Shown one piece after another: positions 1 through 64,000 of a DNA stretch of 64,000 nucleotides. The stretch lies in the NCBI GenBank assembly GCA_016278505.1, contig JADQBQ010000019.1, positions 5,098-69,097 on the forward strand, in the 5' to 3' direction. The translations under genes were made by a program, and so were the position numbers. How positions within the stretch are numbered: position 1 is the first letter of the stretch; each line of letters opens with the position of its first letter. The notes beneath the pieces are model-generated. The model saw nothing but the letters and a program-made list of their open reading frames with translations, was not told the origin of the DNA and did no database searches. The DNA comes from Clostridiales bacterium. GTDB taxonomy: Bacteria > Bacillota > Desulfotomaculia > Desulfotomaculales > VENG01.

Positions 1-1
1 T

Positions 2-1489
2 AATACCAAGGTTATTCTTTGTTACATTGAAGATATTATAGACGGCGAGCGTTTTCTTGAGGTTGCCGGCAGGGCAGCCAAAGAGAAGCCGGTGATTGTA
101 CTTAAATCCGGTACTAGTCAGGCAGGGGCCCAGGCCGCTTCATCTCATACCGGGGCACTGGCTGGAAGTGACCTGGCTTATGATACTGCTTTTAAGCAGT
201 GCGGCATTATCAGGGCCAGGAGCATGACCGAGCTCTTTGATCTTGCCGCTACGTTTGCCAAATCCCCCGTACCCCGAGGTAAAAGAGTGGCTATTGTTAC
301 TAATTCCGGCGGGCCGGGTATTATAGCTACCGATAACGTGGAAAATAATGGCCTCCAAATGGCCAGATTTACAAAAAGCACTATTGAAGAGCTGCAGGCA
401 AATCTCCCGGTGGAAGCAGGAATATATAACCCGGTGGATGTTCTTGGCGATGCCAAGGCCGAACGTTACCATTTTGCATTACAAAAGGTCTGTGCAGATC
501 CTAATGTGGATAGTGTGCTGATGCTAATGTGCCCCACTTCAGTAACCGAATCTGATGATACAGCTAAAGCGCTGATTGAAACCAGGGATGCATATCCTGA
601 TAAGGCTATTTTTGCGGCCAATATGGGGGGGGAAAGCCTCTCCGAGGCCACACGCCTGCTTTCCCGGGCAGGGATCCCCTGTTTCACTTTTCCGGAACCG
701 GCACTTAATGCCATACGCGGCATGGTGGATTACAGTGACTTCCGCGCCAGTAACGGGCAGCAGGAAGACCAATACCATGTAGATGTTGATAAGAGGGCTG
801 TCAAGGCAATTTTTTATGATGTGTTGAAAGACAATCGTCTGGTGTTGCTGGGCAGTGAAGCATCGGAGGTGGCCCGGGCATACGGCATAGCAGCTGCTCC
901 AGTTGTATTGGCCACTACGCCTGATCAAGCGGCAGCTGAGGCGGAAAAAATGGGTTACCCGGTGGTACTAAAGGTGGCGTCACCTAAGATATTGCACAAG
1001 ACGGATGTTGGTGGTGTGCAGATAGGGCTTAATTCGGCAGTGGAAGTAAAGAACGCCTTCATGGAGATAATGGATAACGTTAAAAGGTATCTGCCGCGGG
1101 TTGTGGTGCACGGGATAGAAGTGCAGAAAATGATGCCCAAAGGTACCGAGTTGATCATTGGTATGACCAAGGATATTCAATTCGGCCCATTGATTGCCTT
1201 TGGGCTGGGGGGAATATATGTTAATCTGCTTAAAGATGTATCCTTCAGATTGGCTAAAGGGCTTACGCCCAGTGGCATAAATTCCATGTTTGAAGAAACA
1301 AAGGCATATTCACTGCTGCGCGGTTACCGTGGCGCCCCGCCCGCTGATACAGGTGCAGTGCAGGATGTTGTTTCACGAGTAGCCCGTTTGGTGCTGGATT
1401 TCCCGGAAATAACAGAAATTGATATGAACCCTCTGATTGCGTATAAAGAAGGAATTTCAGTATTAGATGTTAAGATTACTATTTCCTAG
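2..1489 (+). CDS. ADP-forming acetyl-CoA/acyl-CoA synthetase, fused alpha-beta type (5' end outside window)
   Basis: The frame is open from the window edge (NTKVILCYIEDIIDGERFLEVAGRAAKEKPVIVLKSGTS), so the listed start at 92 is internal. A CoA-ligase/succinyl-CoA-synthetase-like region is followed by an ATP-grasp region (GYPVVLKVASPKILHKTDVGGV). Confidence 0.8.
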   Translation, partial: NTKVILCYIEDIIDGERFLEVAGRAAKEKPVIVLKSGTSQAGAQAASSHTGALAGSDLAYDTAFKQCGIIRARSMTELFDLAATFAKSPVPRGKRVAIVTNSGGPGIIATDNVENNGLQMARFTKSTIEELQANLPVEAGIYNPVDVLGDAKAERYHFALQKVCADPNVDSVLMLMCPTSVTESDDTAKALIETRDAYPDKAIFAANMGGESLSEATRLLSRAGIPCFTFPEPALNAIRGMVDYSDFRASNGQQEDQYHVDVDKRAVKAIFYDVLKDNRLVLLGSEASEVARAYGIAAAPVVLATTPDQAAAEAEKMGYPVVLKVASPKILHKTDVGGVQIGLNSAVEVKNAFMEIMDNVKRYLPRVVVHGIEVQKMMPKGTELIIGMTKDIQFGPLIAFGLGGIYVNLLKDVSFRLAKGLTPSGINSMFEETKAYSLLRGYRGAPPADTGAVQDVVSRVARLVLDFPEITEIDMNPLIAYKEGISVLDVKITIS

Positions 1490-1747
1490 AATACCAAAAC
1501 CTTTTTCTTGCATGTGACTTATGGCCGCTGATGCAATCTGGTGGCGTAGGAAATCCTTTTCTGCGGTGTTTAATTCCTCTGTACCGGTTAACCCGGTCAG
1601 GGGAATGCTGTTTTCTTCGGCTTCGCGGTGGAATTGAACCACCCCGTCACCAATAAAATTTCCCCCTTTGAATACTTGATAGCGTATAATGTAACTGGGG
1701 TCTATGGAAAGCTTTTCGTCCACTTCCGCTCGAACTTCGTATTCCAT
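1463..1747 (-). CDS. hypothetical small protein (94 aa)
   Basis: ATG start with GGAGGT 8 nt upstream (rc of 1756-1761). No family recognised. The 3' end overlaps the convergent acs-like gene by 27 nt. Confidence 0.5.
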   Translation of the reverse strand: MEYEVRAEVDEKLSIDPSYIIRYQVFKGGNFIGDGVVQFHREAEENSIPLTGLTGTEELNTAEKDFLRHQIASAAISHMQEKGFGILGNSNLNI

Positions 1748-1895
1748 TATTACTTACCTCCTGATAAATGTCTGCAAGTAGTCCTAGTATAACCACCGCC
1801 TGCGGGCTATATGTTAAATGGTTCTGATTGCGTAACGAAATATGGTTTATGTGAGTTTTGATATATATATTTGTATATACAGGAGGGGTTATTTA

Positions 1896-2663
1896 GTGCC
1901 AGTGCTTAAGGCCGGTGATTATTCCACTGCCTGCAGAGCTATATTATTTGACAAAGACGGTACATTAATTGACTTTAAAAATATGTGGTTGGTATGGCTT
2001 GATTATATGTTTACTGCACTGCAGCAAGAATACCAACTAACAAAAAATATCATCAGGGATTTCGAAGAAGCTGTAGGGGTAAAATTAGATAAGCGGTGGG
2101 TAGCTTCCTCCGGAGTTATGGCCTCGGGCTGCATGGATAGTCTCAGGCGATCCATGGCTCAGTGTCTGACTGCCTACGGTGTGGACCCGGAGGAAGCTGT
2201 GAGTGGGTTCGATGTTATGGTTAAAACATCTGAAACCGAAGTGGATTGGCCCGCAATTACCCATTCCGTGCCGGGGCTGGAGCAATTTTTGTATAAATTA
2301 AAGGACCGGGGGATAAAAGTGGCGGTAACCACTGCCGACACTACCTCAAGGGCGGAAGATACATTATGTTCTCTGGGCCTGGCCTCTCATTTTGATGCCG
2401 TGGTAGGGGCCGACCGGGTAAGCAGTACAAAACCGGCACCGGATATGGCTTTATTGGCCTGTGAACTCCTCGATGTTCACCCTATGGATGCCGTGGTAGT
2501 GGGGGACAATATTACCGACATGCAAATGGGTAAAAGTGCCGGGGTGGCCGGGGTGATTGGAGTTTTAACAGGTGTTTGCCAGGTAAGGCAGCTGGAGGCT
2601 TTAGCCGATGCGGTGGTGGAATCCGTGGGCGAATTAAAACTTGAAGATGTGGAGCAGGGGTGA
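1896..2663 (+). CDS. HAD-superfamily hydrolase (phosphoglycolate-phosphatase-like)
   Basis: HAD motifs are present: FDKDGTLID, VTTADT, VVGDNITDM. I prefer the GTG at 1896, preceded by AGGAGGGG (1881-1888), over the listed start at 1842. Confidence 0.8.
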   Translation: MPVLKAGDYSTACRAILFDKDGTLIDFKNMWLVWLDYMFTALQQEYQLTKNIIRDFEEAVGVKLDKRWVASSGVMASGCMDSLRRSMAQCLTAYGVDPEEAVSGFDVMVKTSETEVDWPAITHSVPGLEQFLYKLKDRGIKVAVTTADTTSRAEDTLCSLGLASHFDAVVGADRVSSTKPAPDMALLACELLDVHPMDAVVVGDNITDMQMGKSAGVAGVIGVLTGVCQVRQLEALADAVVESVGELKLEDVEQG

Positions 2664-3570
2664 AAGGGTGGAGGAAAAAAGTGGCTGGCTGGAATTTAGG
2701 CTTTCCGGGGAAGACGAAGGAAGGCCGGTAGGCAACATTCTGCGTAGTAAATACGGTTTTTCCAGGGGAATGTTACGGAAGCTTAAACGCTGGCAGGGTG
2801 TAACGCTCAACGGTGAACCGGTAAGACTGAAAGACGGTGGCAGAGAAAATGATGTGATCAGGGTAACCTTGCGGCATAAGGAAGAAAGCTGGATTATGCC
2901 GCAAGATTTACCACTGGACGTACTTTACGAGGACGACGATTTACTCATAGTGGATAAAAAACCAGGAACATTGGTCCACCCTATGTCCTATGAGGACAGT
3001 GGAACTGTTGCCAATGCTGTTTTATACCGGTGGTCACAGCAGGGAATTGAAGCCCGGTTTCGCCCGGTATTCCGGCTCGATCGCCACACTTCCGGACTTT
3101 TAATGGTGGCTAAAAATAGTTTTGCCAATCATAGAATGGTGGAACAATTACACACACAAAACCTGCGCCGCCGCTATTTTGCGGTGGCGCAGGGGATAAT
3201 AGCTGAAGATGCGGGGGTACTGGATTATCCCATAGCCATGGATCCGGGCAGCGGCGGCAAAAGGACGGTCAGCCCGGACGGCAAGGTGGCTTTGACCAGG
3301 TTCCGGGTACTGGAGAGGTTTACCGGCCTCACTCTTTTATGTCTGGAGTTGGAGACCGGGCGTACTCACCAAATAAGGGTACACCTGTCACAAAAGGGTT
3401 TTCCCCTTTGTGGTGACACCTTATACGGAGGCGAAACAACGTTGATAGATAGGCAGGCTTTGCACTCGGCTGAGCTAAGGTTCCTGTCACCCCGCAGGGG
3501 CCAAGAAGTAACGGTTACCAGTACGATGCCCGGAGATATAAAGGATCTATTGTCACTGAAAAATAGGTGA
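2641..3570 (+). CDS. RluA/RluD-family pseudouridine synthase with N-terminal S4 domain
   Basis: S4-like N-terminus, catalytic region RLDRHTSGLLMVAK and HQIRVHL motif. The exact start is uncertain (overlaps the HAD gene end). Confidence 0.85.
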   Translation: MKMWSRGERVEEKSGWLEFRLSGEDEGRPVGNILRSKYGFSRGMLRKLKRWQGVTLNGEPVRLKDGGRENDVIRVTLRHKEESWIMPQDLPLDVLYEDDDLLIVDKKPGTLVHPMSYEDSGTVANAVLYRWSQQGIEARFRPVFRLDRHTSGLLMVAKNSFANHRMVEQLHTQNLRRRYFAVAQGIIAEDAGVLDYPIAMDPGSGGKRTVSPDGKVALTRFRVLERFTGLTLLCLELETGRTHQIRVHLSQKGFPLCGDTLYGGETTLIDRQALHSAELRFLSPRRGQEVTVTSTMPGDIKDLLSLKNR

Positions 3571-3575
3571 TCATG

Positions 3576-3863
3576 TTAAATCATCTGAATAATAATACTT
3601 GCGACAACCGCCGCGCTTAGCGTGAGGCAGAGTATGCCCATTCTTTGTTGCGTTTTTTCTATTTGTTCCACTTTGCCGGCCAGTTGATCTAACCGCTGGT
3701 ACACTTGCTGTTCTGTAGTGGTGCTTCTGGTATGCAGGTCCTCCCTGGTTTTTTCCAAAAGGGTTACAAACTTTGTTTCGGAAGGTTTGACCAGCTTTTG
3801 CTGTATGGAATCTGAAAGGGACTGCACCACGTCATGCACGCTGCACTGATCAGTTTGAGCCAT
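3576..3863 (-). CDS. small coiled-coil protein with C-terminal TM segment (tail-anchored type)
   Basis: ATG at 3863 with GGGGGC 7 nt upstream. Helical, heptad-like sequence ending in a hydrophobic stretch (MGILCLTLSAAVVASIIIQMI). Last gene of the dynamin-like operon. Confidence 0.5.
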   Translation of the reverse strand: MAQTDQCSVHDVVQSLSDSIQQKLVKPSETKFVTLLEKTREDLHTRSTTTEQQVYQRLDQLAGKVEQIEKTQQRMGILCLTLSAAVVASIIIQMI

Positions 3864-4134
3864 CTTCTTTGCCCCCATTGCTCTGGTTGATGGCATCCCG
3901 GATAGCAGATAAAACTGTTACCGGATTCTCTTCCAGTTTTTTTTCCAAGCGGTCCACTCTCTCTATTAACTCCTGCAGTATCTTATCATCTTTTTCGGTT
4001 TTTTGATTTATAGCCACGGCCAGACGTTTATTCTCGTTAACTAGAGGCTGAATGAATTTTTCTTTCAGTCCCAGCAATATCTCCGTTAAAAGCTGTTGTT
4101 TTGTTGTGTTCTCTGTGCTTTTGGGTAGGTTCAA
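3850..4134 (-). CDS. small coiled-coil protein (94 aa)
   Basis: TTG start at 4134 with AAAAGGGGGA upstream (rc of 4141-4150). Lys/Glu/Leu-rich helical sequence. No family recognised. Confidence 0.5.
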   Translation of the reverse strand: MNLPKSTENTTKQQLLTEILLGLKEKFIQPLVNENKRLAVAINQKTEKDDKILQELIERVDRLEKKLEENPVTVLSAIRDAINQSNGGKEDGSN

Positions 4135-4159
4135 AAAAAATCCCCCTTTTTAATCACTC

Positions 4160-4354
4160 TCATACTTTTTTTATAGCCTGGTTCAGGGCGTGAAGAAGGT
4201 CTTGGGTTTGAGCTCGGGAATGTTCGCTTATAATTTCCTCCATGTTCCGGCTTATTTCGTCCAGCAGGTCTTTCTTAATTTCACCTCCGGTTTTACTGCT
4301 GACTTCTTTGATTATATTGCGCAGCCGCTCGTTAAGCGCCCTGGCGTTTTCCAT
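4160..4354 (-). CDS. small helical protein (64 aa)
   Basis: The ATG lies 3 nt after the stop of the dynamin-like gene, with the GGGGGG run in that gene's 3' end acting as RBS. This indicates translational coupling. Confidence 0.5.
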   Translation of the reverse strand: MENARALNERLRNIIKEVSSKTGGEIKKDLLDEISRNMEEIISEHSRAQTQDLLHALNQAIKKV

Positions 4355-4357
4355 TTG

Positions 4358-7225
4358 TTACAACCCCCCCTGGATATTAAGTATTTTTTCAATATTGTAG
4401 ATGTCTGCAAGATACTCATTAAGCACTTTGCTTTCCTCTTTGGAAGGCTCTCTGCCGTAAGCTTCCTGTGCGGCCTGGGAGTGTTTTTCCACCGCTGACC
4501 TGATGCCGGGGGCGATCAGATCCCGTAGGTAAACCTCCATTTCATGTTGCCACCGGTTGCATTCTTCCCCTAGTTTCTTCTCCTGCTCGCTAAGTAATAT
4601 AGAAATTCTCTGTCTCGCTTCCTTAGCTTTGAAACCGCCGTAAAAATTTCTACTCTCAGTGATTGTTTCTTCCATTTGTTCCATGGCTGCAGCGGCAACA
4701 AGGCCTGGCGGGGAGGGGGGCAGGGCATAAGGATTAGTGGAGATTCCGGCTTGATGCAGCCAAGCTTCAACGGTTTTGTAAATAGCTTTTTGCCAGGTGC
4801 TGCAAATAATTTGAGTCTTACGGTTTAATGCATTTATCCACCTGAAGTAAGATATGCTGCTAATATGTGTGACCGCTTGCCCCTGCTGCTCCGGGGTCCC
4901 CCAGGCAAATGTCTTAAAGTGTTTGGGTTGTTTTAACCGTTCAGTTTGCCCCAAAATAATGTTAAACCTGGAATTAATTTCATCTTTTATTTCTGATACT
5001 GCCTGTGTGAGCGTGACGCAACCAGAGAATTTTACCGGGAGAGGGTTAGTTTTACCTTTCTTAATAACAGGTTGTGGTGTAGTTGCTGATTCCAGTATTG
5101 TACGCAAGTTCCGTAAATGGTTTTTTAGATAATCCCTTCCCCGGTAATTCCAAACCGCTAAGTGTATTTGGTCCAGCAGTTTTTGAAAACTCCCGTTATC
5201 TTTACCCTGCAGGGCCTTCAGCGGTGAAATAAGAAATATTTTAATGTTGGAGACGTTAATACCGTTTTGCTTCATTGTTTGCATGATGCTTCTGCGTAAA
5301 AAGTTTCTGGCTTTTTCCCTTTCATTAGGGGTAAGAGTATCAGCAAAATTTATGACAAAGAAAAATTTGGCCAACTCATATTGTGCCGCAGTGGCTTCGC
5401 CGGTGTGAAGATAGTCTTTAAGCCGCAATTTAAACATTTCCAAAAGGGAAAGGGAGTCGTGTTTGGTTAGTATGTGTTTGCCGTTTAAAAAAAACAGATA
5501 AGCATCACTGTGCTGCAAAAAGTCAGTGGTCATGGCGCTGTGATGTTGATTGGTGGAATCTAATCCAGGTGTGTCCACAAAGGTGGCCAATTGGAAAAAA
5601 AGTGCCGGGTGGGAAATGGTGATATCTCTTATGCGCAAGGCTTCCCGGGAAGTAGTCACACTTTTATACTCTTTTCTGCCCGGGGTAGTTTCCAGGTTTA
5701 ATTCTAAAGATGGCATTGGCCCAAAGACCAGGTCCACGGTCCATACGGGTGACATTGCCTTCGCTTTCCAGGCCGCAATAGGCCGAAACAGTGCACCCGC
5801 TTCCCGGTTATCCAATGTACCGCTGCGAAAGCCGGATGTAAATAATTTTTTGGTGCGCCATATTTCTTCCAGCAGCTTTTCCCGGGACACCTTTACAAAT
5901 CCCTTTCCGGTATCTAACCGCGTTTCTAAAATTCGCCGCAGGCTGGAGTCATAGTTCAGCCATTCCTCTAATGCTTGTATTTCTTCTTGGTTTATGATTA
6001 CGTTAAGGCCTTGATAGGCACAGATTTTAAGACTTAGCCGCGGTTTAAAGGTGATGGTTGCCATTCGCGTTCTGCCATGTTTAAGGTAAGTAATGCTGCT
6101 GGTGGTAGGCCGGTTTTCTGCCGGCAGTAAATTTTCTCCCATGATAGCGTTAAACAATGTACTTTTGCCCGATGAAAAACCTCCTACTGCAACTACTTTG
6201 AATTCTTCACGCTGTAATACACCTGCCCAATGGCCAATTTCCCGTGGAGATATAATTTGTTTTAACCTGGTATCGTGCATCATCTTAGAGGCTAATTGGA
6301 ACATTTTTTCTTTTATGCCGGGAATGTCTGCATATTTTCTACGGTTTGCGTCCTGTGCATAATTTATGCTGCCCGGCAGTACGTGAATATTATGGTTTTC
6401 CTCCAGCAAGTTTCTAACTTGCCCTTCCACCCCGGGTAAGTTGCTCAAGACATTTCTGGTCAGCATGATTTTTTTAGCTTGATCTTTAATGTCCCAAAAA
6501 TTATCAAGGAAAAGCATATCGTCCTGAATTAGAAGACTTTTATGGATGCGGGCGGGTATCTTTTCATCGATTTTTTTGTGCTTGGCATCAAGTTTCCTAA
6601 CCATATCCTTAGAAATCATTATTTCCAGGTAATGACGGACAGTGCTGACACTTTCAGGGACGCGGCTGTTAATTAGATAAATCTCCGGTGAATGGCGAAA
6701 AATGTTCCTTAACACCTGCTCCGTATTTGATAGGGAAGTACCGTCGCTTTTACCCAGGTTGCAGTTGATCCAGAAGGAAATGTCACGGTACTCTATTTTT
6801 CGTTTCTTGGCCAGAGTGGTGAGAAAGTGTTTGTTTAATTCGTCTATTCCCCGCTGGTGGAAAAGGTATATTATTTTATCCGCCTGCAGCGCAAGCTTTT
6901 CCAGTTCCGTGATATTAGATGCTGTAGAGTCTATACCAGGAGTATCTACCAGGGTGAATTTTTTCAACAGCGGGTGGTTAAGCGCTACTTCTACCTGATC
7001 AAATTTTACCGATGTTTTACCGTTTATAAAGGAAAGGAATTGTCCCTTGGTTGGGAAGTAAAGGGACTTGCCACTACCGCTCGTCCGTGCAGCGAATTTC
7101 TCTCCGTACTTTAGATAGAAAAAAGATGATGTTTTGGGCAGGCTGTCTTCCGGGCATAGTTGATCGTCAATTAAACTGTTTATTAAAGTAGATTTACCGG
7201 TGTTAAAGGAACCCATGACGGCCAC
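4358..7225 (-). CDS. bacterial dynamin-like protein with two GTPase modules
   Basis: Two P-loops (GSFNTGKST at aa 5-13, GGFSSGKST at aa 348-356), each followed by a DTPG motif (LVDTPGIDS, FVDTPGLDS). Long helical regions. The real start probably lies upstream of 7225 (see findings). Confidence 0.8.
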   Translation of the reverse strand: MAVMGSFNTGKSTLINSLIDDQLCPEDSLPKTSSFFYLKYGEKFAARTSGSGKSLYFPTKGQFLSFINGKTSVKFDQVEVALNHPLLKKFTLVDTPGIDSTASNITELEKLALQADKIIYLFHQRGIDELNKHFLTTLAKKRKIEYRDISFWINCNLGKSDGTSLSNTEQVLRNIFRHSPEIYLINSRVPESVSTVRHYLEIMISKDMVRKLDAKHKKIDEKIPARIHKSLLIQDDMLFLDNFWDIKDQAKKIMLTRNVLSNLPGVEGQVRNLLEENHNIHVLPGSINYAQDANRRKYADIPGIKEKMFQLASKMMHDTRLKQIISPREIGHWAGVLQREEFKVVAVGGFSSGKSTLFNAIMGENLLPAENRPTTSSITYLKHGRTRMATITFKPRLSLKICAYQGLNVIINQEEIQALEEWLNYDSSLRRILETRLDTGKGFVKVSREKLLEEIWRTKKLFTSGFRSGTLDNREAGALFRPIAAWKAKAMSPVWTVDLVFGPMPSLELNLETTPGRKEYKSVTTSREALRIRDITISHPALFFQLATFVDTPGLDSTNQHHSAMTTDFLQHSDAYLFFLNGKHILTKHDSLSLLEMFKLRLKDYLHTGEATAAQYELAKFFFVINFADTLTPNEREKARNFLRRSIMQTMKQNGINVSNIKIFLISPLKALQGKDNGSFQKLLDQIHLAVWNYRGRDYLKNHLRNLRTILESATTPQPVIKKGKTNPLPVKFSGCVTLTQAVSEIKDEINSRFNIILGQTERLKQPKHFKTFAWGTPEQQGQAVTHISSISYFRWINALNRKTQIICSTWQKAIYKTVEAWLHQAGISTNPYALPPSPPGLVAAAAMEQMEETITESRNFYGGFKAKEARQRISILLSEQEKKLGEECNRWQHEMEVYLRDLIAPGIRSAVEKHSQAAQEAYGREPSKEESKVLNEYLADIYNIEKILNIQGGL

Positions 7226-7526
7226 TACGGGAGGCGGAAATGCTTCTTGTGTTGCTAACTTATCGGTCAGCGCAAGAAATTTATTAATGGTAAATGTGTT
7301 AATCGCAAATTCATTATTTGTATGGATAATTATCCCCCCTTTTCCAGTACTTTATAGAAAATATATTTGCTATACGGGACAATTATTACTACTCGTCCTA
7401 AGCTAATGAAGAAGGTGTTATTTCCAGGGAGGATTCCCAAGAGGCAACCTAGAATAGTAATTAAAGTTGGTGAGTTGGTTAGTGGTTAGGGAAAGAAATA
7501 ATGTGTTCTTTGAGGAGTGATTTTAA

Positions 7527-8183
7527 ATGGTTAAACAACAAGAAAATACCCAGGTGCAAATAGTTGTAGACGGAATGACCGGCGTGGGGAAGACAACTCT
7601 GGTCAATGTATTGGCTGAAGAAATGGATTTGGTTTCTTTTACGGAAATATTTGAGGATGAAAATGACCTCTTACATAAGTTTTTTCACGATAGGGAACGC
7701 TGGTGTTTTCCCATGCAGATTAATTTTTTAAACCACAGGTTTCGCCAGTATAAAGAGGCCACGGAAAAGAATTGTGCTATTATGGACCGATCAATTTATT
7801 CGGATAATATATTTGCTCGTATGTACAAGGAAATAGGTTATATGACCGTAGAGGAGTATAATGTTTACCACAGTTTATTGTATAACATGCTGGAAAGCCT
7901 GGAACCGCCGCGCTTAATAATTTACCTGAGCGTCGACGCTAAAGAAGCCATTAGGCGGATCAAAAAAAGAGGGCGTAAAGACGAGCTGGAAGTGGAAGAA
8001 GGGTATTGGCGCAAGCTTCACCGCTTCTATGAGGAGCAGTACCGCAACTATAAAATGGGGAACCTTCTAGTTATTAATGCCAATGATCTTGACTTTGTAA
8101 AATATAATGATCACAGGAAGCAAATATTGAACACGGTAAAGCATAAGTGGGAAGCAATCAATGAGGCTGCAGTTGCGAGGTAA
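7527..8183 (+). CDS. deoxynucleoside kinase (dAK/dGK family)
   Basis: P-loop VDGMTGVGKTTL, DRS motif (MDRSIYSD) and an Arg-rich lid (RIKKRGRKDE). RBS GAGGAG upstream of the ATG. Confidence 0.85.
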   Translation: MVKQQENTQVQIVVDGMTGVGKTTLVNVLAEEMDLVSFTEIFEDENDLLHKFFHDRERWCFPMQINFLNHRFRQYKEATEKNCAIMDRSIYSDNIFARMYKEIGYMTVEEYNVYHSLLYNMLESLEPPRLIIYLSVDAKEAIRRIKKRGRKDELEVEEGYWRKLHRFYEEQYRNYKMGNLLVINANDLDFVKYNDHRKQILNTVKHKWEAINEAAVAR

Positions 8184-8196
8184 AAAACGAACTGAT

Positions 8197-8412
8197 GACA
8201 AACCTGTCTTTTGCGCATAGCGAATGAATTGAATCGAGCCGTTGCCAGGCTTGGCGAAGTCGATAAGCGGAAGCGGGACCGAGCACAGGACGTGCGAGGC
8301 CGCCCCTTGAGCCATGGATGGCGATTGGGGCGGGAATCCCGCTGGAGCGTGAGACTGAGCCTTAGCCTGGCGCGGCGAGATGAATTGAATGAGCGGGCGC
8401 AAAAGGCAGGTT
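8197..8412 (+). ncRNA. unclassified structured repeat element, copy 1 (candidate ncRNA or RNA-structured repeat)
   Basis: About 90% identical by eye to 34482-34695. It has a 16-bp closing helix (8201-8216 with 8397-8412) and several internal helices. Differences between the copies are compensatory. It lies in non-coding DNA. Confidence 0.45.
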
Positions 8413-8436
8413 CAGCGCTAAGCTTAGCTTACAACC

Positions 8437-8463
8437 GGCGGGGGGAGTTGCCCCGTCTTTTTT
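8437..8463 (+). terminator. intrinsic terminator
   Basis: GGCGGGG-loop7-CCCCGTC followed by TTTTTT. Confidence 0.6.
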
Positions 8464-9454
8464 AGATTGTTTTATACCTACTCATGGAATCATAGGCGTA
8501 TTTTTGTACGTCCTCACCGGACCAGTAAGACATGGCTTTGGCACCTATATTTTTGGCCTTGACAATGGTAATATTTTCAATTAGTTTAGCTGCTGGACCC
8601 ATATCTTGGGGCCGCATGACTAAATCCTGAACTCCCACAGCAAGTAAGATGGGTATAGCTTCGGGAAGAGAGGCCAGGTTGGCCGAAACGCTGACTATTT
8701 TATTCTTTTGGGTAGCTATTTGAGCTAAATTTTGAATCTGAAAGAGGAACATCGGTTCAAATTGATGCTTTAGATGCTCTAACCCCTGCGGAGAGAAATC
8801 CGCCCCCATGGTATAGTTTCTCAGAGCCTCCCCAACCTGGAAAAAGGATACGTCATAGCAGAATTGGGTTGTGTTCACCGTGACCGAAGGCAGATCAGCC
8901 ATAAGGCCCAGCTCAGTTACCGGGCGGTAATTTATATGCTCATTGGCCAGTTCAGATTCAGTCTCTTTTAGTAGCTTTTTAAACTGCTTTACCTCCCGTG
9001 GTGTACTGACCATGGGTAGTAATAAATGAATGTGCCCCAATGCGTTGGCCCTCGATATGGCGCGCAGCTGGGGCTTTAATGTTGCCGGGTTGGCCAGTCC
9101 CAGGCGCAGCCCTTTCAGCCCCAGATCAGGGTTTCTTTCCCACGCAGGGGTGTCTATACCGGGCATTTGGCCGGCACTAAGGCTGCATGTGCGCACGGTA
9201 ACCGGCCTGATCCCGGCTTTAGAGACCGCTTCTTTATATATTGCAAATTGTTCGTCTTCTCCCGGCAGGTCATTTCTACCTATAAAGAGGAAATCCGTAT
9301 CCAGGAGTCCGATGCCGTGGCACCACTTACCGGTGGACTCTTCAATATCCTCGGCGCAGGTAACCAGTGAGGTTATGCTTACTGGATGGCCGTCAGCAGT
9401 TTTAATGCATGCATGTCCCCGGAGTCCGGGAGTAGAATTATTGGGATTTGACAC
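8462..9454 (-). CDS. stand-alone PEP-utilizing-enzyme C-terminal (TIM-barrel) domain protein
   Basis: Matches the C-terminal PEP-binding domain of enzyme I / PpsA-type proteins (HGIGLLDTDFLFIGRNDLPGEDEQ, RNPDLGLKGLRL, LLLPMVSTPREV). No phosphohistidine swivel domain is present. Confidence 0.7.
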   Translation of the reverse strand: MSNPNNSTPGLRGHACIKTADGHPVSITSLVTCAEDIEESTGKWCHGIGLLDTDFLFIGRNDLPGEDEQFAIYKEAVSKAGIRPVTVRTCSLSAGQMPGIDTPAWERNPDLGLKGLRLGLANPATLKPQLRAISRANALGHIHLLLPMVSTPREVKQFKKLLKETESELANEHINYRPVTELGLMADLPSVTVNTTQFCYDVSFFQVGEALRNYTMGADFSPQGLEHLKHQFEPMFLFQIQNLAQIATQKNKIVSVSANLASLPEAIPILLAVGVQDLVMRPQDMGPAAKLIENITIVKAKNIGAKAMSYWSGEDVQKYAYDSMSRYKTI

Positions 9455-9581
9455 TGACTCACTCCTAAGTGCGGAGATTTGAAATTAGAAGTTGGAAATT
9501 AGAATAAAAATTTCATAAACCAACAACACTTGTTTGCATTATAGCACTGGCCTGGTAATATGTTCAACCGGAGGTGAAGAA

Positions 9582-10304
9582 TTAAAGATTGAGGTTGGGG
9601 GTTATTTTTTCCTGAACATATTGAAAAAAATCTTCTATGTCATCGCTGATTTGCTCTGCAGCGCTGGAAATTAGTTTTTCCACTTCAACGGTGTTAATTT
9701 GTACTCCATGCCTGGTAGACATTTGCGTGCCGTATTTTTCGGCCAGTGTTTTTGTTGTAATTTTATGGGTTTCTATATAATTTGGAAAGGCAGCTATTCT
9801 TTGTTGCAGAAAGGAAACATCGGGGCATATGTGGGGTAGCTTGCTGCCAAGATACTGGATAAAATCATTGTTTATACACGCCTTTTGGATGATGTCTCCA
9901 TATCGGTTATCGTTGCTGATGTGAAGTTCCACTGCCATTTCCACTATGTTATGTGCCTTCCACCAGCCCATATGCTCGGGAATGTTACAGGCGCGCATGG
10001 TTTGATTGACCAGCGGACGTGCTTTCTCAAAACAATAGCCGCGCTCGTATTCCAGGTACTTTTCATCCCCGAAAAAGTCCAATCCGTTGGGTTCTATGCC
10101 GTGAGTAATAACTCCCTGGATAAAGTCAAGCAGTTCCTTTTCCTTGTCCCAATTATTTAAAAGCAGAGTGCCCAGGCTGTGTGCTTCCTTGTGCTGTAAT
10201 TTAGGGTTAATGATCATGTCCGGAAAAATACTTCCCAGGGCAAGCTCGTCGGACATATGCCCCAATACTCTTTGGGCAAAATAAACGTGAGTTTGAGGAA
10301 ACAT
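9582..10304 (-). CDS. hypothetical protein, His-rich, possibly a metal-dependent hydrolase
   Basis: A 240-aa ORF with several conserved-looking His residues. The family assignment is not secure. Confidence 0.5.
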   Translation of the reverse strand: MFPQTHVYFAQRVLGHMSDELALGSIFPDMIINPKLQHKEAHSLGTLLLNNWDKEKELLDFIQGVITHGIEPNGLDFFGDEKYLEYERGYCFEKARPLVNQTMRACNIPEHMGWWKAHNIVEMAVELHISNDNRYGDIIQKACINNDFIQYLGSKLPHICPDVSFLQQRIAAFPNYIETHKITTKTLAEKYGTQMSTRHGVQINTVEVEKLISSAAEQISDDIEDFFQYVQEKITPNLNL

Positions 10305-10389
10305 AAATGGCTTTCCCTCCGCTTTTTTGCAGTTTAACTAGCATTGACAAATAAAGCCCAAAGGGATATTATTTGCCGGGTGACAATCT

Positions 10390-11904
10390 ATGTCTAAGAC
10401 TTTATTACGAACGTCTTCTATACTTTTTGTTCTCTTTGTAGCCAGCAGGATACTGGGGTTTATAAGAGAACAGGTGGTGGCTGCGTACCTGGGGGCGACG
10501 CCCCAGTCAGACGCCTATGTGGTGGCCGCTACCATTCCCTTTATACTATCATACATCATTGGCACTGCGGCGGGAAACTCATTTCTGCCGGTCTATACCG
10601 GTAGGTTGGGTGATAAAGATGCTAACCGTCTGGCCTCTACGGTATTTGTAATCTTTGGCGGCGCCGTGGTTTTGATTTGTGCCGGAGGTTTCCTTTTTGC
10701 CCCCTACCTGGTGGATTTATTGGCACCGGGCTTTACCGCCGGTGTACGATCCCTGGCTGTTGTGCTTACCAAAATAATGTTACCGGGACTTGCTTTTTTG
10801 ACTTTGGGGTACGTGGTGAAAGCAGCGCTTAATGCCCACCGCCAATTCACGGTTCCGGCTGCGGCACCGGCCCTGCAGAATATTGTCTTCATTCTTCTGC
10901 TGGTCTTTTTTGCCCAAAAAGGGGCGGTAGGATTGGCGTGGTCTATGCTTGCCGGGACAGTGGTATTTTATTTGGTGCAGCGAATTGTGGCCGGGAATTA
11001 CGGCATTAGATGGCGTCCGCAATTAAACTTTAAAGATCCGGATGTCCGCAGGGTAATGGTATTGGCGGTGCCGGTGATTCTGACCACCCTGGGTACCAAG
11101 GGGTATATCTTTCTGGACCGCTGGCTGGGCTCACAATTAAGTGGCGGTAGTATTGCCGCTTTGAACTTTGCCGACCGTATCAGGGAACTTCCTTACGGAT
11201 TGTTTGTTGCTGCTGTTTCCACAGTGCTTTTCCCCACCCTTGCTTCTGCGGCCAGCAGACAGGATTTGCAATCTCTCCGCAAAAACACAGCCATGGGTTT
11301 GCGCATGGTGGCCATGCTGGGTTTTCCCGCGGCGGTACTGCTGTCGTTACTGGATCGCCCGGTGGTACGGCTGCTCTTTGAGCGGGGTGCCTTTGATGCT
11401 GCGGCGACTACTGCTACGGCCGGGGCCCTGGGCTTTTATGCAGTATCGGTAATTGCGCTTTGCGCCAATTCTATTATTACATATACTTTTTTGAGCATGC
11501 AGGATGGCATAATTCCATTGAAAATAGGGGCTGCGGCCCTGGGGGTTAACCTGGTGGCTGATTTGTTGTTGGTGAACAGTATGGGCCATGTGGGGCTGGC
11601 TCTGGGCAATACTATTGCCGCTTTTTTTGCCATGGTTTTGTTTGTGTCGTTACTGAGTAGAAAGCTGCAGGGTTTTGATTGGCAGGAGCTGTTGGTCTCT
11701 GTTTTTAAAATTGGTATAGCTGCTGCTGTACTTGGTCTTATAAGTGTGGGCCTTGCCCACTGGACCGGCCTTTATAACGAAAATATTTCATTGTTCCGCC
11801 AAATTTGGGGCTTAGGATTGTCCGTAGGAGCCGGCGGCCTGGTGTACATTGCACTTTTGTTTGTGTTTAGGATTGAGGAGACTCGGATGTTTTTGCGAAG
11901 ATAA
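10390..11904 (+). CDS. murJ: lipid II flippase MurJ (MviN family)
   Basis: A 504-aa polytopic membrane protein with the typical MurJ N-terminus (SRILGFIREQVVAAYLGAT..SDAY) and size. Confidence 0.9.
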   Translation: MSKTLLRTSSILFVLFVASRILGFIREQVVAAYLGATPQSDAYVVAATIPFILSYIIGTAAGNSFLPVYTGRLGDKDANRLASTVFVIFGGAVVLICAGGFLFAPYLVDLLAPGFTAGVRSLAVVLTKIMLPGLAFLTLGYVVKAALNAHRQFTVPAAAPALQNIVFILLLVFFAQKGAVGLAWSMLAGTVVFYLVQRIVAGNYGIRWRPQLNFKDPDVRRVMVLAVPVILTTLGTKGYIFLDRWLGSQLSGGSIAALNFADRIRELPYGLFVAAVSTVLFPTLASAASRQDLQSLRKNTAMGLRMVAMLGFPAAVLLSLLDRPVVRLLFERGAFDAAATTATAGALGFYAVSVIALCANSIITYTFLSMQDGIIPLKIGAAALGVNLVADLLLVNSMGHVGLALGNTIAAFFAMVLFVSLLSRKLQGFDWQELLVSVFKIGIAAAVLGLISVGLAHWTGLYNENISLFRQIWGLGLSVGAGGLVYIALLFVFRIEETRMFLRR

Positions 11905-12340
11905 AGAAATTTTAGGGTCGCTGCTTAAGGGCCAACATTTCTTTTAGACAGGATTACAGGATTTGCAGGATAAAGAAATTATGGGGTCGTTACTTGCGGG
12001 TCTTATGAAAAAGATGAAGAGATTTTAGGTCGTCGCTTAAGGGTCAAAAATTTTTGACGGGATTAACGGGATACACGGGATTAGTGTAGTGTTATGTATT
12101 ATTTGTTTATTAAATAGATGCTCAATTTTTGGCTATGGCAGTGACCGGTATTAGAAGAAATTAATTATAATATGTATTTTAAAAAATCCTGCTATCCTGT
12201 AATCCTGTCAGAAAAAAGACCCCAAAGAATTACATGCAATCTTTTAGATCTTAGTAAAAATTTTTGCCTTACAATCACAGTAAATAAAGCCCGTAAATCC
12301 CGTCAAAAAACTGACCCCCAAGAAATACATGCAAATTCTT
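11905..12340. repeat. cluster of degenerate repeat modules in mirror arrangement, filling the convergent spacer
   Basis: Module: GGGTC..T-run..GAC(A/G)GGATT(A/T)AC(A/G)GGAT. Plus-strand copies end at 11947-11971 and 12056-12082. Minus-strand copies are at 12186-12209 and 12289-12304. Truncated or degenerate copies are at 11973-12018 and 12251-12283. Confidence 0.6.
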
Positions 12341-13294
12341 TTACACCTTAGCCAAAGCCGCACCGTTGGTGTAATTGAACAGCCGGCCCTGATAAGTATC
12401 TTTTGTCTCCAGCAACTCCTCAATAGCCTGCCTTAACTTCCACCAGCTCACATCCCAGTTGGAGAAAAGCACCTTTTCCGCCGGGCCCTTACCCACCAAG
12501 CGCTGTACTACAATGGTAGGATCCAAGTACTCCAGAAAAGTTACCACCCTCTGCGCGTACTCCTCCAGGGAAATCATTTCAAATTCCCCTTTACTGTACA
12601 TATCCCCCAATACAGTATCCCTTACCACATATAAAGAATGAAACTTTACATAGTCACTGTGCAGGACCGACATCAGCTTAGCGCCTTCTACTATATCCTC
12701 ACGGTCATCCCCAGGGAGATTAAGAATTAAGTGGGTGCAAATTTCAAACCCACGTTTTTTTGTACGCAGTACCGCATCCACGTATTCGGCCAGGGAATGC
12801 CCCCGGTTTATCCTGTGCAGGGTGTGATAATTCACGGTTTGCAGGCCCAGCTCAATATTGATATTTAAATTATACTCTTGCTGCAGCGTTTGCAGATAAT
12901 CAAGGTAGGCATCTGATATGCAATCCGGCCGGGTGGATATGGAAATACCTATTATGTCCGGTTCTTCCGCTGCCGCCTGCATGTTTGCCTTAAACTGTTC
13001 TAATGGAAGATATGTATTGGTAAATGCCTGGAAGTAAGCGATAAACTTTTGGGCCTTAAATTTCTTTTTAAAGTTGGCCTTATTGGTTTGCAGCTGGTCC
13101 TTTACGGCCAGGCTGTTGGGCAGGGCATCAAAGCCAGAGCCTTCTTCATCACAAAATATGCATCCGCCCCTGCCCACGGTTCCGTCCCGGTTAGGGCAGG
13201 TTCCGGGCAAATTTACAGGGAGTTTGTAAACTTTATACCCGAATTTTTCTTTCAAATGTTTGGAATAGGTTCTGTACCTTTCTTCAGGCTGCAT
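12341..13294 (-). CDS. TIGR01212-family radical SAM protein (YhcC-like)
   Basis: N-terminal CPNRDGTVGRGGCIFC cluster typical of the TIGR01212 family. Size 317 aa. Confidence 0.85.
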   Translation of the reverse strand: MQPEERYRTYSKHLKEKFGYKVYKLPVNLPGTCPNRDGTVGRGGCIFCDEEGSGFDALPNSLAVKDQLQTNKANFKKKFKAQKFIAYFQAFTNTYLPLEQFKANMQAAAEEPDIIGISISTRPDCISDAYLDYLQTLQQEYNLNINIELGLQTVNYHTLHRINRGHSLAEYVDAVLRTKKRGFEICTHLILNLPGDDREDIVEGAKLMSVLHSDYVKFHSLYVVRDTVLGDMYSKGEFEMISLEEYAQRVVTFLEYLDPTIVVQRLVGKGPAEKVLFSNWDVSWWKLRQAIEELLETKDTYQGRLFNYTNGAALAKV

Positions 13295-13383
13295 GGTAAC
13301 ACCTTCCTGCTTTTTTTAAATCATTGTGTCTCATCGCTGCAAAAAAGGGGGACTGTCCCCCTTTTTTAGGGAAAGCCCCCCTT

Positions 13384-14322
13384 TTACGGGAGTTGGTTTA
13401 GGCTGGCAAAGGTATAACCCTGTTCCTTTAGCTCTTTGATAATACTGTCCAGAGCCTCGGTATTGGATTCGGAAACTGCGTGCAAAAGGATAATAGCCCC
13501 ATTATGAACGTTATTGGTGACAAAATTAAATGCTGCTTCTTTGCCGGGCTGATCGTCCACTATCCAGTCCCGGTAGGCCATACTCCAGAAAATGGTTTTA
13601 TATCCTTCCTGGGCCGCCACATCCAGTACCCGTTGGTTAAATTCTCCCCGGGGAGGGCGGAAGTAGTGTAATTCTTGGCCTGTCAGTTGTTCCACTTGTG
13701 TTTCCACTGTATCAAGCTCTTCTTTAATTTTCTCGCTGCTTATGGTCGGCATACTGGGGTGCGTGTCGCTATGGTTACCTATAATGTGTCCTTCATCAGC
13801 CATCCTTTTTACCAGACCGGGCTCGCTTTCCACATAACCACCGGTGACAAAAAAGGCTGCCGGTACTTTATTTGCCTTTAAGGTGTTCAGTATCTCCGGG
13901 GTGTAGCCATTTTCGTAGCCTTCGTCAAAGGTAAGGAAAATCCTTTTTTTGTTGGTATCCCCCAGGTAATATCCCTTATTTTCAAGCATTTGCAGGTACT
14001 GTGAGTCAGTGCTGGGTGGTGAATTCCGATCATTACGATCACGCTTAAAATACCATCCGTAGACTTTGTTATCCGCCGTGTTTATAGGTTCGGAAGTGGA
14101 TTGCAAACTGTCCAATCGCTCCGTTAGCCTTTGCTTTTCCTCTTCCAGCGCAGTTGTTTGCTGCTTATATTCGGCAATGCGGCTCTGCAATTGCTCCAAC
14201 TGTGCCGCCCCTTCCTCTGTTACGTCACCCGCGGCGGGGGAGATACCAAAAGAATAGGTTCCTACCAGGTAAATATTTAGCCCCAGAGAAAGTATCAAAA
14301 GCCAAGGTAAATATTTTCGCAA
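13384..14322 (-). CDS. polysaccharide deacetylase family protein (PdaA-like) with N-terminal TM and coiled coil
   Basis: NodB-type motifs FLTFDEGYENG and HSDTHP. I prefer the TTG at 14322 with AAAGGAGGAG upstream over the listed start at 14430. Confidence 0.8.
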   Translation of the reverse strand: MRKYLPWLLILSLGLNIYLVGTYSFGISPAAGDVTEEGAAQLEQLQSRIAEYKQQTTALEEEKQRLTERLDSLQSTSEPINTADNKVYGWYFKRDRNDRNSPPSTDSQYLQMLENKGYYLGDTNKKRIFLTFDEGYENGYTPEILNTLKANKVPAAFFVTGGYVESEPGLVKRMADEGHIIGNHSDTHPSMPTISSEKIKEELDTVETQVEQLTGQELHYFRPPRGEFNQRVLDVAAQEGYKTIFWSMAYRDWIVDDQPGKEAAFNFVTNNVHNGAIILLHAVSESNTEALDSIIKELKEQGYTFASLNQLP

Positions 14323-14435
14323 TTGTACTCCTCCTTTGGAATTATTACTATGACCAACTTGTAAGACCCAACTGCGATCAATGTTTTTTAATATAACCGG
14401 GAGGGGGTGCCTCCCGGTTTGTCCCTTCAAATTAA

Positions 14436-15560
<1,125 letters not shown>

Positions 15561-15758
15561 TTAATGATATCATCATTTTCACTGAATTATTGATAGTTTG
15601 TCTTTTTTTCTATAGGGAATCCATATAAAAGGCTTGAAAATAACGGTTTAATTGACACAAAAAATCATTTAAGATTTATGTTGCTAATAATGCTTGGAAA
15701 ATGTAGCCCAAGGATTTAAGATTATATAAGCTAATATTTTGAATAGGGTGGTGCAATT

Positions 15759-17912
15759 TTGCATAAAATCGATTTCATTGCCGACCAGGTGGCAGCGGAT
15801 ACAAATATAAACCCCAAACAGGTAGAAAAAACAATTGCTCTTTTGGACGATGGCAATACCGTCCCTTTCATTGCCAGGTACCGTAAGGAAATTACGGGTG
15901 AACTTGATGAAATTCAGTTGCGCTCAATTGAAGAAAGGGTACAATACCTGCGGAACCTTTCCCATCGCAAAGAAGAAGTACTACGTTTAATTAATGAACA
16001 GGGCAAGCTTTCGCCTGAATTAAAAAACCAGATACAGGAGGCAAAAAAACTTACTGCGGTGGAAGATTTATACCGCCCGTATCGTCAAAAGCGGCGCACT
16101 AGAGCCACAGTGGCGCGGGAAAAGGGCTTAGAGCCTCTAGCGCAGTATTTGCTAGCCGGGCCCGCATCCGGCGATCCCAGGGACGAGGCTGCAAAGTACG
16201 TTAACGAAGAAAAAGAAGTGTCAACCCCGGAGGATGCAATAAAAGGTGCACTGGATATCATTGCCGAAACAATAGCGGATGAACCTAATATTCGTGCTTG
16301 GTTGAGAGATTTTACCTGGAAAAAGGGTACTTTGTCAACTAAGGCCAAAGAAAAAGATGCCGAGTCTGTTTATGAAATGTATTATGATTACCGGGAACCA
16401 ATTAAAACGGTGGTGCCGCACCGGGTTTTAGCCATCAACAGGGGCGAGCGGGAGGGAATCCTGCGGGTACATATTGAGACTGACGAAGACATTGCCTTAG
16501 CATATCTACACCAACAGAGGTTACGGAAAGACTCTCTAACAGCGGAACTGGTGGCTGAAGCACTTCAGGACGGTTACCGGCGCCTTCTGGCACCTGCTAT
16601 AGAAAGAGACGTCAGGGGAGAGCTTACGGAGAAGGCGGAAAAACAGGCCATCAGTATCTTTTCCCAAAATCTCCGCGGGCTATTACTGCAACCTCCCATT
16701 AAAGGAGCTGTGGTATTAGGCGTAGACCCCGCGTACCGTACCGGATGTAAATGGGCAGTGGTGGATGAAACCGGTAAACTTCTGGATATTGGGGTGGTTT
16801 ACCCCACTCCGCCACAAGAAAAAGTTAAAGCAGCCAGGGATACTTTTGAGCAGCTTTTGGAGCGTTATGACTTTGATGTAATAGCCATAGGAAATGGTAC
16901 TGCATCAAGGGAAACCGAAAGTTTTGTGGCCGAGTTTATTGGTTCTGTAAATAAAAAATCTTTGAAGTATATTATTGTTAACGAAGCCGGGGCCAGTGTT
17001 TATTCAGCCTCCAAGGTTGCGGCCCGCGAATTTCCTGAATTAGATGTTTCCGAGCGCAGCGCGGTTTCCATTGCCCGCCGCCTGCAGGACCCGCTTGCTG
17101 AACTGGTCAAAATAGAGCCCAGGTCTGTAGGTGTTGGACAGTACCAGCATGATGTTTCAACTAAGAAGTTGGAGGCTGAATTGGGTAAAGTTGTGGAATC
17201 CGGTGTTAACTATGTGGGGGTGGATTTAAACACCGCTTCCATGGAATTATTACATTATGTTTCAGGTGTTAATACTACTGTGGCTAAAAATTTAGTCGAG
17301 CACCGGAATGCAAACGGCCGGTTTAAAAGCCGCGCGGAATTGAAAAAAGTACCACGCCTGGGGCCCAAGGCCTTTGAGCAGGCAGCAGGCTTTTTGAGAC
17401 TGCGGGACTGTAGTAATCCACTCGATAATACACCCGTCCACCCGGAATCGTATAGCGTGGCCAAAGAGCTTTTGTCCATGCTGGGCTGTTCTTTGCAGGA
17501 CGTGGGTACTGCTGAATTAAAAGCAAAATTAAATGATGTAAATTTATTGAAAGTTGCCGCCGAAACCGGGGCCGGTATTCCTACCTTGAGAGATATCATA
17601 GATAGTTTAAAGAAACCGGGGCGAGATCCCCGGGAAGATTTGCCGGCACCCATTTTCAGAACCGATGTTTTAAAGCTGGAGGATTTGCGTGAGGGCATGA
17701 CTTTAAAAGGGACCGTGCGCAACGTGGTGGATTTCGGTGCCTTTGTAGATATTGGGGTTAAAGTGGACGGTTTGGTACATATATCCCAAATCTCTGACCG
17801 TTATGTAAGGCACCCCATGGATGTAGTGTCTGTTGGTGATGTAGTAACGGTAAGGGTTTTGTCCGTGGATTTAAGCCGGCAGCGGGTAAGTTTAAGTATG
17901 CTGGTACAGTGA
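15759..17912 (+). CDS. tex: Tex-like transcription accessory protein (S1 domain)
   Basis: 717 aa with YqgF-like and HhH regions and a C-terminal S1 domain (GTVRNVVDFGAFVDIG..DGLVHISQ). Confidence 0.9.
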   Translation: MHKIDFIADQVAADTNINPKQVEKTIALLDDGNTVPFIARYRKEITGELDEIQLRSIEERVQYLRNLSHRKEEVLRLINEQGKLSPELKNQIQEAKKLTAVEDLYRPYRQKRRTRATVAREKGLEPLAQYLLAGPASGDPRDEAAKYVNEEKEVSTPEDAIKGALDIIAETIADEPNIRAWLRDFTWKKGTLSTKAKEKDAESVYEMYYDYREPIKTVVPHRVLAINRGEREGILRVHIETDEDIALAYLHQQRLRKDSLTAELVAEALQDGYRRLLAPAIERDVRGELTEKAEKQAISIFSQNLRGLLLQPPIKGAVVLGVDPAYRTGCKWAVVDETGKLLDIGVVYPTPPQEKVKAARDTFEQLLERYDFDVIAIGNGTASRETESFVAEFIGSVNKKSLKYIIVNEAGASVYSASKVAAREFPELDVSERSAVSIARRLQDPLAELVKIEPRSVGVGQYQHDVSTKKLEAELGKVVESGVNYVGVDLNTASMELLHYVSGVNTTVAKNLVEHRNANGRFKSRAELKKVPRLGPKAFEQAAGFLRLRDCSNPLDNTPVHPESYSVAKELLSMLGCSLQDVGTAELKAKLNDVNLLKVAAETGAGIPTLRDIIDSLKKPGRDPREDLPAPIFRTDVLKLEDLREGMTLKGTVRNVVDFGAFVDIGVKVDGLVHISQISDRYVRHPMDVVSVGDVVTVRVLSVDLSRQRVSLSMLVQ

Positions 17913-17984
17913 TTTACGCTTAATGGCGGATAGTTTGTTAAATAAATGCATTGGAACTGTTAAAAAGAAACGGAGGTATGGAAG

Positions 17985-19052
17985 GTGACCGCAGGCGGAA
18001 CAGGAAATAGACCCGGGACGGGAGAATCATTTCTTAAACGAAAAAATGTAATCATTTCTGTAGACCGTTATTTAATCCAGGCGCTGGGTGCCATGGCCCT
18101 GGGGCTTTTTGCCTCACTTATTATAGGCCTTATTCTCAAAGTTACCGGGGAGCAATTATCTGTTATTACCGGGAAGCAATTAACCTTTCTGGTTGAGTCA
18201 GGTAAATTGGCCATGAATACACAGCTTATGGGGGCGGCCATAGGTGTAGCAGTCGCTTACGGTCTACAGGCGCCGCCTCTGGTAATGTTTGCTTCCGCCA
18301 TTACCGGTGCAGCCGGGGCTTCTTTAGGCGGCCCCGCCGGGAGCTTTGTTGCGGCTGTCCTTGGCGCCGAATTCGGCAAATTAGTATCCAAGGAAACACC
18401 CCTGGATATCATAGTCACCCCGGTGGTTACTATTTTGGTAGGTTTTGCTGCCGCCACCACGGTGGGGCCGGCCATTGACGCCGGCATGAAATCACTGGGA
18501 GCGCTGATTGTATGGGCCACCGAACTACAGCCTATCCCCATGGGGATACTTGTAGCCGGGCTAATGGGGTTGGCACTGACGGCGCCCATCAGCAGTGCGG
18601 CGCTGGGCATTATGATGGGGCTTGACGGCCTTGCTGCGGGGGCGGCAACTGTAGGATGTGCAGCCCAGATGATAGGTTTTGCCGTGATTGGCTTTAGGGA
18701 AAACGGCGTGGGAGGGTTGTTTGCCCAGGGACTTGGGACCTCCATGCTGCAGATCCCCAATATAGTCCGCAACCCCTGGATAATCTTGCCTCCCACCTTT
18801 GCCGGGGCGGTGCTTGGCCCCTTTGCCACCACCGTGTTTGCCATGACCAATATTCCCATAGGTTCCGGGATGGGAACCGCCGGGCTGGTGGGTCAATTTG
18901 CCACTGTAACTGCCATGGGATTCACAACCGGGGTATTATGGAAAATAATACTACTGCATTTTGCAGCGCCTGCCGTTTTGGCTGGTGCAGCAGCTATGAT
19001 AATGCGCAAAATGGGTAAAATTAAAAGCGGCGATTTGAAACTTGACCTTTAA
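17985..19052 (+). CDS. PTS EIIC-domain membrane protein (PfoR-like)
   Basis: Gly/Ala-rich polytopic protein resembling PfoR/EIIC-family proteins. GTG start with GGAGGT 7 nt upstream. Confidence 0.65.
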   Translation: MTAGGTGNRPGTGESFLKRKNVIISVDRYLIQALGAMALGLFASLIIGLILKVTGEQLSVITGKQLTFLVESGKLAMNTQLMGAAIGVAVAYGLQAPPLVMFASAITGAAGASLGGPAGSFVAAVLGAEFGKLVSKETPLDIIVTPVVTILVGFAAATTVGPAIDAGMKSLGALIVWATELQPIPMGILVAGLMGLALTAPISSAALGIMMGLDGLAAGAATVGCAAQMIGFAVIGFRENGVGGLFAQGLGTSMLQIPNIVRNPWIILPPTFAGAVLGPFATTVFAMTNIPIGSGMGTAGLVGQFATVTAMGFTTGVLWKIILLHFAAPAVLAGAAAMIMRKMGKIKSGDLKLDL

Positions 19053-19094
19053 CACAAAAACAAAAACAAAAGGAATAAAAGGGAGCAATTATAT

Positions 19095-19979
19095 ATGAAG
19101 TTTGAAAATGTACTGGGTACAATAGGTAATACTCCTATGGTCGATATATCATTGTTTTCACCCAACCCCCAGGTAAAAATATGGGCCAAGCTGGAAGGTG
19201 ATAACCCCGGTGGATCGGTTAAAGACCGTACGGCTAAATATCTTTTTGCTGAGGCGGAAAAAAAAGGGGCACTCCTTGGCGACCGTGTTTTATTGGAACC
19301 AACCAGTGGAAATACAGGCATAGCCCTGGCCATGATTGCTGCCATAAAAGGCTATCGCTTTACGGCAGTTATGCCCGATAACGTAAGTTGGGAAAGGAGA
19401 AAGCTGCTGGCAGCTTACGGGGCTGAACTTATTTTGACCGAGGGAGCTAAAGGGACTAACGGGTCCATCGAAGCAGCTTGGCAGATGGTTAAGGATAATC
19501 CCGCTTATTATATGTTTGACCAGTTTGAAAATGATGCTAATCCCAGAGCGCACTATGAGACAACCGGGGCGGAGATAATCGCTGATGTGCCGGAGATAAA
19601 CGCTTTTGTGGCCGGTGTGGGAACCGGGGGAACGCTTACAGGTGCCGGCAAAAGGCTAAGGGAGTACAGCCCGTCCATTAAACTTATCGGCCTGGAGCCG
19701 GTGCGTAACAGTGGGGTGCAGGGACTACGCAACATGGAAGATTACAAGCCGCCTGTTTATGATGATACAATATTGGATGAAAAAATGATCATTCCGGATG
19801 AAGAATCCTTTAGGTTGGCCCGGGCACTTTTTAAACGGTCCGGTATTTCCGCAGGGATTTCTTCCGGTGCCGCATTGTGGGGAGCCATAGAATACGCAAA
19901 AATCATGAAAAAAGGGACCATAGTAACGGTTTTCCCGGATCGGGTTGATAAATACATGTCCACAAATCTTTTGGATTAG
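19095..19979 (+). CDS. cysK: cysteine synthase (O-acetylserine sulfhydrylase family, PLP-dependent)
   Basis: PLP-lysine motif NPGGSVKDR and GTGGT loop. Size 294 aa. Confidence 0.85.
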   Translation: MKFENVLGTIGNTPMVDISLFSPNPQVKIWAKLEGDNPGGSVKDRTAKYLFAEAEKKGALLGDRVLLEPTSGNTGIALAMIAAIKGYRFTAVMPDNVSWERRKLLAAYGAELILTEGAKGTNGSIEAAWQMVKDNPAYYMFDQFENDANPRAHYETTGAEIIADVPEINAFVAGVGTGGTLTGAGKRLREYSPSIKLIGLEPVRNSGVQGLRNMEDYKPPVYDDTILDEKMIIPDEESFRLARALFKRSGISAGISSGAALWGAIEYAKIMKKGTIVTVFPDRVDKYMSTNLLD

Positions 19980-20170
19980 CTTCTTAAAATGGTCATCGAT
20001 AACTGTTCAATTAATATGACTTCCATTCAAGGTGACAATATGACCGTTCAAATGTATTTCGTTGCAGTTTGCTGGTGAAGATTATAAAATATCACAAAAG
20101 TATTATGCGAAAATTCTTAAACTTACAGCTCGGGCAGTTTTGGCGCAACTTTTTAAGTGAGGTGCTTTAT

Positions 20171-20455
20171 ATGACAGCAAACGAAATTGTCCTTCATGTT
20201 AGAAAATTGGAAAAAGCTCTGGTCACGCATGCGGATGTGGAAGACGCCGTAGTTCTAAGTGAAGAAAACCCGGAAAGTGAGACTTTTGTACTTAAAGTCT
20301 TTGTGGAACCTTCTTCCAATGATTCAGAGACGGAGAAGAAAATAAGAGAGTTCTGTATTAGTCAATCCAATGCTTTGCCCACAGAAGTGATTTTCAGGGA
20401 AATTCCCCGCACCCCCTCTGGAAAGGTAGCACGGCAGCAGCTTCTAATGGCATAG
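20171..20455 (+). CDS. stand-alone AMP-binding-enzyme C-terminal domain (possible gene remnant)
   Basis: Sequence EKALVTHADVEDAVV....IPRTPSGKVARQQL matches only the ~90-aa C-terminal subdomain of acyl-CoA/adenylate-forming ligases. ATG at 20171 with GTGAGGTG upstream. Confidence 0.5.
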   Translation: MTANEIVLHVRKLEKALVTHADVEDAVVLSEENPESETFVLKVFVEPSSNDSETEKKIREFCISQSNALPTEVIFREIPRTPSGKVARQQLLMA

Positions 20456-20472
20456 TGGTTTTATAGTCTAAG

Positions 20473-20502
20473 CAGGTCCTGTAAAGGGCCTGTTTTATTT
20501 TT
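20473..20502 (+). terminator. intrinsic terminator
   Basis: CAGGTCC-loop-GGCCTG followed by TTTTATTTTT. Confidence 0.6.
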
Positions 20503-20530
20503 GTAACGGGTTACTTATTGTTTTTTGTTA

Positions 20531-20560
20531 TTGACGTGAACATTATATTGGTCATAAAAT
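20531..20560 (+). promoter_or_regulatory. sigma-A-type promoter candidate for the DUF340 gene pair
   Basis: TTGACG, an 18-nt spacer, then TAAAAT. Confidence 0.45.
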
Positions 20561-20602
20561 CTAATTTAGCAAATGGACATTTTATAATCAGCGGGGGACA
20601 TT

Positions 20603-20923
20603 GTGATGAGTTTTATATTTATTTGTCTGGCTACAGGTGGCTTAATAGGTTTTTTCAGACCACCGTCGAAAGCCTTGGCCAAGTACGTCAACCTTGCTAC
20701 CATGGCCGGGCTTTTTATTTTGTTGGTGTCCATGGGAGCACAGCTTGGTTCCAATAAAAAGGTGGCGGCGGATCTGGGGCAAATGGGTATTCAGGCCTTT
20801 GTTTTAGCGGGCATGAGCGTACTGGGAAGCATTTGTCTGGTACGTTTGCTTGCCGCTAGCCTGGAAAAGAGACTCTCCCTGTCAGCGGCTAAGGATATTA
20901 GTAAGGCAGGTGAAAGACGTTGA
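20603..20923 (+). CDS. LysO/DUF340-family membrane protein, small subunit
   Basis: A 3-TM protein typical of split DUF340 pairs. Overlaps the next gene by 4 nt. Confidence 0.65.
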   Translation: MMSFIFICLATGGLIGFFRPPSKALAKYVNLATMAGLFILLVSMGAQLGSNKKVAADLGQMGIQAFVLAGMSVLGSICLVRLLAASLEKRLSLSAAKDISKAGERR

Positions 20924-21516
20924 CAGGACTGGTAGTGGGAGCGGTCGTTTTAGGTATGGTATGGGGTAGGTGGTTTTTGCCTGCATCTTTGGCCGGGCAT
21001 TTGGAACTGGTAACCAACATAGCCCTTGGTCTTATGCTGGTGGGAGTCGGTATCGAACTAGGCAGTAAGCGTTCCACGTGGTCTCGTTTGTGTGTGCTGG
21101 GGTGGCGGGTCTTGCTGGTGCCGCTGGCGGTTGGTATAGGTAGTCTAGCCGGCGCGGTGGGAGCAGGGTTAATGCTGAATCTTCCGTTTAACGAATCCTC
21201 GGCTATCGGTGCCGGGTTTGGCTGGTACAGCCTCTCCGGTGTTTTGATTGCCCAAATTTATGACGTTCAGGTGGGTGCCCTGGCTTTTCTTACTAATGTA
21301 ATCAGGGAGCTTATGGCCTTTATGCTGATACCCGTTTTGGCTGTAAAAATGAGTAAACTGATGGCTGTGGCCCCTGGTGGAGCCACTACCATGGATACAA
21401 CTCTGCCTGTTATTTCCAGGGCAACAGACGCTGATACCACGATTATTGCCCTGGTTAACGGGACATCTCTTTCTTTATTGGTTCCGGTGCTGGTTCCGGT
21501 GTTGATCAGCCTGTAA
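20920..21516 (+). CDS. LysO/DUF340-family membrane protein, large subunit
   Basis: Polytopic protein with a DUF340-like C-terminal region (GGATTMDTTLPVI). Confidence 0.7.
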   Translation: MTGLVVGAVVLGMVWGRWFLPASLAGHLELVTNIALGLMLVGVGIELGSKRSTWSRLCVLGWRVLLVPLAVGIGSLAGAVGAGLMLNLPFNESSAIGAGFGWYSLSGVLIAQIYDVQVGALAFLTNVIRELMAFMLIPVLAVKMSKLMAVAPGGATTMDTTLPVISRATDADTTIIALVNGTSLSLLVPVLVPVLISL

Positions 21517-21561
21517 TTTTACCAATAAGTTAACGCATGGTGCCTGGCACCAAGCGTTAAC

Positions 21562-23472
21562 TTATTGATTGGTTAGGTCTAATTCCTGCAGCTTATCCGG
21601 CAGCGGACAGCCTGTTTCTTGATCCCACCCGCGGGCTTTGTAATACTCCTTCAGCACTTCTGCAACTTTTTCCCGGTCCAGGGTTTTGCCTGAAGATGAA
21701 GGTTCATTGTAAAAGCGGTCCGGGAAACGGGAGTCTTCCGGCTTTTCTCCGTGACGGCTATTAAAAAGCTTCTGTAGATTCCAGGTGCGTTCTCCTGCCT
21801 TGATGATTTCTTCCGGGCTGATATGTATGCCGGTAAGGGCGGCATACATTTCCGAGATCAGGGTTGGTCCTACCGTATGCAGTACCGGCGGGCGAATGCA
21901 GAGGCCAACAGCATTGTACACGGATATTAAGTCTTCCGACCATTTGCTCATTTGGGGTATGTCCACGTCCCCGGTTTTGGGGTCGAAAACTCTTTCTTTC
22001 AGTGCGTCAGGCATGTCCAGGGTTTGTAACATTTCATCGGGAAACGAAAATTTTTCGGTGCGGTACGGGCGGGGATTATCATTATGGCGTAGATTTTCTA
22101 CCGGGTTTCTTGTACGCAGGTGGTCACCGCCCCTTATATTTGTGATGTATCCCAATGTCCATGTAGACCAGCGGGCGCGCGGGTCAATAAGCATACATTC
22201 CAAACCCTTAACGTGAACACAATATTTCTCACTACCTGCGATTTTTTCCGCTGCCCGTTTGGTGCCTTCAGCTAAGATATCGCCAAAACCTTTCCTGTGA
22301 GCAATATTTTCAAGAAGCTTAATAGTAGATTTCTGGTTTCCCCAGTTGAGCTTGAAACCCAGTTCTGATTCGTCAATGATCGCCTTTTGGTAAAGTTCCA
22401 TGCTAAAGGCAACAGCCCCGGCGGCGGAAACCATATCTAGGCCCAAGCGCTGGCAAACTTCTGTAAGCTTAGCCACTGCAGGCAGGTTGTCGATATCACA
22501 GCCGGCGCCGAAAGCAATTACCGGTGTTACTTCCATATCTTTAAGCTGCAGGTCGGCATAAGGACCGTCTTTTATCTCCACCCAGTGTGCACAGGCTATG
22601 GGACATGCCATACAGGCCACGCCCCGCTTAGTGTAGTGATGAAGTTGTTTCCGGGTGCGGGTACTTTCCCAACCTTCAATGGTACCGGTTTGGTAGTTGC
22701 GACCCGGTAGGATACTATGTTCCTGGTAGGGAATGGTAACCAGCATGGTACCGTATTTGCTAAAAGGCTTATAGAAGGGCGAATCCATTATGGCCTGGCG
22801 GGTTTTGTTAACAGCCCGCAGAAATTCATTCTTGTGGGCTACTCTGACAGCACCGGTACCCTTTACCGCGATAGCCTTTAAGTTTTTAGAGCCCATCACT
22901 GCACCCAGCCCGGTGCGGGCCCATGCGTCGTAAGGCCCGTTTTCAATGCTGGCGTAGCGAACCATATTTTCACCGGCCTGGCCGATACAGGCTACTTGCG
23001 CTTCTGCGTTCTGTTTACTGCGTATGGCGCGAATGGTTTCCCAGGCGTCCAAGCCCCAAATATTTTGCGCAGAAATGATTTTTACTTTACTGTCGTTTAT
23101 CTGTAGGTATACGGGTTTTTCGGACTTTCCTTTCAAAACAATGACATCAAATCCGGCAAACTTTAACTCTCCGCCCCAATAATTACCTGAACTTGAGGTA
23201 CCGAATAAACCGGTGGCAGGCGAAAGGGAGGAAACTTCCGTTCTACATGCCGTGGGAATATTAGTCCCACAGAAAACCCCTGTGCTGAAGATAAGCACAT
23301 TTTCCGGGCCAAGGGGGTCGGCGCCGGGTGGAATATTATCATATAGAATACGTGCGTTGAAGCCCGTACCGCTTAAATACAGGGTCTGTAAACTTCTATC
23401 CAAAAGCTGTTCAGTTATGGTATGATCGGTTAGGTTAATAATTAGCATTTTCCCTGCGTACCCGTAAGCCAT
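21562..23472 (-). CDS. aor: aldehyde:ferredoxin oxidoreductase (tungstopterin AOR family)
   Basis: The N-terminus MAYGYAGKMLIINLTD and overall sequence are typical of the AOR family. The ATG at 23472 overlaps the ferredoxin stop (TAATG), with GGAGGT 8 nt upstream. Confidence 0.9.
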   Translation of the reverse strand: MAYGYAGKMLIINLTDHTITEQLLDRSLQTLYLSGTGFNARILYDNIPPGADPLGPENVLIFSTGVFCGTNIPTACRTEVSSLSPATGLFGTSSSGNYWGGELKFAGFDVIVLKGKSEKPVYLQINDSKVKIISAQNIWGLDAWETIRAIRSKQNAEAQVACIGQAGENMVRYASIENGPYDAWARTGLGAVMGSKNLKAIAVKGTGAVRVAHKNEFLRAVNKTRQAIMDSPFYKPFSKYGTMLVTIPYQEHSILPGRNYQTGTIEGWESTRTRKQLHHYTKRGVACMACPIACAHWVEIKDGPYADLQLKDMEVTPVIAFGAGCDIDNLPAVAKLTEVCQRLGLDMVSAAGAVAFSMELYQKAIIDESELGFKLNWGNQKSTIKLLENIAHRKGFGDILAEGTKRAAEKIAGSEKYCVHVKGLECMLIDPRARWSTWTLGYITNIRGGDHLRTRNPVENLRHNDNPRPYRTEKFSFPDEMLQTLDMPDALKERVFDPKTGDVDIPQMSKWSEDLISVYNAVGLCIRPPVLHTVGPTLISEMYAALTGIHISPEEIIKAGERTWNLQKLFNSRHGEKPEDSRFPDRFYNEPSSSGKTLDREKVAEVLKEYYKARGWDQETGCPLPDKLQELDLTNQ

Positions 23473-23738
23473 TAATTGGCACCTCCTTCGGTGTGACCGG
23501 TATTGTCCGGTACATTCATACTGCGTATTGCCCCTGAGGGGCATGCTTTTGCACACTGGTGACAACTTTTGCAGCTAGACAAGAAGGATATCAGAAAAAT
23601 ACCCTCAAAGTCATATTTAGTGATTCTGATATGAGATTTAGCCAAATCAAATTCCCCCTGGTTAACGAGGGAACACGTGAGGGCACATGTGGAACAGCCA
23701 ATACATTTTGCGGGGGTGATGATTAGTTCTTTTTTCAT
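23472..23738 (-). CDS. 4Fe-4S dicluster ferredoxin
   Basis: CIGCSTCALTC and CKSCHQCAKACP cluster motifs. Translationally coupled to aor. Confidence 0.8.
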   Translation of the reverse strand: MKKELIITPAKCIGCSTCALTCSLVNQGEFDLAKSHIRITKYDFEGIFLISFLSSCKSCHQCAKACPSGAIRSMNVPDNTGHTEGGAN

Positions 23739-23941
23739 TACATATCACTCCGTGTTCTTGATTGTTAACTAAATTTTCTTGATCGGGAACTGCTTTCCTG
23801 CCTGGTGAGGCTGCAATATTCAACAGTTAATTTTTGAACAATATTAATTTTGGTTAAAATGTACTATAACAGGTAAATATTGTTTTGCGAGGTTGCAGGT
23901 CAATGTTATAATTTACAAGAAATATCGATTTAGGAGGGAAT

Positions 23942-24895
23942 ATGTTGAAACTTCCTCAACTTAAAATAGGTAAGCTAAGACCTAGATTTCCTATTATTCA
24001 AGGAGGCATGGCTTTACGAGTTTCTACGGCACCGTTGGCGGCAGCTGTCGCTAATGCCGGGGGAATCGGTGTATTGGGTGCCAGCGGTATGTCCAGTGAT
24101 GAATTGCGCGAGGAGATTAAGAAAGCACGCAGCCTTTCTTCCGGCCCCCTGGGGGTAAATATTATGTTTGCATTGAAGAGCTTTCCACAACTGGTCCGTG
24201 CAGCCTTTGATGAAAAAATTGACGTTATTTTTACCGGAGCCGGCTTTTCCCGGGATATCTTTAAATGGGGCAAGGATGCCGGGGTACCTGTAGTATCTAT
24301 TGTCTCCACGCCAAAGCTGGCATTTTTAGCCGAAAAACTAGGTGCCTCTGCGGTAGTGGTTGAGGGAACCGAGGCAGGGGGGCATTTAGGTACGGACAAG
24401 TCTTTGGGTGAAATACTGCCGGCCGTACGTAAAGCAATTAAAATCCCTTTAATTGCTGCCGGTGGAATAGTTGACGGCAAAGGAATTTCTAAAATGTTGC
24501 AATTAGGTGCGGATGGAGTGCAAATGGCCACTCGGTTTGTCCTCAGTAAAGAATGTGCCGTTGCCGACTCCTTTAAGCAGATGTATTTAAATGCCAAAGA
24601 GGAGGACGTAGTTTTGATTCCCAGCCCGGTGGGAATGCCTGGGCGTGCCCTGCGCAATTCCTTTACTGCCAAAATAATGGGCGGGGGTAAAGTGAAGCCC
24701 CGAACTTGTGATAGTTGTTTAAAGAAATGCTCATCACAATACTGCATTATGGAGGCGTTGGAAAATTCCCGCATCGGAAATGTCGGCGAGGGAGTGGTTT
24801 TTGCCGGGAAAAATGTCCATCAGGTGAAGGACATCCTTTCGGTGCAGGAGATTTTTGACCGCTTAATAAGTGAAGTAAAGGCAGTACCCGAATAA
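23942..24895 (+). CDS. nitronate monooxygenase / FabK-like FMN oxidoreductase
   Basis: PIIQGGMA and AAGGIVDG motifs. TIM-barrel NMO family, 317 aa. Confidence 0.8.
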   Translation: MLKLPQLKIGKLRPRFPIIQGGMALRVSTAPLAAAVANAGGIGVLGASGMSSDELREEIKKARSLSSGPLGVNIMFALKSFPQLVRAAFDEKIDVIFTGAGFSRDIFKWGKDAGVPVVSIVSTPKLAFLAEKLGASAVVVEGTEAGGHLGTDKSLGEILPAVRKAIKIPLIAAGGIVDGKGISKMLQLGADGVQMATRFVLSKECAVADSFKQMYLNAKEEDVVLIPSPVGMPGRALRNSFTAKIMGGGKVKPRTCDSCLKKCSSQYCIMEALENSRIGNVGEGVVFAGKNVHQVKDILSVQEIFDRLISEVKAVPE

Positions 24896-24919
24896 GAAAA
24901 CCCGCCAATTGGCGGGTTT

Positions 24920-25240
24920 TTAACTTAAAAAGTTAATCAAGAACAGGGCAATAACTGCTGCTCCCAGGCTTAAAGGGATTTTTTTGGTAAAATAGGCCAC
25001 AATAGCTCCGGTGAGTACTATACCAATTTCCCGCAGGTGTTCAGTTACAGCTATCTGACCGTCACCGGTAAGCAGTGGCGGAGCAATCATGCTGGCAAAA
25101 ATAACTATGGGCAGCAAACGCAGCCATTCTTTCAAGGCCGGGTGCATCTTTTCACCGCTGATGATAAAAAAGGGAATCACCCTGGGTATAAAGGTTACCA
25201 GGGCCATACCCACAATTATAATCCAGATTTCTTGGCCCAT
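24920..25240 (-). CDS. azlD: branched-chain amino acid transport protein AzlD
   Basis: A 106-aa 4-TM protein directly downstream of, and overlapping, azlC. Confidence 0.75.
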   Translation of the reverse strand: MGQEIWIIIVGMALVTFIPRVIPFFIISGEKMHPALKEWLRLLPIVIFASMIAPPLLTGDGQIAVTEHLREIGIVLTGAIVAYFTKKIPLSLGAAVIALFLINFLS

Positions 25241-25941
25241 TTATATACCCCCAGTCCAATAAAAGAAGATATGAGGCTGGCCAGCAGCACCGCTGAAGAG
25301 CTGTATCCGTTTATGGTAAGGGTGACCGCTATGGCCGCGGCAATTAATGCCAACAGGATATCCGTACGTTTGGAAACTGATACTACAACTATGGAAATGA
25401 ATAGAGCGTAAAGAGCTGCTTCAATGCCCATATCCTGCATGCCGGGAATAGCATTCCCCAGGTAAATACCGGCCAAGGTGGAAATTTGCCACTGTAGATA
25501 CAGTGAAACGTTTACCCCTAAAACATACCAGGGAGAAATTTTGCTGCCCGAGGTAATGTGTTGTGAGGTCAGGGCAAATCCTTCGTCAGTGACCAGTGCG
25601 CCGGTAATAATACGGCGGAAGGCATTACCCTTTGGGATGGCACTGGCGATGTAGGAACTCATCAGCACGTGGCGTAAGTTAATGATCAAGGTTCCCAGTA
25701 TAATGGTGCCGGTGGTAGCCCCGGTGTTGAGTAAGGTCAGGGCCAGAAATTGGCTTGCCCCGGCAAAAACCAGTGTGGACATTCCTATGGTAGATAATGG
25801 CGAGAGGCCTGTATCCAGTGACATTGCCCCGAATAATATGCCAACCGGCAGGAATTCAATAATAAAGAAAAGTGCGGCAGCCATACCGGTGTTAAATTCT
25901 TTAAATACTGTCTGGGGCTGTGAGTAAGCCGGGGTAGACAT
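25216..25941 (-). CDS. azlC: branched-chain amino acid transporter AzlC
   Basis: AzlC-family sequence (FAGASQF, polytopic, 241 aa). Confidence 0.85.
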   Translation of the reverse strand: MSTPAYSQPQTVFKEFNTGMAAALFFIIEFLPVGILFGAMSLDTGLSPLSTIGMSTLVFAGASQFLALTLLNTGATTGTIILGTLIINLRHVLMSSYIASAIPKGNAFRRIITGALVTDEGFALTSQHITSGSKISPWYVLGVNVSLYLQWQISTLAGIYLGNAIPGMQDMGIEAALYALFISIVVVSVSKRTDILLALIAAAIAVTLTINGYSSSAVLLASLISSFIGLGVYKWAKKSGL

Positions 25942-26225
25942 AGGTTCACCAACTTCTAACTGATAGTGTTTTAATTACCTATACAATTAATCATTTTTAG
26001 CACTAAAAGTCAATGGTGCGAATAAAAATGTAAACAATACTTTACATATCTTTTATTAACTGGTTACATAATTAACAGGTAGACTAGAATACAAAATTGG
26101 GTTCAACCGCGGAAATCCTGCTCCTGCCTAAAAATAATGAATTTTCTAAATTTACAGGTATTATTTTTGCAATATTTTTTTGTAAATTGGTAAGTTAATA
26201 AAGGAATTAGACAAGGAGGGTTTCG

Positions 26226-26741
26226 GTGAACAAGATAGATGATTTTACAAAAGAAGAGCTTTATACTCTGGTACAGGACTTTGCCAAAAGGTGGTTGGCA
26301 CACGACGGACTCTGGTTTCAAGCAGTGGAGAAGACCGGGGGAATGGATGAAGCCATTGAAGCAGACAGGGCTGCGTGGGAGAAGTTTACTGTCATTGAGG
26401 CTAAAAGAATAATGAAGTTTCTTGGCCTGGAGCCGGGCGGTGGAATCCCTGCACTGAAAAAGGCACTGCAGCTGCGTCTGTATGCATTTATTAACAAACA
26501 GGAAATAATTGATGTTGATGAAAATACTATCATATTCCGTATGAACGACTGCCGCGTGCAGTCTGCGCGAAATAGGAAGGATTTACCTGATTTTCCCTGT
26601 AAAAGTGTAGGAGTTGTGGAGTATAGTGGTTTTGCCAGAACCATTGACCCCCGTTTTGAAACAAAATGTATATGCTGTCCTCCTGACAAACACCCCGCAG
26701 AATATTATTGTGCTTGGGAATTTACGCTACGGAGTGAGTAG
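26226..26741 (+). CDS. hypothetical cytosolic protein (DUF6125-like), Cys-rich C-terminus
   Basis: GTG start with AAGGAGGG upstream. DGLWFQAVE motif. The family assignment is from memory only. Confidence 0.5.
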   Translation: MNKIDDFTKEELYTLVQDFAKRWLAHDGLWFQAVEKTGGMDEAIEADRAAWEKFTVIEAKRIMKFLGLEPGGGIPALKKALQLRLYAFINKQEIIDVDENTIIFRMNDCRVQSARNRKDLPDFPCKSVGVVEYSGFARTIDPRFETKCICCPPDKHPAEYYCAWEFTLRSE

Positions 26742-26753
26742 GGTGGTGACCTT

Positions 26754-26921
26754 TTGAAAAGGGAAGAAGAGGCTGCAATGGCATTAAAGAAGTATATTGA
26801 GGAACACCCTGGTGAAAAACTGGCTATATTTAAACTCTCACCTAAATTAGGCTATTCTGTACTGGAGCTGAATGCCGCTCTGCGAAAATTAGCATCTGAA
26901 GGCTGGTTGAAGCAAGGTTAA
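26754..26921 (+). CDS. small ORF (55 aa from TTG, or 47 aa from the ATG at 26778), winged-helix-like
   Basis: Not in the ORF track (below its size cutoff). GGTGGTGA lies upstream of the TTG. Followed directly by two tandem terminators. Confidence 0.35.
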   Translation: MKREEEAAMALKKYIEEHPGEKLAIFKLSPKLGYSVLELNAALRKLASEGWLKQG

Positions 26922-26933
26922 CAGGGAAAGGAG

Positions 26934-26959
26934 TTACCCTCTTTTGGGGGTAATTTTTT
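26934..26959 (+). terminator. intrinsic terminator
   Basis: TTACCC-loop8-GGGTAA followed by TTTTTT. Confidence 0.6.
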
Positions 26960-26974
26960 ATCTTATTTCTAAGG

Positions 26975-27010
26975 CTCCCACTTCTATAAGTGGGAGTTTG
27001 CATTTTTTTT
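26975..27010 (+). terminator. intrinsic terminator (second of a tandem pair)
   Basis: CTCCCACTT-CTAT-AAGTGGGAG followed by TTTGCATTTTTTTT. Confidence 0.6.
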
Positions 27011-27193
27011 CTTCAGATGGAAGCCACGATGTTCTGCATTAGTTGAACGAGTTCACTGTTTAGGAAAGTATACCAAAAAGGTGACCGGCTCCTTTTTCCG
27101 CGTGTGCCCCCATATTGTGGCACGTCATTTGCTTACTTCGCGTTGACTTCTAGTGGAGGGTGTGCTATTTTATAAAAGTGTCGTAAATTGTCG

Positions 27194-27222
27194 TTGATCT
27201 TTTATCAGTTCGGTATTATACT
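27194..27222 (+). promoter_or_regulatory. sigma-A-type promoter candidate for the Crp/Fnr gene
   Basis: TTGATC, a 17-nt spacer, then TATACT. Confidence 0.45.
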
Positions 27223-27316
27223 AGATGTGAGTTGTCGAAATTTTTTGAATTGAACGGTTGCGAATTAACTATTTATTATGTTAATTAATATTTGTAGAGG
27301 AAAGGGAGTGTAATCA

Positions 27317-27988
27317 GTGGAGACAATTCAATTGGAAGCAGATCCGGTATTAAGCGAATTGGAAAAAATGATTATCAGGGAAGCAGGCTCCACTGTACAT
27401 TATCCAAAGGGACAAGTTATTTTTGCTGCCGGTGACATATCCGACCGAGTTTTATTAATAGAAAGTGGATGGGTAAAAATCTTTCGGCTTTCGGCAGACG
27501 GTAAGAGGGTTACTGTAGGGCGCATGCGTAGTCCCGGAGAAATGATGGCATTAGCGGAGACACTTTTGGAAGTGGAGCGCACATGTTTTGCAGGAGCCAT
27601 AAGTGATGTAACCATGGTTGTGTTACGAAAGACCCAGTTTGAGGAATTGATGGCCAAGCACCCATTTTTGGGTATTAAAGTATCCAAATTGTTAGCGGTG
27701 AGAATGCGCGAGGCTGAGGGAATAATACATGAGATGGTTTGTTGGCAGGCGCCCGGCAGGTTAGCTTTAATGTTAATGAAAATGGGTGACCGCTGTGGCA
27801 AAGAGACCAAGAACGGTATCATCTTGGACGTGCAGCTCACGCACGAAGAGATTGCCAGTATGGTCGGTACCTCGCGCCAGACTGTAACTTCTTTGTTGAA
27901 TACGTTTAAACAGGAAAAAAGCATTGCCTACGAAGGTAGAGCAATACGTATAGTAGACCCTGATAAATTGGGTAAGTGGGTAGTATAA
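27317..27988 (+). CDS. Crp/Fnr-family transcriptional regulator
   Basis: cNMP-binding domain plus a C-terminal HTH (THEEIASMVGTSRQTVTSLLN). Size 223 aa. Confidence 0.85.
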   Translation: METIQLEADPVLSELEKMIIREAGSTVHYPKGQVIFAAGDISDRVLLIESGWVKIFRLSADGKRVTVGRMRSPGEMMALAETLLEVERTCFAGAISDVTMVVLRKTQFEELMAKHPFLGIKVSKLLAVRMREAEGIIHEMVCWQAPGRLALMLMKMGDRCGKETKNGIILDVQLTHEEIASMVGTSRQTVTSLLNTFKQEKSIAYEGRAIRIVDPDKLGKWVV

Positions 27989-28082
27989 TATAGTTGTTAA
28001 TTATGCCCGTTAGGTCTGCCCGGAATGGTATAAAAACTGATTTAGCGCGTATTTTAGCGGTAAAATGACAGTTTGTTTGTCA

Positions 28083-28112
28083 ATCACAGGACAATATCCT
28101 GTGATTTTTTTT
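28083..28112 (+). terminator. intrinsic terminator
   Basis: ATCACAGGA-loop5-TCCTGTGAT followed by a run of 8 T. Confidence 0.7.
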
Positions 28113-28169
28113 GTTAGATTAAAACTATCCATTAAGTGACTTTAGGAGGCTAGCTATAGGAGGATACCA

Positions 28170-28550
28170 ATGAAAGCTAATTTAAAGGTAGTGGAATTGA
28201 AAGAATTTGAAAAAGAAATAATCCGTCAAGCCGGTAATTTGGTGAGTATACGCCGGGGAAGCAACCTTTTTGCTGCCGGAGAAACGGCGAACCGTGTGTT
28301 TCTGGTGGAAAAAGGTTGGCTAAAAATTTGCCGTGTCAATCCGGAAGGTGAACATATAGCGAAAGGAAATTTGCATGGGCCAGGAGATTTGTTGGGGGTA
28401 GCCGAAGCGTTATGGGGTGAGCATCATAAGTATGGTGCGCATGGTGTCACCGATGGCCTGATAAGTGTTTTGTCCCGTAAAGCATTTTTGGAACTATTGG
28501 ATACGGAACCATTTCTGGCTGTTAAATTATCCAAAACGGTAGTCTTATAA
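28170..28550 (+). CDS. Crp/Fnr paralog truncated after the cNMP-binding domain (no HTH)
   Basis: Aligns with aa 1-125 of the neighbouring 223-aa regulator, then stops. No HTH-like sequence follows in any frame. Confidence 0.6.
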   Translation: MKANLKVVELKEFEKEIIRQAGNLVSIRRGSNLFAAGETANRVFLVEKGWLKICRVNPEGEHIAKGNLHGPGDLLGVAEALWGEHHKYGAHGVTDGLISVLSRKAFLELLDTEPFLAVKLSKTVVL

Positions 28551-28580
28551 GTTAATTCCGAAGAAAAGAATGCACGCAAG

Positions 28581-28647
28581 AAGTCATCTTGACAACGCTT
28601 TCCAGTCATTTTGCGACAGGAATGTGTCGTTAAGATGACTTTTTTTT
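28581..28647 (+). terminator. long-stem hairpin with a structured 35-nt loop and T-run
   Basis: AAGTCATCTTGAC pairs with GTTAAGATGACTT (one G.U pair), followed by 7 T. The T-run also forms the 5' arm of a second hairpin, TTTTTTGTC..GACAAAAAA. Confidence 0.5.
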
Positions 28648-28796
28648 GTCATTTGCCAGACAAAAAAGATAGATTAAATTTGATAATCTTATTCATAAGT
28701 TAAAGTTAATCTTAAGGTTTAAATACAGCACGGTAGTTATTATGGTCTGTATGGTTGCGGTATCAAGTGCTGCCTTATAAAAAGAGGAGGGGAATC

Positions 28797-29603
28797 ATGC
28801 TACTAAATGTGAAGGAACTGGCACAAAAGGATAGCTTGAGCTATCAAGAAATGCAGGACGCTCTAGAATACTTGTTTAGGTTGGATTATCATCCCGTCGC
28901 CATTAAGTTTTTCTTTGACCAGACTGAGTATGACAATTACCAAGCGGAAAAGGTGCCGGGTCCAAAAATGACTTATTGTCAAATTGCATTAGCATCACGT
29001 TTTAATAGCTTTACCGTTAAAGCTTCTGCAGATAACTTGTTATGTGGCAATGCCAAGACAGTTTTTGGTTTTCGGGAAGCTGACGATGCAGAGGTTGACG
29101 GGCATGTTAAGTATACAGCTGATTGGGATGCGGCTAAGAAATGTTTACTCAGTAAACCTAAACTGCCACTGGGAGAATTGAAAGGTTTTGCCACTGCGCC
29201 TCTGGGAAAAGCTGATTTTGAACCCAGTGTGGTATTTTTTGTAGTTAACCCACTACAGGCCTATCATATTGCCAATGATTACATCGGGGCTTTCGGAGAG
29301 CACCCCCTTACCTATAAACATACAGTTAATTCCGCGGTTTGCGCCGGCAGCGTTGTTTCTTACCTTGATAATGCCATAAATATGACTACCATGTGCGCAG
29401 GTAGTTTTACCTCCGGGAAAACAGAAAAAGGTGAGGTTAATCTGTTTATCCCAGGCAGCAAAATAGGTGGGGTAGCTGCACAGCTGGTTCACCGCACCAA
29501 TAAATACGGTGGTCCTTCCATGTTGGGGACACCAGGACAGGAATTCCCGGGCATGGATGCTTGTAAAAAATGTCCCATGATCAAGTTTAAGGATGCCAAA
29601 TAA
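28797..29603 (+). CDS. DUF169 domain-containing protein
   Basis: The YHPVAIKFF region is typical of DUF169 (COG2043). ATG at 28797 with GAGGAGGGG upstream. Confidence 0.7.
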   Translation: MLLNVKELAQKDSLSYQEMQDALEYLFRLDYHPVAIKFFFDQTEYDNYQAEKVPGPKMTYCQIALASRFNSFTVKASADNLLCGNAKTVFGFREADDAEVDGHVKYTADWDAAKKCLLSKPKLPLGELKGFATAPLGKADFEPSVVFFVVNPLQAYHIANDYIGAFGEHPLTYKHTVNSAVCAGSVVSYLDNAINMTTMCAGSFTSGKTEKGEVNLFIPGSKIGGVAAQLVHRTNKYGGPSMLGTPGQEFPGMDACKKCPMIKFKDAK

Positions 29604-29747
29604 CAACGGGGTTACGCCCCAGAGTTTATAAAAAAAGCAATGATTATTTTCAGGGAGGTGATAAGGTAGGTCGGCTTTTATTGTTGGAGGAGAGTTTGGT
29701 TGTTCAGGAGTGTAGGTAAATTCTAAAAGAAAGAGGGGAACTTATCC

Positions 29748-30743
29748 ATGGATTTTATTATTTCAGGGATTCATGCTAATCCAATTTGGATTGTATTTTG
29801 GGGGATTATAACCGGATATGTTTTTTCTACTGTCGGCGCGGCTGGTGCCTGCCTAACCCTTATCGGACAGGTCACCCTGTTTAAGATTGATAAAATAATG
29901 CCCCAGCATTTAATGTCTCAGGGCATGGATCAGGCAGCGGCCAAGGCAACCACGAAAAACACTATGAAGGTTCATAACTTGATGGCTGTTATTCTGTCGC
30001 CCATCATTGCGGTGCCCAAGTACTTTAAGGAAAAACGTGTGGCTATTCCGCTGGCATTGTGTGTAGCATCCGGTGTTGTATTCGGTGCCCTGATAGGGCC
30101 ACAAATTCCCATGTCATTATCAGCTTATAAATTCTGGTTTGGGATTATTACCTTTGTCATCGGTCTTCGTCTTGCTTATGAAACTACAAATGTGTATCGT
30201 CAGAAGAAGCAAAAGCTAACCGAGGTTTCCAAGAACTTTGAAGCAAGGGTTAAGGAAATGAAACAGACAAAAAATTGGGATGCTTTAGCTACAGAAGGCT
30301 TCAAAGTTGACAACTTTTCTATTAAAGAGTTGACTTTTACCTTCTGGGGACAGCAATTTACTATTAGCCCTGTGGTAGCTGCTCTCGGCGGTTTTTGTAT
30401 CGCCATAATTGCTTCCATGTTCGGTCTGGGTGGCGGCTTTATGCTGGTTCCTTACCTGGCATCGGTATTCGTATTGCCTATGTTCATGGTCTCGGGTACT
30501 TCCATCTTGATTGTGTTAGTTAACTCTGTGGTTGCCATCGGCAGTTATTTGGCTAAGGGTGCCACTCCCGACTTTATGTACATTGGATTTTTCTTGGCCG
30601 GTGTAGCCGGTGGATCTTACCTTGGTCCAATATTCTCCAAGTACTATAAGGAAAAATACCTGCGTTGGCTCTTGGCGGCAGTGCTTCTCTTCTACGGCCT
30701 GCGTTTTATGGGCGTTTGGAAAGCTCTGGGCCTGGGTATTTAA
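29748..30743 (+). CDS. TauE/SafE-family (DUF81) anion exporter
   Basis: Two 4-TM halves with Gly-rich first helices (GAAGACLTLIG, FGLGGGFMLVP). Confidence 0.75.
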   Translation: MDFIISGIHANPIWIVFWGIITGYVFSTVGAAGACLTLIGQVTLFKIDKIMPQHLMSQGMDQAAAKATTKNTMKVHNLMAVILSPIIAVPKYFKEKRVAIPLALCVASGVVFGALIGPQIPMSLSAYKFWFGIITFVIGLRLAYETTNVYRQKKQKLTEVSKNFEARVKEMKQTKNWDALATEGFKVDNFSIKELTFTFWGQQFTISPVVAALGGFCIAIIASMFGLGGGFMLVPYLASVFVLPMFMVSGTSILIVLVNSVVAIGSYLAKGATPDFMYIGFFLAGVAGGSYLGPIFSKYYKEKYLRWLLAAVLLFYGLRFMGVWKALGLGI

Positions 30744-30776
30744 TGCTATCATAAATTATAATTTATTGGTTATTGA

Positions 30777-30809
30777 CGGGTGGGTTGGGTTATTTCCCGA
30801 ACCCACCCG
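30777..30809. other. strong intercistronic hairpin without a T-run
   Basis: CGGGTGGGTTGGG-loop6-CCC(G)AACCCACCCG, 13 bp with one bulge. Confidence 0.5.
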
Positions 30810-30839
30810 ATTACCATTACAGAGAGTGGTGGTTAGGTT

Positions 30840-31283
30840 ATGGAACCGATTATAGTTGTAATGTTGACTGCTTGTGTAATAACTACGTTATCAGCTATTC
30901 TTTCTAAAAGCGTAGGAAAAGAAAAAGAAATGAATAAATGGTCAGGGGAAATAAAACGCTGCAGTGACCTGTCCAGTGATGCGGAAAAGGTTGGGCGAAG
31001 GGACATCTACACTGCTTTTCAGAAACAAGGGAATGAAGCTTTGCATAAGTACTTTGCCGCGCTTTACTGTGAGGCGGTAATTGAAATTTTTCCACATGTG
31101 CTGGCCCTGGGGGTACTGCAGAAGCTTTATACTCAGGACGTTCTGCATTTTGGTTTTAGCATTTGGCTTTTCGGTCCAGGCATAGGGTTCTTTGGTGTGT
31201 ATTTTGTTAGCGCTCTGGTTTTCCATTTTGCAGTACTGAAAAAATTGAAAAAGAAACTTCCCATATTGGGGACTGCAAAGTAA
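30840..31283 (+). CDS. hypothetical membrane protein (147 aa)
   Basis: Three predicted hydrophobic helices. No family recognised. Confidence 0.45.
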   Translation: MEPIIVVMLTACVITTLSAILSKSVGKEKEMNKWSGEIKRCSDLSSDAEKVGRRDIYTAFQKQGNEALHKYFAALYCEAVIEIFPHVLALGVLQKLYTQDVLHFGFSIWLFGPGIGFFGVYFVSALVFHFAVLKKLKKKLPILGTAK

Positions 31284-31296
31284 AAGATATACGCAT

Positions 31297-32541
31297 TTAA
31301 ATAAACGAAAACAAAACTACAGATATTGCAGCGCCGGCGAGAATCAACCAGAGAGTGTCGAGTTTTGTATAGCGTTGGGTGGCAACAGCCCCCAGGGCCA
31401 TTAGCCATGTTGGTATATCCACCAGGATGTCGTTAGTTAATCTAATAACCACGGCCCACAAAGTTCCGATAAATGCAGCTACTACTCCGCGTACCACCAA
31501 GCGGATACTGGGTACCTGCCCGGCCCGGCGGTATAAATCGGCGGTAAGGTTGATAATGCAAAAAGTGGGAATGTAAATATTTATTGTGGCCACCAGTGCC
31601 CCTGTCAAACCTGCTGCTTTGTAACCGACAAAAGTGGCAATTTTGGTTAATGGGCCCGGGGTTACTAAACTCAAGGCCAGAGCTGTGGTGAATTGCTGCG
31701 TGGTGATCCATTGATAATGATTGACGGCTTCTTTCTGGATAAAGGGCAACATGGCGTACCCGCTGCCAAATACCAGGCCGCCCAATTCCATGAACGTAGT
31801 GCCCAAGTTCGTAAAAACTTTTGTGGTGCTGATTAAGGCAATATCTGCAGCCACCATGGCGGCAACCAGGCCCATAGTGTAACCCATCATTTTCCTGTCA
31901 ATTGGCTTAAATTGAGTTTTTTTAGTGTTCTGTTCTTTGGTGAGCCCGGCCATTTTTTCTGCCCACCAGGGAAAGCGCCGGCTTAATATAACAAAGGTGA
32001 TGCTGAACAAGGTAGCCAATAGGAGAATCCAGTAGATACTTAAATTCAGTCGGTAAATTAATACAAAACCTCCAATGGCCAGAACCCAATTCTGCTTATT
32101 GGTCACCCCTGATTTCCACAGATTAAGCACAGTGTTGATAACCAGCCCCACCACCAGTGCCCCCAACCCTTTAAATAAGTTGGATACGATAGACAGGTCA
32201 CGGTATTCAGTATAAAGATAAGTAAAAATCACCATAAATACAAATGCCGGTAACAGATAAGCTACAGCGGCGCAGACTGAACCCCAGAAGCCGCGCAGTC
32301 GTTGTCCCAGGTATATCATTAGACTTACCGCGGGTGCACCTGGTAAAATTTGTGAGAAACCAACCCCCTGCAGGTATTCTTCATCAGTAAACCACTTCTT
32401 CTCTTTCACCAGCCAATTTTTTGCTTCCCCCAGAGCGGCCAGACTAAAGGATACAGCCCCAATACGCAAAAAGGTAAGGCAAACTTCCGGCAACGAGGCG
32501 GTTTTATTTATATTGTCCCGGGGAGTTGCTTTTTCTGACAT
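31297..32541 (-). CDS. chrA: chromate transporter ChrA (two CHR domains)
   Basis: LRIGAVSFSLAAL....ILPGAPAVS in the N-half and an equivalent C-half. Size 414 aa. Confidence 0.85.
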   Translation of the reverse strand: MSEKATPRDNINKTASLPEVCLTFLRIGAVSFSLAALGEAKNWLVKEKKWFTDEEYLQGVGFSQILPGAPAVSLMIYLGQRLRGFWGSVCAAVAYLLPAFVFMVIFTYLYTEYRDLSIVSNLFKGLGALVVGLVINTVLNLWKSGVTNKQNWVLAIGGFVLIYRLNLSIYWILLLATLFSITFVILSRRFPWWAEKMAGLTKEQNTKKTQFKPIDRKMMGYTMGLVAAMVAADIALISTTKVFTNLGTTFMELGGLVFGSGYAMLPFIQKEAVNHYQWITTQQFTTALALSLVTPGPLTKIATFVGYKAAGLTGALVATINIYIPTFCIINLTADLYRRAGQVPSIRLVVRGVVAAFIGTLWAVVIRLTNDILVDIPTWLMALGAVATQRYTKLDTLWLILAGAAISVVLFSFI

Positions 32542-32601
32542 AGTGTCCTCTCCTTGGTAATGAGCTTATCTTTACAGGTAAATGTATTCTTATTGAGAAT
32601 C

Positions 32602-32620
32602 TAAGTGCACAGTGCACCTA
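32602..32620. promoter_or_regulatory. near-palindromic operator candidate TAAGTGCAC-A-GTGCACCTA upstream of chrA
   Basis: Lies about 60 nt upstream of the chrA start. Same motif as the perfect palindrome at 43026-43044. Confidence 0.45.
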
Positions 32621-32743
32621 TATAATTTTAAGATATACTATCATTACAATTATATTAAAGCAATACTTTTTCCTACATCAAAAGAGGAATCCTATATAGG
32701 ATTCCTTCTTAACGAGTCAAGACAGAATATAATCCAGGGTGTT

Positions 32744-32887
32744 TCAGTCAGGGCTGGACTCAACTTCGTCGTATGATAATTGGGTTACCCTGGTGAACTC
32801 TCCCGTCTTTTTTTCCTGACGGGTTGCTTTCTTCTCCAAATAATCATCATCCCCGGGTGCGGCAACTGGCTTTCTTCTTTCTTCCAT
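32744..32887 (-). CDS. small acidic/basic ORF (47 aa)
   Basis: Not in the ORF track. ATG with AAGGGG upstream. Sequence MEERRKPVAAPGDDDYLEKKATRQEKKTGEFTRVTQLSYDEVESSPD. Confidence 0.3.
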   Translation of the reverse strand: MEERRKPVAAPGDDDYLEKKATRQEKKTGEFTRVTQLSYDEVESSPD

Positions 32888-32990
32888 TGTATTTACCCCT
32901 TTTGTATTGTTAAAACTAAATTCTTTCCTACAGCAGGTTAAATTATAAGGCCGGTCGAAGTGTTAATTAAAGTCAGTATTGGTAGGGTAA

Positions 32991-33857
32991 TTAAGCAAGT
33001 CCTTTAGCGCTGGCAATGGCCAGCACCTGCCTGGCACGATTAACAATGGGGTATTCCACCATTTTACCGTCTACCTGAATTACACCGGTGCCCTTGGCTT
33101 CTGCTTCTTCAAAGGCTGCCACAATTTTGCGGGCGTTATTGATTTCTTTTTCCGACGGGCTGAATATTGTATTGACCGGCCCGATCTGATTGGGGTGAAT
33201 AACCATTTTGCCCTGGAAACCCAAACGTTGCGCTCTTTTGGCATCTTCCTGCAATGAGTCGGTATCCTTAATAAATGGGCAAACTGTATCTAAGGGAGCT
33301 TCGATACCGGCGGCCCGTGATGCAACTACCAGCCTGGAACGAGCATAAAAGAATTCGTCTCCGGTGGTGGAGTAAGGAGTTCCGATGTCTGTAGTGAAGT
33401 CATTACCACCTAAGGCGAGCCTTTTTACTCTGGGGCAGGCGCACGCTATGTCATAGGCTTTTTCTACGCCCAGTGAAGTTTCCAGGAAAGGTACCAGCTC
33501 AAGTTTCTGTTTTTCCGGTACCTGTTCACCTTCCAAGAGCGAAAGCAGCCAGTCAACGTGCTTTACTTCTTCGGCAGATTCAGTTTTAGCCAGGAAAATT
33601 CCGGTAATGGGCTTGCCGGCAGCAGCCTGTAAATCGGCCAATATAAAAGGTGTTTTAGCATCGTTGACACGGACAAAAGTAGGTTTTGCCGGGGGGGAGC
33701 CCAAGAATTCTTTAACCTGTTCCCTGGCCGTTGCTTTTTGGCTGTGTGCCACGGCGTCCTCAAGATCGAGAATTATTGCATCGGCCTCCAGGCCATAGGC
33801 TTTGTTCATTTTTTTGGTATCGCTGCCTGGGGCAAAAAGCATAGAACGGTAAAGCAC
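32991..33857 (-). CDS. HpcH/HpaI aldolase / citrate-lyase beta (CitE)-like CoA-ester lyase
   Basis: RSMLFAPG, AIILDLEDAV and MVIHPNQI motifs. Confidence 0.8.
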   Translation of the reverse strand: MLYRSMLFAPGSDTKKMNKAYGLEADAIILDLEDAVAHSQKATAREQVKEFLGSPPAKPTFVRVNDAKTPFILADLQAAAGKPITGIFLAKTESAEEVKHVDWLLSLLEGEQVPEKQKLELVPFLETSLGVEKAYDIACACPRVKRLALGGNDFTTDIGTPYSTTGDEFFYARSRLVVASRAAGIEAPLDTVCPFIKDTDSLQEDAKRAQRLGFQGKMVIHPNQIGPVNTIFSPSEKEINNARKIVAAFEEAEAKGTGVIQVDGKMVEYPIVNRARQVLAIASAKGLA

Positions 33858-33963
33858 GGTGATGAACCTCCTTTAGTTCGAACAATCTTTGTGATTATAA
33901 TTATTTTTTCGACAGCAGTTAAATTTTCCCCTTTAAAATTAAAACAACGGAAGGAGTGGAACG

Positions 33964-34455
33964 TTGACTCAAATATATGCACCGGATTTTGTCGGTAAGT
34001 CGGACCAGGCTGTTGTATTTCTGGTTTCTTCTTTAAATGAGGAATTGAAAAGTGTTATGGAGCGTGTTCACCGTGGAGAACAGGTTGTTTACCGTTTTGA
34101 GTGGAACCTTGCCAAAGACAGTGAACAAAAGGATATGATAGTATTTGCTTTGGAGTTTGCCGATGAGAATAATGTTTCTATTGGATTGGCACCACAATAT
34201 TGGGAATGTTTACCCTCAGTTATTTCCCTCGGCTTAATCGTTATTATGACCGACCCCGGCCTGATCAATGAAGAAAACCGGGCGGCGGTGGGTGAAGAGC
34301 CCAGGGCATTAGTCATCCACAGTGCTTTTAATGGCCTCGATGGATTAGCCGAACAGGCTAACCAGCGCTTACAGGCTGGAGAGAGAGGGAACTTAGACTT
34401 TTTACTCAGACTACTTTCCGAAGGGGCTGAGTCGGATGAAAAACCGCACCACTAA
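33964..34455 (+). CDS. hypothetical protein (163 aa)
   Basis: TTG start with GGAAGGAG upstream. No family recognised. Confidence 0.5.
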   Translation: MTQIYAPDFVGKSDQAVVFLVSSLNEELKSVMERVHRGEQVVYRFEWNLAKDSEQKDMIVFALEFADENNVSIGLAPQYWECLPSVISLGLIVIMTDPGLINEENRAAVGEEPRALVIHSAFNGLDGLAEQANQRLQAGERGNLDFLLRLLSEGAESDEKPHH

Positions 34456-34481
34456 ATAGTGTGTTACTAAGATAGAATACC

Positions 34482-34695
34482 GACAAACCTGTCTTTTGTG
34501 CAGAGCGAATGAATTGAATCGAGCAACTGCCAGGCTTAGCGAAGTCGATAAGCGGAAGCGGGACCGAGCACAGGACGTGCGAGGCTGCCCCTTGAGCCAG
34601 GACGGCGAATGGGGCAGGAATCCCGCTGGAGCGTGAGACTGAGCCTTAGCCTGGCCTGCGAGATGAAATGAATGAGCGGGCGCAAAAGACAGGTT
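34482..34695 (+). ncRNA. unclassified structured repeat element, copy 2
   Basis: Paralog of 8197-8412 with the same helices and compensatory changes. A TAGAAT box at 34473-34478 lies just upstream. Confidence 0.45.
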
Positions 34696-34722
34696 AGCTG
34701 CACAGTTATGGTTAATAACCGG

Positions 34723-34758
34723 GCGGCACCACTATAGATAGTGGTGCCGCTTTAGTTT
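34723..34758 (+). terminator. intrinsic terminator
   Basis: GCGGCACCAC-loop8-GTGGTGCCGC followed by TTTAGTTT. Confidence 0.6.
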
Positions 34759-34843
34759 GAGGTATTAATTTTCTCCAATGTGATAAATTATTAGTTGTTG
34801 CAAGTGACGGCATAATTCTAAGTATTAATTGGAGACGTAACAA

Positions 34844-35551
34844 ATGTTAGCTATTGTTTTGAGAACCATCCTAATCTACTTTATCATGCTGGCGGTAGTT
34901 CGGCTAATGGGAAAAAGGGAGATAGGCCAGTTATCACCCTTTGATTTTGTGGTGGCCATTATGATGGCTGAGTTGGCTGTATTACCCATGGAATCACCTG
35001 ATATTCCATTATGGCATGGCATAATACCTTTAGTGATATTAGTCTGCCTGGAAATAGGCATTTCCTATATGGCCTTACACAGTCATACAGTGCGGGGCTT
35101 TTTAGACGGAAAGCCACAAATTATCATTGAAAACGGCAAAATTCTCAAAAAGGAAATGCGAAAGAGCCGTTATAACCTTAATGATCTGATGGCCCAGTTA
35201 AGGGAAAAGGGGGTTCCTAATATAGAGGATGTGGAGTTTGGGATTTTGGAAACGTCGGGAAGGCTCAGCATTATTCCCAGATCCCAAAAACGTCCCATAA
35301 CGCCTGCGGATTTGGGTATCCGGACCAAATACGAAGGTATGCCTTTGGCCCTGGTTATGGACGGGGTGGTTATGCACGCTAATCTTGATATGTGCGGTCT
35401 GAATGAGAAATGGCTGTGTGAAAAGTTAAACGAAACCGGTATGGCCCTGGCCAATATTTTCCTGGCCATGCTGGATACCCAGGGGGAGCTTTACGTTGTA
35501 CCCAAAGATTATTTTAAAAATAATTTCCATGTACAGAAAAAGAAGGAATAA
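34844..35551 (+). CDS. DUF421 (YetF-like) membrane protein
   Basis: RLMGKREIGQLSPFDFVVAIMMAELA is the typical DUF421 N-terminus. Confidence 0.8.
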   Translation: MLAIVLRTILIYFIMLAVVRLMGKREIGQLSPFDFVVAIMMAELAVLPMESPDIPLWHGIIPLVILVCLEIGISYMALHSHTVRGFLDGKPQIIIENGKILKKEMRKSRYNLNDLMAQLREKGVPNIEDVEFGILETSGRLSIIPRSQKRPITPADLGIRTKYEGMPLALVMDGVVMHANLDMCGLNEKWLCEKLNETGMALANIFLAMLDTQGELYVVPKDYFKNNFHVQKKKE

Positions 35552-35608
35552 ATGCCCTAACAGTCGAATGAAAGTTTTTTAAGGCAAGGGGGTGGGGTTA
35601 TATACCAG

Positions 35609-36319
35609 CTGGAAAGAAAGCATTTAACAATACTTTTAATAGTAGCTGCCCTGGTGATTCTGGGCGGCGGGTACAAGTTAGTTTCACTATCGCAGGCGGA
35701 AAACAATAAAGGTCAAGATGTATTAATAGATGCAAATTCCACAGAGCAGGAAATGAATTCCTTAGATTCAGCGGAAAATATTGTTAAAGAAGAACAAGCA
35801 GAGGCAGCAAAAGAAATATATGTCCATGTGGTAGGAGCAGTTGAAAGACCCGGTGTTTACAGGCTTCCTGAGGGGGCAAGGGTAGTGGATGCCATTAACA
35901 AGGCTGTTGCTGCCCCGGATGCCCGACTGGATCTTATCAATTTAGCGGCACCGCTGCCTGATGGCGTACAGGTAACGGTTTTGTCGAAAAAAGAGTATCA
36001 AGACTCACAGTCAAATTTAAACAGCAAAGAAATAGCGGCGCCGGTCCAGGGCTTCACCGGTACATCTTTTACTCAAAACAGTAGTGGTCTGGTTGGTGCC
36101 GTTGGAAATGGAAGCAGTACCGGTCAAGAGTTGATAAACATAAATACCGCCAGTCAGGGAGAACTAGAGACGCTTTCAGGCATTGGGCCTGCACTGGCCG
36201 GGAGAATTATTGACTACAGAAAGAATACAAGATTTTTATCCCCGGAAGATATTAGAAACGTTTCAGGTATCGGGGAAAAAAGATTTGATCAGATTAAGGA
36301 TAAGATTACAGTAAACTAA
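35609..36319 (+). CDS. comEA: competence protein ComEA (SLBB + helix-hairpin-helix)
   Basis: SLBB-like region (YVHVVGAVERPGVYRLPEG) and a C-terminal HhH (INTASQGELETLSGIGPALAGRIIDYR). The start is placed at the in-frame CTG at 35609 to include the TM anchor; the listed GTG is at 35654. Confidence 0.8.
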   Translation: MERKHLTILLIVAALVILGGGYKLVSLSQAENNKGQDVLIDANSTEQEMNSLDSAENIVKEEQAEAAKEIYVHVVGAVERPGVYRLPEGARVVDAINKAVAAPDARLDLINLAAPLPDGVQVTVLSKKEYQDSQSNLNSKEIAAPVQGFTGTSFTQNSSGLVGAVGNGSSTGQELININTASQGELETLSGIGPALAGRIIDYRKNTRFLSPEDIRNVSGIGEKRFDQIKDKITVN

Positions 36320-36392
36320 TTAACTATTTAGGAAAAAAGATAAAAAGGGATTAAATGGAATGTGATTAGTGTAACGTTAATAGTTTCTTTAC

Positions 36393-36421
36393 TTGTTACG
36401 GTGCTCTATTTTTGTTATAAT
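36393..36421 (+). promoter_or_regulatory. sigma-A-type promoter candidate
   Basis: TTGTTA, a 17-nt spacer, then TATAAT. Confidence 0.5.
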
Positions 36422-36459
36422 TAAATCGTAATATAACAAAAATAGGATTTAGGGGGAGA

Positions 36460-36642
36460 TTGACTATTTCCGATAAATACCAGTGCAAAAACTGTGAACA
36501 TGAGTTTTTTGTAGAACAACGCGAAACGCAGAGGATAATTAACGAATTACTTAAAAAGATAAAGTGTCCCCAGTGTGAATCCAACCGGGTTAAAAGATTA
36601 GATGATGACGGAGATAGTTGTTCGTGGTTTGCCGCCGGGTGA
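36460..36642 (+). CDS. FmdB-like zinc-ribbon protein (60 aa)
   Basis: CKNC...CPQC spacing. TTG start with AGGGGGA upstream. Confidence 0.6.
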   Translation: MTISDKYQCKNCEHEFFVEQRETQRIINELLKKIKCPQCESNRVKRLDDDGDSCSWFAAG

Positions 36643-36841
36643 TAAGGTTTTAATAAATGGGGCCGTGTGCCCTTTACTTTTCCGCCCAGTAATAATTAAT
36701 GAAAAAAAGGCGACTTTGTAAGTTGGGGGCCTGACCCCCAAACGCTTTTTTTTCACTGCAGTGCGTGGTAATCTGAATATTTTAACAATATATATCCCCG
36801 TAGAAGGAGATAACTGTTTCCCGGTCGAAAATTTTCTTATT

Positions 36842-39262
36842 ATGAAACGTACAGCAATCCATGCAATAAAACAAATAATTAACAGTAGCAACGCTGTGAG
36901 CCGACCTCTTTTAGTGCTGGTACTGGCATTCACTGTTGGTATTTTGGTGTCCGGTCTTTTAGAGCCCGGGCTCTTTTTGATTTTCGGATTATCCTTTCTA
37001 GTTTTTCTGGTGGCCATTTTTAGTTTCTTTGTTGGTCGCAGAGGCACCGGGCTGTTAGTAGCCTTGTTGTCGTTCTTGTTAGGTTTATTGACAGGCGGTT
37101 TAGCCTGGCAGGGAATAGATCAAAGTATACTTAAATATTGTGATCACTACGTAATTATAGAAGGGACAGTGAGACAGGCTCCCGAATACCGTCTTGACTC
37201 CATAGAGTACGTCCTGGATGTTGAAACAGTGCGGGTAAACGGTAAGATGTATGCAAATTCCGGGGGCGTGCTGGTAAGGGTAAAGGGAAAGCAAGGAAAG
37301 TTTGGTTATGGTGACAGGCTTCGGGTGGAGGGTGTTTTATACAGGCCTTCCACGCCTGGAAACCCAGGTTCTTTCAATTATCGCAAATACCTTGCCCGGC
37401 AAAATATTGTGGCTTTAACCACAGTAAAGCCTGACCATGTGCAAAGGCTTGCTAAGGGGGCACCGGGATTGCTTGGTGCTGCCGCAGTAATGCGGGAAAA
37501 AATGATGCAAATTTCCAGGGATACTCTTTCACCCACCCACGCGGCCATGTTGAACGGAATGATGTTTGGTTCCAGGGGAGAAATCCCGCATGATTTGCAG
37601 CAAGCATTTTCCGAATCCGGGCTGGCCCATGTACTTTGCGTCAGTGGCTTACATGTAGGCATAGTGCTGGGGGGGCTGCTAATACTGTTGAGGATGATGG
37701 GTACTCCCGTTTCCTGGCTGCCCGGCGTGATCACACCGATTCTATTGTTTTATGGGGCTATGACAGGGTTTGGCCCGGCGGTATTACGGGCCACCGTAAT
37801 GGCACTGCTGCTTTTATGGGGGCACCGCCTGGGGAGAGAAAGAGATTGGCCCACCACGCTGGCGCTGGCAGCCTTAATCATCCTGGCCTTAAATCCTCTG
37901 CAGCTTTATGAAGTAGGGTTTCAGCTTTCCTTTGCCGCCACATGGGGCATTTTATATCTAGGGCCCTGGCTGCAAGAAAAAATGGAAAATTGGCGACTGC
38001 CCGGATGGACAAAATCCACTCTCCAGGTTACAGTCTCTGCCCAGCTGGGTACGTTACCCATAGTAATACAATACTTTAATCTGGTGTCCGCCGCTTCCAT
38101 AATAAGCAACCTGGTGGCATTGCCACTGACTGGTATTATCCTTTTAATGGGGTTTGCGGCAGGGGGAATAGGGCTTATCATACCCTTGGCCGCGCAGGTT
38201 ATTAATGCGGGAACTGAAATTTTATTAAGCATCTATGAATGGCTGGTTTTGGTCATCAGAAATATCCCGGGTGCTTCACATTACACTGCCCCCTGGCCCT
38301 GGTGGGTGATAGTTGCCTGGTGTGCGGGGCTGATCACCGTGGTGGAATGGTGCCGGGTGCGGCCCTTAATACCTATTTCGGGCTCTCGTAAGTCCTGGGC
38401 GGCAATAAGTGTTACCTGCCTGGTGGCCCTGGCGATTTGGCAGGGCAGTAGTGGAAATAATTTGGAAGTTCACTTTATTGATGTGGGGCAGGGAGACAGT
38501 ATACTGGTACGCCTGCCCGGTGGGAAGGACATGCTGGTGGATACCGGGGGCTGGTTCGGGGATTTTGACGGTGAACCGGGTGTGGGAGATTACGTGGTGG
38601 TTCCTTATTTGCGGAGGCTGGGTATAAATGAGCTTGATGCCGTGGTTTTATCCCACTTTCATGAAGATCATGCCGGTGGATTAAGGGCGGTTATGAAGGC
38701 TGTTAATGTGGCTGTGCTGGTTACTCCCCCATTGGAGGAGGAATTAGATGCCAACACAGGTGTACAAGAAATTCTTGCCGTGGCCAGCCAAAAAAATATC
38801 CCTGTCCGTTTTGGCAATTACGGTGACCAACTGTTCCCGGACAGCCCGGTTAAAATCTCTTTTTTGGGCCCTTTACAAGAACCCTTTGACGGGACCAGGT
38901 CCGACCTTAATAATAATTCCCTGGTATTGTTTATGGATTACAAGAATACCGAATTCTTATTGTCCGGTGATATAGAAGAGGAAATGCAGGAGAAACTGGT
39001 AGAGCGGGGAGCGCTACAGCCAGTCGAGGTACTAAAAGTGGCCCATCACGGAAGCAGGTATGCCTCAGCTGCCTTTATGGAACAGGTGGAGCCTATGGTT
39101 GCAGTCATTTCAGTGGGGGAGGGGAACAGGTTTAATTTACCCAGCTCGGAAATAATTTCCCAATTAGAAGATATGCAAGTCACAATATATCGTACTGACC
39201 GGGACGGCGCGGTGATAGTAAGTTCCAACGGTAAAGGACTTAATATAAAAACCGGCCGCTAA
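36842..39262 (+). CDS. comEC: DNA internalization competence protein ComEC/Rec2
   Basis: DUF4131-like N-terminus, a polytopic competence domain and a C-terminal metallo-beta-lactamase domain (LSHFHEDHAGG). The start is uncertain (36842 ATG vs 36761 GTG). Confidence 0.9.
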   Translation: MKRTAIHAIKQIINSSNAVSRPLLVLVLAFTVGILVSGLLEPGLFLIFGLSFLVFLVAIFSFFVGRRGTGLLVALLSFLLGLLTGGLAWQGIDQSILKYCDHYVIIEGTVRQAPEYRLDSIEYVLDVETVRVNGKMYANSGGVLVRVKGKQGKFGYGDRLRVEGVLYRPSTPGNPGSFNYRKYLARQNIVALTTVKPDHVQRLAKGAPGLLGAAAVMREKMMQISRDTLSPTHAAMLNGMMFGSRGEIPHDLQQAFSESGLAHVLCVSGLHVGIVLGGLLILLRMMGTPVSWLPGVITPILLFYGAMTGFGPAVLRATVMALLLLWGHRLGRERDWPTTLALAALIILALNPLQLYEVGFQLSFAATWGILYLGPWLQEKMENWRLPGWTKSTLQVTVSAQLGTLPIVIQYFNLVSAASIISNLVALPLTGIILLMGFAAGGIGLIIPLAAQVINAGTEILLSIYEWLVLVIRNIPGASHYTAPWPWWVIVAWCAGLITVVEWCRVRPLIPISGSRKSWAAISVTCLVALAIWQGSSGNNLEVHFIDVGQGDSILVRLPGGKDMLVDTGGWFGDFDGEPGVGDYVVVPYLRRLGINELDAVVLSHFHEDHAGGLRAVMKAVNVAVLVTPPLEEELDANTGVQEILAVASQKNIPVRFGNYGDQLFPDSPVKISFLGPLQEPFDGTRSDLNNNSLVLFMDYKNTEFLLSGDIEEEMQEKLVERGALQPVEVLKVAHHGSRYASAAFMEQVEPMVAVISVGEGNRFNLPSSEIISQLEDMQVTIYRTDRDGAVIVSSNGKGLNIKTGR

Positions 39263-39319
39263 AGGTCTAAGAAGTGGGAAAAAACACTTATTTCTTTTCA
39301 TAAGCGGTGTTGCTCTCTC

Positions 39320-40477
39320 TTATACAGCTATTATTTTGCGTTTAAGCAGTTCTTGCAGCGCGATGCCGGCTAAGAAACCTGCTCCCATATTCCACATCCC
39401 AAATCCAGCCGTAACGAGAAGGATATAAAAGTCTTCTTTCTCTCTACCCACATCTCTGGCACTTACCGCTAGCTCAAGACCGGCAAATAAAAGAATTACA
39501 CCCAGTATGCACTCGGGAAAAATTTTAAAGATAAGGGCTACTGAGTTGCTAAAGAAAAGGGCCAGTATAAGTAATATGCAGCCTAATATTACAAGGGATC
39601 CGCCTGTTCTAGCCCCGAACCTGACGTGACCGGCCATACCGCCCGCGCCGTGACACATGGGGGTGCCGCCGAAAATAGGTGATACCAGGTTCATTATGCC
39701 CTGCGAAACTGCAATTTTCTTTTCGGTCACCGGCCTGTCCGGAAAGAGCCTATTATTTTCAGCAGTGATGGCAATAACGGCGTTCCCCAGTGTGAGTGGT
39801 ATTTGAGGTATACCGAGTATTAGTGTCCCTTTGACAAAGTCCTGCCATGTTACACTGGCCACGGCCAGTTCAGGCACTCTAAAACCTATTTTAATTTGTG
39901 CCAGCTGACCAAATAGAGAAGGATCACGGAAAATGGCTACTGCTACGCCCACAACTAGAAGAACAAACATGGCCGGAACCTTATTACCCTTGAGCAAGAA
40001 AAATGTAAGCAGCAAGGCAAATATGGCAATTGCCAAATCACTCTGCATCTTTTGTATACCGTCTTTAACGAACAAAAGGCCCAGGCCAAGTACAATACCT
40101 CTTATCACCGGCTTGGTTGCTATTTTGGAAATGTAATTCAGCATTCCCGTTAACCCCATAATAAGCCAGAAAAAACCGGTGAAAATTCCTGCCCCTAACA
40201 CCATACTTGGTGTCAATGCCCCGGCACTGGTAATGGCTGCACCGCCTATTGCCTTCATGGGTTGGATGGGCAACGGAGTCTTATAATACGAGCCCCCGAT
40301 AATCATTAAGATACCAAACATAAGCAACACCCCGAGCGGGTCCATCTTCATTACCGTTATGTAGCCAACTATAAAAGGTATAAGGGTGCCCAGGTCACCA
40401 AAGGCACCGGCCCACTCCATGCGGTCAAATTTGTTTTTAAGCTTTGTTGGTGCGGTTGGTTCCGTTTGAGTTTTCAT
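39320..40477 (-). CDS. MOT1/SulP-like putative molybdate/sulfate transporter
   Basis: The N-terminal MEWAGAFGDLGTLIPF motif and polytopic body resemble the MFS_MOT1-type family. Assignment is from memory. Confidence 0.65.
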   Translation of the reverse strand: MKTQTEPTAPTKLKNKFDRMEWAGAFGDLGTLIPFIVGYITVMKMDPLGVLLMFGILMIIGGSYYKTPLPIQPMKAIGGAAITSAGALTPSMVLGAGIFTGFFWLIMGLTGMLNYISKIATKPVIRGIVLGLGLLFVKDGIQKMQSDLAIAIFALLLTFFLLKGNKVPAMFVLLVVGVAVAIFRDPSLFGQLAQIKIGFRVPELAVASVTWQDFVKGTLILGIPQIPLTLGNAVIAITAENNRLFPDRPVTEKKIAVSQGIMNLVSPIFGGTPMCHGAGGMAGHVRFGARTGGSLVILGCILLILALFFSNSVALIFKIFPECILGVILLFAGLELAVSARDVGREKEDFYILLVTAGFGMWNMGAGFLAGIALQELLKRKIIAV

Positions 40478-40481
40478 TCTA

Positions 40482-41267
40482 TCACCTCAACTTATATGTT
40501 GCTGAAATAAACTTTTTCTGCAACTCTAGACCATAGGGGATTACTTTATCCGGTTTTATTTTAAACCTTTTGCCATCATCCAGATCGATAAAAAAGTTTA
40601 TTAGCTTGTTAATTACAGGATCACTAGTGCCAAGGGTTAAAAGCTTTTTCGTAAATTTGTCATCAACAGGCTTAGTCTTAAAGATTCTGCAGCAATGGGA
40701 GTTCTCATAATATGGTCTTATCCTGTCCAGATTTTTCTCAAGGGCATCAATAAGTTCCTCCAAAACAGAACCGGTGGTTTCAACAACAACCGATGCCTGA
40801 ACTAAAAAGCAATAAATAAACCTTTTTATTTCAAATCCGCTTACTTTCAGAGGGCTGTTGTGCCGATATAAATTTATTTCCGCTAAAGATTGTTTTTTGT
40901 CACCTGAAATAATTGTATGATCAGTTAGCGTAATACCAAGTAATGCCAGTTGCCACTTTAAAAATTCGGTGGAAACAATATCATTATCTGACGGGATAAT
41001 TTCTCCGTGCCATGGAACTTGGGGGTGGTTATGAACTACTATGGCTTCTTGAAAGCATATTTTTGTTTGGCTTAGCCACTGAATTAAAACATTTAAAGGT
41101 GGCATAATAGCCCATGTTTCCTGGCAGTTATCACCACATAAAACTTTTAATTTGTTACTTCCACTGCCGAATACCAGTACTGCCTGTTCATATTTTTTTG
41201 TGGAAATGGCTTTTATTTCTTCGATACTAAGAATATCCACTGCTATGCAGGAAGTAGGTAGGGACAT
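40482..41267 (-). CDS. RadC-like JAB/MPN domain protein with an unknown 120-aa C-terminal domain
   Basis: HNHP....PSDND motif (H79, H81, S93, D96). ATG at 41267 with AGGAGGGG 8 nt upstream, preferred over the listed start at 41306. Confidence 0.65.
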   Translation of the reverse strand: MSLPTSCIAVDILSIEEIKAISTKKYEQAVLVFGSGSNKLKVLCGDNCQETWAIMPPLNVLIQWLSQTKICFQEAIVVHNHPQVPWHGEIIPSDNDIVSTEFLKWQLALLGITLTDHTIISGDKKQSLAEINLYRHNSPLKVSGFEIKRFIYCFLVQASVVVETTGSVLEELIDALEKNLDRIRPYYENSHCCRIFKTKPVDDKFTKKLLTLGTSDPVINKLINFFIDLDDGKRFKIKPDKVIPYGLELQKKFISATYKLR

Positions 41268-41283
41268 TAAAGAACCCCTCCTG

Positions 41284-41715
41284 TCAATTTGACATATGCA
41301 GCTCATCTTCCATGGCTTGAATAAATCTTTTTAATAAATAAGATCTAATGTTAAATAATATTAAGCCCAGGGCTACCATAATACACACAAAGTAGAACAG
41401 TGGAATTTGAATTCCCAGTACGGTGGGGATCCCGTCAATAGTACGGAGGACTTCATTTTTTTCTTCTGTCCAGGCTATCACTTTAGGTTCCTCATCCACG
41501 TCATTTGTCTGCGCCGGAATCATTTCAACTGCTAAGTCGCCAAGTGCTGGATTGTAAAGAACGTCAAAAAAAATAATATTAAAAATAACCTGGTAGGACA
41601 ATATTCCACTGATAATAAAGACCAGTAAGAGGTGCCAGGAGATCTTCTTTTCGTAGTCATTGATTTTTCTTGTTAATTCTTTCTCGTTTAGTTTTGAGTT
41701 AGCCATTTTAACCAC
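41284..41715 (-). CDS. hypothetical 2-TM membrane protein
   Basis: Two hydrophobic helices flank an acidic loop of about 60 aa. No family recognised. Confidence 0.5.
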   Translation of the reverse strand: MVKMANSKLNEKELTRKINDYEKKISWHLLLVFIISGILSYQVIFNIIFFDVLYNPALGDLAVEMIPAQTNDVDEEPKVIAWTEEKNEVLRTIDGIPTVLGIQIPLFYFVCIMVALGLILFNIRSYLLKRFIQAMEDELHMSN

Positions 41716-41719
41716 GCCC

Positions 41720-42541
41720 CTAGCAAGGAATTAAACCATTCTGCTCCAGTATTTCTTCTCCCCGGGGACCGGTCAATATATTAATAAACTCCTGGGCTAG
41801 TTCCTTTTGATTCGATTTTTTTGGAATGGCGATGGCAAACTCAATGGGAGTACCGGTGATTTCGGTATCCAGGCCGGGATAACTTCCGTCAACTACAACT
41901 TTGGCCCGGGCATAATAATCAGCCAGTCGCGGGTCGCTCAAATTAATCTCAGGGGGGAATACTATGTGCTTTAGGTTTAATTGTTTGGCCACTGAAAGAT
42001 ATTCAAAGCCGTAATCAACCTGGCCCTGTAGAAGGGCACAAGCCAAATCAAAGGATTTGGGGTAGACATTACTCCAACTATCTTCCAATGCTTTAAACAG
42101 GCCCGGCCGGTTATAAAATTTCTCTGCCAGTTGCCACAACATCAATGTTCTGTACCCGCAGGGATCACGGTGGTGGTCTGAACGACCGTATTTTATCTGG
42201 CTATTATTTAATAAAACATCCATCCAGTTGTCCTTAGTAATAATTTCATTATGTGTGGAAAACTCATCAAAGGCCAAAACCATTTGGTCAGTGGCAAAAA
42301 CAAAGGAGGTATCTACAAAGCGGGGAATTAGAATATCTTCAAATACCTTATAATCCGCCAGCGCAATTAAATCCACTATCTTTCCCCCCGCCACCGCCCG
42401 GGCACAGGCCCTTGAACCTGCGTAATCAAGTTCTACTTTTAAATCAGGGTATCTTTTCCATAATATGTGAATGCACTCTTTTATGGGTTTACGCAGCGCC
42501 CCGGCATGAAGTACTTTAAAACAATTAGGATTATTTTTCAT
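41720..42541 (-). CDS. WtpA/ModA-like molybdate/tungstate-binding protein lacking a signal peptide
   Basis: VLHAGALRKP resembles the AGSL motif region of WtpA-type periplasmic binding proteins. The N-terminus has no hydrophobic leader or lipobox. Confidence 0.65.
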   Translation of the reverse strand: MKNNPNCFKVLHAGALRKPIKECIHILWKRYPDLKVELDYAGSRACARAVAGGKIVDLIALADYKVFEDILIPRFVDTSFVFATDQMVLAFDEFSTHNEIITKDNWMDVLLNNSQIKYGRSDHHRDPCGYRTLMLWQLAEKFYNRPGLFKALEDSWSNVYPKSFDLACALLQGQVDYGFEYLSVAKQLNLKHIVFPPEINLSDPRLADYYARAKVVVDGSYPGLDTEITGTPIEFAIAIPKKSNQKELAQEFINILTGPRGEEILEQNGLIPC

Positions 42542-42923
42542 CAGCGCTTCCCCCTTGCTCTTTTTGTTCTCGGTATAGACTAAGAAACTGTTCGACTTGA
42601 AGTTTTTGCTTCTCTATCTTTGCAGCAGTTTCGTCCAAAACGTTGATACCTTTTTCAGTTATTTCATATAACCTGCGGGCAGGGCCCGATTCCGAGATCT
42701 GCCAGCTGGATGTTAAAAGCCGGTTCTTCTCCATCCGTCTCAAGTTCCTGTATATGGTGCCCGGCTCTACTTCTTCCGTAGATTGCAATTTATTATAGTT
42801 TTGAATTAATTCATAGCCGTGCGATGGCTTTATATAAACAAATAAAAGTAAGCCGGGCTGAATCAATTTATCCAGGGTAATATCCTCTCCGTTTTTTATC
42901 GCCATTATAAACCTCCGTATCAA
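42531..42923 (-). CDS. PadR-family transcriptional regulator
   Basis: PSHGYELIQ....PGTIYRNLRRMEKNRLL..S....GPARRLYEITEKG. Confidence 0.85.
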   Translation of the reverse strand: MIRRFIMAIKNGEDITLDKLIQPGLLLFVYIKPSHGYELIQNYNKLQSTEEVEPGTIYRNLRRMEKNRLLTSSWQISESGPARRLYEITEKGINVLDETAAKIEKQKLQVEQFLSLYREQKEQGGSADEK

Positions 42924-43025
42924 GCGATTTCACAGAAATAATCAATATCACAACTTTGTTCTGAAAATCTGCATCTTTATGCCATTGTCTCCATTGAAAA
43001 TTGTCGAAGTAGTGCATCATAGTTT

Positions 43026-43044
43026 TAAGTGCACCGTGCACTTA
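43026..43044. promoter_or_regulatory. perfect 19-nt palindrome TAAGTGCAC-C-GTGCACTTA (operator candidate)
   Basis: Lies in the divergent spacer between the two PadR genes. A related site is upstream of chrA (32602-32620). Confidence 0.5.
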
Positions 43045-43106
43045 GGTGATTGAAAATATATTAACACTATAATTTTATTTACACAATACATTTTTCCGAA
43101 TTTACC

Positions 43107-43135
43107 TTGCCATAAATATGAACTAATGATAATAT
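43107..43135 (+). promoter_or_regulatory. sigma-A-type promoter candidate with extended -10
   Basis: TTGCCA, a 17-nt spacer ending in TGA, then TAATAT. Confidence 0.5.
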
Positions 43136-43186
43136 AGTTCGCAGATAACTCTATAGGCATATTGCACATAAGGGAGGTTTCCATAA

Positions 43187-43570
43187 GTGTGCCAAGACCA
43201 AGGTTCTCATCATGGAAGTAGTTGCAGCTGTTCTGGTATGCCAATGAGACGCTTTCTGCAGCCCTGTCTTTTACTGCTGCTTCACCGCCGGTCAACCCAC
43301 GGGTACGATTTGATTCAAAATCTTGGAGAGTTCGGTTTTTCTTCCGGTGAAACAGACCCGGGCACTGTATACAGGCACCTGCGTAAGATGGAAGAGGAAA
43401 AATTAGTAACTTCCGCCTGGGATACAGATCAAGGTGGGCCGGCTAAAAGGCTGTACCAAATAACCGGTGAGGGTGAGGAAATTTTACACGCCTGGGCCGT
43501 TACCCTGAATGGGAATAAACAGAGGATAGAAGACTTTTTGGTTAAATATAAAACCCAATTTCCGGGATAG
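43187..43570 (+). CDS. PadR-family regulator with a Cys/His-rich N-terminal extension
   Basis: PadR core (STHGYDLIQ..DPGTVYRHLRKMEEEKLV..GPAKRLYQITGEG) preceded by CQDQGSHHGSSCSCSG. GTG start with AAGGGAGG upstream. Confidence 0.8.
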   Translation: MCQDQGSHHGSSCSCSGMPMRRFLQPCLLLLLHRRSTHGYDLIQNLGEFGFSSGETDPGTVYRHLRKMEEEKLVTSAWDTDQGGPAKRLYQITGEGEEILHAWAVTLNGNKQRIEDFLVKYKTQFPG

Positions 43571-43609
43571 TATACAGTATAAAAACAGTTCTTAAGCGGG
43601 GGAACAAAA

Positions 43610-44086
43610 ATGTTTAATATCATCCTTTTTGTATCGGCTGCCATTGGACTTATAATATCCAATCAGAAAGACAAAGTAAAAACTAAGCAGGCCCTCAAAA
43701 AAGCCGTAAATTCCTTTATCAATTTATTGCCCAGCTTACTGGGGATCATTGGCCTCATCGGTTTAATGTTGGCGCTGGTGCCCCGGGAATTAATTGCGGG
43801 GTTTTTCGGCGATAACAGCCCGGCAGGTATTGCCGTCATATCGGCCATCGGTTCCATTACACTGCTGCCGGCATTTGTTGCTTTTCCCCTGGCCTCATCG
43901 TTCCTTGATGCCGGGGCCAGTATTGTTGCCGTGGCCTGTTTTATCACCACTTTGCTGATGGTGGGGGTCATAACCGCTCCCATGGAAATAGAGTATTTCG
44001 GGAAGAGATTTACCCTTTGGCGTAATTTATCCGCACTGGTATTGGCAGTTATCATCGGTCCCTTGATTGGAGTGATGGTGCGTTGA
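43610..44086 (+). CDS. split DUF318/ArsP-type permease, subunit 1
   Basis: A polytopic 158-aa protein overlapping the next gene by 4 nt. Resembles half of the 352-aa permease at 49771-50826. Confidence 0.6.
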   Translation: MFNIILFVSAAIGLIISNQKDKVKTKQALKKAVNSFINLLPSLLGIIGLIGLMLALVPRELIAGFFGDNSPAGIAVISAIGSITLLPAFVAFPLASSFLDAGASIVAVACFITTLLMVGVITAPMEIEYFGKRFTLWRNLSALVLAVIIGPLIGVMVR

Positions 44087-44619
44087 AGAGTAAAATTAAA
44101 AAGTATAATCTTTTTTTCCTGGTTGTTTTAGTTGATCTTATTTTGTGGTTCTACTGGCCGGATAAGGGAACAACGGCAGTTATAAGTACCGGTGATTACC
44201 TGGTTGAGATGCTGCTGTTCATTCCACCTATTTTTATATTAATCGGTCTATTAGATGTTTGGGTACCCAGAGAAATTGTGGAAAAGAACGTAGGTCCCGA
44301 GTCAGGGGTAAAGGGTGTTGTTATATCCATTTTGGTGGCCACTGCTGCAGCCGGCCCCCTTTACGCGGGCTTCCCGGTAGCCTATACCCTGATGAAAAAA
44401 GGCTGCCGCATGGCAAATGTGGTGATCTTTCTCGGTACCTGGGCAACAATAAAAGTTCCCATGCTGATGATGGAAATAAAATTTTTGGGAATGGAATTTG
44501 CTGCAGCCAGGTTGCTATTAACTCTCCCGGCAATTATCCTTTCCGGTTACCTGGTAGAAAGATTATTGGCCGGTGCAGAGAAAGCCGGTGAACCTAAAGC
44601 TAACAAACTTACCGGTTAA
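44083..44619 (+). CDS. split DUF318/ArsP-type permease, subunit 2
   Basis: A polytopic 178-aa protein with the AAAGPLYAGFPVAYTLMKKG region typical of this permease family. Confidence 0.65.
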   Translation: MKSKIKKYNLFFLVVLVDLILWFYWPDKGTTAVISTGDYLVEMLLFIPPIFILIGLLDVWVPREIVEKNVGPESGVKGVVISILVATAAAGPLYAGFPVAYTLMKKGCRMANVVIFLGTWATIKVPMLMMEIKFLGMEFAAARLLLTLPAIILSGYLVERLLAGAEKAGEPKANKLTG

Positions 44620-44662
44620 AAGCACTTTTATCCATAACTGTTTTTCGAAAGGGGGGAGAAGG

Positions 44663-44791
44663 ATGTGTAATTGTAACTGTGACCAGCCCGATAAGTTGAA
44701 AGGGAAAAAGCCTGGTGAGTGCACCACGGAGCAAGTCAAGGAATGTCACGGGGATGAAAAGAATCATCCCTGCACTAAGGAAAAAGAATAA
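44663..44791 (+). CDS. tiny Cys-rich protein (42 aa)
   Basis: MCNCNCDQPDKLKGKKPGECTTEQVKECHGDEKNHPCTKEKE. ATG with GGGGGGAGAAGG upstream. 6 Cys and 2 His. Confidence 0.5.
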   Translation: MCNCNCDQPDKLKGKKPGECTTEQVKECHGDEKNHPCTKEKE

Positions 44792-44929
44792 ATGTACGAA
44801 CAGCAGCAGCAATACCGCAGTCAGATGACATCCCAGTTTACCGATGAACAGCTGGCTGAAATGGCCAGAAACGGCGGCTGTGGTTTCCGTGGGGGTCGTG
44901 GTTTTGGCGGCGGCTTTGCCGCGCGCTAA
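44792..44929 (+). CDS. tiny Gln- and Gly/Arg-rich ORF (45 aa)
   Basis: The ATG directly abuts the preceding stop (TAAATG). Sequence MYEQQQQYRSQMTSQFTDEQLAEMARNGGCGFRGGRGFGGGFAAR. Followed by a strong terminator. Confidence 0.4.
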   Translation: MYEQQQQYRSQMTSQFTDEQLAEMARNGGCGFRGGRGFGGGFAAR

Positions 44930-44966
44930 GCTTCCGGTCTTACACAATATTATTTAACATATGCAA

Positions 44967-44996
44967 GGGGGAGGTTTTAAAACCTCCCCCTTTTTT
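44967..44996 (+). terminator. intrinsic terminator
   Basis: GGGGGAGGTT-TTAA-AACCTCCCCC followed by TTTTTT. Confidence 0.8.
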
Positions 44997-45241
44997 ACTA
45001 GGCCCTTAAATTTTAACGAATATGGTTTACTAAATATCTCTTTTTTGTTCACAATTTGGTCACTTGTTAGTGGTAAAATTAGGTGTATCACTACGAGTAA
45101 GGTAATTGAATGTTTAAAAGGGAGAAAAAAAAGAGTAATATTATTACTAAAAAGTTGTTTAGTGGCGTACAAGTTACCAGAAAAGATTTAATTTGGATTT
45201 TTAAAAAAATTATTATTATGTAGGCTAAGGGGTGATAAACC

Positions 45242-45931
45242 ATGGCCAACCATACCATTTTGGTGGTTGAAGATGAAGAGAGAGTGCAGCAGTTGGTAAA
45301 ATTGTATTTAGAGAAAGAGGGTTTTACCGTAGATATGGCCTTTGACGGAAAGGAAGCTGTAAAAAAGGCCAGGTCAGGCCTGCCTGATTTAATCTTACTG
45401 GACATTATGCTGCCTGAAATGGATGGCTGGGAGGTTTGTAAAGAACTAAGGAAGACTATGTCCACACCCATTATCATGCTCACCGCCAGGGGAGATGAAT
45501 TCGACCGGGTAATGGGGCTGGAACTGGGGGCGGACGATTACATAGCCAAGCCCTTCAGTCCCCGGGAAATGGTGGCCCGGGTGAAGGCTGTGCTCCGGCG
45601 GACAGCCGCCGGAGCACAGAATGGTTCGAAGGTGCTTGATTTTAACGAGTTGTGTATTAACTACACCAGTAGGACAGTAGAGATTAAGGGTAATATAATA
45701 GAAATGCCGCCCAAAGAATTTGAACTTTTATGGTTTCTGGCCGGTCACTGCGGCCAGGTTTTTTCCAGGGAACAATTGCTGCACAGTATTTGGGGGTATA
45801 GCTATGTCGGTGACCCCCGTACAGTGGACACGCATATTAAGCGGCTGCGGGAAAAGTTGACCCAGGCCCGGGAAGTTTGCTCGATAAAAACCGTTTGGGG
45901 TTACGGGTATAAATTCGAGGTTGTGGGTTAA
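45242..45931 (+). CDS. OmpR/PhoB-family response regulator
   Basis: Receiver domain (DLILLDIMLPEMDG) plus a winged-helix output (TVDTHIKRLREKL). Confidence 0.9.
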   Translation: MANHTILVVEDEERVQQLVKLYLEKEGFTVDMAFDGKEAVKKARSGLPDLILLDIMLPEMDGWEVCKELRKTMSTPIIMLTARGDEFDRVMGLELGADDYIAKPFSPREMVARVKAVLRRTAAGAQNGSKVLDFNELCINYTSRTVEIKGNIIEMPPKEFELLWFLAGHCGQVFSREQLLHSIWGYSYVGDPRTVDTHIKRLREKLTQAREVCSIKTVWGYGYKFEVVG

Positions 45932-47694
45932 TGTTTAAAAGCCTTTTTAGTAAATTAATGTCCTCATATCTACTGGTTGTATTATCTACACTGTTGGTTT
46001 TAGGTATACTTATCTCCCACCTTTTTTCCAGTTACTACTATTCATCCAGTGAACAAGAATTAAAGGATAAGGGACTGGAAATGGCCGGCGTGATGAGTGA
46101 CTATATGGAGCAGGGACAGTCCGTGGAAGAAATTCTGGCTGTCACGGGCAGCCTGGTGAATGCTCGAGTGTTCTGGGTGCAGCGGCAGGCGCTTGATTTT
46201 GCGCAGCGCGGGCGCATACACGGGCTGAGGTTGGATCGTGTTGAAGTAGAGCAAATTTTAAAGGGCGAAGTAATAACCAAACAGGCATTTATGTCCCGTT
46301 TTAACCAGGCTATGATTTCGGTAGCCGTTCCCGTGAGAGTTAATAGTAGTATCGCCGGTGCGTTATTCCTTTTTACGCCTGTTGCCGATATTACAGATAC
46401 CATATCGGCAGTGCGCAAGCTAATATTTTGGGCCGCCCTCCCCACCATACTTTTTGCTGTTATTATTGGCTATTTTCTATCTCGCTCCGTTTCCCGCCCG
46501 CTACAAGACATGAGTTTGGCCAGCCGGGCCATGGCTGAAGGTGACTTTCAGCAGCGGATTAATGTATCTTCGCAGGATGAGGTGGGGCAGCTGGCTCGAA
46601 GTTTTAACCACTTGGCAGGGGCCTTAGATAACACCATTAATGATCTATCAAAGGAAAAGGAAAAAATGGAAAGTGTGTTGGCCAACATGGCGGAAGGGGT
46701 TATAGCCATTGACCCCGGTTGCAGGGTTATTGCCGCAAACCGGCAGGCTATTGAAACTTTCGGCTTTGATCAAAGTACTTTAAGCCAGGTGCTGGCGGAA
46801 ACTTCTCTACCGGATGAAGTACAGGTACTATTTAATCAAGTATTAGTATCAGGGGAAACAAAAAGTATTGAAATTACTTTAAACAACGGTAAATTATTTC
46901 TTCTCGCCCATGTATCACCGCTGCGAGAAACCGGTGCCGGCGTATTTGGCGCGGTGGGTGTTTTCCATGACATTACCGATCTCCGGCGCCTGGAACAAAT
47001 GCGCCGGGATCTGGTGGCCAATGTTTCCCACGAACTGCGAACGCCCTTAACTTCTGTGCAGGGGTTTGTTGAGGCCATGCTGGACGGTACTATAGAGGGC
47101 GAAGAGGATAAATCAATTTATCTTAACATTATCCACCAGGAAACTATACGGCTTAACCGGCTTATTCATGATCTGTTGGACCTGGCCTCCATGGAATCCG
47201 GGAAGACATCCTGGGAAATAAACGCGGTAGATGTAAGTGAATTAATAAGCCGGGTAGTGGCCAGGCTACAGCCGCAGCTTAAGCGCCGGCTGCTTACTGT
47301 TAAAAGAGAAATCCCTGCCGCTTTACCCTTGTTGTTGGCCAACGAAGATCGGGTGGAACAAGTCCTAACCAATCTAATTGGTAACGCCGTTCAGTTTTCT
47401 CCTGAAGGCGAAAGTATTACGATTGAGGTGCAGGCCGTACAGGGTGAAATAACAATAAGTGTAGTTGATCGCGGCTCCGGCATTGCGGAAGAAGAGTTGC
47501 CATTTATCTGGGAGCGATTCCACCGGGTGGATAAATCGCGTTCCCGGGCCCTGGGCGGTACCGGCCTGGGCCTTGCCATAACCAAACAAATTATAGAGGC
47601 CCACGGCGGAAGAGTGGGAGTCCGGAGCGAATCAGGCCGGGGTTCTGTCTTTAGCTTTACCCTGCCGGCGGTGCCGGGGAAAGAACCAGAGTAA
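45931..47694 (+). CDS. sensor histidine kinase (TM-HAMP-PAS-HisKA-HATPase)
   Basis: H-box VSHELRTPLTSV, N-box LIGNAVQFSP and G-box GTGLGLAITK. The start overlaps the response regulator stop (TAATG). Confidence 0.9.
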   Translation: MFKSLFSKLMSSYLLVVLSTLLVLGILISHLFSSYYYSSSEQELKDKGLEMAGVMSDYMEQGQSVEEILAVTGSLVNARVFWVQRQALDFAQRGRIHGLRLDRVEVEQILKGEVITKQAFMSRFNQAMISVAVPVRVNSSIAGALFLFTPVADITDTISAVRKLIFWAALPTILFAVIIGYFLSRSVSRPLQDMSLASRAMAEGDFQQRINVSSQDEVGQLARSFNHLAGALDNTINDLSKEKEKMESVLANMAEGVIAIDPGCRVIAANRQAIETFGFDQSTLSQVLAETSLPDEVQVLFNQVLVSGETKSIEITLNNGKLFLLAHVSPLRETGAGVFGAVGVFHDITDLRRLEQMRRDLVANVSHELRTPLTSVQGFVEAMLDGTIEGEEDKSIYLNIIHQETIRLNRLIHDLLDLASMESGKTSWEINAVDVSELISRVVARLQPQLKRRLLTVKREIPAALPLLLANEDRVEQVLTNLIGNAVQFSPEGESITIEVQAVQGEITISVVDRGSGIAEEELPFIWERFHRVDKSRSRALGGTGLGLAITKQIIEAHGGRVGVRSESGRGSVFSFTLPAVPGKEPE

Positions 47695-47887
47695 TTTTTT
47701 CAAACCAATACAACCACCATTTCCTTTAAGGACTCCAACAAATCCTCGTTCCCCGGTTCCCAAATGACAGGGCATTCCTCTAGCTTTTTCCTCCCTTTTT
47801 TGATTTTGAACTTCAGTTAATAAATCAATTGTTATATAATTATAGTATAAAAGTAAATACCTTCCAACTATTTTTAACAAACACCCA

Positions 47888-47916
47888 TTGACAATATTCA
47901 AACATAAGAATATTAT
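47888..47916 (+). promoter_or_regulatory. promoter with an overlapping inverted repeat (ArsR operator candidate)
   Basis: TTGACA, a 17-nt spacer, then TATTAT. The inverted repeat AATATTC-N8-GAATATT (47893-47914) spans the spacer. Confidence 0.55.
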
Positions 47917-47949
47917 TATATAATCATGACTAATAAGGAGATGGGAAAG

Positions 47950-48345
47950 ATGAGTATAGATAATTACGTCAAGATTTTTAAAGCTTTGGGCGAGCCCTCG
48001 CGATTACGAATGTTAAAACTATTGTCGGTAAGACCCATGTACGTGTGTGAGCTGGAAAAGGTACTGCAAATGAGCCAGCCTAGAATATCCCAGCACCTGA
48101 GGGTTATGAAACATGCCGGGCTGGTAAAGGAACGCAAGGAGGCCCAGCGTACCTTTTACGCCATTAAAATTGATTACCTTGATGAACAGTTTAAAGAATT
48201 GCTGGAATTCTTCCATGCAGATTTGGAAAGACTGCCGCTTTTTACCGAGGAATACCAGCGGTTTAAAGAGCTGGAGGAAGATTCCGGGGTGGCGCAATGT
48301 AAGGAAGGAAAAACAGAGACGGTAAAAATGGAGCAGGAGGCATAA
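47950..48345 (+). CDS. ArsR/SmtB-family transcriptional regulator
   Basis: FKALGEPSRLRMLKLL....CELEKVLQMSQPRISQHLRVMKHAGLV. ATG at 47950 lies 9 nt after AAGGAG. Confidence 0.85.
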   Translation: MSIDNYVKIFKALGEPSRLRMLKLLSVRPMYVCELEKVLQMSQPRISQHLRVMKHAGLVKERKEAQRTFYAIKIDYLDEQFKELLEFFHADLERLPLFTEEYQRFKELEEDSGVAQCKEGKTETVKMEQEA

Positions 48346-48351
48346 ACCAAA

Positions 48352-49341
48352 ATGCTTGAGGCGGCAAAATTCATAAGCAGAAACATGATAAAATTTCTAG
48401 TGCTGGTCATTTTAATCGGGATATGCATTGGTTATTATTTCCCGGCTCTGGGACCGTCCATTCAACCGCTGGTACCGTTCTCCCTGTTCTTCATGCTTTA
48501 TCCTATGATGATTGGGATAAAAATCGAAGAGGTTGGTAATGCGGCCCGGCGTTGGAAACTGCTGGGCGTATCAATGATATTTAATTATCTCGTTTCCCCC
48601 CTTCTGGGCGCGGTGCTGGCCACTTTATTTCTGTCACCTTACCCTGAATTTGCAGTGGGACTGATCCTGACAGCAGCGGTTCCCTGCGGTGGAATGGTGG
48701 TAGCCTGGACGGGAATGGCCAAGGGAAACATGCCCATGGCCGTCGTAATTACGGCAGTCAGCCTTCTGTCGGGCATAGCCCTAATACCGGCCTGGATGAC
48801 ATTGCTGGCTGGCAAGTATGTAGCTGTTAATCCTCTGGGTATGCTAAAGACAATATTTATAGTCATTGTAATACCATTGTTCTTGGGTAATGTTACCAGG
48901 AAGCAACTGCTTAAAAAGATGGGCAGTGAAAAGTTTATGCAGCTTAAGCCTGTATTCCCTGCGGTATCGGCCCTTGGTATGTACACCGTATTTTTTATCT
49001 CCATGACTGCAGAGGCAAGGCACCTTATACAGCACCCTGAATATCTGGCCATTATAGCGGTGCCCCTTGTAATATTCTACTTGTTGGTGTTTTCAGGATC
49101 GGTATTATACGCTAAGGTTTCTGGCATGGAATATGCAGATATGATAGCCCTCACTTTCGGTGTGGGCGGAAAAAATATATCCATCGCTCTGGCTCTGGCC
49201 CTTCTCTTTTTCGGGCCGCTGACGGTAATGATCATTGCCATTAAGCCGTTAATTCAAGTAATGTTCATGGCCGGTTTTTACAGGTTAAGCCCGCGATTGC
49301 AAAAAGTATGGCACCTAAAAGAAGCCGTTTCTTCCGGTTAA
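48352..49341 (+). CDS. SBF/ACR3-superfamily transporter (arsenic-resistance-protein-like)
   Basis: A 10-TM protein of the bile-acid:Na+ symporter/ACR3 fold. More distant from canonical ACR3 than the gene at 51853. Confidence 0.7.
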   Translation: MLEAAKFISRNMIKFLVLVILIGICIGYYFPALGPSIQPLVPFSLFFMLYPMMIGIKIEEVGNAARRWKLLGVSMIFNYLVSPLLGAVLATLFLSPYPEFAVGLILTAAVPCGGMVVAWTGMAKGNMPMAVVITAVSLLSGIALIPAWMTLLAGKYVAVNPLGMLKTIFIVIVIPLFLGNVTRKQLLKKMGSEKFMQLKPVFPAVSALGMYTVFFISMTAEARHLIQHPEYLAIIAVPLVIFYLLVFSGSVLYAKVSGMEYADMIALTFGVGGKNISIALALALLFFGPLTVMIIAIKPLIQVMFMAGFYRLSPRLQKVWHLKEAVSSG

Positions 49342-49391
49342 GGCAAGCCGGAACATATATTATAAAACTTAACAATAAGGAGATGGTATTA

Positions 49392-49631
49392 ATGGAAATT
49401 AAAGTATTGGGAACTGGCTGTAAGAAGTGTAAGGAAACTGAAAAAGCGGTACTTAAAGCAGTGGAAGAGCTGGGTATTCAGGCTGACGTGGAAAAGGTGG
49501 AGGAAATGGACAAAATAGCTGACTACAATGTTTTAATGACACCGGGACTGGTGATCAACGGAAAGGTAAAGGTAACCGGGCGGGTGCCCAAGCACAAGGA
49601 CATTCTTAAGCACATTAAGGATGAAATGTAA
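49392..49631 (+). CDS. thioredoxin-fold protein (redox-active disulfide protein 2 type)
   Basis: MEIKVLGTGCKKCKETE with a CxxC motif. ATG lies 9 nt after AAGGAG. Typical partner of DUF318 permeases. Confidence 0.8.
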   Translation: MEIKVLGTGCKKCKETEKAVLKAVEELGIQADVEKVEEMDKIADYNVLMTPGLVINGKVKVTGRVPKHKDILKHIKDEM

Positions 49632-49770
49632 AGTGGATAAAGAAAACGCATGGATTTGACCTGCCCGAGCAAGACATACAGAAAATATGCAAAAAAGTTA
49701 AGGAATTCTTTAACGTGATAGCAATTAGTTAACTATATAGAGATAAACATGGTAGTTGGGAGATGACAAT

Positions 49771-50826
49771 ATGACCTTGATGGGTGTACTGCAGAGCGGG
49801 TTTAATGAGCTTCTGGAGTACCTGTCGGCTCACGTACTTACTTGCCTGGTACCGGCGTTCTTTATTGCCGGCGGCATAGCCGCAGTGGTATCCACCGGGG
49901 CGGTGCTTAAATATTTCGGGCCCCGGGCGCCAAAGCACATGTCCTATGGTGTAGCTTCGGTGTCGGGAGCAATACTTGCTGTTTGTTCCTGCACCGTGCT
50001 ACCCCTTTTTGCCGGTATTCATAAGAAAGGGGCCGGTCTGGGCCCGGCGGTGACATTTCTTTTTTCCGGCCCGGCCGTTAATATATTGGCCATAGTGCTT
50101 ACCGCCAGAAAAATGGGCTGGGAACTGGGCGTGGCCCGGGCTATAGGAGCAGTAGTGTTTTCCATAGTAATCGGACTTTTGATGGCCTTGATCTTTAAAA
50201 AGGAAGAAGACAAAAAACAGGCCGAAAAAGGTGACGACGGCGGTATGTTTGAGGGGGAAGACGGTAAACCCGTGGGTCACCTGCTTGCCTTCTTTGGTGC
50301 TATGGTGGCCATCCTCATTTTCGGCACCGCATCCATACCACTTTGGAGTAAAATAGCCATTGTAATGGCGCTCTTAAGTTTCTTGGCCACAGTGCTTATT
50401 GCCTGGTATGACCGGGATGAAGTGCAGGACTGGCTGGTAGAGACCTGGAAGTTCGTCAAATTAATTTTCCCCATCTTGCTGGTGGGTGTGTTCGTGGCCG
50501 GAGTTCTGAAAGCGGTAATTCCCGAACAGTGGATTTCCGCCTCGGTGGGCGGTAACAGCTTCTCCTCCAATATAGTGGCCTCGGTAATTGGCGCGCTAAT
50601 GTACTTCTCCACCTTGACCGAAGTGCCCATCGTAAAAGCCCTGTTGGACATGGGTATGGGGCAGGGCCCCGCACTGGCGCTCCTCCTGGCAGGCCCGTCC
50701 TTAAGTTTACCCAACATGTTGGTGGTGAGGAATGTTATGGGGACCAAGAGAACTATAGTATACGTTTTGATAGTAGTTGTAATGGCAACGTTTACGGGCA
50801 TGATCTTCGGAAACATTGTGACTTAA
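49771..50826 (+). CDS. DUF318/ArsP-type permease
   Basis: Polytopic 352-aa protein with SGAILAVCSCTVLPLFAGI and a central acidic loop. Confidence 0.8.
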   Translation: MTLMGVLQSGFNELLEYLSAHVLTCLVPAFFIAGGIAAVVSTGAVLKYFGPRAPKHMSYGVASVSGAILAVCSCTVLPLFAGIHKKGAGLGPAVTFLFSGPAVNILAIVLTARKMGWELGVARAIGAVVFSIVIGLLMALIFKKEEDKKQAEKGDDGGMFEGEDGKPVGHLLAFFGAMVAILIFGTASIPLWSKIAIVMALLSFLATVLIAWYDRDEVQDWLVETWKFVKLIFPILLVGVFVAGVLKAVIPEQWISASVGGNSFSSNIVASVIGALMYFSTLTEVPIVKALLDMGMGQGPALALLLAGPSLSLPNMLVVRNVMGTKRTIVYVLIVVVMATFTGMIFGNIVT

Positions 50827-50835
50827 TTTTAACGC

Positions 50836-50885
50836 AAGTGGGGACGGTTCTTGCTTGCCCGGGCAAGCAAGAACCGTCCCCACTT
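50836..50885. repeat. perfect 50-nt palindrome (25 + 25 nt)
   Basis: AAGTGGGGACGGTTCTTGCTTGCCC is followed directly by its exact reverse complement. The right arm recurs at 62419-62443. Confidence 0.85.
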
Positions 50886-51114
50886 ACACAAGTTAATTTA
50901 ATCATTGATGCACATAATAAAAGAACACAACTGAAGTGAGGAAATGCTGCACTGGTGTGGAAATACATGTGTAGTTTTGGTATTAAATTTGCTTAATATA
51001 TAAATTAGAATTTATATATCTTCACCTATTAATTGCGTTCCGGAATGAAACAACTCTGGTTTATTTAATACAAAGCGCGTATTTTTTTAGAACAGTTAAT
51101 CGAGGAGGTTGAAT

Positions 51115-51667
51115 ATGACCGGCAATAAAAAGACCTTTACCGAAACCAGTTTTAAAACTCAAGGCCCGGAGGATGCTTTAGTCATTAAGTGCGAAGACGG
51201 CTGGCGCGTAATTCCCAGGGTTCCCGATGCCCAAAAATTATATATTGAGGTAACTACTGGTTAAGGCGCGTGGAGTGCAAATAGAAGTAATTACCAACGG
51301 TTCCTTGCTCTCGGAAAAAATAATTAATAAACTGGTTGACATACAGATGGATAAAATATTTATATCCCTGGACGGCCCCGACGAAGAAGAGTACTGCAAC
51401 ATAAGGCAGGGAGTTAATTTTTCCGGAGTTCTGGATAACATTAGAATATTAAACAAGATCAAAGAACGTAGAGGTGTCCGTTTCCCTGAACTGGGAATAG
51501 AGTTTGTGGCCACCAAAGACAATTACCATAAAATGCCGCAAATGGCGTCCCTGGCCTCGGAACTGGGGGCCCGTCAATTAATTATTACCAATGTACTCCC
51601 GTATAATGTAGAAATGAAAGATCAAATTCTGCAGGCAGATAATCACCTGTCCATAAGAATATTGTAA
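51115..51667 (+). pseudogene. decayed radical SAM (SPASM-type maturase-like) gene
   Basis: Fragment 1 (51115-51264) ends ..KLYIEVTTG* exactly where the CxxxCxxC motif should follow. Fragment 2 (51275-51667, different frame) resumes at IEVITNGSLL and lacks any SPASM/C-terminal domain. Confidence 0.65.
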
Positions 51668-51742
51668 TTGATAAAGGGTTGTTGTTAATATTATTATATA
51701 AGCAACAATTTATTTATGTATAATAGGGAGTGTTATTAAGAA

Positions 51743-51856
51743 ATGGCAAATTGTTGCGACCCAAAAGCACCAAGAGTTTTTCAAATCCAAGTGGGAGACG
51801 GGCCGGTCGGCATTACAAATAAAAATATATTTATATATAAGGAGGCTAAAAGATGA
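51743..51856 (+). CDS. small ORF (37 aa) with an N-terminal CC pair, coupled to acr3
   Basis: [37 protein letters not shown]. Its stop overlaps the acr3 start (ATGA). AGGGAG lies 12 nt upstream. Confidence 0.35.
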
Positions 51857-52932
51857 CGGAAACAGTTACCCGTAAACTCCCTTTTTTAGAAAGATATTTA
51901 ACTGTATGGATATTCCTAGCCATGGCAGTTGGTGTGGGTGGAGGATATATTTATCCCTCTGTCGCGGAATTCTGGGGTAAATTCCAGGTGGGAACCACAA
52001 ATATACCTATTGCCATTGGTCTCATTATTATGATGTACCCTCCGCTGGCCAAGGTGAAATACGAAGAAATTGGTAAAGCTTTTAACAATACTAAAGTAAT
52101 GGGACTTAGCCTTTTTCAAAACTGGATTGTGGGCCCCATCTTGATGTTTATATTGGCTGTGGTTTTTCTTAAGGATTACCCCGAATACATGGTGGGTGTG
52201 ATCCTGATCGGCCTGGCCCGCTGTATTGCCATGGTCATCGTGTGGAATGTACTGGCCAAGGGTGACACAGAATATGCCGCCGCTTTGGTAGCATTAAACT
52301 CCGTTTTTCAGGTACTCCTTTTTTCTGTTTACGCCTACATTTTTATTACCGTGCTTCCACAATGGCTTGGCCTCAAATCCTTGGAAATAGATATTTCCAT
52401 GGCGGAAGTGGCCAAAAGTGTATTCATCTACCTGGGCATCCCCTTCATTGCCGGCATCATAACCCGTTTCACGCTCATGCCGGCCAAAGGTAAGGAGTGG
52501 TATGAAAATAAGTTTATTCCCAAAATCAGCCCCCTCACCCTGGTAGCGTTGCTCTTTACCATCGTGGTGATGTTTTCACTAAAGGGGAGCTATATAGTAG
52601 CTTTGCCCATGGATGTATTGAGGATAGCGGTTCCACTAGTAGCCTATTTCCTTATCATGTTCTTCTTCTCATTCTTCATCAGTAAAAAGGCCGGGGTAAA
52701 CTACGAGCAGGCCACCACCTTGTCCTTTACTGCCTCCAGCAATAATTTCGAGCTGGCCATTGCAGTGGCTGTGGCGGTATTCGGCATAAATTCCGGGCAG
52801 GCACTGGCCGCGGTTGTCGGTCCCCTTATCGAAGTGCCCATAATGATCGGGCTGGTTAATGTTGCCCTGGGCTTCAAGCGTAAATATTTCGGTGACCACA
52901 TTTTTCAATCTAGTGGAACATCTAAACACTGA
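51853..52932 (+). CDS. acr3: ACR3-family arsenite efflux transporter
   Basis: [20 protein letters not shown]....[13 protein letters not shown] is the typical ACR3 N-terminus. Size 359 aa. Confidence 0.9.
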
Positions 52933-53106
52933 GTTATTTAACAGCATGCGGGAGAATCTTCGATGTCGTACGACTAAACGTGACTATGAGGCATGTAAAA
53001 GGATTGAGAATACTTTATGCTCACATAAAACAGCCAGATAAATATAGGCTAATTGTAGCAATAAAGAGGTAGACTCTCAATAATTTATCCAAAGGAGATA
53101 ATAACT

Positions 53107-53829
53107 TTGAAGATTGCAGTTCTGTCCGATATACATGGAAATAAACATGCCCTGGACACAGTTTTGGCTGATATACACAGCCGCGAACCAGACCTAATTG
53201 TTTGCCTGGGTGACCTGGTAGGTTACGGGGCATTTCCCGAGCAGGTGGTGCAAAACATTAAAGCAGCAGGTATTCCCACGGTTATGGGGAACTATGATGA
53301 TGGCATCGCTAACCAGCGCATGGTTTGCGGCTGTGACTATAAAGATGAAAAGGCCGCTGAATTGGGTGGTAGATCTATTACCTGGACACTGGAAAATACC
53401 GGTAAAGAAAGCAAGGACTTCATGCGGTCTTTGCCGGAAAAGATGATTGAGAAGATAGGTGATTATAAAATAATGTTTGTTCACGGCAGTCCCCGCAGGT
53501 TAAATGAATATCTTTTTGAAGACGTGCCTGCAGGAGAGATTACTTCCATGATGGAAGATGCCGGGGTCAATGTACTGGTTTGCGGCCATACCCATATCCC
53601 TTACCATCGCGTGTTGGAATCCGGCGCTCATATAATTAATGCCGGTAGTACGGGCAAGCCCAAGCACGGTGACCCGAAGGCGGTATTTGCTCTGGTAGAG
53701 GTGGATAAGGATATTGAGGTTACCTTTCTAAAAGTTCCGTATAATTACGAGGCTGCCGCCGGTGCCGTGGAAAAAGCCGGGTTGCCGGTGGAATTTGCAA
53801 ATATCATAAGGACGGGTAAAGACGATTAG
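53107..53829 (+). CDS. metallophosphoesterase family protein (YfcE/MJ0936-like)
   Basis: MKIAVLSDIHGN, GDLVGYG and GHTH motifs. TTG start with AAAGGAG upstream. Confidence 0.85.
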   Translation: MKIAVLSDIHGNKHALDTVLADIHSREPDLIVCLGDLVGYGAFPEQVVQNIKAAGIPTVMGNYDDGIANQRMVCGCDYKDEKAAELGGRSITWTLENTGKESKDFMRSLPEKMIEKIGDYKIMFVHGSPRRLNEYLFEDVPAGEITSMMEDAGVNVLVCGHTHIPYHRVLESGAHIINAGSTGKPKHGDPKAVFALVEVDKDIEVTFLKVPYNYEAAAGAVEKAGLPVEFANIIRTGKDD

Positions 53830-53847
53830 AAAAGGAGATCGGTACAA

Positions 53848-54222
53848 TTGCATTTCCAGGTTATTAAATCATATGTACTATTCTTTTTCGCTGGCCTGGC
53901 TGAAATTGCCGGGGGATATTTTATTTGGCTGTGGCTGAGAGAAGACGCCCCGCTTTACTTTGGCATTTTAGGTGACATCATTCTTGTTGCCTACGGAATT
54001 ATTCCCACGCTGCAGCATTTCCCCGATTTTGGACGCATTTATGCCGCCTACGGTGGTATTTTCATTATCATGGCCCTTTTTTGGGGATGGTGGATAGATG
54101 GGAAACAACCGGATTTCTTTGACTGGACGGGGATGCTGGTGGCACTTTTGGGTACCACAATCATACTCTGGGCACCTCGAAAACAAGGAGAAGATGATGT
54201 GCGGGAGGCCGACCAATGCTAA
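53848..54222 (+). CDS. YnfA-family (UPF0060) membrane protein, copy 1
   Basis: FAGLAEIAGGYFIWLWLRE motif with a longer acidic C-terminal tail. Confidence 0.8.
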   Translation: MHFQVIKSYVLFFFAGLAEIAGGYFIWLWLREDAPLYFGILGDIILVAYGIIPTLQHFPDFGRIYAAYGGIFIIMALFWGWWIDGKQPDFFDWTGMLVALLGTTIILWAPRKQGEDDVREADQC

Positions 54223-54539
54223 AATCAGCGCTGCTCTTTGTAGTGGCTGGCTTGGCAGAAATAGGCGGCGGCTACCTGGTCTGGCTGTGGCTGCGGGAAA
54301 AGAAGGGAGTTATGTTAGGTGCCCTTGGGGCGGTAATATTAATTTTCTATGGCATTATACCGACGCTCCAGGATTATCCTAACTTCGGGAGAATTTATGC
54401 GGCTTATGGCGGCATATTTATCGTACTTTCTCTGTTCTGGGGTTGGCTGGTGGACCGCAAAAAACCGGACCGGTGGGATTGGATCGGAAGTTTTATCTGT
54501 TTAATCGGAGCGGCTATAATCATCTGGTTTCCCAGGTAA
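54216..54539 (+). CDS. YnfA-family (UPF0060) membrane protein, copy 2
   Basis: VAGLAEIGGGYLVWLWLRE motif. Overlaps copy 1 by 7 nt. Confidence 0.8.
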   Translation: MLKSALLFVVAGLAEIGGGYLVWLWLREKKGVMLGALGAVILIFYGIIPTLQDYPNFGRIYAAYGGIFIVLSLFWGWLVDRKKPDRWDWIGSFICLIGAAIIIWFPR

Positions 54540-54594
54540 GAAATTTTAATGGTTTTTGAACATTAAAGTCTAACTGCCGGAATCAACCGTAAAT

Positions 54595-54631
54595 GATAAT
54601 AAACCCGGTGTCAGTACCCGGGTTTATTATC
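54595..54631. terminator. bidirectional-looking terminator hairpin
   Basis: GATAATAAACCCGG-loop9-CCGGGTTTATTATC, a 14-bp stem with A/T-rich flanks. Confidence 0.6.
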
Positions 54632-54678
54632 ATTAATATTAAAATTATATTACTCGAATTAGTTTAATCCTATTCTAA

Positions 54679-54906
54679 TTAACTCGCCTGTCGTGAAATA
54701 GTCTGTTTAGTCATAATTAAATAAATCCAATACCTAAGATTTTTGAGACCTTTGTGAGAATTCTCAAATTGCAAAGGTCGACAAATTTCAATTCCATGAT
54801 GGTCATAAAATTGTGCAATATTTTCATTTTCCATATTATTGTCTTTGCTAATAATTAATGTCTTACCGTATATTTGCAGTGTTGTTTTGTAGTTTTTTAT
54901 TTTCAT
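54679..54906 (-). CDS. orphan small ORF (75 aa) in the AT-rich islet
   Basis: ORF only. AGGAGG (rc of 54913-54918) lies upstream of the ATG. No family recognised. Confidence 0.35.
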   Translation of the reverse strand: MKIKNYKTTLQIYGKTLIISKDNNMENENIAQFYDHHGIEICRPLQFENSHKGLKNLRYWIYLIMTKQTISRQAS

Positions 54907-54938
54907 TTTTTTCCTCCTATGATTATTATCTTATTGAA

Positions 54939-55196
54939 TCAGTTAATAATTGTCTCAACTTTATTTAATTTTAATGAATTGTTCCCGCTAATGCTGCAAT
55001 CATAAATATATTCGAAGATGGCCGACCTTTTTAGGTGGGTAATATAAAAAAACGAAAAACTATCATATTTTGCCATGCTTTTCACAGAGTGCCTTTCATC
55101 CATCCCAAGGCCCTTATGATGCCAGCATGAACCTACATATACCCCTTCAGGGATCTTGTAATCACAACTGCGCAGGAAAACAATATAGCGTATCAA
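54939..55196 (-). CDS. orphan small ORF (85 aa) in the AT-rich islet
   Basis: ORF only. No family recognised. Confidence 0.3.
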   Translation of the reverse strand: MIRYIVFLRSCDYKIPEGVYVGSCWHHKGLGMDERHSVKSMAKYDSFSFFYITHLKRSAIFEYIYDCSISGNNSLKLNKVETIIN

Positions 55197-55345
55197 TTGG
55201 ATAGTTATGGCAGTGGTGCTACGAATGCCGGTAAGGCCATAGCTTGCATAAATCAGTTATCCAATATACAATTTACGTATCTGTTCTTATCAGCAGTTAC
55301 AAAATTACTTTTGGAGTGATTTCGGTGTCTGAAGATAATGAGATT

Positions 55346-55513
55346 ATGACCATTGGCCAGGTGGCCAAATACCTCCAAATAAGTGAGATCACCACATATC
55401 GCTTGGTTCAAGATGGAAAAATCCCAGCTTTTAAGGTTGGCCGCGGTTGGAGGATCAAAAGGGAAGATCTTAACGAATTTATTGAAAAACAAAAATGTGG
55501 AGAGAGTTTTTAA
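55346..55513 (+). CDS. excisionase-family / MerR-like helix-turn-helix protein (55 aa)
   Basis: MTIGQVAKYLQISEITTYRLVQDGKIPAFKVGRGWRIKREDL is the typical excisionase-type HTH. An alternative GTG start is at 55325. Confidence 0.7.
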   Translation: MTIGQVAKYLQISEITTYRLVQDGKIPAFKVGRGWRIKREDLNEFIEKQKCGESF

Positions 55514-55543
55514 TGGGCAAATTAAAGAATTGGGTGATATATT

Positions 55544-56203
55544 ATTTACAGGATACCCTGCAAGCTATGCGGAGAAGTTACCGAAAAAAATGAAAGTGTT
55601 ACATCTGCAGTTTATCACCACTGTCCCCATTGTGACTTTATATTTTTAGATAAGAAATATCTTATCGATGAGCAAGAGGAGCACTATCGGTATAAACAAC
55701 ATAATAACTCGATAGAGAACAAGGGTTATGTTAATAACTTTAATAAGTTTATAAAAACTGCTGGTATAGATACGTCTAAGGATCTAAAAATGGCTTTAGA
55801 CTTTGGCTGTGGGCCGGGGCCGGTACTAAAGGTTTTGTTGAATAGGCTGGGTATAGATGTTGATATATATGATCCGTTTTTTTTCCCGGAGAAGGTTTTC
55901 GTGGACAAACAATATGATCTAATAACCTGTACGGAAGTATTTGAACACCTTAAAAATCCTTTAGAGGTTTTAACGTTGTTAGAATCTCTGTTAAGGGAAA
56001 ATGGGGCTTTAGCTATTAACACTTTGTTCCATACTACCAACGATAACTTTAATCAATGGTGGTACCGTAAAGACACTACACATATCTGTTTTTACAGTCC
56101 GAAAACCTTTAAGTGGATAGAAAATAACTTTAATCTTGCCATTGACTTTATGGACAACCATAGTATATGTGTTCTACGCAAGACAAATAACAGTAAGTTC
56201 TAA
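55544..56203 (+). CDS. class I SAM-dependent methyltransferase with an N-terminal zinc ribbon (start codon unclear)
   Basis: Motif I LDFGCGPGPV. CKLC-x17-CPHC lies upstream in the same frame. The frame is open from 55538 but has no ATG/GTG/TTG before 55790. Confidence 0.6.
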   Translation: MYRIPCKLCGEVTEKNESVTSAVYHHCPHCDFIFLDKKYLIDEQEEHYRYKQHNNSIENKGYVNNFNKFIKTAGIDTSKDLKMALDFGCGPGPVLKVLLNRLGIDVDIYDPFFFPEKVFVDKQYDLITCTEVFEHLKNPLEVLTLLESLLRENGALAINTLFHTTNDNFNQWWYRKDTTHICFYSPKTFKWIENNFNLAIDFMDNHSICVLRKTNNSKF

Positions 56204-56308
56204 GTAGTTGGTTGAAGGTTACAAATGCAGCTTGATAGGCACGAGAATTGGGTAGACTTTGAATGTGCCTAACAAAAAATGTCAGGACAGGTGGGTAAGC
56301 ATTTAAAA

Positions 56309-57925
56309 ATGAATCAGGTAGAACTACTTAGCGAGGCTAAGAGACGAAGGACATTTGCCATTATTTCACACCCGGATGCCGGTAAAACCACTTTAACCGA
56401 AAAATTATTGTTGTACGGAGGGGCTGTACGCCTGGCGGGCAATGTAAAATCCCGCAAATCAAAACAATATGCCATGTCTGATTGGATGGAGTTGGAACAG
56501 AAAAGAGGTATTTCGGTAACCTCAAGTGTTTTACAGTTCGAGTACCACAAATTAAAAATAAACATACTGGATACTCCGGGACACCAGGATTTCAGTGAAG
56601 ATACCTACCGTACGCTAATGGCTGCCGACAGTGTGGTTATGTTGATTGATGCAGCCAAAGGGGTGGAGGAGCAAACAAAAAAATTATTCCGGGTGTGCAG
56701 GGACCGGGGCATACCTATCTTTACCTTTATTAACAAGATGGACAGGCATGGAAGAGAACCTTTGGACCTGTTGGACGAAATAGAGAAAACGTTTCATATA
56801 AAATCCTTTCCCATGAATTGGCCGGTGGGCAGGGGAAGTGAATTCACCGGCATCTATGACCGGCAATCTGCCCAAATAGAACTTTTTACCGGCAACAGGC
56901 AGGGCCGGACTGTAGTTCCCACCAAGGTGGGTAACTTGTCTGATTCGGACATTGCCGGTGCACTGCCCGAACCGGTATTCGACCAGTTGAAGGAAGATAT
57001 AGAACTGCTGGACTTAGCCGGAGACCATTTTGATTTAAAACTAATCGCTCAAGGGGAATTAACACCGGTTTATTTCGGCAGTGCCCTGACCAATTTCGGG
57101 GTTCGTTCTTTTCTGGACTCATTTATTGAACTGGCTCCGCCACCAAGCGAAAAAACAACGGGGAAAGGTACTATTAGCCCCGAAAATGAAGAGTTTTCAG
57201 GGTTTGTCTTTAAAATTCAGGCCAATATGAATCCTGCCCACCGGGATAGAGTTGCCTTTGTTCGCATTTGTTCGGGCAGTTTCACTCGGGGGATGCTCGT
57301 AAAGCATGTTCCCACCGGCAAAACCCTACGTTTATCACAATCCAGGCAGTTTATGGCCCAGAGTACAGCTACTGTAGATGAAGCATATCCCGGAGACATC
57401 GTGGGTATTTTTGATCCGGGTATATTTCGCATCGGCGATACACTAACGGAAAAAAGCAGCTTTGACTTCGAGGCCTTTCCGCCCTTCCAACCGGAGATGT
57501 TCGCCAGGGTACACCTGCGGGATGTTATGAAAAGAAAGCAGTTCATGAAAGGGATGAACCAGCTGGCTGAAGAAGGGGCTATACAAAAGTTTCAGCTGCC
57601 GGATATTGGCCTGGAGTCCCCGGTAATAGGGGCGGTGGGGGTGCTTCAGTTTGAAGTGCTGGAACACAGGTTGACTCATGAATATGGCCTGGATATATAT
57701 CTTGAGCAACTTCCTTACAGTGTTGCACGGTGGGTCACGGGACAGGATTTGAATCCAAAATCGCTCAAGGGCAGGGGAAACCTGGTGGTACAAGACGATG
57801 AAGGTAATTATGTGGTATTATTTAGAAACGAATGGGCTCTAAACTGGGATGCCAAAAATAATACTAAAGTAAAATACCTTGAACATCCTCCTCGGGAAGA
57901 ATTGAGAAGGGAAAGGTTTAGGTGA
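56309..57925 (+). CDS. prfC: peptide chain release factor 3
   Basis: RRTFAIISHPDAGKTTLTEKLL, DTPGHQDF and NKMDR motifs. Size about 538 aa. Confidence 0.9.
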   Translation: MNQVELLSEAKRRRTFAIISHPDAGKTTLTEKLLLYGGAVRLAGNVKSRKSKQYAMSDWMELEQKRGISVTSSVLQFEYHKLKINILDTPGHQDFSEDTYRTLMAADSVVMLIDAAKGVEEQTKKLFRVCRDRGIPIFTFINKMDRHGREPLDLLDEIEKTFHIKSFPMNWPVGRGSEFTGIYDRQSAQIELFTGNRQGRTVVPTKVGNLSDSDIAGALPEPVFDQLKEDIELLDLAGDHFDLKLIAQGELTPVYFGSALTNFGVRSFLDSFIELAPPPSEKTTGKGTISPENEEFSGFVFKIQANMNPAHRDRVAFVRICSGSFTRGMLVKHVPTGKTLRLSQSRQFMAQSTATVDEAYPGDIVGIFDPGIFRIGDTLTEKSSFDFEAFPPFQPEMFARVHLRDVMKRKQFMKGMNQLAEEGAIQKFQLPDIGLESPVIGAVGVLQFEVLEHRLTHEYGLDIYLEQLPYSVARWVTGQDLNPKSLKGRGNLVVQDDEGNYVVLFRNEWALNWDAKNNTKVKYLEHPPREELRRERFR

Positions 57926-59622
57926 ATATGGTTAGAACGAGAAAAAACTCACTGGCATTGATGCCGCTGGGCGGTATTGCGGAAATAGGCAAGAATATGC
58001 TGGCTATGGAATGTAATAACGATATTATTGTAATCGATGCGGGACTGAAATTTCCTACGGAAGAATTGCCAGGTGTCGACTTGGTGATTCCTGACATCGG
58101 TTATTTAAAAAATAATCTGCAAAAAATAAAGGGGATTATTCTTACCCACGGGCATGAAGATCATGTGGGCGCTTTGCCATTTGTTTTAAATGAGATTAAT
58201 GTTCCCGTATACGGCACTTCTTTAACGGTGGGGATTGCCGGTAGGAAGTTATTGGACCGGGATAGCCGTAGCAAAGGTAAAATTAATGACTTCTCTTTAA
58301 ATGTCATAACGCCTGCGGATAAGCTGAAACTGGGTTGTTTTAAGATAAATTTTTTCCGGGTTAACCACAGCATCCCCGATGGCGTGGGCCTAGCTATAGA
58401 AACTCCTGCCGGGCTGGTTGTTCATTCCGGCGACTTTAAAATCGATCAAACGCCCATCGATGGGCATGTGATGGAACTGGGGAAACTGGCCCAGTGGGGG
58501 GAGCGGGGAGTTCTCCTGTTTATTTGCGATACCACCAATGCCGACAGAGAAGGATACACCCCTTCCGAAAAAGTGGTGGGTGAAACGCTACTGCACTATT
58601 TTGCGCAGGCTAAACAACGTATAATTGTTACCACCTTTGCTTCCAACGTTCACCGTATACAGCAAATTGTAAACGCTGCCGTACTGTATAACCGCAAGAT
58701 TGCTCTTGCGGGCCGGAGTATGATTAACGTGGTCGAGGTTGCTACCGATTTAGGTTACCTACACATCCCAGACCATACCCTGATCGAAATTAACGAGGCC
58801 AATAAATTGCCGGGTGAGGAAGTTGTGATTATTACTACCGGTAGCCAGGGCGAACCAATGGCTGCTTTAACCAGGATGGCCCAACAGTCACACCGGCAGG
58901 TGGGGATAAAGCCAGGTGATTGCGTAATTATTTCTGCTAATCCTATTCCGGGCAACCAAAAATTAGTAGCGCGGACCATTGATAATCTTTTCCGTATTGG
59001 TGCACAAGTGGTATATAAGATAGACGGTACGGTGCACGTTTCAGGACATGCTGCTCAGGAAGAGATTAAAACTCTGGTTAACATTCTAAAACCAAAGTAT
59101 TTTATGCCCTTTCATGGTGAATACAGGCATAAAATGAAATTTGCACAGATGGTTGAGGGAATGGGCATCCCTAAGAATAATGTTATCTTTGCTGAGTGCG
59201 GGGACCGATGGGAATTTAACAAGCAGCAGGTCAGTTTGAATGGCAAGGTTACTGCCGGTGACGTTATGGTAGACGGGCTGGGGGTTGGCGATGTAGGCAA
59301 TATAGTTTTACATGATCGCCAGAGTTTATCCACCGAAGGCATCATTGTGGTGGTAATGGTAATTGATAAAAAATACGGTACGCTACTTGCCGGGCCGGAC
59401 ATTATTTCCCGGGGATTTGTTTATATGCGAGAAAGCACTGAATTACTAGATGAAGCTAAAAAACACATTACTAAAGAGTTGAATGATTTACCTGCAGCTC
59501 GGCTCAAAGAATGGTCAACAGTTAAAGGCACAATAATAAGGTCATTGTCTTCTTTTCTATATAAACACATTGGGCGCAGGCCGGTTATTTTACCTGTCAT
59601 AACGGAGTGTCGAAAGGAATAG
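57922..59622 (+). CDS. rnj: ribonuclease J
   Basis: PLGGIAEIGKNM, LTHGHEDHVGA, beta-CASP and C-terminal domains. Overlaps the prfC stop. Confidence 0.9.
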   Translation: MNMVRTRKNSLALMPLGGIAEIGKNMLAMECNNDIIVIDAGLKFPTEELPGVDLVIPDIGYLKNNLQKIKGIILTHGHEDHVGALPFVLNEINVPVYGTSLTVGIAGRKLLDRDSRSKGKINDFSLNVITPADKLKLGCFKINFFRVNHSIPDGVGLAIETPAGLVVHSGDFKIDQTPIDGHVMELGKLAQWGERGVLLFICDTTNADREGYTPSEKVVGETLLHYFAQAKQRIIVTTFASNVHRIQQIVNAAVLYNRKIALAGRSMINVVEVATDLGYLHIPDHTLIEINEANKLPGEEVVIITTGSQGEPMAALTRMAQQSHRQVGIKPGDCVIISANPIPGNQKLVARTIDNLFRIGAQVVYKIDGTVHVSGHAAQEEIKTLVNILKPKYFMPFHGEYRHKMKFAQMVEGMGIPKNNVIFAECGDRWEFNKQQVSLNGKVTAGDVMVDGLGVGDVGNIVLHDRQSLSTEGIIVVVMVIDKKYGTLLAGPDIISRGFVYMRESTELLDEAKKHITKELNDLPAARLKEWSTVKGTIIRSLSSFLYKHIGRRPVILPVITECRKE

Positions 59623-59650
59623 TGGTAATATTCCAAGCGACGGAACAAAA

Positions 59651-59682
59651 AAGCTTCGGGCTATATGCCCAAAGCTTTTTGC
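59651..59682 (+). terminator. intrinsic terminator
   Basis: AAGCTTCGGGC-loop-GCCCAAAGCTT (one mismatch) followed by TTTTGCTTT. Confidence 0.55.
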
Positions 59683-59811
59683 TTTCTATACGATGATTTT
59701 TTATTAAATAGTTCCCCTGTAACGCGTAAAATGCGTTGACATTATTAATGTTATAACATATCATAATAAATGATAGCGGCCGAGTTATTTTACGTTTTGG
59801 GGGGAAAACAT

Positions 59812-60777
59812 GTGAATATCCTGGTTAAGGTTTTGCTTATTGCCGGTCTGGTCTTTGTTGTTTTAAACATTGCTCTGATAGGGCGGTTTTATCTGGGAAA
59901 GCAACGCATTGAGGCGAACAACCGCGAGATTACACAACATAAGATTAATCTTGCAACGGTTGACCGTTTGACAGTCTACCCAATAGTTGATCTGCTGGCT
60001 ACAGGTAAAAATTTAAAAACCGAACCCGGAACATCCTTTCTTATTGCAACAGATAGTGATAATATTCTATTTGATGTTGGTTATAACATCAAACAGGAAG
60101 AGGTTTCACCTTTGTTATACAATTTAAAGCAGATGGATATTAGTTTGGACGATATAAACGCCCTGGCTATCAGTCACAATCACGCTGACCATGTTGGGGG
60201 GTTGTGCTTTAAAGATAACAAGGTAGAACTAACCAAGGGTACTGTTAATCTCCATGGCAAAAATATTTTTACTCCCGTACCCATGACCTGCGATACGGCA
60301 GTGGCTCAGACCGTCGAAAAGCCAATGCATATCGGTACAGGCATCGCCAGTACCGGACCTTTGGCTGAGCAGATGTTTATCCCTGGTAGGCTGAACGAAC
60401 AGTCTCTATTAGTTAATGTTAAAGAAAAGGGACTGGTACTTATTTCGGGTTGTGGGCATCCCGGTATAATCAGAATGGTTAAGGCTGCTCAAAAAATTAC
60501 CGGTATTCCCGTTTATGCTGTGGTTGGTGGGCTGCACCTGTATTACACGCAGCCTGAGGCAGGTTTTTGGGGAAATATCTTTGGCAGCAGTAAACTATAC
60601 TGCGGGACTCCAAGCAGGGAGGAAGTGGTTGGTATAGTAAACGAACTTAAGAAATTGGGCGTTAAAAAAGCTTATATATCACCCCATGATGCTGATCAAC
60701 CTACTCTGGAAATCTTTGCTGACCAGTTTGGAAAAGATTATGAGCCGCTTACTGTGGGCAGTCCGGTTATTTTTTAA
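59812..60777 (+). CDS. MBL-fold metallo-hydrolase with an N-terminal TM anchor
   Basis: SHNHADHVGG motif. GTG at 59812 lies 6 nt after GGGGGGA. Confidence 0.8.
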   Translation: MNILVKVLLIAGLVFVVLNIALIGRFYLGKQRIEANNREITQHKINLATVDRLTVYPIVDLLATGKNLKTEPGTSFLIATDSDNILFDVGYNIKQEEVSPLLYNLKQMDISLDDINALAISHNHADHVGGLCFKDNKVELTKGTVNLHGKNIFTPVPMTCDTAVAQTVEKPMHIGTGIASTGPLAEQMFIPGRLNEQSLLVNVKEKGLVLISGCGHPGIIRMVKAAQKITGIPVYAVVGGLHLYYTQPEAGFWGNIFGSSKLYCGTPSREEVVGIVNELKKLGVKKAYISPHDADQPTLEIFADQFGKDYEPLTVGSPVIF

Positions 60778-60814
60778 CAGATACTTCTACAGATAAAGGA
60801 AAGAGGTTAGGTAA

Positions 60815-61657
60815 ATGTACTTAAGGGTCAAAAAGGATAGTGTTACCAGCATCCTTCTTTTTATCTTTAACGTGTTTTTGCTGGAGAGAGGGGTAACTTC
60901 CGTGCCGCTCAAAAAAATATTTAAGCTGCTCGAGCCTTTTGAAAAAAGCGAGACATCGATCAGGATGGGACTTTCCAGGGGAGTGCAAAAAGGCTTGTTT
61001 GTTAACGAAAAGCAGGGACCAGATGTTTATTATCGATTAACAGGCAAGGCTATACAAAGTTTTGACTACTGGCAGCGAATTCTGGCCCGTTTTCAGTCAA
61101 GAATTAAGTTGCAAAATAAAGATTGGGACGGGAATTGGAATATTGTATTGTTTAATTCACTAAATCTAAAAAAATCTGTGAGTGACATTGATCAATTTAC
61201 AGGGGCTTTGGAGCAGATAGGCTACGGCAGCTTGAGTAAAGGTCAATGGGTGTCACCATATGACTTCTCCGGTGATGTGCAAAAGTTGGCGGAAAAACTC
61301 GGCCTAAAAAATGAGTTGTTCCTTATTCAAGGAATCCTGCAAAACAAAAAACCGGAAACCATTGTCTCTGAGATTTGGCCGGTTCATAAATTAGCAAAAA
61401 GGTACAAAAAATATGAACAACTTATGCATGAATGGGTGGATAAATTAAATTCTGAATCCAATCTCGGCAGTGTTCTTACCTTTCTTTACCTTTTTGGCTC
61501 GGAGCTATTTGAAATCATACAGGATGACCCGCAATTGCCGGTGGAACTACTCCCGTCTGATTGGCAAGGTCCCCAAGTTGCCTGCGGGTTTTGGGAAATT
61601 AGAGAACAAGTACTTCCTGGGGCTAAGAACTTTCTCAGTCAAATTCTTCAGGAATGA
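60815..61657 (+). CDS. PaaX-family transcriptional regulator
   Basis: PaaX-like N-terminal winged helix (SETSIRMGLSRGVQKGL) and C-terminal domain. Size 280 aa. Confidence 0.75.
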   Translation: MYLRVKKDSVTSILLFIFNVFLLERGVTSVPLKKIFKLLEPFEKSETSIRMGLSRGVQKGLFVNEKQGPDVYYRLTGKAIQSFDYWQRILARFQSRIKLQNKDWDGNWNIVLFNSLNLKKSVSDIDQFTGALEQIGYGSLSKGQWVSPYDFSGDVQKLAEKLGLKNELFLIQGILQNKKPETIVSEIWPVHKLAKRYKKYEQLMHEWVDKLNSESNLGSVLTFLYLFGSELFEIIQDDPQLPVELLPSDWQGPQVACGFWEIREQVLPGAKNFLSQILQE

Positions 61658-61973
61658 AATGTGGCAAATAGGTACTACCTGAAAGCTGAAAAGATGATTT
61701 CATTGTAGAACAATCTCCGGTATTTTTTGATTACCTTCACTTGAACTTATTATCTTTCCATGTAGCTATTTTATCTCCTTACCCCTTTGAATACCGCAAT
61801 AACCGCGGGTCGGAGGGTAATCTCAGCCGGTAATCTAAAATGAAGCCTAACAATCTTTTTACTGGCGCCCCTTTTAAATGGGGCGATTCTTTATTTTTAA
61901 TAACACTTTTCAACTCCACTTCATAATATAAGGTGGAAGTTGAATTATCCCATTTCCGAAAGGAGGATCATTT

Positions 61974-62087
61974 ATGGCTTATGGTGCTGGTGCCGGTGGA
62001 GGCGGATTAATTCTTTTCTTAATCCTAATCCTGTTAGTGTTTGGAATGGGTTTCGGTGGCGGTGTTTGTCAAGTAGAAGATAAATAA
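61974..62087 (+). CDS. YjcZ-like tiny TM protein (37 aa)
   Basis: MAYGAGAGGGGLILFLILILLVFGMGFGGGVCQVEDK. AAAGGAGGA lies 7 nt upstream. Not in the ORF track. Confidence 0.65.
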   Translation: MAYGAGAGGGGLILFLILILLVFGMGFGGGVCQVEDK

Positions 62088-62119
62088 CTTAGAATAACAT
62101 CACAAAGGAGGGATATTAA

Positions 62120-62242
62120 ATGGCATATGGTGGTGGTACGGCCGGAGCAACCGCGCCTTACTTCGATGGTAGTTTTATACTGTTCCTGATCCTCATACTG
62201 TTGGTATTTGGTATGATGCCGTTCTTCGGCGGAGTTTGTTAG
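62120..62242 (+). CDS. YjcZ-like tiny TM protein (40 aa)
   Basis: MAYGGGTAGATAPYFDGSFILFLILILLVFGMMPFFGGVC. AAAGGAGGGA upstream. A tandem paralog of the preceding gene. Confidence 0.65.
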   Translation: MAYGGGTAGATAPYFDGSFILFLILILLVFGMMPFFGGVC

Positions 62243-62275
62243 TAGAAACTAATAACAAAAGAAGTTACCTCTCGA

Positions 62276-62310
62276 AAATTACCCCTTTAATTGAGGGGTA
62301 ATTTTATTTT
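62276..62310. terminator. bidirectional terminator
   Basis: AAATTACCCCT-loop7-AGGGGTAATTT followed by TATTTTT. Lies between convergent genes. Confidence 0.7.
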
Positions 62311-62324
62311 TGTTGCCTTATATT

Positions 62325-62933
62325 TCATAAATCCCGGTCATTAGTACCGGTTGGCGAAGCATTAGAGGATGGTGAAAAAGTCTTTGTATGGTTTTCATGG
62401 CTGTGTTTTTGCGGGGACGGGCAAGCAAGAACCGTCCCCACTTGCTGGTGGCAGCGTAGTGTTACCACACCCACAATGTACCCTGTAACCAACGCTGATA
62501 CTAATAAAACTGGAAGATACACATAGACCCGGAAATCTTGAATGATTAAAGCAGCGACGAATAATTGCCCTGTATTATGAGCCACAGCCCCTAAAAGGCT
62601 TATATTTATAATGGATACGTGCTTACCAAATTTTTGCCACAAAACGGCCATCACAACGGTGCTTAACAGCCCACCACAAATACTGAACAAAAACCCTATT
62701 GGATTTCCCCCCACCATAGCTGCCAGAGAACACCGTAAGATTACTATTAAAAGGGCATCCTTCCAACCCAGCATAAGTATGGCCAGGAGGGTAATCACAT
62801 TAGCCAGGCCCAGTTTAATCCCCGGAATAGCAACGGGGATGGAAATGAACCTTTCCACAATACTTAATGCCGCTGCCTGGGCGATAAACAATGATATCAG
62901 CACCAGGCGCTTTGTGGTTAACATCTTTTGCAC
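62325..62933 (-). CDS. Gx transporter family protein (heptaprenyl diphosphate synthase component I-like)
   Basis: The typical N-terminus LVLISLFIAQAAALSIVERFI.IP..PGIKLGLANV. The last ~40 aa are hydrophilic and partly encoded by the repeat. Confidence 0.75.
   Translation of the reverse strand: MQKMLTTKRLVLISLFIAQAAALSIVERFISIPVAIPGIKLGLANVITLLAILMLGWKDALLIVILRCSLAAMVGGNPIGFLFSICGGLLSTVVMAVLWQKFGKHVSIINISLLGAVAHNTGQLFVAALIIQDFRVYVYLPVLLVSALVTGYIVGVVTLRCHQQVGTVLACPSPQKHSHENHTKTFSPSSNASPTGTNDRDL
62413..62443. repeat. partial copy of the 50836-50885 palindrome
   Basis: 62419-62443 is identical to the right arm (50861-50885). GGGGACGG (62413-62420) is retained from the left arm and forms an 8-bp hairpin. 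Confidence 0.8.
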
Positions 62934-62971
62934 TCCCTCATTAATTAAATAATTTCAACAAACAGGTTCAC

Positions 62972-63367
62972 TCAGAATGATATGTCATCCACATTATCTG
63001 ATCTGCCCTCAATAGAAATTTTCAGCCGGTTGGGCATACAAACGGCTATTTGGCCGGGCTTATGCAGCCAGCCGGTATGAACGCATATTTTACGGGGGCA
63101 ATCGGCTTCTTTAATACGTACTGCCTTTCCTTTAATTTCAATGGTGTTGAAATGCCCTCCGGAGGTGACATTAAACTCTTTATGAAGGTCTTTGGTTAGG
63201 TTAAGTTTTTGATATAACGCACCGTTTTTGTAAATAACCAACACTGGTTGTCCATGGTCCTGGCTTCCCTGGTATATGTATAGAACTATAAAGCTTAAAC
63301 CAGCTAAAACAATTAGTCCGCCTGTTATCCACTTATTTATATTGTTCATAACTAAAATCACCGTCAA
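62972..63367 (-). CDS. NusG domain II-containing protein
   Basis: N-terminal TM, then IEIKGKAVRIKEADCPRKICVHTGW...GQIAVCMPN, typical of the NusG_II family. Confidence 0.8.
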   Translation of the reverse strand: MTVILVMNNINKWITGGLIVLAGLSFIVLYIYQGSQDHGQPVLVIYKNGALYQKLNLTKDLHKEFNVTSGGHFNTIEIKGKAVRIKEADCPRKICVHTGWLHKPGQIAVCMPNRLKISIEGRSDNVDDISF

Positions 63368-64000
63368 TTAACTGAAAAATATCTCGTATCCCACTGGTGA
63401 TAAAAACTTTCTTGTCGCGGGTAACGAAAATTGCTTCCACCCCTTCGAGTTCCTCCATAAGTTCCAAGCCCTTATATAGTCCCATAACAAATACACCCGT
63501 GGATAAAGCATCAGACATCAAACTTTGATTCGCGATAATGGTTACACTTAGCAAATCTGATTCTGACGGGAAACCGGTTTGGGGATCAATAATGTGATGA
63601 TACCGGTTGCCATTTTCATAAAAGTAGCGCTCGTACCCGCCTGAAGTAACCACGGCCTTGTCTTTCAACTGTAAAATACCCAGGAAAGTCCCACGAGGTG
63701 CCAGGGGGTTTTGAATACCTACGCGCCACGCGCTGCCGCCTTCTTTTGTCCCCACAGCCACAATGTTACCGCCCAGGTTTATTATTCCCTGCTTTATACC
63801 GTGGCTGAGGAGTATCCGTTTTGCCTCGTCACCTGCATACCCTTTGGCGATACCTCCTAAGTCAACAGCCTGACCGTCCCTTGGCAGCATGGCCATAAAG
63901 GTATCCCTGCTCTTTTCAATTTGCAGCTGCCTGTAATCCACAAGGTTTAGTTTGTCTTGGATTTCTTTATCTGTGGGAACTCCAAAGTTCTTGGAATCAA
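63333..64000 (-). CDS. apbE: FAD:protein FMN transferase ApbE (N-terminus outside window)
   Basis: DLGGIAKGYAGDE and HHIIDPQTG motifs. The frame is open to the window edge. Confidence 0.85.
   Translation of the reverse strand, partial: DSKNFGVPTDKEIQDKLNLVDYRQLQIEKSRDTFMAMLPRDGQAVDLGGIAKGYAGDEAKRILLSHGIKQGIINLGGNIVAVGTKEGGSAWRVGIQNPLAPRGTFLGILQLKDKAVVTSGGYERYFYENGNRYHHIIDPQTGFPSESDLLSVTIIANQSLMSDALSTGVFVMGLYKGLELMEELEGVEAIFVTRDKKVFITSGIRDIFQLIDGDFSYEQYK

Follow-up and report, generated by a model that had tools for sequence, protein, structure and literature searches.

Two stretches of the window (the whole 64,000-nucleotide DNA analysed here) lie directly behind genes of the plus strand and resemble each other closely: copy 1 (8197-8412, plus strand) follows the deoxynucleoside kinase gene dNK (7527-8183, plus strand), and copy 2 (34482-34695, plus strand) follows an open reading frame of 163 amino acids (33964-34455, plus strand), with 14 and 27 nt, respectively, between the stop codon and the start of the element. 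Alignment of the two copies over 216 columns revealed 13 substitutions and 2 single-base indels (approximately 93% identity), which is less than the roughly 20 differences counted in an earlier reading of this DNA made without database searches (the sequence-only reading). Its central observation, two matching stretches in the same orientation, was borne out by this alignment and by the count of a 28-mer from the core of the element, present exactly twice in the 64-kb window compared to 0 occurrences expected (100 shuffles); its placement of both copies 3' of a plus-strand coding sequence agrees with the genes named above. The pair was also recovered by a repeat search of the window, and the existence of two copies of approximately 215 nt is confirmed. 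The window is ordinary chromosome, the nearest named relatives of the flanking proteins belonging to Peptococcaceae and Heliobacteriaceae; no transposase, integrase, flagellar gene or csrA was found in its 64 kb. Blastn searches of phage and plasmid collections gave no match to the element; a scan of viral contigs gave one match.

The element does not behave as a coding sequence. Copy 1 includes ORFs of 84 amino acids (plus strand) and 111 amino acids (minus strand), copy 2 has no ORF of 60 amino acids or more, and both indels shift the frame of the copy-1 ORF, as the sequence-only reading had argued when it took the indels as evidence against a conserved ORF. A small protein was therefore rejected (no ORF of at least 60 amino acids in copy 2, frame broken by the two indels), and the sole database "homologue" of the 84-amino-acid ORF is a spurious gene call on a third copy of the element (copy 3, see below). 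A retron, a DGR and a riboswitch were also rejected, considering that the element is located 3' of genes, that a reverse transcriptase is lacking and that the differences between the copies are not A-specific.

The plus strand RNA of copy 1 folds at -119.7 kcal/mol (z -10.5) and that of copy 2 at -108.2 kcal/mol (z -9.5); on the minus strand, copy 1 reached only -95.0 kcal/mol. The minimum free energy (MFE) fold consists of a rod of approximately 70 bp, a three-way junction at its tip and two short hairpins exposing GGA. The closing helix of 16 bp (8201-8216 paired with 8397-8412, plus strand) and every other helix listed in the sequence-only reading are present in this fold. The terminal inverted repeats, 16 nt long (AACCTGTCTTTTGCGC and its complement), constitute the base of the rod. 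The pair changes reported earlier between copies 1 and 2 are all correct (U8207.G8406 to U-A, C8214-G8399 to U.G, C8301-G8332 to U-A, and C8240-G8374 to A-U). Including copy 3, the pair 8207/8406 reads U.G, U-A and C-G, and the pair 8214/8399 reads C-G, U.G and C-G, in copies 1, 2 and 3, respectively.

The lower part of the rod is built on regularly spaced tandem G.A pairs. The 5' strand of this tract (GCGAAUGAAUUGAAUCGAGCC, 8220-8240, plus strand) places four GA opposite the four GA of the 3' strand (8374-8394, plus strand), forming GA/GA internal loops; 5'-GA-3' facing 5'-GA-3' is the classical tandem sheared G.A motif. The purine-rich repeats located here had been considered unable to pair with each other, a statement that has to be corrected: they lie opposite one another and form tandem G.A pairs. 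All the internal loops that copy 2 shows in this region of its MFE fold are symmetric GA/GA loops, four of them successive, with 2-3 pairs between them. The G.A register is supported by the replacements observed among the copies: U8229.U8385 of copy 1 is U-A in copy 2, and G8236.A8378 and A8237.G8377 are both replaced by A-U in copy 3. Loops of this type are also found further up the rod, within the hairpin 1 stem, and in hairpin 2 (as UUGA/GAUU). Nearly all the internal loops of the rod as a whole are tandem G.A pairs; the window copies harbour 4-6 strict GA/GA loops, and 7-9 loops with GA on both sides.

Above this tract, the helix GCCAGGCU (8244-8251, plus strand) pairs with AGCCUGGC (8364-8371), and a UUAG motif (8362-8365, plus strand) lies on its 3' side. 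A symmetric GGA/GGA internal loop (8269-8271 and its partner 8344-8346, plus strand) precedes the helix closing the junction (AGCGGGA, 8272-8278, plus strand, paired with 8337-8343). Hairpin 1 (CC-GA-GCAC-AGGAC-GUGC-GA-GG, 8279-8299, plus strand) has tandem G.A within its stem and its GGA at 8288-8290; hairpin 2 (CCGCCCC-UUGA-GCC-AUGGAU-GGC-GAUU-GGGGCGG, 8300-8333, plus strand) has its GGA at 8316-8318. In copy 2, hairpin 1 (34564-34584, plus strand, GGA at 34573-34575) is the same as in copy 1, and hairpin 2 (34585-34617, plus strand, GGA at 34600-34602) has the loop AGGAC instead of AUGGAU. The apex loops are of the form A(N)GGA, with the two GGA motifs 28 nt apart in copy 1 and stems of 3-4 bp; the whole GGA content of the element comprises these two hairpin sites and the GGA/GGA internal loop.

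The structure covaries strongly across approximately 80 relatives. In an alignment of 81 sequences, 92.1% of the cells were standard pairs, compared to 58.7% after shuffling and 36-42% with slid partners, and changes on both sides were present in 71 of 73 pairs; this alignment was fitted to the structure model, and its covariation counts lean towards the structure. An alignment made from sequence only (MAFFT) and analysed with RNAalifold recovered the junction, both hairpins and one rod helix, with double changes in 19 of 30 pairs; the helix 8244-8251/8364-8371 was recovered in this way (alignment columns 54-60/189-195), with double changes from G-C to A-U. Twelve pairs vary among the three close copies: three are double-compensated, four are single changes preserving the pair, and five are broken. 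GA/GA is the commonest internal loop family-wide (86 cases, compared to 26 for the next type), and the GA/GA loops together with the GGA loops mark one of the two strands. The wobble-pair strand test was uninformative and was discarded (110 G.U and 89 A.C among the rod pairs of the family, no excess); the missing G.U excess is unusual for a purely RNA-level constraint.

The sequence-only reading had left the element unclassified, and had proposed that a confident Rfam match would remove its novelty. No match was found in the whole window at gathering scores, and copy 2 gave no Rfam match up to an E-value of 10. Copy 1 gave a full-length match to TwoAYGGAY (RF01731) below the cut-off (22.3 bits, E 0.5, over 8229-8385; cut-off 43 bits); the weak matches to Acido-Lenti-1, COG3860, snoR110 and rli43 (E of at least 1.5, partial) were taken as chance. 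A model built from the two window copies only (R1; 271.9 bits for copy 1 and 251.5 bits for copy 2) found 81 matches, including certified TwoAYGGAY loci recovered at full length (L028, 38 bits; L010, 35.7 bits; L051, 29.3 bits) and Desulfosporosinus-type relatives scoring 60-116 bits. In the other direction, a model built from 15 sequences from outside the window (R2; 8 of them overlapping certified matches, its alignment being made with R1) scored 194 bits for copy 1 and 176.4 bits for copy 2. Plain MAFFT alignment with 25 Desulfosporosinus/Desulfitobacterium-type elements aligned the window copies end to end, with common landmarks (AGCGA, CCAAAC/CCAGGC, the apex, UUAG, GAGCG).

The apex was also used as a search pattern (CACAGGACGTG-N(8-38)-GCCA-N(0-1)-GGAYGGC, one genome per species), which retrieved more than 107 loci falling into four groups: coding false positives, MoeA-like by eye (...AQDV...SAMDGY), which were rejected; Pseudomonas loci called rsmX by Rfam; loci called Bacillaceae-1 by Rfam; and many long rods with two hairpins, often in several copies per genome. 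The hosts of the long rods include Desulfosporosinus, Desulfitobacterium, Clostridium, Clostridiaceae, Lachnospiraceae, Ruminococcus, Vallitaleaceae, Synergistaceae, Leptospiraceae and several Gammaproteobacteria. TwoAYGGAY matches above the Rfam cut-off (43.0-117.8 bits) were present in 9 of the 18 long-rod loci tested, and the CACAGGACGUG form of the hairpin is present in the above-cut-off loci L028, L010 and L051 (96-118 bits). The exact core pattern had 0 matches among the JGI metagenome contigs, a collection from which the source samples are apparently absent; a looser core pattern retrieved 20 Desulfosporosinus-type loci. Considering the matches of R1 and R2 in both directions and the alignment, the element was filed as a member of this family missed by Rfam's model: it is a divergent TwoAYGGAY member (clan CL00106, which includes rsmX), and the label "unclassified" can be dropped.

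The TwoAYGGAY motif was described in 2010 by Weinberg et al. (PMC2864571), and shares with the window element the pair of neighbouring hairpins at the tip, placed on a junction and bearing loops of the (A)YGGAY type, and a P1 stem that is "often very large" (PMC2864571), represented here by the approximately 70 nested pairs that enclose the apex. Tandem G.A pairs in the stems are common to both (PMC4333381), as is the range, Clostridia and Gammaproteobacteria. The window copies differ from the described family in four respects: they score under the Rfam cut-off; three of their four apex loops have the sequence AGGAC, which lacks one base compared with AYGGAY; the tandem G.A run of their rod is unusually dense, with 6-9 GA-type loops; and their recent insertion beside terminators is not described for the family in the literature searched.

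This insertion was revealed by comparison with a sister MAG (GCA_009711705.1, contig VENG01000008.1), in which the flanks are 93-98% identical at the nucleotide level and the gene order is the same; both copies are absent from it, and both terminators are kept. More distant relatives have both sites empty too, and the absence of the copies from the sister and from these relatives indicates that they are recent insertions. At the dNK site, the sister genome has a bidirectional-type terminator, reading TAA-ATAAAAAA-GGGGGACTGTCCCCC-TTTTTT; at the other site, the 5' arm of AAAAACCGCACCACTGAATTTCAGTGGTGCGGTTTT is made up of the final codons of the 163-amino-acid ORF. In the window, the left junction of copy 1 (8184-8196, plus strand), defined by alignment with the empty site of the sister, is made up of the ancestral terminator's A-run and then CGAACTGAT. 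The 3' tail of the insert (8413-8436, plus strand) is approximately 60% alike in copies 1 and 2, ends in AACCGG(G)C, and is absent from copy 3. Then comes the intrinsic terminator of dNK detected by the terminator scan (8437-8463, plus strand; hairpin 8437-8457 and T-run), whose hairpin and T-run have homologues at the empty site in L146 and L145. The intrinsic terminator of the ORF 33964-34455 (34722-34759, plus strand; hairpin and T-run 34722-34751) has a homologue of its hairpin at the empty site as well. The stem-loop and T-run noticed behind each copy by the sequence-only reading are thus present, 24-26 nt downstream, but they are not the element's "own terminator": since they also occur at the empty sites, they belong to dNK and to the ORF 33964-34455.

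To the left of copy 2 there is a degenerate duplicate of the terminator hairpin (CCGCACCACT-AAAT-AGTGTG, 34444-34463, plus strand; empty sites L140 and L141), which overlaps the last codons of the ORF 33964-34455 and is a candidate target-site duplication of approximately 20 nt; copies 1 and 3 have no convincing one. Copy 3 (L149, 4006-4220; R1 229.8 bits) comes from a sibling sample and is located directly behind rho, in the order stop codon, A-run, element, 12 nt, terminator hairpin; the translation of copy 1's spurious ORF led to it. Each insert has the A-run on its left and the terminator stem on its right, and the three copies have the same orientation as the upstream gene. Their left flanks are unrelated, except for TGAT in copies 1 and 3. 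The divergence between the window copies (approximately 7%) is larger than that of the flanks between the two genomes, which suggests that the copies derived from different source copies. Adjacency to terminators is not regular in the wider family, outside this lineage; rod ends drawn there by MFE were over-extended and were set aside. A 588-nt insert present at the same site in another lineage (L131) is unrelated (no R1 or Rfam match; no strong fold, z -1.07).

The sequence-only reading had offered two options, a structured non-coding RNA or an RNA-structured mobile repeat; both stand in outline, and the mobile one is the better supported, considering the covariation and the empty sites of the sister. 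It had also set out what a plain MITE should look like, and the outcome was divided: there are more than two copies, as expected from a MITE, but their variation is partly compensatory, not random.

Our preferred reading, to which we give an even chance of being right as a whole, is that of a recently spread TwoAYGGAY repeat, borne by 3' UTRs, inserted before host terminators and binding CsrA. The sense position between the stop codon and the host terminator, and the lack of any sigma-70-like promoter found upstream of the copies, make it probable that the element is transcribed with the gene before it, as its 3' UTR. The closing helix, the longest perfect helix of the element, may permit an RNase III-type release of an RNA of approximately 215 nt; the rod studded with G.A pairs would act as a stable, nuclease-resistant stalk; the two apex hairpins would bind one CsrA dimer; and in this way the element could either act on CsrA as a decoy or give it a handle on the host mRNA. 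CsrA binding is our best guess for the function, by analogy, because the apex hairpins match those of the validated RsmA-binding rsmX sRNAs: identical hairpins (CACAGGACGUG ... GCCAGGAUGGC) are present in the Pseudomonas rsmX loci L045, L037 and L103. Hairpin 1 reads GCACAGGACGUGC, to be compared with the CsrA SELEX consensus RUACARGGAUGU, in which ACA, GGA and GU are conserved (PMC7652899). CsrA sites present GGA in the loop of a hairpin of no more than 4 pairs, and one CsrA dimer bridges two sites 10-63 nt apart (PMC7652899). TwoAYGGAY itself was proposed by Gardner and Eldai as a clostridial CsrA-binding sRNA (PMC4333381). Against this reading, neither the window nor the approximately 150 loci fetched contained a csrA or flagellin gene.

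The Csr/Rsm sponges (rsmX, RF02144; RsmY/Z; CsrB/C), members of the same Rfam clan as TwoAYGGAY, are the nearest functional comparison. They also expose GGA in the loops of short hairpins, and the 28-nt spacing of the window sites falls within the 10-63 nt described for CsrA (PMC7652899). However, each sponge is an independent gene that has a promoter and a terminator to itself, whereas the terminators behind the window copies are those of the host genes and no promoter-like site was found upstream; the sponges carry from several to approximately 20 GGA sites and lack a long closing rod, whereas the window element, lying inside a 3' UTR, carries two hairpin GGA sites on its 70-bp rod. This low number of sites (two hairpins and one internal loop, compared to many in the classical sponges) speaks against the CsrA reading. 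The sponges are also mainly known from Gammaproteobacteria, whereas the host of the window is of the Clostridia class, in which FliW is the known CsrA antagonist.

Much of the same evidence would fit a selfish, non-autonomous, MITE-like DNA repeat with no RNA function of its own, a reading that we consider rather unlikely, in which the rod would represent long inverted ends used for mobilisation, perhaps as a single-strand DNA hairpin, and the apex would be recognised by the mobilising enzyme and not by CsrA. Signs of mobility speak for this reading: the presence or absence of both copies with respect to a sister genome 93-98% identical, the occurrence of at least three copies in the lineage, all of them in like sites, the breaks in assemblies (contigs from other samples break inside the element, as they do at repeats), and the multi-copy state found elsewhere (at least 8 copies in each of two MAGs, one of Synergistaceae and one of Clostridiaceae). 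Yet the 64-kb window is free of transposase and integrase genes, and a search of the window and the fetched loci for longer elements sharing these ends found none. The duplicated target hairpin flanking copy 2 speaks for this reading, but no clear target-site duplication accompanies copies 1 and 3. The rods are nearly perfect Watson-Crick, without a bias of G.U over A.C, in favour of this reading; against it, the GA/GA and GGA loops are confined to one strand, and three double-compensated events are found among only three close copies. Across phyla, moreover, the rods differ but the apex is conserved, and the latter matches validated RsmA-binding rsmX sites. A MITE-like mode of spread is, furthermore, compatible with an RNA function as well.

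It is improbable, in our judgement, that the element is a CsrA-independent module of the 3' UTR affecting stability or termination, similar to REP/BIME or ERIC, whose rod would block 3' exonucleases or be cut by RNase III, altering the half-life of the upstream mRNA. The sense orientation of the three copies between stop codon and terminator, the very stable stem (-108 to -120 kcal/mol) and the 16-bp closing helix would suit such a role; the conservation of two GGA hairpins from Clostridia to Gammaproteobacteria, on a rod that is free to vary, is left unexplained by it, and the family members found elsewhere show no link to gene ends. The short multi-copy imperfect palindromes of bacteria (REP/BIME, ERIC/IRU, Correia, BOX, RUP) are alike in several ways: they are located between the gene end and the terminator, vary among strains, fold as RNA and are co-transcribed with genes. 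To our knowledge, these repeats have no sequence similarity to the window element and lack an apex conserved across phyla, and we know of no partner transposase, such as RAYT, for the window element. The remaining alternative, a small-RNA gene that is transcribed independently from its own promoter to its own terminator and has been duplicated in the genome, was the leading option of the sequence-only reading and is very improbable: the strong hairpin with T-run 24-26 nt 3' of each copy, the compact and strongly stabilised fold and the precedent of the Csr/Rsm sRNAs of the same clan, which are independent genes, speak for it, but the terminators are present at the empty sites of the sister and are hence owned by the host, the copies start 14 and 27 nt past a stop codon with no sigma-70-like promoter upstream, and, except for a TGAT common to copies 1 and 3, the three copies have unrelated left flanks.

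A more daring version of the preferred CsrA reading, which we hold to be unlikely, is that of a mobile repeat that seeks terminators (at their 5' shoulder) and thereby provides housekeeping genes (dNK, rho, others) with putative CsrA-decoy hairpins in their 3' UTRs. Group IIC introns are alike in target choice only: their insertion site is set by an intrinsic terminator hairpin, but they insert after the hairpin and are ribozymes of approximately 2 kb encoding a reverse transcriptase. The window element, with 215 nt, is located before the hairpin and has no intron features (no Rfam match). Were this version true, a Firmicute of the FliW type would carry, spread over its mRNAs, an RNA that antagonises or recruits CsrA.

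TwoAYGGAY RNAs have been suspected since 2015 to be the missing CsrA-binding RNAs of Clostridia, for which an RNA antagonist of CsrA is so far a prediction; the joint action of FliW and sRNAs on CsrA was still listed as open in a 2020 review (PMC7652899). What is new here is a divergent TwoAYGGAY subfamily missed by Rfam's model, filled and empty sites showing its spread within a species and its landing between stop codon and terminator of ordinary genes, and a rod built on tandem G.A pairs at regular spacing. If the link with CsrA is true, the repeats would turn host mRNAs into CsrA sponges or targets; if it is false, they would represent another family of structured intergenic repeats. The window organism is an uncultured MAG; cultured carriers of the family are Clostridium sporogenes and Desulfosporosinus.

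A third copy of the subfamily present in the window was found immediately 3' of the rho gene in the sibling sample JGI 3300032098 (locus L149, 4006-4220). The TGATGAC start, with its two in-line TGA triplets, is common to this copy and to copy 1 (8197-8412), and is absent from copy 2 (34482-34695). Copy 2 lies behind ORF 33964-34455; at the empty site of the sister genome GCA_009711705.1 (L140, ~2840-2875), the final codons of the ORF counterpart (K P H H stop) are also the 5' arm of an intrinsic terminator. In the window, these codons (34440-34455) were retained after the insertion, plus a second complete hairpin.

The intergenic site between dNK and PEP-utilizers_C, where copy 1 lies in the window, was occupied in other relatives, with a 90% identical dNK, by a 588-nt insert unrelated to the element (L131, 3658-4245; likewise L132 and L133). 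This insert includes internal direct repeats (TTTTYCAAGGTAGAC and CACCGGGGCGC, each present twice); in L131 it matched neither R1, the model built from the two window copies only, nor any Rfam family, and its folding was unexceptional (z -1.07).

The Desulfosporosinus-type rod elements are frequently arranged as divergent pairs or clusters (L004, 2960-3157 on the minus strand and 3335-3558 on the plus strand; L117, 3369-3587 minus and 3654-3869 plus; several in L128; also L113, L116, L120, L123 and L126). They are preceded by C/T-rich heptad-like tracts on the same strand, roughly (CCGTTCT)n then CCAAGCCC. Other Desulfosporosinus loci harbour three to four GGA hairpins in a stretch of ~130 nt, such as GUCCAUGGAUGGAC, GCCAUGGACGGC, GGCACAGGACGUGCC and GCCAAGGAUGGC: L096 (~2413-2700, minus strand), L102 (3690-4077, minus strand), L039, L050 and L056. 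These runs resemble in their layout the CsrA-sponge sRNA CsrB; no family reached the cut-off in the Rfam scan of L096, L102 and L039.

GGA-hairpin units were also observed in tandem arrays in uncultured Gammaproteobacteria and other MAGs (L105, ~6335-6720, with a period of ~100 nt; L017, ~350-520; L110, ~530-830), and the Rfam scan of these three arrays likewise left every family below the cut-off. The Xanthomonadales and Cellvibrionales versions (L012, L013, L021, L044, L067, L084, L101) show a conserved palindrome, GGTTACTTTTCTTTG...CAAAGAAAAGTAACC, downstream of the apex. At L082 (5423-5546), the apex pattern, a motif for paired GGA hairpins, matched the strand opposite two adjoining Rfam Bacillaceae-1 hits, consistent with the remark that the reverse complement of Bacillaceae-1 bears CsrA-type motifs (PMC4333381).

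The window includes another direct repeat, of 61 nt and 70% identity (27420-27480 and 28267-28327); the gene for a Crp-family regulator at 27317-27988 contains the first of its two copies.

Follow-up and report, generated by a model that had tools for sequence, protein, structure and literature searches.

How did a structured, non-coding element come to lie between a gene and its terminator, and is it expressed on its own? The element in question is the second of two copies in the window, the whole 64,000-nt stretch of DNA analysed here, which comes from a MAG of 3.92 Mb in 56 contigs. A reading made from the sequence only had offered two answers, either insertion at the original terminator of the upstream gene with local duplication, or an independent sRNA transcribed from a TAGAAT promoter, and had suspected mobility. 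Insertion and mobility have held up; the promoter has not. The sequence features on which that reading was built (the TAGAAT box, the flank repeat, the terminator and its look-alike on the left) all lie where it had placed them, and are collected with the others in Table 1. Our main reading, to which we give a probability of roughly 0.7, is that copy 2 is a MITE-like non-autonomous transposon carrying a TwoAYGGAY-type rod, which would serve as a read-through 3'-UTR module and possibly bind CsrA, the last of these being putative.

Table 1. Positions in the window of copy 2, its flanking hairpins and the neighbouring genes, with copy 1 for comparison
Feature	Position	Strand	Basis or remark
Copy 1 of the repeat family	8197..8416	+	sequence comparison
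Upstream CDS, 163 aa	33964..34455	+	ORF list
Upstream decayed hairpin copy CCGCACCACTAAATAGTGTG, left target-site duplication	34444..34463	+	comparison with the empty site CCGCACCACTGAATTTCAGTGGTGCGG of same-genus genome G001
Flank repeat CACCACTA	34447-34454 and 34727-34734		read directly from the sequence
TAA stop of the 163-aa ORF	34453-34455	+	overlapped by CACCACTA at 34447-34454
Left arm / left TIR of copy 2	34466..34481	+	alignment of 26 plain copies with flanks; junction read-outs
TAGAAT box	34473..34478	+	copy-specific, within the left arm
Rod-shaped fold of copy 2	34482..34698	+	MFE, covariation, G·U > A·C
Apical hairpin 1, GCAC-AGGAC-GUGC, GGA in loop	34568..34580	+	fold and consensus
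Apical hairpin 2 domain, CUGCCCC-UUGAG-GCC-AGGAC-GGC-GAAUG-GGGGCAG	34585..34617	+	fold, consensus, alignment with the RF01731 match
GGA-containing loops of copy 2	34572-34576 and 34599-34603	+	sequence
Right arm with outer TIR	34699..34722	+	family alignment, junction read-outs
Downstream intact hairpin copy with T-rich tract, right target-site duplication	34723..34758	+	sequence, empty-site comparison
Arms of the downstream hairpin, GCGGCACCAC and GTGGTGCCGC	34723-34732 and 34741-34750		loop TATAGATA, then TTTAGTTTG
YetF/DUF421 family gene, downstream	34844..35551	+	Pfam
ComEA-like gene after the YetF/DUF421 gene	35654-36319		Pfam

Filled and empty sites

The 163-aa upstream ORF falls into no Pfam family by Pfam search, and has an orthologue, 91% identical, in the same-genus genome G001. 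There the site is empty. The intergenic stretch between this gene and the YetF-family gene (96% identical) holds only the hairpin GATGAAAAACCGCACCACTGAATTTCAGTGGTGCGGTTTTGTATTTGAGG, a single one where the window has two, and the T-tract follows it directly. The same empty junction is also present in a contig of public run X10. In the window, an insert of ~255 bp is flanked by the hairpin on both sides, decayed upstream and intact downstream. The upstream copy, whose 5' arm contains the P-H-H-stop end of the ORF, has kept that arm, has a decayed 3' arm and is without a T-tract. The sequence-only reading had taken this left flank for a degenerate version of the terminator hairpin, and the fold energies agree: -4.2 kcal/mol for the upstream copy vs -13.2 for the downstream one. 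The downstream copy is intact, has gained a compensatory G...C addition, retains the T-tract and is the working terminator.

The locus does not stand alone. Four more loci are empty in G001, with flank alignments that overlap by 20-25 bp, one whole hairpin each, and two loci are filled in both the window genome and G001. The cleanest cases exclude the T-tract (or A-tract) from the duplication. The empty sites at five loci support mobility, and the filled/empty pairs bear out an insertion at the original terminator with local duplication. Among the 45 complete copies in the genome, locus-specific direct repeats occur at a fixed geometry relative to the rod (-30..-10 and +25..+50); 12 of the 45 flank pairs surpass the 99th percentile set by mismatched-flank controls, and 15 duplications can be seen at the canonical geometry. 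The target-site duplications range from 18 to 27 bp, the size of one whole hairpin, which is atypical for a MITE. A weak trend favours the downstream hairpin copy, which is more stable than the upstream one in 11 of 15 cases.

Could the CACCACTA flank repeat be coincidental, and the element an ancestral, vertically inherited 3'-UTR structure? An 8-mer repeat alone is weak evidence, but the comparison with empty sites that had been proposed as a check refutes this view: the sister genome is empty at precisely this site, with one hairpin, run X10 has the same junction, and the same flank geometry recurs at many loci. A coincidental repeat around a vertically inherited structure retains practically no credence. 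What is doubled at the flanks is the terminator hairpin, as a target-site duplication. Insertion at this hairpin of the 163-aa ORF took place after the split from the sister species and doubled the whole hairpin (~27 bp), excluding the T-tract. Mine-drainage metagenomes, which represent the source population, have contigs that run into the element from either flank and none with the empty junction, which makes the insertion look fixed there, bearing in mind that contigs show presence and not absence.

How might insertion duplicate exactly one hairpin? If the strands were cut at both feet of the palindrome, or across an extruded cruciform, and the gaps then filled in, as has been described for IS1630, the duplication would be exactly as long as the hairpin. 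The order that has resulted is CDS, T-less decayed hairpin, element, and intact hairpin with T-tract.

A dispersed repeat family

The sequence-only reading spoke of two paralogs, and copy 2 (34482-34698) and copy 1 (8197-8416) are indeed 92.7% identical. The genome-wide count replaces this pair with a dispersed repeat family: its sequence is present at 60 places in the MAG and is complete from end to end at 45. Plain rods of ~215 nt account for 26 of the 45 complete copies. Some copies have an added domain of ~93 nt that is exclusive to members of the family (13/13), while others are interrupted by a ~97-nt repeat that forms a separate family, 30 of its 39 matches being standalone. Truncated copies and internally deleted mini forms are also present, and the mini forms have hairpin duplications of their own.

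Alignment of the copies with their flanks showed that the mobile unit exceeds the rod. It includes a left arm (consensus AAGACTGATGAC; copy 2 reads ACTAAGATAGAATACC, with ~5 nt extra) and a right tail (consensus AGCTACACAGCTTTGTCAACAACCTGA; copy 2 reads ..GCACAGTTATGGTTAATAACCGG), and is bounded by imperfect terminal inverted repeats of ~19-20 nt, in which left AAGACTGATGACAAACCTGT matches the reverse complement of right CAGGTTGTTGACAAAGCTGT at 15 of 20 positions. The sole ORF in copy 2 is antisense and 55 aa long (34536-34703), which leaves the element no coding capacity. Terminal inverted repeats, a target-site duplication with five filled/empty pairs, dispersed copies and the lack of coding capacity together make the family MITE-like.

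Nearly all complete copies (42/45) face the 3' end of a gene. Thirteen of the 45 lie between convergent gene pairs and 3 between divergent ones; where the neighbours are co-directional, 20 copies run sense and 9 antisense to them, a moderate bias only. Nine copies are antisense to both neighbour genes, and most lie 10-60 nt past a stop codon. Targeting of terminator hairpins explains why the rods lie between stop codons and terminators.

Promoter or read-through?

If copy 2 were expressed independently, it would be an sRNA of ~270 nt that starts from the TAGAAT box as its -10 element and ends at the GCGGCACCAC hairpin. The box matches the -10 hexamer at 5/6 positions and lies 3 nt before G34482, the first nucleotide common to copy 1; a terminator stands downstream, and the fold in between is conserved. 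The box, however, falls within a copy-specific indel of the left arm, the ~5 nt that copy 2 has in excess of the consensus. The -35 region is weak, as had been noted from the start, its best match being 2/6; there is no TG extension, and a consensus promoter scan called no + strand promoter upstream of the rod. Nor does the family as a whole show any enrichment or a conserved sigma-70-type promoter, given that -10-like boxes (at least 5/6, within 45 nt upstream) precede 8 of 45 copies vs 12 of 45 control windows. The nine copies that are antisense to both neighbours, and the usual position shortly past a stop codon, also speak against it. A promoter of its own for copy 2 is not supported by these sequence features, and an independent sRNA seems very unlikely. 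Among the public runs that contain the window stretch there is no RNA run; all are DNA metagenomes.

The insertion model predicts expression of the rod by read-through. Because the upstream hairpin copy is without a T-tract, transcription of the upstream gene would be expected to pass it, continue through the rod and end at the downstream hairpin (34723-34758). The rod would thus be a 3'-UTR module of the upstream gene's transcript instead of the product of its own promoter.

A rod-shaped RNA conserved across genera

At -108.9 kcal/mol (z = -9.3), the rod formed by the + strand of copy 2 is more stable than the fold of the - strand (-88.4 kcal/mol). Its long basal stem is interrupted by GA-rich internal loops and ends in a three-way junction from which two hairpins emerge, the second of which has its GGA loop atop a conserved UGAG/GAAU internal loop. 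Covariation was assessed in an alignment of 16 sequences from the window genus, an uncultured "Clostridiales" MAG, Desulfofundulus, Desulfovirgula and a fifth family. In the consensus structure, 98.1% of cells are paired and all 10 helices are supported. Compensatory changes on both sides affect 33 of 55 pairs, a figure that 0 of 500 shuffles reached (slid controls gave 2-7); the stem of hairpin 1, for instance, reads GCAC/GUGC, GGAC/GUCC, GGGC/GCCC or GAAC/GUUU. The rod fold is kept across at least 5 genera, among which the stems covary while loops and internal loops (GGA, UGAG/GAAU) remain constant. G·U pairs outnumber A·C mismatches by 27:10 among the genome's copies and by 25:7 among genera, an excess that marks the + strand as the folded strand. 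Both loops of copy 2 are 5-nt AGGAC, one nucleotide short of AYGGAY; AUGGAU or AUGGAC loops are found in hairpin 2 of copy 1 and in the Desulfofundulus and Desulfovirgula copies.

Relationship to TwoAYGGAY

Since 2010, TwoAYGGAY (Rfam RF01731; Weinberg et al. 2010, PMC2864571) has stood as an orphan among RNA families. According to a preprint of September 2026, the motif is multi-copy in Pseudomonas, has an elongated basal stem in Bacillota and behaves like a mobile element in its copy number (bioRxiv 10.64898/2026.09.22.753630). The window holds no match to RF01731 at the gathering threshold of 43 bits, and copy 2 gives none even at E<=10. On the genome, several copies of the repeat give full-length, sub-threshold matches of 18-28 bits, with 22.3 bits for copy 1 and 27.8 bits for the best. 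The sole match over the threshold (C56:92265-92422, 43.8 bits) lies outside the window and is single copy. The two-hairpin tip of this canonical RNA aligns with the tip of the repeat (GCGGGC-AGGAC-GCCCGC; CUGAGCC-AUGGAC-GGCGAAU), and this alignment, together with the AUGGAU loops in Desulfofundulus, is why the rod is filed as a TwoAYGGAY-type variant that falls short of the Rfam score.

The repeat and TwoAYGGAY share twin adjacent GGA-loop hairpins on an elongated basal stem, as well as a multi-copy, mobile-element-like occurrence in Clostridia-type Bacillota, and the Desulfofundulus relatives have AUGGAU loops exactly. The rod of the repeat differs by its additional GA-rich internal loops and outer TIRs. 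It also comes with filled and empty sites and hairpin-sized duplications, whereas the preprint leaves the mechanism of expansion open (bioRxiv 10.64898/2026.09.22.753630). The locus provides filled and empty sites at base resolution, and these show, for one Desulfotomaculia genus, that a TwoAYGGAY-type rod moves within a TIR-bounded unit, which lands at intrinsic terminators and doubles the hairpin in full. The family gains a concrete insertion mechanism, a hairpin-sized duplication with no identifiable IS30-type enzyme.

Candidate enzymes and known mobile elements

To our knowledge, hairpin-sized duplication is otherwise known only for IS1630. This IS30-family element of Mycoplasma fermentans (Calcutt et al. 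1999, as related in PMC2853133 and PMC3317919) takes as its targets, according to the Fig. 1 legend of the former and to the latter, inverted repeats that vary in sequence and length, and duplicates them on insertion. The duplicated hairpin or inverted repeat measures 16-26 bp in IS1630 as those two sources relate it and 18-27 bp in the repeat. The same accounts describe IS1630 as autonomous, 1.4 kb in length and equipped with an IS30-type transposase, whereas the repeat is 255 bp long and non-coding. The IS30 family, considered as the mobiliser by analogy with IS1630, was rejected: NF033563 had 0 matches in G000, G001, G002, G011, G027 and G035, and IS30-family genes are absent from every element-bearing or element-rich genome examined. 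ISL3 was likewise rejected as a carrier: it is missing from G000, G001, G002, G011, G108 and the closed genome G107, nor does any ISL3 or IS30 locus have a copy of the repeat within 1.5 kb.

Is there an autonomous relative in the genome itself? A search of the MAG for a longer TIR-bounded element yielded chance matches only, which is weak evidence since draft MAGs lose IS copies. Its repeated segments of at least 0.5 kb are ordinary paralogues and one TnpB-like ORF, none linked to the element. A cluster of partial copies at C19:195-227 kb had been considered as a transposase-bearing island; it is an origin-proximal housekeeping region, with parB, ssb, dnaB, purA and murA-like ORFs. A replication-strand bias would be a sign of single-strand transposition, and the 28 of 45 copies on the G-rich strand are not a significant excess in the MAG.

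The Correia/NEMIS repeats of Neisseria, RUP/BOX of pneumococcus and ERIC resemble the family in being small, non-coding, TIR-bounded, multi-copy and intergenic, in being co-transcribed with their neighbours and in forming long hairpins. They differ in their short duplications (e.g. TA), in not being known to target or duplicate terminators, and in having folds without known homology to a free-standing RNA family.

Distribution and relatives with other ends

A covariance model of the upper rod detects the family, often in multiple copies, in 47 of the 162 genomes that represent the class, and in 25 of 66 genera. Of 30 Desulfofundulus loci sampled, 14 have the GGA core on the same basal chassis; otherwise the chassis bears a different hairpin of ~130 nt, or nothing, and the outer ends differ (GGCCGTGTAAAATTT ... 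CTTGACACGGAC). One clean 9-bp duplication was found there, and hairpin-sized duplications, looked for in Desulfofundulus and other genera, were not seen. Hairpin duplication is therefore shown for the window's genus only. Transposon ends of more than one kind seem to carry the RNA; if the ends do differ across genera, mobile elements would have captured it repeatedly.

Selfish element or RNA module?

Does the RNA matter at all? The family could be a purely selfish MITE with a functionless RNA, whose fold is needed by the transposition machinery in the form of cruciform or single-stranded DNA and whose placement in 3'-UTRs is a by-product of hairpin targeting. Copies are found in both orientations, many of them are truncated, internally deleted or split by another repeat, and the variable or missing apex on the Desulfofundulus frame indicates that the ends and the basal stem, not the GGA core, define the mobile unit. 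Yet the unpaired GGA and UGAG/GAAU sequences are kept over at least 5 genera while the stems around them covary, the apical module has a homologue in the canonical, single-copy TwoAYGGAY RNA of the same genome, and genomes with the element tend to encode CsrA as well. The preponderance of G·U over A·C marks one folded strand, which argues against a constraint on double-stranded or cruciform DNA, and is compatible with a single-stranded DNA intermediate of the + strand. A selfish element with a functionless RNA is thus unlikely, if still deserving serious weight, and the MITE-like transposon with a read-through RNA module is preferred.

What might the module do in the preferred reading? Binding of Csr/Rsm proteins has been proposed for AYGGAY loops, a proposal repeated in the preprint (bioRxiv 10.64898/2026.09.22.753630). 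The window genome has a csrA gene (C55:8085-8261), and the rod presents two GGA sequences in hairpin loops, the arrangement of CsrA-binding RNAs. Within the class, CsrA is encoded by 41 of the 47 genomes that have the element and by 49 of the 115 that lack it (odds ratio 9.2, p = 1e-7, with no correction for phylogeny or genome completeness). The two GGA-loop hairpins may bind the genome's own CsrA, in which case each insertion would add a pair of CsrA sites to a host mRNA; this is the least certain step of the proposed mechanism.

A more ambitious and rather doubtful extension makes the rod a portable 3'-UTR cassette that spreads by terminator-hairpin duplication, its ~45 copies forming a putative distributed CsrA sponge. 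Each insertion would disarm the old terminator by leaving a T-less copy, add a twin-GGA rod and restore termination with the second copy. If this were true, the dose of the sponge would follow host-gene expression, and Bacillota would have an RNA route of CsrA control. Bacillus CsrA is known to be antagonised by the protein FliW, not by RNA, and FliW is the only antagonist known in Bacillota. Compared with CsrA-sequestering RNAs of the CsrB/RsmZ type, the repeat likewise has GGA in hairpin loops in a genome that encodes CsrA. It differs in having two sites per unit only, for which CsrA binding is predicted, and in being scattered over ~45 mRNA 3' ends and intergenic sites instead of being gathered in one sRNA. 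The optimum CANGGANG is matched by the GGA motifs in relatives (GCAUGGAUGC).

Relatives and subfamilies of the rod element

The tip of the rod element, the MITE-like repeat of the window's genome, is homologous to the two-hairpin tip of a canonical TwoAYGGAY RNA encoded by the same genome on contig C56, about 23 kb past the window's end. The stem of this RNA is lengthened by its flanks (GGCCGTTGGATTCCCGC / GCGGGAACCCAACGGGCC).

Features outside the window (G000, the window's own genome; G001, a same-genus genome with empty sites; L numbers, single loci)
Feature	Location	Strand	Remark
Canonical TwoAYGGAY RNA	G000:C56:92265-92422	-	single copy; RF01731 match, 43.8 bits
~93-nt extra domain of the rod element	G000:C52:6197-6291, C56:82496-82594		11 further copies
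Truncated rod-element copies	G000:C13:51200, C19:213654, C27:173174, C35:13307		shared breakpoint; several more in G001
Basal chassis without two-GGA core	L089, L090, L091, L101; L102, L104, L106, L098		first four in G107/G108 (Desulfofundulus)
Otherwise empty site L051	G001:C2:209330-209700		orthologous to G000:C19:177917
~97-nt small repeat	G000:C19:54082-54179, C19:171682-171778, C47:10949-11053		~30 standalone sites; all outside the window
Repeated segment	G000:C12:6850-8428, C22:3299-4877		94% identical

A long (~300-nt) subfamily is set apart by the ~93-nt extra domain (GACGGCAATGGCAT...ATGCCATTGCGAAAACAGCTGGTCTTAA...TAATTTG), which is found only within rod-element copies, where it adjoins the second GGA-loop apical hairpin (query 126/136 along the search sequence); a diverged form of the domain is located at query 66/75. 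The truncated copies listed above break off at query 51, after GCAGCTGCCA, with unrelated sequence beyond. Several copies are interrupted by the ~97-nt repeat, in each case at one and the same position (query 176/177). This second family, made up of a terminator-like hairpin (AAAAAAAGCGCGC...GCGCGCTTTTTT) plus CTTGCCATATATATGGCAAG, has 39 matches in the window's genome, 30 of them standalone.

The basal chassis common to the rod element (AAAATGGCCGCCGTTTTGCACGAAGCGA ... GGAGCGAGCGCGTGCAAACGGCAGGC) also occurs without the two-GGA core, which is either replaced by another hairpin of ~130 nt (CCCAGCACTCAC...GTGAGTGCTGGG) or absent together with the whole apical module, as in mini forms.

Ends, duplications and chromosomal distribution

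The outer inverted repeats of Desulfofundulus copies (GGCCGTGTAAAATTT ... CTTGACACGGAC at L070, also L068 and L102) differ from those of the window's genus. At L070 (G107:C1, ~3.11 Mb) both ends carry GAGGGCGTA, a perfect 9-bp direct repeat; the direct repeats at L068 and L102 are degenerate. The 9-bp repeat is a conventional short duplication, whereas insertions in the window's genus duplicate one whole terminator hairpin. L051 retains a 14-nt piece of the rod element's left end (AACCTGTCTTTTGC) immediately 5' of its single hairpin, a remnant that may be the footprint of a lost copy.

Left-end matches mapped by position and orientation along the closed 3.6-Mb genome G107 (C1) show a strong bias in both: five forward matches lie at 0.52-0.76 Mb, nearly all of 17 reverse matches fall within 2.1-3.5 Mb, and the interval 0.76-2.1 Mb holds one match only. 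The window's genome shows no such bias.

Other repeated DNA and abundance

The C12/C22 segment encodes what, on its N-terminal sequence only, is a TnpB/OrfB_IS605-like protein; no link between this segment and the rod element was seen in the window's genome. The organism itself is very abundant in mine-drainage metagenomes (runs X1, X2, X5 and X6): at window 34300-34900, word depth in the flanks reaches ~960, summed depth is 40-190x higher over the rod element than over its flanks, and assemblies are interrupted within the element.

Follow-up and report, generated by a model that had tools for sequence, protein, structure and literature searches.

What does a bacterium do with an operon that joins a PadR-family repressor, a molybdate/tungstate-type binding protein lacking an export signal, and a secondary anion carrier? 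The operon lies within a stretch of 64,000 nucleotides from a Clostridiales bacterium of the class Desulfotomaculia, referred to here as the window, and a preliminary description had taken its five genes for a non-ABC module of oxyanion uptake or sensing. Surveys of Mo/W transport, in the portions available, describe three ABC systems only (PMC6147048). The anatomy of the locus, the pairing, the fusions, the operator with its second site, the carrier swapping, and the dsrA link presented below were all computed. We propose a cytoplasmic Mo/W-type oxyanion sensor that acts with a repressor to control secondary oxyanion carriers, probably for protective export, and we give this reading about an even chance.

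Architecture of the operon

The operon comprises five co-directional minus-strand ORFs:

42531..42905, minus strand: padR1, PadR-family winged-helix repressor, 124 aa (PF03551, 67 bits); ORF 42531-42923, likely start ATG 42905 with GGAGG ahead of it
41720..42541, minus strand: signal-less WtpA-type binding protein, proposed cytoplasmic oxyanion sensor, 273 aa; ORF 41720-42541
41284..41706, minus strand: 2-TM protein, 140 aa, two hydrophobic segments, orphan and lineage-specific insert; ORF 41284-41715, likely start ATG 41706
40482..41267, minus strand: RadC-like JAB protein, 261 aa, lineage-specific insert; ORF 40482-41306, likely start ATG 41267 with AGGAGGGG ahead of it
39320..40477, minus strand: MOT1-family secondary carrier, 385 aa, no STAS domain (PF16983); ORF 39320-40477

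With the likely starts, the junctions measure -11, +13, +16, and +4 nt, the first being the 11-nt overlap of padR1 with the binding-protein gene. The tight layout originally described was thus reproduced: we detected no terminator-like site within the operon (minus strand, 39150-43300), and the operon holds no ABC permease or ATPase gene. Past the 3' end of the MOT1 gene, the only terminator-like element is a U run preceded by a weak hairpin (-9.3 kcal/mol, z -2.3). Profile scores also bore out the assigned families (PadR, WtpA-type, JAB, MOT1). PadR1 reached 67.2 bits against PF03551 (gathering score 27), with the conserved PadR motif HGYELIQ...YRxLRRME...GPxRRxY. The terminal carrier, the sole MOT1 copy in its genome, matched PF16983 with 174.3 bits (gathering score 30) in two stretches corresponding to repeats. 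A tungstopterin-type AOR had been reported at 21562-23472; an AOR-like ORF is indeed present, extending over 21562-23565, and its 242 bits (E 1e-71) against the NCBIfam AOR model lie under the model cut-off.

The composition as a whole is not a conserved unit. No genus but that of the window shows the full five-gene order, which is kept in the sister species G161; in one other genus, TauE replaces MOT1 in an otherwise equal order. The JAB and 2-TM genes form a rare, lineage-specific insert with a G+C content of 0.35-0.38, versus 0.45-0.48. The JAB protein matched PF04002 with 41.2 bits (cut-off 22.1) over profile positions 66-118 only; its E..HxH..S..D motif is intact, and none of the 13 sequences compared departs from E27, H79, H81, S93, and D96. 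Its predicted model (pLDDT 86) aligned with RadC 2qlc across ~120 residues (E 3e-4) and includes a helical C-terminal domain of unrecognised fold. The gene occurs in this operon in three of the 12 genomes holding it, and alone in unrelated contexts in the other nine; it is missing from 75 of 76 related loci. The 2-TM protein matched no Pfam or NCBIfam family, and in a search of 1.84 billion representatives only three relatives reached E <= 1e-10; in one locus (L009) its gene is split into two ORF pieces. Contrary to the original listing of both proteins as module parts, they are passengers or local accessories outside the core.

A WtpA-type binding protein without an export signal

The binding protein belongs to SBP_bac_11 in Pfam (114 bits; domains PF13531 and PF01547). 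Its best NCBIfam matches were the WtpA models NF003196 and TIGR03730, both below cut-off (227 vs 355 and 206 vs 242.75 bits, respectively), and a profile search retrieved A. fulgidus ModA/WtpA with an E value of 1.7e-71 and 30-34% identity. The predicted structure (pLDDT 90.6) has the WtpA/ModA class fold: in a Foldseek comparison, it superposed on tungstate-bound WtpA (3cfx, 3cij) with TM 0.88-0.89 and rmsd 2.0-2.7 Å, and sulfate-binding proteins first appeared at rank 33 (TM 0.61-0.68). Sequence and fold therefore agree that the protein is of the Mo/W rather than the sulfate type.

We found neither a signal peptide nor a lipobox. The chain begins seven residues ahead of strand 1, at the first start codon past the upstream stop, with no start codon further upstream, and its alignment to the WtpA profile begins at position 30 of 338. 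All aligned relatives share this start point, while those linked to ABC genes have a Cys-containing hydrophobic leader. These observations point to a cytoplasmic protein, as had been suggested.

The AG(A/S)L-type region noted earlier is present as HAGAL; all 77 leaderless forms have this Ala, and 4/4 ABC-linked forms have Ser instead (HAGSL). Asp126 and position 165 are, we assume, the two metal-binding carboxylates. The former is kept in 75/77 leaderless forms; the latter is Asp in 74/77 and Glu in ABC-linked forms. In the A. fulgidus structure of Hollenstein et al. 2009, two carboxylates reportedly complete the octahedral coordination of W/Mo. Further changes relative to WtpA are Asn85 to Asp and x-Tyr-Gly at 234-236 to Glu-Phe-Ala. 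Since the pocket is not identical to that of WtpA, another ligand could be bound; we give Mo/W somewhat better than an even chance.

Pairing with PadR

We fetched 80 related loci, 76 of which encode the leaderless binding protein. PadR and the binding protein are adjacent in every one of these: the PadR gene lies directly 5' in 74, and the two form one ORF in the others (L053, L054; 417 aa), with both Pfam domains. A third natural fusion, P0017, has 397 aa and shares 71% identity with the binding protein described here; the fusions join PadR to SBP_bac_11. WtpB/WtpC-type ABC permease and ATPase genes were absent from 76/76 leaderless loci. ABC partner genes were found at the Chloroflexota loci L074, L080, and L077, and at L079 only an ATPase cluster was seen. 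No Moco biosynthesis gene recurred in the neighbourhoods examined. The suspected functional tie to PadR is thus strengthened by constant adjacency, natural fusions, and the conserved operator described below. Because the export signal is lost and the PadR pairing constant, the protein probably serves inside the cell as the oxyanion sensor through which several unrelated anion carriers are switched in Gram-positive sulfate reducers.

Promoter and operators

The following elements were located:

43058..43086, minus strand: predicted padR1 operon promoter, -35 TTGTGT 43086-43081, 17-nt spacer, TG 43066-43065, extended -10 TAATAT 43063-43058
43025..43045, no strand: putative operator 1, 21-bp palindrome CTAAGTGCAC-G-GTGCACTTAA, 0 mismatches
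42924..43010, minus strand: 5' leader, frameshifted remnant of a small HMA-like gene
32601..32621, no strand: putative operator 2, ATAGGTGCAC-T-GTGCACTTAG, 1 mismatch to operator 1
31297..32541, minus strand: chrA, CHR-family carrier, 414 aa (TIGR00937, 252.3 bits vs cut-off 171.7)

The same -35/TG/-10 arrangement aligned in 9/13 close loci; a consensus scan missed the promoter because its -35 element matches at only 3/6 bases. Operator 1, which is perfect in G161 too, lies directly 3' of the -10 element, ~120 nt ahead of the padR1 ATG. The operator consensus CTANNTGCANNNTGNNNNTAG, which was derived from 27 of the same 76 loci, occurs with <=1 mismatch in the 420 nt preceding the first gene of the module in 53/76 loci, and ahead of a downstream TauE gene in two further loci; the remaining 21 have no match at <=1 mismatch. 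Altogether, 59 sites were counted in 871 kb, versus ~3.8 expected (<=1 mismatch). The leader gene is intact in four loci (L003, L004, L005, and L009, by DNA alignment; the L009 copy was translated); it matched no Pfam family, and its sequence pattern suggests an HMA-like fold.

Operator 2 is situated 60-80 nt upstream of chrA, 10 kb from the operon in the same window, behind a look-alike promoter (-35 TTGCTT 32663-32658, TG 32643-32642, -10 TAGTAT 32640-32635). The sister species G161 has a perfect operator copy at the same place before its ChrA ortholog. Furthermore, chrA is closely related (E 2.5e-121) to the ChrA sitting within the operon of L057. We therefore predict that chrA is the second member of the PadR1 regulon. 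The core unit consists of PadR and the signal-less WtpA-type protein under their own conserved promoter and 21-bp palindromic operator; this pair persists in 76/76 related loci.

Carriers and host distribution

The carrier beside the pair is TauE/TSUP in 52 loci, CHR/ChrA in 12, and MOT1 in five, the last occupying the same slot at L008, L030, L038, L048, and L049. A same-strand TauE, ChrA, or MOT1 gene lies within 1.3 kb in 68/76 loci, and also in L009, behind the JAB insert. The carrier type changes several times across the sensor tree, and MOT1 is one of three interchangeable carrier families. That the module relies on secondary carriers in place of an ABC importer, as first noticed for this operon, is supported. 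At L039, a SulP-STAS gene lies downstream of the pair. PF16983 genes were noted in sulfate reducers, without tests, in the available portion of Marietou et al. 2018 (PMC5840216), and the portions of the literature searched yielded no characterised bacterial MOT1 member.

The pair was found in 68 of the 162 genomes of the class. dsrA is present in 65 of these 68, the three without it being 70-85% complete, versus 43 of the 94 genomes without the pair. ModB occurs in 46/68 genomes with the pair versus 70/94 without. The pair thus tracks dsrA, not ModB, although shared ancestry confounds the dsrA link, both features being missing from whole families. Family f19, which consists of non-dsrA relatives, has ModB in 34/36 genomes and the pair in 0/36; since it keeps ModB without the pair, the module does not follow Mo demand. 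A true modABC set is convergent with and adjoins the pair at L015 and L016. In the genome studied here and its sister, no ModB was found at E <= 1e-45; the former has a Tup-like ABC system only, at two places. The initial uptake reading is weakened by this distribution.

Proposed mechanism and alternative readings

We propose that the conserved pair works as a cytoplasmic oxyanion switch in two parts. PadR1 would bind the 21-bp palindrome just past the -10 element, spanning the predicted transcription start, and there repress its own operon and the separate chrA gene. The co-translated WtpA-type protein would be the ligand-sensing half. When free cytoplasmic tungstate or molybdate rises, this protein would bind the oxyanion, close around it, and alter the grip of PadR on DNA, most likely causing its release. 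The carriers would then be made, namely MOT1 and ChrA here and TauE or ChrA in other genomes, and most likely expel the oxyanion. Such expulsion would keep sulfate analogues from poisoning the ATP sulfurylase of sulfate reducers. As for transport direction taken by itself, export has roughly a half chance and import perhaps one in three. The import activity of those MOT1 proteins that have been studied, and of one TauE homolog, speaks against the export reading.

The strongest alternative, which we nonetheless consider unlikely, is scavenging import: a ModE-like pair would repress when loaded with Mo/W, and under scarcity MOT1, TauE, or ChrA would import Mo/W for cofactor synthesis. In plants, algae, and fungi, MOT1 takes up molybdate with high affinity, and it is treated as eukaryote-only, according to the available portions of recent surveys (PMC6147048, PMC13144720), one of which counts 278 Mo-using bacteria without a known transporter (Peng et al. 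2018, PMC6147048). The lack of ModB in the genome studied here and its sister would suit this reading. However, ModB accompanies the pair in two-thirds of the pair-bearing genomes, f19 combines widespread ModB with complete absence of the pair, and characterised CHR and TauE members are exporters, going by their NCBIfam and Pfam names.

A sulfur-oxyanion switch is less probable still. Here, the sensor would respond to sulfate, thiosulfate, or sulfite, and the pair would tune the respective carriers for dissimilatory sulfur metabolism. Its near confinement to dsrA genomes, the SulP-STAS gene at L039, and the family-specific pocket changes are compatible with this. Additionally, partial texts name the TSUP, SulP-like, and CHR families as candidate sulfate carriers of sulfate reducers (PMC5840216) and one TauE homolog as a sulfate importer (PMC11535334). 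Nevertheless, the closest relatives by sequence and fold are WtpA and not sulfate-binding proteins, modABC adjoins the pair at two loci, and the two presumed pocket carboxylates are kept. As is understood from sulfate-binding proteins, such carboxylates should repel sulfate, whose coordination cannot expand.

We rate slightly lower, as improbable, a poison-gated shut-off in which the carriers are promiscuous sulfate importers that PadR represses once the sensor is loaded with Mo/W, limiting entry of the toxic analogue. This accommodates the WtpA-type pocket, the dsrA link, and the sulfate-tied carrier families by inverting both the regulatory sign and the transport direction. But sensor, repressor, and carrier are co-transcribed under the same operator, and shut-off would therefore halt sensor synthesis too.

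Some other bacteria store Mo on cytoplasmic binding proteins, and the binding protein might likewise only store the oxyanion or pass it to cofactor synthesis while PadR regulates alone, its operon rising and falling together with the carriers; the three fusions, the strict 76/76 pairing, and the lack of recurring Moco biosynthesis genes in the neighbourhoods examined make this very improbable. Finally, an obligate five-part machine, using JAB and 2-TM, for example, for proteolytic PadR release at the membrane, would fit the tight spacing, the missing internal terminators, the intact JAB motif, and the gene order of the sister species, but is scarcely credible given the rarity of JAB in related loci, its mostly solitary occurrence elsewhere, the orphan and once split 2-TM gene, and the low G+C of the insert.

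Significance

To suppress sulfate reducers selectively, both microbiology and the control of souring and corrosion rely on molybdate as the standard inhibitor. Differences in sensitivity could trace back to carriers under sensor control, which ~40% of Desulfotomaculia genomes encode, and the module points to bacterial secondary Mo/W carriers. Tentatively, and with well under an even chance, it may be the first dedicated bacterial molybdate/tungstate export and homeostasis regulon, with TSUP/CHR/MOT1 carriers under a WtpA-derived sensor acting via PadR. In that case, Gram-positive sulfate reducers would carry their own protection against the inhibitor classically used on them, bacterial MOT1 would gain a first function, and TauE and ChrA would be assigned a new class of substrate. 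The module lends itself directly to EMSA, ITC, and reporter assays through its operator, its regulon of two sites, and its natural fusions.

Comparison with known systems

The carrier of this operon resembles eukaryotic MOT1 in its Pfam MFS_MOT1 membership (174 bits) and two repeats, but is bacterial. The ChrA and TauE carriers belong to the CHR efflux and TauE/SafE (TSUP) families above curated cut-offs. What sets them apart here is their position under a WtpA-type sensor, the absence of a ChrB regulator, and a substrate that is presumably Mo/W.

PadR-family repressors of efflux and detoxification genes, such as LmrR and PadR, are small, autoregulated winged-helix proteins encoded with the transporter they control. 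The present system shares the palindromic operator overlapping the promoter and the repressor gene beside a transporter gene. To our knowledge, known PadR proteins bind ligand themselves, whereas the ligand-binding part here is likely a separate or C-terminally fused binding protein.

WtpA of the WtpABC importer (P. furiosus; A. fulgidus ModA/WtpA, PDB 2onk, 3cij) has the same fold and shares the DPCGYR, GS, KSx(D/E), and DYxFxY motifs. The window protein differs in the missing signal peptide, lipobox, and WtpB/WtpC partners, in its scores below both NCBIfam cut-offs, in the Ser-to-Ala change of HAGSL, the Glu-to-Asp change of the presumed second carboxylate, and more family-specific changes, and in the constant PadR partner of the leaderless form.

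TunR of Desulfovibrio (HTH and PBP-like domain) and ModE (HTH and Mop domains) are Mo/W-responsive regulators in which, as proposed here, a cytoplasmic oxyanion-binding module is coupled to a DNA-binding domain governing Mo/W transporter genes; TunR also shares the sulfate-reducer origin and the periplasmic-binding-protein fold. No Mop or PF12727 domain was found on PadR1 (PF03551 only) or the binding protein. In contrast to both regulators, the DNA-binding part here is a PadR winged helix, the sensor would be a full WtpA-derived protein that is usually a separate polypeptide, and the predicted targets are secondary carriers rather than ABC importers. This design, in which an extracytoplasmic binding protein appears to have been brought inside the cell to bind the ligand on behalf of a PadR repressor, would be new.

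Architecture of the operon

Five head-to-tail ORFs on the minus strand make up the operon at 39320-42923, with junctions of -11, +13, +16 and +4 nt once the starts are set behind visible ribosome-binding sites.

42531-42905, minus strand, PadR (padR1; PF03551, 67 bits)
41720-42541, minus strand, binding protein (SBP_bac_11, 114 bits; top NCBIfam matches to WtpA, 227 and 206 bits, both below the curated cut-offs)
41284-41706, minus strand, two-transmembrane (2-TM) protein, no family
40482-41267, minus strand, RadC-type JAB protein (41 bits)
39320-40477, minus strand, permease (MFS_MOT1, 174 bits)

No minus-strand terminator-like site was found within the operon; past the MOT1 gene, only a weak hairpin trailed by a run of U is present. 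The tight same-strand spacing and the lack of internal terminators noted in the preliminary description were thus both confirmed. Rfam gave zero matches over the window, and hence no Moco-type riboswitch was found.

Conservation of the PadR-binding protein pair

A one-genome-per-species scan yielded 354 relatives, and 80 loci were kept. Four of these, all from Chloroflexota, encode longer proteins (315-351 aa), with lipoprotein-type leaders in L074 and L079; an ABC permease and ATPase adjoin the gene in L074, L077 and L080, and only an ATPase cluster was seen in L079. These four loci are ordinary WtpABC systems. The remaining 76 encode the leaderless form. PadR lies directly upstream in 74 of the 76, often overlapping, and in the other two (L053 and L054) a single 417-aa ORF carries both Pfam domains. 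Protein search yielded a third PadR-binding protein fusion, differing from these in length (P0017, 397 aa). A search for longer homologs returned only two uninformative proteins (503 and 582 aa), the known PadR fusions falling within the length range of the near homologs. In the tree, 77 leaderless proteins group together, separate from the four ABC-linked ones. The five genes had been described as one unit; the neighbourhood survey upheld the pair, present in 76/76 loci, as the conserved unit and not the five genes, the carrier being swapped and the JAB and 2-TM genes being local.

In 68/76 loci the pair has a same-strand secondary anion carrier no further than 1.3 kb away, the nearest being TauE/SafE in 51, CHR/ChrA in 12 and MOT1 in 5. 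TauE lies beyond a JAB insert in L009, MOT1 and ChrA occur together in L038, and L039 has an additional SulP-STAS gene. Seven loci are carrier-less, two of which reach a contig end. Several switches of carrier type were observed on the tree of the binding protein, implying that the pair is the fixed part and the carrier a plug-in.

The JAB and 2-TM genes form a local insert. Only 15 proteins in 5.8 billion make up the JAB family, with homologs in 12 of the 162 genomes of the class; the gene lies within a PadR operon in only three of the 12 (this genome, its sister species and D. geothermicus) and stands alone amid unrelated genes in the other nine. Its catalytic motif is intact and its first ~120 residues match RadC; no match was found for the helical C-terminal half. 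A search of 1.84 billion representatives at E <= 1e-10 gave three relatives of the 2-TM protein, whose gene is split in L009. The G+C content of this stretch (40500-41500) is below that of its flanks, at 0.35-0.38 versus 0.45-0.48 in the MOT1 gene, consistent with later insertion. PADLOC and PHROGs gave no meaningful match for either protein, and no defence or phage family fits, leaving a defence-cassette reading without support.

Several loci also carry small ORFs beside the pair. An 88-104 aa ORF with a heavy-metal-associated-fold-like pattern precedes PadR in L003, L004, L005 and L009 (5326-5616 in L009), and in six Desulfosporosinus-type loci a 73-aa ORF with such a pattern separates TauE from PadR. 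In L013, L014, L018 and L076, TauE is followed by a gene for a true HMA protein with CxxC. Coordinates of these small ORFs include 3186-3407 in L046 and 3626-3877 in L076. In the window, the operon leader (42924-43010) holds only a frameshifted remnant of the HMA-like ORF.

Ancestry and pocket of the binding protein

The N-terminus of the binding protein extends only seven residues ahead of the first strand, its alignment to the WtpA profile starts at position 30 of 338, and no further in-frame start codon is present upstream. As predicted from the ORF, there is no room for a signal peptide, in line with the initial description. A profile of 20 relatives matched A. fulgidus ModA/WtpA at E 1.7e-71, versus 5e-8 or worse for true ModA proteins. 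The structural model (pLDDT 90.6) superimposed onto tungstate-bound archaeal WtpA structures with TM 0.88-0.89, and sulfate-binding proteins appeared only from rank 33 (TM 0.61-0.68). Profile and predicted fold both identify the binding protein as derived from WtpA and not as a sulfate binder, which bears out its original Mo/W-type assignment.

Pocket positions were matched by spacing and motif to the ModA-type set Ser, Ser, Ala, Val, Tyr, as given in PMC7604516. Ser43, Arg44, Cys128 and Tyr181 are common to the leaderless and ABC-linked forms; other positions are compared below.

Pocket residues in 77 leaderless and 4 ABC-linked sequences
Position; leaderless; ABC-linked
Asp126; Asp 75/77; Asp 4/4
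15 (HAGSL loop); Ala 77/77; Ser
85; Asp; Asn
165; Asp 74/77; Glu
234-236; Glu-Phe-Ala; x-Tyr-Gly

An Asp/Glu pair reportedly takes part in octahedral W coordination (work of Hollenstein et al., 2009). The pocket looks WtpA-like yet retuned, and a reduced affinity would fit a cytoplasmic sensor.

Promoter, candidate operator and predicted regulon

When the closest loci were aligned over their upstream regions, they shared a -35 and an extended -10 followed, roughly twelve bases further on, by a palindrome, which in the window reads CTAAGTGCAC-G-GTGCACTTAA (43025-43045). The close-locus alignment was needed, as an exact-palindrome count over upstream regions found no common motif. A related element occupies the same position in 18 Desulfosporosinus-type loci that form a clade of their own. 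With at most one mismatch, the joint consensus CTANNTGCANNNTGNNNNTAG occurs within 420 nt upstream of the first gene of the module (PadR, or TauE where TauE precedes) in 53/76 loci, and in two further loci it precedes a downstream TauE. The 871 kb of locus DNA contains 59 such sites versus ~3.8 expected, the consensus having been derived from 27 of the same loci and the other matches coming from loci outside that set.

In this genome, the strict palindrome occurs at two sites with at most one mismatch (~0.05 expected). One is the padR1 promoter, and the other (32601-32621) follows a similar-looking promoter and precedes a ChrA gene (31297-32541, minus strand) by 60-80 nt. In the sister species, the padR1 promoter and chrA each carry a perfect copy. 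All six sites found in four genomes are at the module or chrA, and a reversed control pattern gave one match across 41 genomes. From these sites, the window regulon is predicted to comprise padR1-sensor-(2TM-JAB)-MOT1 plus chrA.

Sites were counted only at zero or one mismatch. Scanning this genome with up to three mismatches gave a chance-level result (9 versus ~18 expected, 3-6 per Mb), as did a loose 21-mer (11 strand matches versus 17.3 expected). A two-mismatch site on contig C43 is intragenic. Scanning for consensus promoters did not rise above the level of shuffled sequence (15 versus 10.3 +/- 3.7) and missed the conserved promoter.

Several neighbouring features were also recorded. A 47-codon ORF with an inverted repeat after it (32746-32886) lies between a citE-like gene and the chrA promoter. 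A DUF169 gene (28755-29603) precedes a TauE-family gene (29748-30743) that only distantly resembles the TauE of the module (E 2.6e-22), and 28755-30743 showed no operator-like site. Divergent from the operon is a second PadR gene (PadR2, 43187-43570; 38% identical to PadR1), with a related imperfect palindrome immediately ahead (43151-43171). Downstream of PadR2 are an ArsP-type permease split in two genes (43610-44086 and 44083-44619) and a Cys-rich 72-aa ORF (44573-44791). The divergent PadR2 arrangement recurs in L009, L010, L058 and the sister species (G161).

Distribution among hosts

Within the 162 genomes of the class, 72 matches to the leaderless form, spread over 68 genomes, reach 374 bits or more; matches of 243-300 bits have longer open frames and form a distinct group, the exported type. 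Cultured relatives with the pair include Desulfoscipio gibsoniae and Desulfofarcimen acetoxidans. In tallies made by hand from tables, in which kin are not independent, dsrA is present in 65/68 genomes with the pair versus 43/94 others, and ModB (E <= 1e-45) in 46/68 versus 70/94, the latter showing no anticorrelation between ModB and the pair. The three genomes having the pair without dsrA are 70-85% complete. In family f19, ModB was found in 34/36 genomes, dsrA in 1/36 and the pair in 0/36. On these tallies, the pair goes with a dissimilatory sulfur lifestyle rather than with Mo use itself.

This genome encodes a lone TupA-like binding protein on contig C47 (~123.9-124.7 kb; 225 bits versus a cut-off of 400) and a TupB-like permease with an ATPase on contig C52 (~312-313.5 kb); no ModB above the cut-off was found here or in the sister species. 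A true modABC lies convergent with, and directly after, the TauE-PadR-sensor unit in L015 (6831-9198) and L016 (6819-9014), and in G037, G038 and G039 no more than 1.5 kb separates ModB from the pair.

Two other kinds of neighbour were observed. In L034 and L040, genes for AnfO and nitrogenase components are found on the opposite strand, a few hundred bases downstream of the pair; since Mo represses alternative nitrogenases in other organisms, this may exceed chance. Arsenic-resistance-type genes (ArsR, ACR3-like SBF carrier, thioredoxin, ArsP) adjoin the pair in L017, L018, L021, L039 and L069, a neighbourhood that looks like an anion-resistance island.

Proposed function and comparison with known systems

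Based on the strict pairing, the fusions, the translational coupling and the family-wide operator, the best-supported reading of the core is a sensor-repressor pair, which we consider probable. Descent from WtpA, retention of the carboxylates and the nearby mod genes suggest, somewhat less firmly, Mo/W as the likeliest ligand.

Regarding the carriers, we lean towards export of the oxyanion, to which we would give about an even chance. Tungstate and molybdate are toxic sulfate analogues for sulfate reducers, whose distribution the module tracks, and the module coexists with ModABC. Furthermore, CHR and TauE proteins are exporters where studied, and resistance systems typically combine a repressor with a pump in one operon. 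Import by the carriers is judged somewhat less likely; against export, MOT1 is an importer in eukaryotes (PMC6147048, PMC13144720) and one TauE imports sulfate (PMC11535334).

Searches covering PadR or TauE with Mo/W, TunR, tungstate-responsive regulators, prokaryotic MOT1 and Mo/W export found no description of the module in main texts. For molybdate/tungstate export, the papers listed mostly concern plants and other eukaryotes, and none of them deals with a characterised bacterial exporter. No paper was found tying PadR to Mo/W, PadR appearing in the accessible part of PMC2954201 only in a list of neighbouring regulators. MOT1 is treated as eukaryotic in two surveys (PMC6147048, PMC13144720), and PF16983 genes in sulfate reducers were noted by Marietou et al. 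2018 (PMC5840216).
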